19,868 nt of DNA. Source: a virus (taxonomy: Duplodnaviria > Heunggongvirae > Uroviricota > Caudoviricetes). This document shows, in pieces, positions 1-19,868 of the stretch (within the stretch, counting starts at the first letter, position 1; each line of letters opens with the position of its first letter). The stretch is from the IMG/VR virus record IMGVR_UViG_3300013102_000006, positions 1 to 19,868 of that record. One strand, 5' to 3'. Under the pieces are notes generated by a model, which saw only the letters and a program-made list of their open reading frames with translations, was not told the DNA's origin and searched no databases. The position numbers and the translations under genes are program-made.

Positions 1-227
1 ACAATCTTCCCATTAATTGTTACTGTCTTACCGCCAGTCGTGTCTTGATATATAGCAGTTACTCTTTGGTAGTTGTTATCACCAGCCCCTACTGATAGGT
101 GCGTGAAGTTTTGAGTCGTATTGAACTTCTGGCCTACGGTTACTTCAACTGCATATGGTTGGAAGCCAGTATATAAGCTTTGTATACCTGTTGAACCATA
201 TGAATCTGATGTGCTGAGATAGCTCAT
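1..227 (-). CDS. Hypothetical protein, 3'-truncated by window edge (MSYLSTSDSYGSTGIQSLYTGFQPYAVEVTVGQKFNTT...)
   Basis: The ATG at 227-225 overlaps the lysin stop (TAATG coupling), and the frame stays open for 75 codons to position 1. It is not in the supplied ORF track. Ser/Thr/Gly-rich, beta-strand-like composition suggests a virion protein (inference). Confidence 0.75.
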   Translation of the reverse strand, partial: MSYLSTSDSYGSTGIQSLYTGFQPYAVEVTVGQKFNTTQNFTHLSVGAGDNNYQRVTAIYQDTTGGKTVTINGKI

Positions 228-1117
228 TATTTGAATACTCCTGTAATTTTGCTAAGAATTTGTTTGACTATTTCTAGTATTTGCTGGACAACGCCATAGG
301 TCATTTGACTATAGTCATCTTTCTCTGTTACAGGTTTTCCTGAATCTGGGAGAGGGTTACCACTTGGATCATTGCTTGTAGGTGATGGGGTTGTGTACTT
401 CGCTATTAATGACGCAGTAACATCATTACCCTTCTGAGTAATATTTCCAACCTTGCCATTGTTTACATATGCTTTATAAGCGTTAGCTTCCACACTATAT
501 GCACCAATTTGCTCGCCATCTACACCATATAGCCTAAATAAGTCTGACTGAGGAGTATTTGTTGGGGTTGTAGTGGTTTGTGATGGAGCCTGAGGAGTTT
601 TTGCATCTTTATCTGTCACTTGCCCCCATTCAGCATTTGATTGTTTTGTGTATGAAAGTTGATCGATCTGATCCACAAGGTCTCGATAAACGCCAGGGCA
701 GGTTGTTTGAATAAAATACGAGTGCCAATATAGAGGTACATCACCGAATGCCGAACGAATATCTGCTATCACTTCAGCAACAACATCTATATCTTCAGGA
801 CGTCCTCTCGGGTCAAGTTCAATACCAATGGTACGTGCATTACCCCAAGCTGAGCCTGAGTGCCATGCAACGTTATTGTAATCAACAATACAAGCCGCTC
901 GACGACCTGTACCTGTTACAACTACGTGAGCTGATGTGTTGCCGCCAGGCCTACATAAGTAATCTCTAACTCCTTCAAATGAAGGGTTTTGTGAAGGGTC
1001 TCCCCACCAGTGAAGGGTAATTCCCTCAATAACTCGTGGCATACCGAATACCGCTGGAGAGTCTGCCTCAGCTGTAAAATTTCCTGAATTGTGTGTTGTA
1101 TCGTAACTGTATGACAT
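227..1117 (-). CDS. N-acetylmuramoyl-L-alanine amidase (Amidase_2/T7-lysozyme type) endolysin
   Basis: Zn-amidase motifs ITLHWWG, SAHVVV, AWHSG, NARTIGIE, WHS and TTCPG in the N-terminal ~155 aa. These are followed by a Thr/Pro linker, a possible SPOR-like segment (EQIGAYSVEANA) and an amphipathic C-terminal helix. Confidence 0.88.
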   Translation of the reverse strand: MSYSYDTTHNSGNFTAEADSPAVFGMPRVIEGITLHWWGDPSQNPSFEGVRDYLCRPGGNTSAHVVVTGTGRRAACIVDYNNVAWHSGSAWGNARTIGIELDPRGRPEDIDVVAEVIADIRSAFGDVPLYWHSYFIQTTCPGVYRDLVDQIDQLSYTKQSNAEWGQVTDKDAKTPQAPSQTTTTPTNTPQSDLFRLYGVDGEQIGAYSVEANAYKAYVNNGKVGNITQKGNDVTASLIAKYTTPSPTSNDPSGNPLPDSGKPVTEKDDYSQMTYGVVQQILEIVKQILSKITGVFK

Positions 1118-1145
1118 TTTATCAATTTTTTATTTTATTCTTTTG

Positions 1146-1163
1146 TCTATTACTATTATAGCA
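1146..1163 (-). promoter_or_regulatory. Extended -10 promoter upstream of lysin (TGCTATAATAGTAATAGA)
   Basis: TGn-TATAAT in the 47-nt AT-rich gap before the lysin ATG. It resembles the motifs at 4474-4491 and 18302-18319. Confidence 0.55.
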
Positions 1164-1164
1164 A

Positions 1165-2277
1165 TTACGTCCTTGTGACCAGATAACCCTCAAACTGTGT
1201 ACCCTGTTCTGCCTGACCTATACCACTCGCTATGTTTGTAGCAACTGTACACCATGCCCAAGCTTCGACATAATCACCAGCATTCAAGAAGAACATTCTT
1301 GAAGAATGTATGTTTCTAATGATAGTACCGCTTGGACCTGTGATGTCAGCTTCTCGAGGATATTGTGTGCTTCCAGACCCATTTATTCTGAATTCTATGA
1401 TTGCGCGAACGTTTGTTGATGCAGAAGCATTCAAGCGTGCATTGAATATATAAACTCCAGTGTATGGTGCAGTGAACCTACCGATATCTGATGTATTCGA
1501 ATAGCCAGACCCATAGTTGTACAATATATTGTTGCATGCAAACTTGCCGAATGTTGAAGCGCCTAGGTTCAATGTTGTAGTTCTTTGAGCGCTAAAACAT
1601 ACTGTGTTCTTCCACTTAGAGTCATCTATTGAACCTGTGGCTAGTTTTGCAGTTGTTACATTTCCATCTGCAATCTTCGCAGTGGTGACAGATGAATCTG
1701 CTAACTTTGCGGTAGTAACCGCATTGGATTGCAAAGACGTAGCATTTACCGTGTTTGCGGCTAAAGTAACCTGTATTCTCTGGTCTGATATATTTGCATT
1801 AACAATTGAAGTTGCACCAGTAGGTACAGTCACATTGGCAAGTACTATGTAAGGATTTCCCGCTCCAACTGCAGTTTGAATAGTAGTGGAGTTGGGAGCT
1901 GATGGAGAGGCGGCTGGCGTACCGTTCACTGCTATAAGCTTTGATATACCCGGGTTGTTCGGAGGGCTAGCAGATGTACTAGCACCCTTGTCTACATACA
2001 ATACGATACATGTTATTCTAGGGTTCGCTGGATCGGCCGTTGTTATGGTAACCGCAGCATTTGCAGTATTCCAACCAGTATATGAGTATTGAGAGGTTGT
2101 ATCTATTTTGTATTGTCCTGGCGCTACAAGTACACTCATACCAGTAGGAGAGTTCTGAGACACAGCTAAGTCAGTTGAACCTAAGACATTACCAAGCCAG
2201 ACACCGGTCTGAAACTTATAGTGTCCTTCTTCGTTTGTCTTTCCATTTCCATCTCTGTTAGATAAATATATAGTCAT
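1165..2277 (-). CDS. Tail fibre/receptor-binding protein paralogue 4 with C1q/TNF-like tip
   Basis: Shared MTxYLSNRDGNGKTxEEGH N-terminal domain and VTTAK(I/L)AD shaft repeats. The C-terminus has a C1q-like signature (VCFSAQ...ILYNYGSGY...GRFTAPYTGVYIFN). Confidence 0.8.
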   Translation of the reverse strand: MTIYLSNRDGNGKTNEEGHYKFQTGVWLGNVLGSTDLAVSQNSPTGMSVLVAPGQYKIDTTSQYSYTGWNTANAAVTITTADPANPRITCIVLYVDKGASTSASPPNNPGISKLIAVNGTPAASPSAPNSTTIQTAVGAGNPYIVLANVTVPTGATSIVNANISDQRIQVTLAANTVNATSLQSNAVTTAKLADSSVTTAKIADGNVTTAKLATGSIDDSKWKNTVCFSAQRTTTLNLGASTFGKFACNNILYNYGSGYSNTSDIGRFTAPYTGVYIFNARLNASASTNVRAIIEFRINGSGSTQYPREADITGPSGTIIRNIHSSRMFFLNAGDYVEAWAWCTVATNIASGIGQAEQGTQFEGYLVTRT

Positions 2278-2279
2278 TT

Positions 2280-3401
2280 CTATGGTCCGTTATAAATACT
2301 GAATCCCTTTATGGTTGGTAGCCATATCGAGTTTTCATTTGTAACCTGAAGAGTGGCACCACCTGCAGCATTGGCACCGACTGCTAGAGTCACTGATGTA
2401 CTTGCAGCAACGTCAACAAAATATACCTGGTTGCTTCTTGGCCATGGTGATGATGCATCCACATACATAACAGGGCTTTGAGCTACTCCGTTTACCATCA
2501 GCGTGAGGCTTCCACTACCAGCGCTTATAGATGCCATTATATTAACTTCTAGGAATAGCCTTTCAGGTGTAGCACCGCTTGTGTATGTAAGGCTACAGTT
2601 CGTCACAGTCACGAATGATGCGCTTGTAGTAGTGAACCGAGCACCAGCGGCAGTGAAATTACTATTTATTATCGAAGGTTTAAACTTTTGTGTTGTAACC
2701 GCACCGTCTGCTAGTTTTGCAGTGGTGACATTAGCATCAGCTATTTTAGCAGTAGTAACATTAGCGTTCGTTATGTTCGATGTAGCTACTCCATTAGTGG
2801 CAATATCCGTTGAAACTATAGTGCCATCTGCAATCTTTGCTGAGGTTACAGCCTGGTCTAGGATAGAAGTTGTGGTAACAAAATCTGCAGCAACAGTAGC
2901 TCTTGTTCTTCGGTCAGTTATATTTGCATTAAGAATTGATGTAACTGCGGCATTAACGCGCACATCGGCTAGTATTATATAGGGATTACCAGCGCCTACT
3001 GATGATTGTATTGTCGTTCCGTTTGGGGCAGTAGGAACGGCGTTTGGTGTACCATTCACTACCTTAGCCTTAGCTATGCCAGGATTATTTGGAGGAGAAG
3101 CAGAGGTTGAAGCTGATTTATCAACATATAATACAATCGTATCAATTCTAGGATTAGCAGGGTCTGCAGTAGTAATCGTTATAGGAACACTTGCTGTATT
3201 CCAACCAGTATAAGCATAATCGCTAGTAGGTATACGATAGTCTCCTGTAGCTATGAGTACACTCATTCCTGTAGGAGAGTTCTGAGTAACCGCAAGCCCT
3301 GGCATAACAACCTCACCAGAAAAAGCGACAGCTGGGAACTTGTAGTGCCCCCTTTCATCTGTCTTTCCATTTCCGTCACGGTTGCTAACGTATAAAGTCA
3401 T
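2280..3401 (-). CDS. Tail fibre/receptor-binding protein paralogue 3 (373 aa)
   Basis: The start was reassigned from 3419 to ATG 3401 (MTLYVSNRDGNGKT), which matches the paralogues and overlaps the upstream stop (TAATG). It has about five 10-aa VTTAKIADxx repeats and an unassigned beta-rich C-terminal domain. Confidence 0.8.
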   Translation of the reverse strand: MTLYVSNRDGNGKTDERGHYKFPAVAFSGEVVMPGLAVTQNSPTGMSVLIATGDYRIPTSDYAYTGWNTASVPITITTADPANPRIDTIVLYVDKSASTSASPPNNPGIAKAKVVNGTPNAVPTAPNGTTIQSSVGAGNPYIILADVRVNAAVTSILNANITDRRTRATVAADFVTTTSILDQAVTSAKIADGTIVSTDIATNGVATSNITNANVTTAKIADANVTTAKLADGAVTTQKFKPSIINSNFTAAGARFTTTSASFVTVTNCSLTYTSGATPERLFLEVNIMASISAGSGSLTLMVNGVAQSPVMYVDASSPWPRSNQVYFVDVAASTSVTLAVGANAAGGATLQVTNENSIWLPTIKGFSIYNGP

Positions 3402-4453
3402 TAAGCAGTTCTTCTCCACATATAAACTACTACAGAAGGCTGTATGTTAGTGTGAGATTGGCTATTCCCAGTTGTTCCAGAGGTAAACGATGGTATATCA
3501 ACTGTGTGGGAGTGCGCGCCTGATGGTAATATGAATCCGTTACCAAAGCCATATGCTTGTTGAGGGTTGGCTGGACCAGTACGTCTTGTTGAGTTATCAG
3601 TAAATGCTACATCTCTGTCAAAGTTGTGAGTGTGGCTACCGTTCGTTGATGTACCAGTTGAAGGCGGGTCGATAACGTGAGTGTGGGATGGGATTTGCGC
3701 CTCACTCAATGTTACTGTTTTAGCACCAGGTGTTGCACCTAAAGTCCCGAAGTCAGTATCACCAGTATCAATACCAACCATCACTCGGCCATTACCAAAT
3801 TGAGACCACGTACCGAATCCTAACAATGTAGCTGGATTAGTGTTAACGTTTGCGTTGGTATATATTGAACCAACTGGATAAAGGAGAGGACCGACTGCTT
3901 GTAATAGATTACTAGCCGATAACACGTCAGAACTTATCGTCATAGGCACACGTTGGTCTGAGATATTTGAGTTAGTTATTACACTTGCTGATGCAGGTAC
4001 GGTAACATTTGCAAGAACCATAAACGGATTACCAGCTCCGACAGCTGTTTGTATTGCTGCACTACTTGGAGCAACGGGACTCGAGCTTGCGGTACCGTTC
4101 ACTGCTATAAGCTTAGCAATCCCTGGGTTATTTGGAGGAGAGGCTGAAGTCGTTGCACCCTTGTCGACATATATTGCGATTACTGTTATACGTGGATTAG
4201 ATGTGTCAGCGCTAGTTATTGTTACTGTCGATATAGCGTTAAGCCACCCCATGTATGCGTATTCACCTGGAGCAGTTTCTAGTCTGTAATCGCCAACTTG
4301 CACATCTACACTCATTGCTGGTGTGGAGTGCTGAGTCACTTTAAGACCAGTAGCACCTAAAGTCTGGCCGTCGAGGATATTTGAAAGAAGTCTTAAATGG
4401 CCTTCTTCATTTGTTTTACCGTTGCCGTCACGGTTACTTAAGTACACTGTCAT
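3401..4453 (-). CDS. Tail fibre/baseplate protein paralogue 2 with T4 gp10/gp12-like (collar-type) C-terminal region
   Basis: Shared N-terminal domain but no VTTAK shaft. The C-terminus LYPVGSIY...NPATLLGFGTW...GRVMVG...TVTLSEAQIPSHTH...NIQPSVVVYMWRRTA is a widespread baseplate/short-fibre motif set with repeated HxH. Confidence 0.8.
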   Translation of the reverse strand: MTVYLSNRDGNGKTNEEGHLRLLSNILDGQTLGATGLKVTQHSTPAMSVDVQVGDYRLETAPGEYAYMGWLNAISTVTITSADTSNPRITVIAIYVDKGATTSASPPNNPGIAKLIAVNGTASSSPVAPSSAAIQTAVGAGNPFMVLANVTVPASASVITNSNISDQRVPMTISSDVLSASNLLQAVGPLLYPVGSIYTNANVNTNPATLLGFGTWSQFGNGRVMVGIDTGDTDFGTLGATPGAKTVTLSEAQIPSHTHVIDPPSTGTSTNGSHTHNFDRDVAFTDNSTRRTGPANPQQAYGFGNGFILPSGAHSHTVDIPSFTSGTTGNSQSHTNIQPSVVVYMWRRTA

Positions 4454-4473
4454 TTTTTATTTTTCCTATTGTC

Positions 4474-4491
4474 TCTGTATTTATTATATCA
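4474..4491 (-). promoter_or_regulatory. Extended -10 promoter inside fibre cluster (TGATATAATAAATACAGA)
   Basis: TGn-TATAAT in a 44-nt gap, 17/18 nt identical to the motif upstream of the capsid gene. It is followed by an AGGA RBS before ATG 4453. Confidence 0.65.
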
Positions 4492-4497
4492 ATGTGT

Positions 4498-5556
4498 CTA
4501 TGCTATTCTTCTCACCATTATATTAGGCGTATAAAGAGTCAATGTTCCAGCAGAGCCAACTAAAGCACGTATATCAAATACCATGCTACCAGTCGATGCT
4601 GCAGTGTACCAACAGATAATTGATCTGCCATTCGATATGCCACCAACAGTTATATTTGTTCCCCTCTGGTCGGCAAATGCGGCAGAACCGCCAGCATATA
4701 CCTGAAGGTCTACTTCTGTTGATACGCTGTGTGATACATATGCAGAAGTGAATATAACTTCATACACTCCGCCTGATACTAGCGAGGTAGTTAGGCTAAG
4801 TCCTATGGGAGTTGGCGCGAACGAACCTGGTACAGACGGTGTTTTGTTTACCGCTGAGTTAGTATTCCAATATCCTAGGTTAGGCCAGTCAAGCTTGGTT
4901 GATGTAACAGCTGAAGTGGCAAGCTTGGCGCTAGTGACATTTGCATCTGCAATTTTTGCAGTTGTAACTGCAGAATCTGCAATCTTATTTGTAGAGACAG
5001 CAGAATCTCTTAGAGATTCTGTACGAACTATATTGTCGGCTATATTAAGCTGTGTTCTTCGGTCTGTTATATCTGCGGTGACTATAGATATCGCGGCAGC
5101 ATTTACTCTGACATCGGCTAATATTATATACGGGTTTCCTGCTCCTACTGATGTCTGTATAGCAGTACCATTAGGTGCAACAGGAATAGCCCCAGGCGTT
5201 CCGTCAACTGTTTTCAACTTTATTATTCCAGGATTATTCGGAGGGCTCGCTGAAGTAGATGCACCTTTATCTACATACGCCACTACAGTAGTAATTCTTG
5301 GATTAGATAAGTCTGCTGTCGTGATACTCAAAGTTACATTGGCTGTATTCCAACCAGTATATGAATAGTTAGCACCAGTGTATATCTTGAAATCACCAGG
5401 AAGTACTAGAACGTTCATTGCCGCTGGTGAGTTTTGAGTAACCTGCAGCGAGGTAGAACCTAGTACATCACCAGTAAGTACTTGTGTCTGAAGCCTATAG
5501 TGACCTTCTTCGCTAGTTTTGCCATTGCCATCACGGTTTGATAGATAGACTGTCAT
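4498..5556 (-). CDS. Tail fibre/receptor-binding protein paralogue 1
   Basis: Shared N-terminal domain, AVxTxKIADxx shaft repeats and an unassigned beta-rich C-terminal tip. It overlaps the upstream gene by 4 nt. Confidence 0.8.
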   Translation of the reverse strand: MTVYLSNRDGNGKTSEEGHYRLQTQVLTGDVLGSTSLQVTQNSPAAMNVLVLPGDFKIYTGANYSYTGWNTANVTLSITTADLSNPRITTVVAYVDKGASTSASPPNNPGIIKLKTVDGTPGAIPVAPNGTAIQTSVGAGNPYIILADVRVNAAAISIVTADITDRRTQLNIADNIVRTESLRDSAVSTNKIADSAVTTAKIADANVTSAKLATSAVTSTKLDWPNLGYWNTNSAVNKTPSVPGSFAPTPIGLSLTTSLVSGGVYEVIFTSAYVSHSVSTEVDLQVYAGGSAAFADQRGTNITVGGISNGRSIICWYTAASTGSMVFDIRALVGSAGTLTLYTPNIMVRRIA

Positions 5557-6023
5557 ATATTGTAAATCTCCTCATAGATTACTCGACCTTTATAGGGGCT
5601 CACTGCCCTGAACTTTATACCGAAATAGCTATTAGCCGTCGGAGTGTAGTTTAATTGCTCAACTTGGACGTATACGTATTCAACAAGTGGATCGTCTGCC
5701 TCGGTAGTGGTAACTATCGTAAATCCTGGAGTCAATTGATGTACATCTGTCCTTGATGACTCATTTGGACCACCTATTTTGTCCATGAATATTGCGAAGG
5801 CGTTCGTATACTTGACGCTATTTATTTGATACGTTACTTTCCACATCTTCCTAAAGCTCGAGTCCGCTGTTAGGCCAGTATAGAAAATATCGTATTCATT
5901 AGGCGTATTAGTGTCGCCATGATAAACCTGCCAAGAGTCTCCAGTGAGTTTCTGCTTGGTTTTAAAATCCTGTATGATTACCTCTGCGCTATGTAGAGCA
6001 TCTGTTATGTCGCCATCTCTCAT
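5553..6023 (-). CDS. Small minor tail/baseplate protein (paralogue C)
   Basis: Lies between Tal and the fibres with ATGA overlaps on both sides. It has the N-terminal helix plus FKTKQKLTGDS motif shared with two neighbours. Confidence 0.65.
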   Translation of the reverse strand: MRDGDITDALHSAEVIIQDFKTKQKLTGDSWQVYHGDTNTPNEYDIFYTGLTADSSFRKMWKVTYQINSVKYTNAFAIFMDKIGGPNESSRTDVHQLTPGFTIVTTTEADDPLVEYVYVQVEQLNYTPTANSYFGIKFRAVSPYKGRVIYEEIYNI

Positions 6024-6529
6024 TGTATAAATAGCGTTCCTGTGTACGAATTACTGTTCTGAACTCCAGCTGTTAGCCTACCTGGCTGGGTGGCGAATAC
6101 TTTAATCTTCACTTTCACATTACTCTCGTTACTAGTCGATATATTTATATTCCAAAATAGCTCATTTGACTTTCTTGGTGTTGTAGAGAAGAATGTCCTC
6201 CCTGATGTATTATCAAGTATAGAAACATATGGAGGTGTTCCTGGAGCTGTTTTTCTGTAAGATTCGGTATTTCCATCGAGCGACACATCTGCTACAAGCT
6301 TGGCAAAAGGAGCATCTTGATAGTCTGCTGCATATTTAACCACTATAGTAGTGCTCGTGAGCGAAGACGGGGTTACAGTTATACTTGCATCCCAAGTATT
6401 TGTCGTCTGAATAACATAGCACTTAATAGAATCCCAACCAGTGAACTGAGCGGTTTTAAGATTTGTTGCTTCACGGTATAGATTCTTTACTCTCATAGGT
6501 AGAGAGCCAGTACGTAAGTCGTCTCTCAT
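6020..6529 (-). CDS. Small minor tail/baseplate protein (paralogue B)
   Basis: Position, 4-nt overlaps and the N-terminal LKTAQFTGWDS motif. Confidence 0.65.
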   Translation of the reverse strand: MRDDLRTGSLPMRVKNLYREATNLKTAQFTGWDSIKCYVIQTTNTWDASITVTPSSLTSTTIVVKYAADYQDAPFAKLVADVSLDGNTESYRKTAPGTPPYVSILDNTSGRTFFSTTPRKSNELFWNINISTSNESNVKVKIKVFATQPGRLTAGVQNSNSYTGTLFIQ

Positions 6530-7080
6530 GTTAGTGGTACCACAGTCCCTCTTCCAACGCCATCAACTGGTGATATGAATGGATAATCTAACGTTATTTC
6601 TCCTTCATCAGTAGCATATACATAAAACTTGAGCCAGAGCCTATCTACATCAGTAAATACACCGATTGAAGTTCCAGCATTATTAGTTCCCGCATCTACC
6701 CTGAATCGTACTATCCCGTCGTCCGTGAATAGCGAATCTTGATCTATGTATGTGTCCCACGATACTGAATTTGGCGTAGGCATTGTATTAGTAGGGTTTA
6801 TTTGAGCCTCAATAATTACTTGCGCCCATGGATTTGTCTGGTTTTTAGCTTTAAAAGTAACATAGCCGCGTGCAAGATAAGAAAACCCTCCTAGGAATGG
6901 CTCCTGAAGGCCTATAACGTCAACGGTAGTCGGGCTGCCGTCTGAATTGTGACGTTGTATTACTTTAGGGGTGGTGACGTCTCTTCCAAAGAACTGAGCA
7001 CCCTTTAACTCAACAATATCTTTCTCAGCTCTTGCTATCCTGTCGGCTAGACTAATGTCTCTTTGTGACATGTCAGTCAT
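6526..7080 (-). CDS. Small minor tail/baseplate protein (paralogue A)
   Basis: ATG 7080 overlaps the Tal stop (TAATG) and is preferred over 7086. It has an N-terminal coiled helix LADRIARAEKDIVELKGAQFFGRD. Confidence 0.65.
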   Translation of the reverse strand: MTDMSQRDISLADRIARAEKDIVELKGAQFFGRDVTTPKVIQRHNSDGSPTTVDVIGLQEPFLGGFSYLARGYVTFKAKNQTNPWAQVIIEAQINPTNTMPTPNSVSWDTYIDQDSLFTDDGIVRFRVDAGTNNAGTSIGVFTDVDRLWLKFYVYATDEGEITLDYPFISPVDGVGRGTVVPLT

Positions 7081-8585
7081 TACCATACCACCATATCTAG
7101 GCTAACGCTCTCGTTCATATCAGGGTCAATTGTCATTCTTATGCCAATAATCCGGTAGAGTCCATTTATAGATGTCACAAATGAGCTTCCATCAACCCTC
7201 ACATTTACGGCATCACCAGTCCATACATTGTTCATATCAAGATGGTTTGCCTCTACTGTTATTGCTGGAACTTCGTAAATGTCTTGGTAGATTGCCAGCT
7301 TACCAAATGTGTTCTCATCAAGCGTATCTTGCTCAACAACACTGTTAAACGTTTCTGTTCGTTCACGTATCCTATATGCAGCAGCGGATGTGTAGCCCGT
7401 AGCGACCGTTTCTAGGCGTTCTGAACCAAGGCCTGAACCAAGACCTATTATTCGGTTTGCAAGCGTGCTAGCGTCCCTAGAGACGACGATAGACGTAATG
7501 TTTTGCGGATATACTAATTCAATGTCTGGTTTATCTGAACCCAATCTGCTATATATGTTAAATACTTTGTTAGCATCGAATATGAAATCAAAGTTGTCGC
7601 TTTCTAATGAAGTAAGATTAACTACTCCGTCCTTTACATTCTGTATGTCATATGTTCGCACTCTGTCATCTTGTTGGCCCGCAGATGCTGTATCTACGCC
7701 AAGAGTGACACCAAAATCAAAGTATGTTGGGTCATCGAGGCTTGAGGTAAGGGTAACGTCATCAATGTAGAAGTTTGTGGTTGTACCAGCATCGGTTTTT
7801 ATATCAAAATATGTAGAATCTACTGTCTGCGTCCAGCTCGTGGTGTATTGTATCCAGTTTGTACTCGCTATTGCTGTTGTACCATGATTTATCGATGGTT
7901 CAGCGGTTATATAAAGGTTTCCAGTAGCAACTGTTGCTTTTGCCCAGAATGTAGCCGTATAAGTAGCACCAGCGACCATATCAATAGCAAATCTAGCCCC
8001 AGCATTGGCGTTCGTACCTGTGGTAGCGCTAACATATAACGAACCTGGGTAGTCATTACCATTTGTGGCATCCCAAGCTATATACCCTGCATTCGAAGCA
8101 ACCCAACCACTGATATCTTCATAGAAGTGACTGTTGGTTATTATATTGGGAACCGATTGAGTATCTGTGATAAGTTGTCTGGCAATTTCGGCATAAGTCA
8201 TGCCACGATACATGTTACTTACAAATCGATCTTTGAAGTAGTTAAGGTATCCTGTACACTTTATTTCTATCTTATTGGTGTCTTGGTTATTGAAGTTAAC
8301 GTTAACCTGAACAACCTGACCACCACAGATGTATTGATTATTACGGCGTATCTTTATATCAGTTCGATACGGTTCGAGGATAGATCGAGGATTTGCCCCA
8401 ACAGACGCACACCTTTTCTCAAACTGGACAAGGTCAATAGACATAGATATATCCTCTACGTCATTTATCTTTGTGGTTATACTCAATGAAGTTGCGATTA
8501 GGTCGCTTATGTCCATTACATAAACTCCATTGATGTCCCAAACTTCTATTGTATACTCAGGGGTATCTAGATAATATGGGTCCAT
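7080..8585 (-). CDS. Tail tip hub/Tal-like minor tail protein (Sipho Gp37-like) with inserted carbohydrate-binding-like module
   Basis: Directly follows Dit and has a hub-like N- and C-terminus (RDASTLANRIIGLGSG). The central ~135 aa (NIITNSHF...GATYTATFWAK...FYIDDVTL) resembles CBM4/9-type beta-sandwiches. Confidence 0.75.
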   Translation of the reverse strand: MDPYYLDTPEYTIEVWDINGVYVMDISDLIATSLSITTKINDVEDISMSIDLVQFEKRCASVGANPRSILEPYRTDIKIRRNNQYICGGQVVQVNVNFNNQDTNKIEIKCTGYLNYFKDRFVSNMYRGMTYAEIARQLITDTQSVPNIITNSHFYEDISGWVASNAGYIAWDATNGNDYPGSLYVSATTGTNANAGARFAIDMVAGATYTATFWAKATVATGNLYITAEPSINHGTTAIASTNWIQYTTSWTQTVDSTYFDIKTDAGTTTNFYIDDVTLTSSLDDPTYFDFGVTLGVDTASAGQQDDRVRTYDIQNVKDGVVNLTSLESDNFDFIFDANKVFNIYSRLGSDKPDIELVYPQNITSIVVSRDASTLANRIIGLGSGLGSERLETVATGYTSAAAYRIRERTETFNSVVEQDTLDENTFGKLAIYQDIYEVPAITVEANHLDMNNVWTGDAVNVRVDGSSFVTSINGLYRIIGIRMTIDPDMNESVSLDMVVW

Positions 8586-8586
8586 T

Positions 8587-9429
8587 TTATACTCCTAGGA
8601 ATGCTGTTCTCCAGCGAAGGGTTCCAAATGATACATCGCTTGGGCCATCACTTGTAAACTCTATAGTGTTGTTTCCTTGCAGCAATCCCCACCATGTACT
8701 GTCATCTGTTCTGTATGATAGGATATTACTTCCATTGAGGGTGATTGTCCTTTGGTTCATGTCGATTATTATTTCATCATCAACATTCGAAGTCGTAACA
8801 TCTACTTCAACGAACTTGTTGTCAGTAAGATTAGTTATACGAGGGTTCTGAACTTGTCCAACAATCTTAAATTGTGGATAAATGATTGTATCGCCGCTAT
8901 TGACAGCAATCGCAGGAGTCGTACCTGGCGTCCAAGGCACTGGCATATCGTAGGCAGTAATATAACCACCACCGATAAGCTTGTATATAGGAAGTTCAAT
9001 CCATCCAGAGTCTGGGTCTAAGCCATCACCAGCATCGTATAGATAAGGGTCTGGAGCGATAAGCGTTATTTGGTATTGACCATGCTTAGGACCTATGATG
9101 TCCATCTTGAAGTCTTTTAGAAATGTCTGCGTGAAATAGTTTTTACCAGAGAAGCTTGTTATGAATAATGGTAGTGATTGTCGTATGTCAAGTGTCTGAG
9201 CAAGGTTATAGCGTATATCATCTGCTTCCTCGCAAGTACCAGATTTATAAAAGCCATTCAAAACGATTGTACGAGCTGTGTAGAATTGGCTTGATACATA
9301 TCCACCATCCCTACCAGACCAGTCTCCGTAACCTAAGCGGATAGGAGCTGCTTCAAGCCCAGATACAGGTGATTGGATATGATAATCAGTATCTTGGCCA
9401 AGCTCTAGGCCATTTAGCATAAATCTCAT
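8587..9429 (-). CDS. Distal tail protein (Dit)
   Basis: 280 aa immediately after the tape measure with TAATG coupling. Typical siphoviral Dit motifs: RDGGY, ARTIVLNG, APDPYLY, NSGDTIIYP, IDMNQRTITLNG, W-x-L-x-x-GNNTIEF. Confidence 0.85.
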   Translation of the reverse strand: MRFMLNGLELGQDTDYHIQSPVSGLEAAPIRLGYGDWSGRDGGYVSSQFYTARTIVLNGFYKSGTCEEADDIRYNLAQTLDIRQSLPLFITSFSGKNYFTQTFLKDFKMDIIGPKHGQYQITLIAPDPYLYDAGDGLDPDSGWIELPIYKLIGGGYITAYDMPVPWTPGTTPAIAVNSGDTIIYPQFKIVGQVQNPRITNLTDNKFVEVDVTTSNVDDEIIIDMNQRTITLNGSNILSYRTDDSTWWGLLQGNNTIEFTSDGPSDVSFGTLRWRTAFLGV

Positions 9430-12400
9430 TATAATTTACCTAATTCCCATGTTAGATTTCTGTTGACTTGGTCCATATCGATATCAGTGTATACTTGGTT
9501 CGTTTGGTTTATCGTTACGCCACTTCCAGCTACTGTCGATGAACCATTATCAAGTACAGAAGGCGCTAATTGTCTAGCGAATGTTTGAGTAGTGTTTACT
9601 GCGAAGTCTGCAGATGTTGTCCCAAGGCTGAATGCATCGGTTATGCTCGATGCGGAGCTTGAGGCGGCATTAACTGCGTCTTTAGTGCTGTCAGCGATAC
9701 CACCAGCAATACCAAGACCAAGCATCTTACCAACTTCATCGCGCATGACTCTTGATGGTGAATGAATACCAAAGAACTTCTTTATAGCATTCAATGCACC
9801 AGATGCAATATCAGTTATTGTCTTGACAACCTGGTCTTTTGCACCATTTATACCTCTTATAAGTCCAGCTATGATATCGCCACCAGCGACAACGAACTTG
9901 CTCAGTGAGTCTGATAGCTGAAGAACTATGTTACCAATTATTGATGCTACTGCTAGTAATATGTTTGGTATTGCTTGAATCATACCAGCAGCTACTCTAA
10001 GAACTATTTGGACACCAGCGCTTAGTATTGAGCCTAGGAATACGTTTATACCGCTTATGATTGCGTTCATAAGGTTACCGACCGCTCCTATGATTTGACC
10101 AAGATTGTCAACCAGTGCTTCAGCTAAAGTCAAGATTATTTGTAGGCCTGCGTCAATAATCATCGGTAAATTATCAATGATTGCGTTTAATATGGCGAGA
10201 GTGATTTCTACTACTGCATCTATTATCAGCGGAAGATTATCTATAATCGCAGTTGTAAGAGCAGTTATGATAAGTACTGCAGCGTTGATGATTAATGGTA
10301 GGTTATCAATTATAGCCTTGATAAGTGTCGTAATAAGAATTACAGTTGCATTAATAATCTCAGGTAAGTTCTGGATAATGCCATTCACTAGACCTTGTAC
10401 AAGTTGTACTGCCGCTGTAATAAGTAGCGGTAATGCGGTTATTATCGCATTAACAAGAGTCATTATGATTTGGACTGCAGCTGGTATAAGTGTAGGTAAG
10501 AACTTAATTAACTGTTCGAATAACCCAGTAATAATTTGTGTAGCAGCAGTAAGTATAGATGGGAGTGCTTTAGTAATACCGTTGATAAGTGCTACGATTA
10601 TTTGCACACCTGCATTTATAAGGTTAGGAATCTCCTTTAGTAGAACGCTTACAAGCTGAGGAATAAGCTTAGTTATTGCATCTACCACAACTGGTAATGC
10701 CTTTACTATTCCATCTACCACTGATTGTATAATCTTTATACCACCATCAATCAACGCTGGAAGACTCTTTATTATTGTCTTTACCAGCTCATCTATAAAT
10801 GTAACCGTGGCTGTGACGAGTTGTGGTATAGCGGTAATGATTGCATTTATTATTGCTTGTATCGCGATAACAATAGAATCGACTATCTTAGGTACGTTCG
10901 TGATTATCGCATCAATAATTCCTTGAGCAAGTGTGATTGCTGCATTGAATATGAGTGGTACGGCCGCAACAATAGTATTAACGAGCTGTATTATTATATT
11001 CGATACAGTTGTTACAAGCTGAGGAATGGCAGCTAATATGCCACTTACGAGCTCGAGCACTACTTGTACACCGACATTTAAGAGTAGTGGAAGGCCTTTT
11101 AGTATAGTGTCAACGATAGTAGCCACAAAAGTACCAAGTTGTTGTATAGCACCAGGCAATGCATCAGCAAATCCCTTTACAACATTAGGGATGTTAGCGA
11201 ATAATTGTTGGAACTGTTGCGCCGCTACACTCGTATCACCTAGTAGGAATAGAAGCGAGCCTAATGCAGCTACTGCAGTAAGTACTGGGCCTCCGAAGTC
11301 ATCGAATATTTGTATTACAGTGTTAAGGCTTCCACCTAATGCTGAGACATAAGTAATAACTGGCGTGAGTACCGCTATGAATGCTAAAGTTGTTATCACC
11401 GCGCTTTGTATGAAGCTAGGTAGCTCGTTAAATGCCTGTATGAGGTCAAATAATACCCCTAGGGCGGCTCCTACTACATTAGCTAAGGTTGTTATCACCT
11501 GGTTCGTAAGGTTCATCAGAGCGACGAATTCTCGTTGCCCTTCGACTGTCTTAAGCCAAGCGTTCATCTCATCAATGATGCCTGATAATGTCTGGATAAG
11601 CGAAACTCCAGCTTGTGATGATGTTTCGAATATAGTAACAAGGAGGCCGACAGTCGAACCTATTAATGAACCAAGAGTTTCAAATGCCTTGATACCAGTA
11701 TTGATAGCGTTGGTAAGCTCTTCTTGACCTTTTGTGCTTGTTGCATATGCGGCAAATAATTGGGACTGCTTAACGACCCATTCAGCGAGCATATTTGTAT
11801 AAGGAAGCCCGACCTCTACAAGGCCCGCAGTAGCTAAGGCAAGTGGCTCTACTGCTTTAGTTAGAGTAGTGGTAGCCTGGGCTGTTGTCTTAAGTGTATC
11901 AGATATAAGCTTCTGGAAGAACGGCTCTTTAGCAACTCGAGCTGCTTCTAGAGCAAGTCCATTCATTGCCTTTGCAGTATCCACCATTCCATCTTTTAGG
12001 ACTGGTAGGATAACAGTAGCAACTTCTTTCATCTGAGTGCCTAAATCTTTGAAGAGAGCTTTTTGTATCTCCTCTTGAATAGGAACGAACTCATCGTATA
12101 CTTCCTTGAACGCCTTAGCTAGTTCTTGTGCTTGAGGAGTAAGTTTTTCTAGGTCTTTTTGGAATAGTTTTTCATTCCCAACGTCGCCAAACGCTTTTCC
12201 TAGTCCACTTACAGCCACCTTAAGTGTACCGAATGCGCCTACTACTGGCGCAATGATACCAGGTGCTGCTAATGCTACCTGACCAGCTGCGGCTAATGCT
12301 CCAGCTAATTCAGTAACAGCACCACCTGCGGCAATGGCAGCAACAACAATAGAGGTCATGTTGAAACCTCTCATAGCTACGCCAAAGTTGCGAACAAGAC

Positions 12401-12590
12401 TGGCAGTTTGAGCCATCTCAGTACGAAATTCACGCAAACCTTTGTTTGCGCCTTTAGTACCATCATTGATGTCTTTGTCTACGGACTTCCCAGTTCTTCT
12501 TGCCTCTTCTCGTACTCGAGTAGTGACGATTTGGAAATCGGTGTCGTTGGCGGTAAGATACCAAGTAATTGTTCCGCCATCAGCGTTCAT
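9429..12590 (-). CDS. Tape measure protein
   Basis: 1053 aa, Ala/Ile/Leu-rich helical, with imperfect ~11/22-aa repeats (e.g. IIDNLPLIINAAVLIITALTTA). It carries the conserved C-terminal FFGIHSPSRVM motif and follows the chaperone genes. Confidence 0.95.
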   Translation of the reverse strand: MNADGGTITWYLTANDTDFQIVTTRVREEARRTGKSVDKDINDGTKGANKGLREFRTEMAQTASLVRNFGVAMRGFNMTSIVVAAIAAGGAVTELAGALAAAGQVALAAPGIIAPVVGAFGTLKVAVSGLGKAFGDVGNEKLFQKDLEKLTPQAQELAKAFKEVYDEFVPIQEEIQKALFKDLGTQMKEVATVILPVLKDGMVDTAKAMNGLALEAARVAKEPFFQKLISDTLKTTAQATTTLTKAVEPLALATAGLVEVGLPYTNMLAEWVVKQSQLFAAYATSTKGQEELTNAINTGIKAFETLGSLIGSTVGLLVTIFETSSQAGVSLIQTLSGIIDEMNAWLKTVEGQREFVALMNLTNQVITTLANVVGAALGVLFDLIQAFNELPSFIQSAVITTLAFIAVLTPVITYVSALGGSLNTVIQIFDDFGGPVLTAVAALGSLLFLLGDTSVAAQQFQQLFANIPNVVKGFADALPGAIQQLGTFVATIVDTILKGLPLLLNVGVQVVLELVSGILAAIPQLVTTVSNIIIQLVNTIVAAVPLIFNAAITLAQGIIDAIITNVPKIVDSIVIAIQAIINAIITAIPQLVTATVTFIDELVKTIIKSLPALIDGGIKIIQSVVDGIVKALPVVVDAITKLIPQLVSVLLKEIPNLINAGVQIIVALINGITKALPSILTAATQIITGLFEQLIKFLPTLIPAAVQIIMTLVNAIITALPLLITAAVQLVQGLVNGIIQNLPEIINATVILITTLIKAIIDNLPLIINAAVLIITALTTAIIDNLPLIIDAVVEITLAILNAIIDNLPMIIDAGLQIILTLAEALVDNLGQIIGAVGNLMNAIISGINVFLGSILSAGVQIVLRVAAGMIQAIPNILLAVASIIGNIVLQLSDSLSKFVVAGGDIIAGLIRGINGAKDQVVKTITDIASGALNAIKKFFGIHSPSRVMRDEVGKMLGLGIAGGIADSTKDAVNAASSSASSITDAFSLGTTSADFAVNTTQTFARQLAPSVLDNGSSTVAGSGVTINQTNQVYTDIDMDQVNRNLTWELGKL

Positions 12591-12596
12591 CTATTA

Positions 12597-12869
12597 TTAC
12601 CCTGCCATTTTCTTAAAGTGTTCTGATAATTTCTTTATACCCTGCCCCTTTTTGGTATGCGGAGCTGCCACAATTTGTACAAGGTTGTACATCTTTAGAG
12701 CATCTTGCTTTTGCGCTACATTGAGTAGCAGCACTATGTCTCTATATGGCAACTCTGCAGCCGTTTTTAGAGTATATTGTGGGTAATTGAGGCATACGAG
12801 TGCGTATAACTCTCTTTTACTCGTCTTTGGAGCTTGAGAAGGGACTTTTTGAGCCCGTACCCGCGCCAT
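12597..12869 (-). CDS. Second tail assembly chaperone (gpT-like position)
   Basis: 90 aa between chaperone 1 and the tape measure, with its own ATG and an upstream AAGGA. The function is inferred from synteny. Confidence 0.6.
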   Translation of the reverse strand: MARVRAQKVPSQAPKTSKRELYALVCLNYPQYTLKTAAELPYRDIVLLLNVAQKQDALKMYNLVQIVAAPHTKKGQGIKKLSEHFKKMAG

Positions 12870-12877
12870 ATTCTAAA

Positions 12878-13243
12878 CTATCCTTCTAGAGATAGTTCTG
12901 TCCGCACCATAGTATTGAAGTTACGCATCACTTTGATGTTCTCGTTCTTCAATGCATCGCGAATAGGAGTGTCGTGGTTTACAGCAGTAATAAGCCCGTA
13001 GATGAAGTTCTCGAGCTTATCACCTGCTTCTTTAGCCTTTTCTTTATACTGTTCCTCAATTTCTTGAGTTCCAGCATTGTCAGCTTGTCGCTGATATTCA
13101 GTTACTGCGTCAGAAAGTTCTTTCATTTCCTCTACTTCATGAGTAAGAGGATAACGTAGGAAGTATTCTTTGCCACGTAGGTCGAACCCTACGCCATCAT
13201 TAACATTGTCGGTTAAATCTGTATATTTCTTTTGTTGACTCAT
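12878..13243 (-). CDS. Tail assembly chaperone (gpG-like position)
   Basis: 121 aa acidic helical protein directly after the tail tube, with an AAAGGA RBS. It has an N-terminal FDLRGKEYFLRYP beta-motif typical of tail chaperones. Confidence 0.7.
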   Translation of the reverse strand: MSQQKKYTDLTDNVNDGVGFDLRGKEYFLRYPLTHEVEEMKELSDAVTEYQRQADNAGTQEIEEQYKEKAKEAGDKLENFIYGLITAVNHDTPIRDALKNENIKVMRNFNTMVRTELSLEG

Positions 13244-13275
13244 CGGTCGTATATCCTTTATGTTAAATTATTTGA

Positions 13276-13788
13276 CTAGCTTACTGAAGAAAGAGAGCCT
13301 TCTTTGAAGAACTGGATGTTACCAACACCTGGAGCAGGCTCACCAACGAATCGTACTGATACGGTTCGTACTGAGTTGTCTGCGAACTCCATAGAGTCAA
13401 TAACTGTTCGCGCGTTCTTAAGACGGAATACATCGCCTGGGTCACCACAAGAGATAACATCGAGGTCGTTGTAGGTTGGAGTAGTATCACAAGAAGCTGC
13501 CTGTACGTCAATAGCACCATCTTCGTCTGTTACTGTTTCACCACTTGACATTTGTTCACCATTTGCAACGAAATATTGCGGTAGAACAACTGCTAGAGAT
13601 GCAACGTCTGACTTAAGAAGAGTAAGCGTTACTGATGCCTTGATAGCACCTTCAACTGTATAGGTACCACCCTGTACAGTCTCGTAGTCGTTTGAGTTTT
13701 GCTCGTAATCGAGTGAGACTTCGCTAATGTCATATAGAGTGTTAGCGCCCCACTTAATTTCGAAGTTACCTTTTACTAGATTTGACAT
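13276..13788 (-). CDS. Major tail (tube) protein
   Basis: 170 aa acidic beta-rich protein between the tail terminator and the chaperones. Confidence 0.75.
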   Translation of the reverse strand: MSNLVKGNFEIKWGANTLYDISEVSLDYEQNSNDYETVQGGTYTVEGAIKASVTLTLLKSDVASLAVVLPQYFVANGEQMSSGETVTDEDGAIDVQAASCDTTPTYNDLDVISCGDPGDVFRLKNARTVIDSMEFADNSVRTVSVRFVGEPAPGVGNIQFFKEGSLSSVS

Positions 13789-13794
13789 CTGTTT

Positions 13795-14199
13795 TTAGCA
13801 CCTTTGTTTATAAGTTTTTATATTTACCTGTAGAAGTCCTGTTTCTCGGTCTTCGTCATCAATGTCACCATCATCTGGAAAGACGTCAACTTCTACACTA
13901 AGAACCTGATAGCCTTCAAGTTCCAAGCAATCCTGGCAGTTTATTAGCTCTTCTAGAGCGTATAACTTTTCTTCGACTTCCCTAGCTTTTACACTGCGGT
14001 AGTTAATAAGGAAGTTATATTGCTTGAGCATCTCTCCAGTTTTGTTCTTTGATATTGGAAATCCACCCGAAGGTATAATCCAATAGCACGAACTTGGCGT
14101 ATCTTTTGAATCTGGTACTCGGCGTAAATACAAGTCCTGTCCAAATGTAGCGACACCTTGGTCTTCTAACCACTGTATGAAAGACTGAGTGATTGTCAT
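13795..14199 (-). CDS. Tail terminator/tail completion protein
   Basis: 134 aa with the pattern WLEDQGVATFGQDLY...Y-x-F-x-I-x-Y-R...A. It sits directly before the tube gene. Confidence 0.7.
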   Translation of the reverse strand: MTITQSFIQWLEDQGVATFGQDLYLRRVPDSKDTPSSCYWIIPSGGFPISKNKTGEMLKQYNFLINYRSVKAREVEEKLYALEELINCQDCLELEGYQVLSVEVDVFPDDGDIDDEDRETGLLQVNIKTYKQRC

Positions 14200-14543
14200 G
14201 AACCAACCTTAGCCCTTCTGAAGTAATCTTCTGAGTTTCGTGTTACTTTCACTACTGACTCCTCTGCGAAGTGTGCCTGAGTTCCAGCAGTTGTGTATCT
14301 TTTTACTTCACCAGATGTATATCCGCGCTCTTGGTATTCGGCATACTTCTGACCCCATTTGATTGAACCGCGTTTGCCACCAGCTCTGACCACTACGTTT
14401 CTTCTCAAATCTCCCGTTAACATAGGTGTTATAGGAGTGGAAATCTCTTTTATATCGTTCAGCATAAATCTGATAGCCAACGGTACATTGGTCTTCATAT
14501 GCGTCTGGATATTAGCTGTCTTATCGTGTATTATATAAGCCAT
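14196..14543 (-). CDS. Neck protein (HK97 gp10-like/'minor capsid' family)
   Basis: 115 aa basic protein with TPMLTGDLRR and KYAEYQERG motifs characteristic of the family, in the expected position. Confidence 0.75.
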   Translation of the reverse strand: MAYIIHDKTANIQTHMKTNVPLAIRFMLNDIKEISTPITPMLTGDLRRNVVVRAGGKRGSIKWGQKYAEYQERGYTSGEVKRYTTAGTQAHFAEESVVKVTRNSEDYFRRAKVGS

Positions 14544-14914
14544 TAGAGTGCCTCTGTTTTCTTCAAGAAGATACGGACATTGTCAATCTGGTTACATCGA
14601 AGTTTATCTTGAGCGATAATTACTTTGGTAATCTTGTACCAGCTTTCCCCGTCAACAAAGTTGAATGGGTTAGCTACTATATTCATACCTTCGAGTCTGT
14701 ATGAGCGAGATGACACTTCAGGATTCGTGTAGTCAATGTACGCGTAAGCGTCAGAGTTGACAATATCTACTTGGTTAGAGTGACCGTGTCCAGTGTGTTG
14801 GAAGAAGTCACAAGCTAAGTCTGTCAGCTCTACTACGTCAGTATCACCATATCCATCAGGAGCGGTTGTATCAACGAGTTTAACCGTGTCTTTATAGCAA
14901 AGATACTTACTCAT
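14543..14914 (-). CDS. Head closure (stopper) protein
   Basis: 123 aa beta-rich protein directly after the adaptor. The call rests mainly on synteny. Confidence 0.65.
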   Translation of the reverse strand: MSKYLCYKDTVKLVDTTAPDGYGDTDVVELTDLACDFFQHTGHGHSNQVDIVNSDAYAYIDYTNPEVSSRSYRLEGMNIVANPFNFVDGESWYKITKVIIAQDKLRCNQIDNVRIFLKKTEAL

Positions 14915-15597
14915 GTTGGCATCACCACTACCGAGCCATACGGCCCAGCGTATCGCTTTAGTAGTAGGACGTTGTGAGGAAGCAACTCAGGTGACTTTAC
15001 GGCAGTATCTGTCTTAGTCCAAGAGTGTCCATCAACGCTCTGTGACTTCAAGTCTCTAGAGCAATCGATTTGATAGTCAATCATGTCACACCAGAGATAC
15101 ATAAGATCATCTGGATAACAGTCCAGCCAGTCAGCATCCACGGCTAGTTGTACACAATCATCACACTCACAATCGCATAGGCATTCTAGGCACTTTTCGA
15201 TATAGTTTCCTATACCATCACGCCCAAATTGCGGCTTAGCGTTAGTAAGCGTCTTCATTGTCACGAATTCAGCATCATTCTTTCCATATACGAGCTTTAC
15301 GCTATATATCTGCTTGAACGGATCGACATGGAAGTATCTATCAAGCTTGTTGTAGGTAAATAGCTTGATAACACCTTGTTCTTCGTCTGCAGGAAGTAAA
15401 TTAGATGTTTCTACATTTGGACAAGCACAATCTTGCTGTGCCTTGCCCAATTCATTGTAAAGGTTCTTAGGTTTAAGAGTGAACCCGAGCAATGTTTCTA
15501 GCATCGCTTTAGTACGACGAATCATTGCGTTGAATTCAGCCTGTTGTGATTCAGGAACTGTTTTGCCCGTAAGTTCGGTGTACTTATCAATGTTCAC
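14911..15597 (-). CDS. Head-tail adaptor (gp6/gp15-like), unusually Cys-rich
   Basis: First gene after the capsid, GTG start with a GAGGA RBS. It has an N-terminal helical segment and a C-terminal KSQSVDGHSWT...LLKRY adaptor-like end, and 11 Cys. Confidence 0.75.
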   Translation of the reverse strand: MNIDKYTELTGKTVPESQQAEFNAMIRRTKAMLETLLGFTLKPKNLYNELGKAQQDCACPNVETSNLLPADEEQGVIKLFTYNKLDRYFHVDPFKQIYSVKLVYGKNDAEFVTMKTLTNAKPQFGRDGIGNYIEKCLECLCDCECDDCVQLAVDADWLDCYPDDLMYLWCDMIDYQIDCSRDLKSQSVDGHSWTKTDTAVKSPELLPHNVLLLKRYAGPYGSVVVMPT

Positions 15598-15644
15598 TCT
15601 TAAATCCTCTTTTTGTTACTGTTTGTTTTTAACTAAGGTATCGA

Positions 15645-17093
15645 TTAGGATACGTTAGCTGTACCTTGACGGATACCAGCAACCTTGTTGCGGTCTAGGA
15701 ATGCACCACCACGGAAGAATGATCCACGTAGAACCAATTCGTTTCGTTGGTAAGCAGACTTAACAACACCACCATCTTCGTATGAAGCTTGGCTTGAGAT
15801 GTCGTATTGTAGACCACCACTTGTTCGTCCGCGGAACTGAGTAAGGTCAGCGTAGAATACAGCGTGGTTGATTACAACGTTTTGTCCGTTTACTTGTACA
15901 GTAACTGAGTCAGTACCACCTAGTGAAGGTAGAAGATCGTTTGGTACAACAATAAATGGCATACCGAAGATTGTTGGTATTCCACCACCAGTTAGGATTT
16001 CAGCAAGAGGCCCGTTAACACCTGCTCGTAGGGCGCGTGCCTTAAGTTCAGCGAACGTACGTGCGTTGAAGATAAGTGTACCACTTAGAGTAGTGTCAGA
16101 GATTTCAGTAAGGGCTTGTAGCCATACTGTTAGAGCGTTTGCGTCGTTTGATGGTGCGTATGGAACAGAGTTACCAGTTGCATCAACAGCTTGCTCAAGC
16201 TTAGCAATAACAAGTTGTGCACGCTTGCGATCGTAGTCAGTTCGGTACCCTTGAGCAACGTCTTGTAGAAGGTCAACAGCAGCAAAACGAGTTGCAGCAG
16301 TACATACTACTGATACAGCAGCAAGTTCTTCTAGGTCTTCAGTGTGTACAACTGTACCGTATTCACTAATTGGCTTAAGGTTACCATCTTCACCGTCATC
16401 ACAGAATGCAACGTTTTGCATGTTGATGTCACCAACGCGTTCTGTCCATGCGAATGAGATTGAGTCAGTTTCTGTCCAGTTAGTTGCACTTAGAAGCGCT
16501 GTGTAGTCATTACGTACACCAACGATTGTTGTGTAAAGTTCTGGAGAGATAACGAAGTTACCGATGTCAGCAAGAGTCATAGAGTTTCGGTAGATACCCT
16601 TTTCCTTACCTGCTTCAAGGTTTACTTCGTTGATTTGTCGGAGTTCTTCCCAAGCTGGGAGGCTGTTGCCCTTAATGGCGTTCCAAGCAGCTGATACCTG
16701 AGCGTCGTATCGCTCTTCAGAACTCATCTTTGTGTATTTGTTTTCAGTTTTTTCCACTTTTGCGGTCTCTTCTTTTTTGAATTTTGGTGCTTGAGCAGCT
16801 GTATCGAAAGCATTCTTAGCTTCCTCTCGTGCTGACTCAAGTTGCTTGTCAAAATCAGCTTTTAGGCCAGTTGTGACTTCAGCTACAGCATTTTTAACTG
16901 CTTCAGCTAGAGCGTTTTGGTCAACAGTTGGTTGTTCAACCTTTGGTTCTTCAACTTTTGGAGCTTCTTCTACATTAGGAGCTTCGGCAACTGGTTCTTC
17001 AACCTTAACCTCTTCCTTTGGAGCTTCAACTACTGGAGTCTCAACCTTTGGTTCTTCAACAGCAGGTGTTTCTACCTTTTTGTCTTCGTCCAT
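15645..17093 (-). CDS. Putative nested in-frame product: scaffold/delta domain plus major capsid protein (482 aa)
   Basis: In-frame ATG at 17093 (Met377, MDEDKKVETP...) with AGGA 7 nt upstream (17101-17104), exactly at the boundary before the scaffold-like region. Confidence 0.55.
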   Translation of the reverse strand: MDEDKKVETPAVEEPKVETPVVEAPKEEVKVEEPVAEAPNVEEAPKVEEPKVEQPTVDQNALAEAVKNAVAEVTTGLKADFDKQLESAREEAKNAFDTAAQAPKFKKEETAKVEKTENKYTKMSSEERYDAQVSAAWNAIKGNSLPAWEELRQINEVNLEAGKEKGIYRNSMTLADIGNFVISPELYTTIVGVRNDYTALLSATNWTETDSISFAWTERVGDINMQNVAFCDDGEDGNLKPISEYGTVVHTEDLEELAAVSVVCTAATRFAAVDLLQDVAQGYRTDYDRKRAQLVIAKLEQAVDATGNSVPYAPSNDANALTVWLQALTEISDTTLSGTLIFNARTFAELKARALRAGVNGPLAEILTGGGIPTIFGMPFIVVPNDLLPSLGGTDSVTVQVNGQNVVINHAVFYADLTQFRGRTSGGLQYDISSQASYEDGGVVKSAYQRNELVLRGSFFRGGAFLDRNKVAGIRQGTANVS

Positions 17094-18221
17094 TTTGTTT
17101 TCCTGTTTATTTATTTCTACATCATCCTTAGCGACGGAATTCTTCGCAAGAGATGGTGGTGTTTCTTTAAATTTCTTATAGTAAACCTTTATAGCGTTGT
17201 ATATGCCCTGACGTTCAGAATCTGGAACATCTAAACCTCCACGTGCACCGTTAAGTGCCGCCATAGAAGCTGCTACACCTCGCCATACTGCTACTAGTTC
17301 ACCGTCAACGATGTCTGCGAATGGAAGCTTATAAGCTCCAAGCGTACCAGCGTCATCTGGTGTGTAGTAGAAGAATGCTTTACCATATTTTTTAAAGTCC
17401 AATTTGTCATTTTCACCAGTGGCCCAGGCTCGCACCCGTTTTTCTGCCATAGATGAATCCCATTCGCGACTTTTGTCAGCTAGTGGGAGCGTCTTAGATG
17501 CGGGAACTGAGTTCTCGACACTTGTCTCTTGAATTAGTTCGTTGAGTTCTTTAGTAAGAGCGATAGCATTCTCTACTTCTGTGGTATCAACTTTGAGCTT
17601 AACCTGAACGGTTTTCTCGTTTGATTCAAGGGTGTGTACTGCACCTTCAACTTCATTGTTTGTTTTCACTGTGCTAGAATGTTCACCAAGAATAGCTTCT
17701 TCGATTCCATCTATATCTAGCCCGGCTTTTTTCGAACTTTCAAGTGAATTATGTACTAACTGATTAAGGCTAGCGTTATAATTGTTCTGAGTGACTACTT
17801 GGGACAGACCAACGAGTTCTGCATCCCAATAGACACCATTCTCGTCAGGTGGCATACCAATAGTCTCAATCGAGAAGTTTTTGCTAAATCCACCAGTGAG
17901 AAGATCATAGGCTAGTCGCCCAGATGCGCTCTCGTTGATAGCGTAGCGAATCTTATCAATCGTTACTTTGTATCCATCTTTAGTTACACCAATAACTTCA
18001 CCGATTAGATTCTCGAGTTTATCTTCATGGTCGCTTGTTAGCTGATGACCATACTTCGATACATCCATTGAATCTATATCATATCTTGTGCCGTTACGTT
18101 GTAAGGTATTGTCTGTGATAGTAAGCCCACCAGGGAATGATACAACGCCGTCTCCTTCATCTATGAAAGAACTTCGTTCAACTTGTACATTCATTTGGTT
18201 TTTTGCTACTTTGTTTTTCAC
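15645..18221 (-). CDS. Fused prohead protease - accessory domain - scaffold - HK97-fold major capsid protein
   Basis: GTG start with a GAGG RBS. The N-terminal ~150 aa is prohead-protease-like (LTSDHED...IG, FSKNFSIE). An internal ~115-aa domain, a Pro/Glu/Val-rich linker and a coiled coil precede a C-terminal capsid-like region (IPTIFGMPFIVVP, AYQRNELVLRG). Confidence 0.9.
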   Translation of the reverse strand: MKNKVAKNQMNVQVERSSFIDEGDGVVSFPGGLTITDNTLQRNGTRYDIDSMDVSKYGHQLTSDHEDKLENLIGEVIGVTKDGYKVTIDKIRYAINESASGRLAYDLLTGGFSKNFSIETIGMPPDENGVYWDAELVGLSQVVTQNNYNASLNQLVHNSLESSKKAGLDIDGIEEAILGEHSSTVKTNNEVEGAVHTLESNEKTVQVKLKVDTTEVENAIALTKELNELIQETSVENSVPASKTLPLADKSREWDSSMAEKRVRAWATGENDKLDFKKYGKAFFYYTPDDAGTLGAYKLPFADIVDGELVAVWRGVAASMAALNGARGGLDVPDSERQGIYNAIKVYYKKFKETPPSLAKNSVAKDDVEINKQENKMDEDKKVETPAVEEPKVETPVVEAPKEEVKVEEPVAEAPNVEEAPKVEEPKVEQPTVDQNALAEAVKNAVAEVTTGLKADFDKQLESAREEAKNAFDTAAQAPKFKKEETAKVEKTENKYTKMSSEERYDAQVSAAWNAIKGNSLPAWEELRQINEVNLEAGKEKGIYRNSMTLADIGNFVISPELYTTIVGVRNDYTALLSATNWTETDSISFAWTERVGDINMQNVAFCDDGEDGNLKPISEYGTVVHTEDLEELAAVSVVCTAATRFAAVDLLQDVAQGYRTDYDRKRAQLVIAKLEQAVDATGNSVPYAPSNDANALTVWLQALTEISDTTLSGTLIFNARTFAELKARALRAGVNGPLAEILTGGGIPTIFGMPFIVVPNDLLPSLGGTDSVTVQVNGQNVVINHAVFYADLTQFRGRTSGGLQYDISSQASYEDGGVVKSAYQRNELVLRGSFFRGGAFLDRNKVAGIRQGTANVS

Positions 18222-18301
18222 ACAAACCTCATTTGTTTTTAATGTTCGTTTTGTTTTTGAGTATGATACTCTATAGCGCTCTTAAAATAGAATCTTTGGT
18301 A

Positions 18302-18319
18302 TCTGTATTTATTATACCA
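18302..18319 (-). promoter_or_regulatory. Extended -10 promoter for capsid operon (TGGTATAATAAATACAGA)
   Basis: TGn-TATAAT about 80 nt upstream of the capsid GTG and just downstream of a terminator. It is near-identical to 4474-4491. Confidence 0.65.
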
Positions 18320-18373
18320 AAATTGATATTTACAACTTTTATTGTTTGTGTTAGCGTCATATTTATACCAACC

Positions 18374-18394
18374 AAAAAATACCCCGAAGGGCAT
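18374..18394 (-). terminator. Rho-independent terminator ending the ncRNA unit
   Basis: ATGCCC-TTCG-GGGTAT hairpin (UUCG loop) followed by a T run. Confidence 0.8.
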
Positions 18395-18481
18395 TAGTGG
18401 ATAGTTAATGGGTCGCGTCCATTGATGAAGACTGTATTTTTCGCTCTGTGCAAGCATTCAGCAAGCTACTAAAAAGTAAGG

Positions 18482-18653
18482 CTTTTACACTATAATTAGC
18501 CAACAATCGTACGTATCTGATTTAACACTACTAGTATCATAGATTATTAAGTCCTCGGTATTGGCTCATTGCTCCAATCGCTTGAGTGAAATTCAGGACC
18601 CTATAAACGTTCACGACATACCTCTTAATTGCTGACTAATTGTAAAGTAAAAG
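18482..18653 (-). ncRNA. Structured RNA module 4
   Basis: CTTTTAC/GTAAAAG (18653-18647 with 18488-18482) plus AATTAGTCAGCAATT/GATTGTTGGCTAATT (15 bp, 3 G-U). Inner helices are GGTCCT/AGGACT and ATTGG/CCAAT. Confidence 0.6.
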
Positions 18654-18655
18654 AC

Positions 18656-18910
18656 TTGTTAGCTAATATGGTCAGCTAGTAGAAGGCCTCACGTAGTGAG
18701 TTAGCCAAGTGACGCTTCCATTTCATTCCTGCTACTAGCCGTATTGACATGGCCCGAAACTTTAGTTTGCTCGAAAGCATCCTCCTGCAGTTCCTCACGG
18801 ATACCGCTGCCCTTCAATATTTCTGACAATATAAACACGTCACATAGGTGCCTAAATACCGAATGACGTTCCACGGGATTGTGCATTTATATTGCCATAT
18901 TAGCTAACAA
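18656..18910 (-). ncRNA. Structured RNA module 3
   Basis: Perfect 16-bp closing stem TTGTTAGCTAATATGG/CCATATTAGCTAACAA. Three arms (CAATATAAA/TTTATATTG, TATTGA/TCAATA, GCTAGTAG/CTACTAGC) carry TCC-GTGA-GGA and TGCT-TTCG-AGCA hairpins. Confidence 0.7.
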
Positions 18911-18927
18911 TTTCGATTAAAGATACG

Positions 18928-19101
18928 TGGTGGGGGCGGAAGACTTTCACTTCATACTCATAACGAGTGGCGATGTACGGTCACCGTTGGTCATAGCTTG
19001 CCGTTTCGTGACTGCCCCTCGCAGGATGTAATCTCTCAATAGCTACTTGAGAAACCACCCACTACTCACAGCTCTTATTGTTGGCTACCTCACGCACCCC
19101 C
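18928..19101 (-). ncRNA. 174-nt tRNA/tmRNA-like RNA with acceptor stem and encoded CCA (module 2)
   Basis: 5' GGGGGTG pairs with CGCCCCC, followed by A-CCA. It has a T-arm-like GAAG-TGAAAGT-CTTC, GG at positions 13-14 in a stemless D-region, and a flanking 12-bp stem (19116-19105 with 18926-18915). Confidence 0.6.
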
Positions 19102-19120
19102 CAAATATCTTTAATCTTTT

Positions 19121-19306
19121 TAGAACGTATAGTGCCAGCAGCAATATGCTCCCCAAGAGTTAATTAGGCTCCCAGTTTGCCACGAAATAAATCCGAGATG
19201 CTACTAATCACACTGGCGTTTGACATTAGGATTTGAACCTAATTTCTTTCCATGGATTCGCTCGCATTGCCACATATGCTAGTTACTACCAGCATTATAC
19301 GTTCTA
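19121..19306 (-). ncRNA. Structured RNA module 1 containing tRNA-like D-arm and T-arm
   Basis: 24-bp closing helix (19 Watson-Crick, 4 G-U, 1 mismatch). D-arm GCAT-ATGTGGCA-ATGC (19279-19264) and T-arm TTAGG-TTCAAAT-CCTAA (within 19243-19225). Confidence 0.65.
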
Positions 19307-19432
19307 ATGACAGATTAGACTAGGTGACTTATAGCGTGATGTCTTGATACTCTGCATATCGCTAGTCTTTTTTCTATCGTATGAACAATCTATTTTATGT
19401 GCGAAGATTGCCTTGGCTTTCTTATGTTTTAA

Positions 19433-19461
19433 ATTGTAAATCAAAACTATTTTGTAGTCAA
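19433..19461 (-). promoter_or_regulatory. Sigma70-type promoter driving the ncRNA unit
   Basis: TTGACT-17 nt-TACAAT, directly downstream of a terminator. Confidence 0.75.
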
Positions 19462-19468
19462 TAGTTTT
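19443..19468. promoter_or_regulatory. Operator-like inverted repeat overlapping the -35 box
   Basis: AAAACTATT-8 nt-AATAGTTTT. Confidence 0.45.
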
Positions 19469-19478
19469 TTAGAACATT

Positions 19479-19502
19479 AAGAAAAAGCTAGCTATACTAG
19501 CT
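19479..19502 (-). terminator. Intrinsic terminator after the upstream ORF
   Basis: AGCTAG-TATAG-CTAGCT hairpin followed by TTTTCTT. Confidence 0.55.
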
Positions 19503-19566
19503 GTCACGGCAACCGGTGTGTAATGGACGAGCATCCATATGGCCGTAAATCGCCAGTTACTTAGTG

Positions 19567-19868
19567 TTAACTACCGACGCCCAGTAGTGTAAGATTGTGT
19601 GCCGTACTGCCGCCACCGCCAGCAAGGTATTGTAGTTCTGTGGTCTTGGTAATCCAAGAGACAGATGCCGAAAGTGTTTGGTTGTTAAAGCTATACGATG
19701 AAAGTGGTGTATTACTATCGAATATACAGTTGTCATCAGAGCCTGTCTTATACTCGGTAACAAGTGTCATACTCGTAGGTGGGTGTGACCCGATATTACC
19801 TGTAATACCTTTGCCTGTTGCAGTGATAATTACCCAGTCGTTGCCTGGACTTGCATATGTCACAATAC
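19567..19868 (-). CDS. Hypothetical protein, 5'-truncated by window edge
   Basis: The frame is open to the window end (the listed start at 19863 is a GTG with an in-frame sense codon upstream). It is Ser/Thr/Gly-rich, and a terminator follows. Confidence 0.6.
   Translation of the reverse strand, partial: IVTYASPGNDWVIITATGKGITGNIGSHPPTSMTLVTEYKTGSDDNCIFDSNTPLSSYSFNNQTLSASVSWITKTTELQYLAGGGGSTAHNLTLLGVGS

What the first reader, a model, noticed from the sequence alone, without database searches (positions are those of the whole stretch)
18374..19461. A promoter-to-terminator cassette of four tandem, individually stem-closed structured ncRNAs in front of the capsid operon
Seen in sequence: the ~1.05 kb between a consensus-like promoter and a UUCG terminator has no credible ORF. 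It is almost fully tiled by modules closed by long helices of 24 bp (19306-19121), 12 bp (19116-18915), 16 bp (18910-18656) and 7+15 bp (18653-18482). The linkers between modules are only 4, 4 and 2 nt. G-U wobbles in three of the four closing stems would be A-C mismatches on the plus strand, which argues for selection on RNA rather than DNA palindromes. Established: large ornate ncRNAs (GOLLD, ROOL) occur in phages and prophages, often near tRNAs. Inference: this beads-on-a-string layout looks like a polycistronic precursor cut at double-stranded stems (RNase III-like) into separate RNAs. These could be decoys against host RNA-sensing defence or virion/packaging-associated RNAs. I could not match it to any family by eye.
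Basis: partly seen in the sequence, partly recalled or inferred. Interest (0 to 1): 0.92.

Follow-up and report, generated by a model that had tools for sequence, protein, structure and literature searches.

The report
Modular structured phage RNA before capsid gene
The gene-free kilobase in front of this uncultured phage's capsid gene is a real, separately transcribed, highly folded non-coding RNA. It belongs to a previously uncatalogued family with two conserved end domains and swappable stem-closed middle domains, and its function is still unknown.

Summary
A near-consensus promoter (19461-19433) and an intrinsic terminator (18395-18378) on the minus strand bracket about 1.03 kb with no conserved ORF. 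Folding reproduces the four stem-closed modules and their 4, 4 and 2 nt linkers.

No Rfam family, tRNA or tmRNA matches.

Thirteen related uncultured-phage contigs carry the same kind of unit. The 5' domain and module 4 are conserved with strong covariation: in module 4, 26 of 33 pairs show compensatory changes, and 93% of cells pair against 32-41% in slid controls. What lies between them differs from phage to phage.

Modules 1 and 2 keep their closing stems in the nearest relative, but the interiors are unrelated. Module 3 keeps its core and varies at hairpin tips. One relative carries an acceptor-less tRNA body in a variable module.

It is therefore a new, clade-restricted, modular ncRNA in a moron-like slot. 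It most resembles GOLLD/ROOL in layout but is not a member. The scan has not noted this family on other DNA.

The parts
19486..19502 (-). Intrinsic terminator of the upstream 214-aa gene; it isolates the RNA unit from upstream transcription
19433..19461 (-). Sigma-70-type promoter TTGACT-17-TACAAT. The form TGTTGACT...TACAAT is conserved in the relatives' units
   Evidence: alignments
19306..19428 (-). Conserved 5' domain. It comprises a 5' hairpin (19422-19405), a GCAC(A/C)UAAAA spacer and a three-way junction 'm0' (19378-19309) with the conserved loop UUACGCUAUAAG
   Evidence: Covariance model R2 scores 121.7 bits here and 78-118 bits in 9 relatives. Pair counts: 85.7% paired against 18-45% when slid
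19121..19306 (-). Module 1. A roughly 25-bp closing helix with 4 G-U pairs. The interior contains a canonical T-arm, 18 of 19 nt identical to the T-arm of the phage's own tRNA-Arg(UCU)
   Evidence: The closing helix is conserved with a different interior in L041
18915..19116 (-). Module 2. A 12-bp closing helix that continues into a G-rich helix. The interior is unique to this phage
   Evidence: The closing helix is conserved in L041 with an unrelated interior
18656..18910 (-). Module 3. A perfect 16-bp closing helix on a multi-branch core. It is conserved in L002 and L041, with insertions at hairpin tips
   Evidence: 80 pairs, 7 with compensatory changes
18482..18653 (-). Module 4, the conserved 3' domain of the family. 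A long bulged closing rod carries a conserved core with the elements GGUAUGUC.CGAAC, AGGGCUU, AAGCUUAAAAAUCU and AGUAG.GU.AAAU
   Evidence: Model R1 scores 171.7 bits on the minus strand against 19.3 on the plus strand. In 12 sequences, 26 of 33 pairs are compensatory and 92.9% of cells pair, against 32-41% when slid and 0 of 500 shuffles
18396..18481 (-). 3' tail. It is conserved only in the nearest relatives (L002, L041, and partly L045). It can pair with the 5' leader: UUGUUC/GAGCGA here and UUUCAU/AUGAAA in L041
   Evidence: The pairing probability is low (0.1-0.7)
18372..18395 (-). Intrinsic terminator (UUCG tetraloop) plus U tract. In L002 a G-U pair is replaced by A-U
15645..18221 (-). 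Downstream 858-aa head gene, used as the anchor for finding relatives. Its C-terminal part is HK97-type capsid. It has its own conserved extended -10 promoter and 5' UTR
   Evidence: relatives carry PF05065. The promoter is read directly from the sequence

Best explanation
This is a moron-like transcription unit: it has its own strong promoter and its own terminator, and it sits between structural genes. It makes a non-coding RNA of about 1.03 kb that acts as RNA.

The RNA belongs to a new family confined to one clade of uncultured ~85-kb phages that carry many tRNA genes. The family is defined by a conserved 5' domain (hairpin plus three-way junction) and a conserved ~160-nt 3' domain (module 4). 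Between these, stem-closed structured domains are inserted, duplicated and exchanged. This phage carries three such domains, modules 1-3.

Shown here: the unit is transcription-competent by sequence, it is not coding, and its helices are under selection at the RNA level.

Inferred: the conserved ends form the working core, which I take to be a binding or assembly platform. The variable domains are a fast-evolving set of RNA shapes, some tRNA-like, presented to host or phage RNA-binding proteins as mimics or sponges. This would fit a phage that invests heavily in tRNA and RNA-repair functions.

Open: whether the long closing helices are also cut to release the domains. I lean slightly towards one piece for the core.
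For: Unit boundaries: promoter and terminator found, with no internal signals.

Not coding: no conserved ORF and no Pfam or PHROG hit for the small ORFs.

Folding: well beyond shuffles and strand-specific.

Distribution: homologous units occur in 13 loci.

Covariation:
- module 4
- the 5' domain
- module 3

Modular exchange:
- Only the 5' and 3' blocks are shared among cassettes.
- Between the window and L041, closing stems are kept while interiors are 18-35% identical.
- The same inner helix, YURGUAGYAAG/CUURCUAYYAG, closes five different interiors in four phages.
- L043 and L049 differ by a clean replacement of one hairpin tip, and in L049 the replacement is a tRNA body (Rfam tRNA, 52 bits, model positions 6-65).

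Long-range helix between the 5' region and the foot of module 4: it covaries as CUGAGG/CCUCAG, CUGAAG/CUUCAG and CCGAAG/CUUCGG.

Accessory nature: the unit is absent from three close capsid relatives (L051, L052, L054) and from all relatives below about 60% capsid identity. Other genes can sit between it and the capsid gene.
Against: - No transcript evidence of any kind was available.
- The functional part (mimic or sponge) rests only on one tRNA body in a relative, one T-arm in module 1 and the phage's gene content. The other interiors resemble nothing known.
- Modules 1 and 2 have no homologue for their interiors, so their internal folds are supported only by thermodynamics.
- The long-range helix has low predicted probability in some members (0.05-0.12).
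- L042 and L045 have module 4 without a recognisable 5' domain, so the two 'core' domains are not strictly coupled.
Confidence: 0.55

Rival explanations
1. The transcript is a polycistronic precursor. Host RNase III cuts the long closing duplexes and releases four or more separate stable small RNAs of about 170-255 nt, each working on its own.
For: - The closing helices are much longer than needed to close a domain: about 25 bp in module 1, about 25 bp with bulges in module 4, and 16 bp perfect in module 3.
- Linkers are only 2-4 nt.
- Modules can be added, lost or swapped singly.
- Module 4 occurs without the 5' domain in L042 and L045.
Against: - No end-mapping data are available.
- The closing helix of module 2 is only 12 bp.
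- The phage has no RNase III gene.
- In the short cassettes a covarying long-range helix encloses the 5' domain plus the variable domain and abuts module 4. That looks like one fold.
- The helix sequences themselves are conserved (module 4 P1 and the module 1-type inner helix). RNase III substrates do not need that.
Confidence: 0.25
2. A GOLLD/ROOL-like self-assembling RNA. The conserved end domains oligomerise into an RNA-only particle, and the variable middle domains are cargo or a linker, as proposed for GOLLD linkers that sometimes hold tRNAs.
For: - The layout is the same: conserved terminal domain(s) and a variable linker that can contain a tRNA. It is phage-borne, and the phage is rich in tRNA genes (PMC12286853).
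- It has many long rigid helices.
Against: - No sequence or structure match to GOLLD or ROOL even at E<=10.
- The conserved parts are small, about 280 nt in total.
- No conserved self-complementary loops were identified.
- Nothing here tests oligomerisation.
Confidence: 0.1
3. The modules are extra Y RNA-like partners of the phage's own Ro60 (Rsr) protein, which is encoded about 42 kb away.
For: - The genome encodes Ro60 with two stem-closed tRNA-like Y RNAs (earlier finding e1-1855600; fold; Rfam tRNA hit at model positions 5-66).
- Y RNAs are stem-closed.
- L049 carries an acceptor-less tRNA body and module 1 carries a T-arm.
Against: - The Rsr-binding motif GNCGAA(N0-1)G (PMC4201824), or even GNCGA, is absent from the whole unit: 0 observed against 3.2 expected.
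- The unit is not adjacent to rsr.
- Model R1 does not hit the rsr-linked Y RNAs.
- The 61-kb contig of L003 has the 5' domain and module 4 but gave no Ro60 match (that contig is 69% complete).
Confidence: 0.04
4. A cis-acting leader. The conserved 5' domain modifies RNA polymerase (like the put RNAs of phage HK022), or the whole RNA acts as a regulatory 5' UTR for read-through into the capsid operon.
For: - The conserved structured element lies directly behind a strong promoter.
- It is on the same strand as the ~18-kb head-tail operon and upstream of it.
Against: - A strong terminator ends the unit in every member.
- The capsid gene keeps its own conserved promoter and 5' UTR.
- Other genes or other positions separate the unit from the capsid gene in L042, L045, L048 and L053.
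- A leader has no need for 0.3-1 kb of variable domains.
Confidence: 0.05
5. DNA-level elements, or small proteins. The inverted repeats would be MITE-like terminal repeats, an origin or a packaging site, or the region would encode small proteins.
For: Long inverted repeats flank variable interiors. ORFs of 61 and 72 aa exist.
Against: - No second copy of any arm exists in the 85-kb genome or in the phage collection.
- Pairing is strand-specific, with G-U pairs.
- Compensatory double changes keep complementarity. Terminal repeats bound by a transposase would not need that.
- The ORFs are not conserved and one runs through the terminator.
- There is no reverse transcriptase for a retron reading.
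Confidence: 0.03

Closest known systems
GOLLD RNA (and ROOL RNA), the large 'ornate' RNAs of phages and prophages
   Same: - It is a large, elaborately folded phage-borne ncRNA with its own transcription signals.
- GOLLD has a conserved 3' region, a less conserved 5' region and a variable linker that sometimes contains phage tRNAs (PMC12286853). Here there are conserved end domains, a variable middle and a tRNA body in one member.
- The host phage is rich in tRNA genes.
- Function is unknown.
   Different: - No match to either covariance model, even at E<=10.
- The conserved parts are much smaller.
- The variable part is not an unstructured linker. It is a string of separately stem-closed domains with 2-4 nt linkers.
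- It lies among head genes, not in the tRNA island.
- Oligomerisation is untested.
Bacterial and phage Y RNAs (YrlA type) bound by Ro60/Rsr
   Same: - Y RNAs are closed by a long terminal stem.
- They can carry a tRNA-like body without a free acceptor end.
- Several can be encoded in tandem behind one promoter.
- This very phage has Ro60 and two such RNAs.
   Different: - The Rsr-binding motif is absent.
- The unit is not next to rsr.
- Modules are 170-255 nt, against 80-140 nt for Y RNAs.
- No T/AS/D arrangement is present in modules 2-4.
- There is no model-level similarity to the phage's own Y RNAs.
Morons of tailed phages (independent promoter-gene-terminator inserts between structural genes)
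   Same: - It has its own promoter and terminator.
- It is inserted between head-region genes.
- Its presence is patchy among close relatives, and its neighbours vary.
   Different: The payload is a large structured RNA, not a protein gene.
Polycistronic stable-RNA precursors processed at long duplexes (rRNA operons, phage T4 tRNA/stable-RNA clusters)
   Same: Tandem structured RNAs lie behind one promoter. Each is bracketed by a leader-trailer duplex, with very short spacers.
   Different: - Processing is not shown.
- There are no canonical tRNAs, so RNase P and RNase Z sites are not evident.
- The long-range helix suggests a joint fold.

Membership tests
GOLLD / ROOL / OLE / raiA and all other Rfam 15 families | Match to the family covariance model | tested here: not met
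   No hit at the gathering threshold. At E<=10 in 18200-19600 there are only chance hits of 13-18 bits to unrelated families. Relatives' loci also give nothing, apart from one tRNA body in L049
tRNA / tmRNA | Cloverleaf, or a tRNA-like domain plus tag reading frame, recognised by ARAGORN or Rfam | tested here: not met
   ARAGORN finds none and gives only noise at relaxed thresholds. Rfam tRNA and tmRNA models give nothing at E<=10. Module 1 has only a T-arm. The acceptor-like GGGGGUG/CGCCCCC-ACCA of module 2 is not kept in L041's counterpart
Y RNA (YrlA type) | Rsr-binding motif GNCGAA(N0-1)G near the 5' end of the stem (PMC4201824) | tested here: not met
   No GNCGA anywhere in the unit, against 3.2 expected from shuffles
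Y RNA (YrlA type) | Encoded next to rsr (Ro60) | tested here: not met
   rsr lies at about 61.3-62.7 kb of the genome and the unit at 18.4-19.4 kb
Y RNA (YrlA type) | tRNA-like domain with T and D arms | tested here: inconclusive
   Module 1 has a T-arm only. A variable module of L049 has a full tRNA body. The conserved domains have none
Retron msr-msd | Adjacent reverse transcriptase gene | tested here: not met
   No RVT_1 match in the complete 84.8-kb genome
MITE / transposon terminal repeats | Multiple copies sharing the same terminal inverted repeats | tested here: not met
   No other copy of any arm in the genome or in 50,697 phage records
Moron (accessory transcription unit) | Own promoter and terminator between conserved structural genes, with patchy distribution | tested here: met
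RNase III-processed precursor | About two turns (>=20 bp) of duplex at each junction, and cleavage there | not testable with these tools
   Duplex length is met for modules 1 and 4, borderline for module 3 (16 bp) and not met for module 2 (12 bp).

The most novel reading that the evidence does not exclude
The unit is an RNA 'cassette array'. A conserved platform (the 5' domain plus module 4) carries stem-closed RNA domains that phages exchange by recombination at conserved closing helices. This would give each phage a private, fast-evolving repertoire of RNA mimics, including tRNA-like bodies. These mimics would titrate or mislead host RNA-targeting immunity or RNA-processing enzymes. It would be an RNA-level counterpart of the hypervariable anti-defence gene islands.
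Probability: 0.15. Interest if true: 0.85.

Novelty: new variant of a known kind. Interest (0 to 1): 0.62.

Why it matters
Large structured RNAs of phages (GOLLD, ROOL) are among the least understood RNAs, and only a handful of classes are known. This adds a class with an unusually clear modular logic: two small conserved domains and a string of exchangeable, individually closed domains. It also shows natural 'domain-swap experiments' among close relatives.

The phage also encodes Ro60 with Y RNAs, a tRNA-repair kit and 24 or more tRNAs. That makes a link to tRNA-centred host-phage conflict testable. The two covariance models built here can be used to collect more members.

Tried and rejected
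- **Rfam:** scanned at gathering and at permissive thresholds on the window, the rest of the genome and 14 relatives' loci. Nothing turned up except true tRNAs and two acceptor-less tRNA bodies.
- **ARAGORN:** default and relaxed settings, with introns and permuted tmRNA allowed. Only noise, so the tmRNA-like reading of module 2 is rejected.
- **blastn against 50,697 phage records:** no match. tblastn of the capsid protein found no cultured relative, only low-complexity hits.
- **Two loose DNA patterns for module 4:** run in IMG/VR and in GTDB genomes. All new hits were chance, as model R1 showed. A cluster of hits in one Rhodospirillaceae MAG was also chance.
- **Self-similarity:** none between modules, and none to the rest of the genome except the T-arm.
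- **UAGUAG motif:** four copies here but not enriched in the relatives' cassettes, so dropped.
- **Ro60 in relatives:** not found in four IMG/VR fragments. Logan contigs cannot be searched whole.
- **Neighbouring gene as anchor:** the upstream 214-aa gene has a 95% relative (L040) with no RNA unit and different head genes.
- **RNAalifold on the 5' domain:** its automatic consensus was poor. I supplied my own three-way junction and counted pairs on it.
Full report
**Setting.** The window is the first 19.9 kb of a complete 84,762-bp IMG/VR phage genome with direct terminal repeats and 41% G+C. All genes in the window run on the minus strand. ARAGORN finds 24 tRNA genes at 73-78 kb. Earlier notes of this scan on the same genome report a Ro60 gene with two Y RNAs, an RNA-repair operon and another ~450-nt ncRNA. 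The finding lies between a 214-aa gene that ends at 19567 and an 858-aa head gene (18221-15645). Relatives of that head gene carry the HK97 capsid domain PF05065.

**Observation.** The scan tool finds TTGACT-17-TACAAT at 19461-19433 and a UUCG-loop terminator at 18395-18378, both on the minus strand. The upstream gene has its own terminator at 19502-19486.

The unconstrained fold of the 1059-nt transcript gives exactly these four closed modules with 4, 4 and 2 nt between them. Each module folds 3-5 standard deviations better than its shuffles. The RNA-sense strand is 40 kcal/mol more stable than its complement.

By my count from the arm sequences, the module 1 helix has 20 Watson-Crick and 4 G-U pairs. 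The G-U pairs would be A-C mismatches on the other strand. No ORF longer than 61 aa exists, and my reading of the alignment puts a stop at the 8th codon of that ORF in the closest full relative.

**Known families.** No Rfam 15 family matches at its gathering score, and no credible one matches at E<=10. ARAGORN finds no tRNA or tmRNA. The phage has no reverse transcriptase and no RNase III gene. The arms are single-copy in the genome.

**Relatives.** Capsid-anchored searches gave loci from IMG/VR, JGI metagenomes, ENA and Logan assemblies. Thirteen loci have a homologous unit: the window, L002, L003, L004, L041, L042, L043, L045, L047, L048, L049, L050 and L053. All have capsid proteins at least about 71% identical to the window's.

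Three similarly close relatives (L051, L052, L054) lack the unit near the capsid gene. About 40 more distant relatives (42-59% identity) also lack it. In L042, L045 and L048 a protein gene of 368-605 aa separates the unit from the capsid gene. In L053 the unit lies further upstream. L040 has a 95% identical upstream gene but lacks the unit and has different head genes. The unit is therefore an accessory insert with its own signals, which is the classical moron layout.

**What is conserved.** All-against-all comparison of the cassettes shows two shared blocks, the first ~120-140 nt and module 4. The middle is shared only between very close pairs.

Module 4:
- I aligned 12 sequences (A4). RNAalifold predicts 33 pairs, and 26 of them show compensatory double changes.
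- 92.9% of cells pair, against 32-41% when partners are slid by 1-3 columns. None of 500 shuffles reaches any of the five measures.
- Covariance model R1, built from A4, scores 171.7 bits on the minus strand of the window and 19.3 on the plus strand. It recovers a divergent copy in L053 (41.7 bits).
That DNA includes the rest of this genome and its rsr-linked Y RNAs.

The 5' domain:
- It is a 5' hairpin, a GCAC(A/C)UAAAA spacer and a ~55-nt three-way junction with the conserved loop UUACGCUAUAAG.
- My proposed pairs hold in 85.7% of cells, against 18-45% when slid.
- Model R2 finds it in the same 10 loci used to build R2 (78-122 bits), so those matches are by construction. The informative result is that R2 finds it nowhere else.

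**What varies.**
- *Window against L041* (93% capsid identity). The promoter, 5' domain, module 3, module 4, tail and terminator align at 70-83%. The closing stems of modules 1 and 2 also align, with compensatory changes. The interiors of modules 1 and 2 are 18-35% identical, that is, unrelated. L041 has one extra module of the module 1 type.
- *Module 1-type inner helix.* The helix YURGUAGYAAG/CUURCUAYYAG closes five different interiors (104-227 nt) in the window, L041 (twice), L047 and L048.
- *L002* (99% capsid DNA identity). It has modules 3 and 4, but a different sequence precedes module 3.
- *Module 3.* It keeps 80 predicted pairs across three sequences, 7 of them with compensatory changes, while two hairpin tips take up insertions of 18-60 nt.
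- *L043 and L049.* They share a variable module that differs only at one hairpin tip. In L049 that tip is a tRNA body without an acceptor stem (Rfam tRNA, 52.2 bits, model positions 6-65).
- *Module 1 of the window.* It contains a canonical T-arm that is 18 of 19 nt identical to the T-arm of the phage's tRNA-Arg(UCU).

The interiors are thus exchangeable or fast-evolving payloads on conserved stems.

**One RNA or several?** In L004, L048, L043 and L049 a 6-bp helix joins the sequence just 5' of the three-way junction to the sequence just 5' of module 4. It covaries as CUGAGG/CCUCAG, CUGAAG/CUUCAG and CCGAAG/CUUCGG. Its predicted probability ranges from 0.05 to 1.0.

In the window and L041 the leader can pair with the tail instead: UUGUUC/GAGCGA against UUUCAU/AUGAAA, which is again compensatory, with probability 0.1-0.2. 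This would close all domains into one multi-helix junction with 2-4 nt purine-rich linkers. It favours a single folded RNA, but the evidence is thin.

On the other side, closing duplexes of ~25 bp (modules 1 and 4) are longer than structure needs and are plausible RNase III substrates. Module 4 also occurs without the 5' domain in two loci. Processing stays open.

**Function.** Nothing here tests function. The reasoning is as follows.
- The unit is accessory and strongly promoted. The phage's other ~450-nt ncRNA locus at 31.7-32.3 kb uses the same promoter type.
- The conserved ends suggest a common partner or assembly.
- The variable, sometimes tRNA-like domains suggest mimicry. The phage's gene content (tRNAs, Ro60 and Y RNAs, RNA repair) points to conflict over tRNA and RNA integrity.
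- A Y RNA role is unlikely. The Rsr-binding motif defined by Chen et al. (PMC4201824) is absent, the unit is 42 kb from rsr, and L003's contig has the unit but gave no Ro60 match.
- The closest analogue in layout is GOLLD, with a conserved 3' region, a variable 5' region and linker, and tRNAs sometimes in the linker (PMC12286853). Membership is excluded by the model searches.

**Verdict.** This is a genuine new structured ncRNA family, modular and restricted to one clade.

Noticed in passing
window 15645-18221 (-), and relatives in A2: The 858-aa head protein appears to be a fusion. It has a conserved N-terminal ~170 aa with a DHED motif (protease-like), a low-complexity E/K/P/V-rich linker of very variable length (relatives are 686-750 aa) and a C-terminal HK97-type capsid domain (PF05065 in relatives).
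   Followed up: partly
window 18222-18371 (-); same region in L041, L043, L047-L050: The capsid gene keeps its own promoter (extended -10, TGGTATAAT) and a highly conserved ~110-nt 5' UTR (AGAUACCAA..GAUUCUAU..GAGCG..GAGUAUCA..AAACGAACAUUAAAA..GAGGU) in all relatives, including those without the RNA unit. This may be a translational or stability element.
   Followed up: no
genome 31.7-32.35 kb (L012 about 11800-12480, - strand): The other large ncRNA locus of this phage (earlier finding e1-1855607) starts from the same promoter type, TTGACT-17-TACAAT, and contains a T-arm-like hairpin. It is not similar in sequence to the unit studied here.
   Followed up: partly
L049:2461-2520 (+): A complete tRNA body (D-arm, anticodon arm with UUG, T-arm) without an acceptor stem sits at the tip of a hairpin inside the variable module of a relative's RNA unit. 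The sister phage L043 has an unrelated 47-nt hairpin at the same spot.
   Followed up: partly
L040 (IMGVR_UViG_3300033475_000014), 3001-6642: A phage whose 214-aa gene is 95% identical to the gene upstream of the unit has entirely different genes downstream (130, 206, 354 and 145 aa) and no RNA unit. The mosaic junction falls exactly at this intergenic site.
   Followed up: partly
L050:7012-7476 and L052:7010-7474: A 154-aa HNH/NUMOD3 homing-endonuclease-like gene is inserted between head-tail connector genes in two relatives and is absent from the window phage.
   Followed up: no
genome 72.7-73.4 kb, 74.7-75.4 kb and 76.4-76.85 kb: ORF-free stretches of 450-700 nt lie inside the tRNA island and are not called as tRNAs by ARAGORN. 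They may hold further odd tRNAs or ncRNAs.
   Followed up: no
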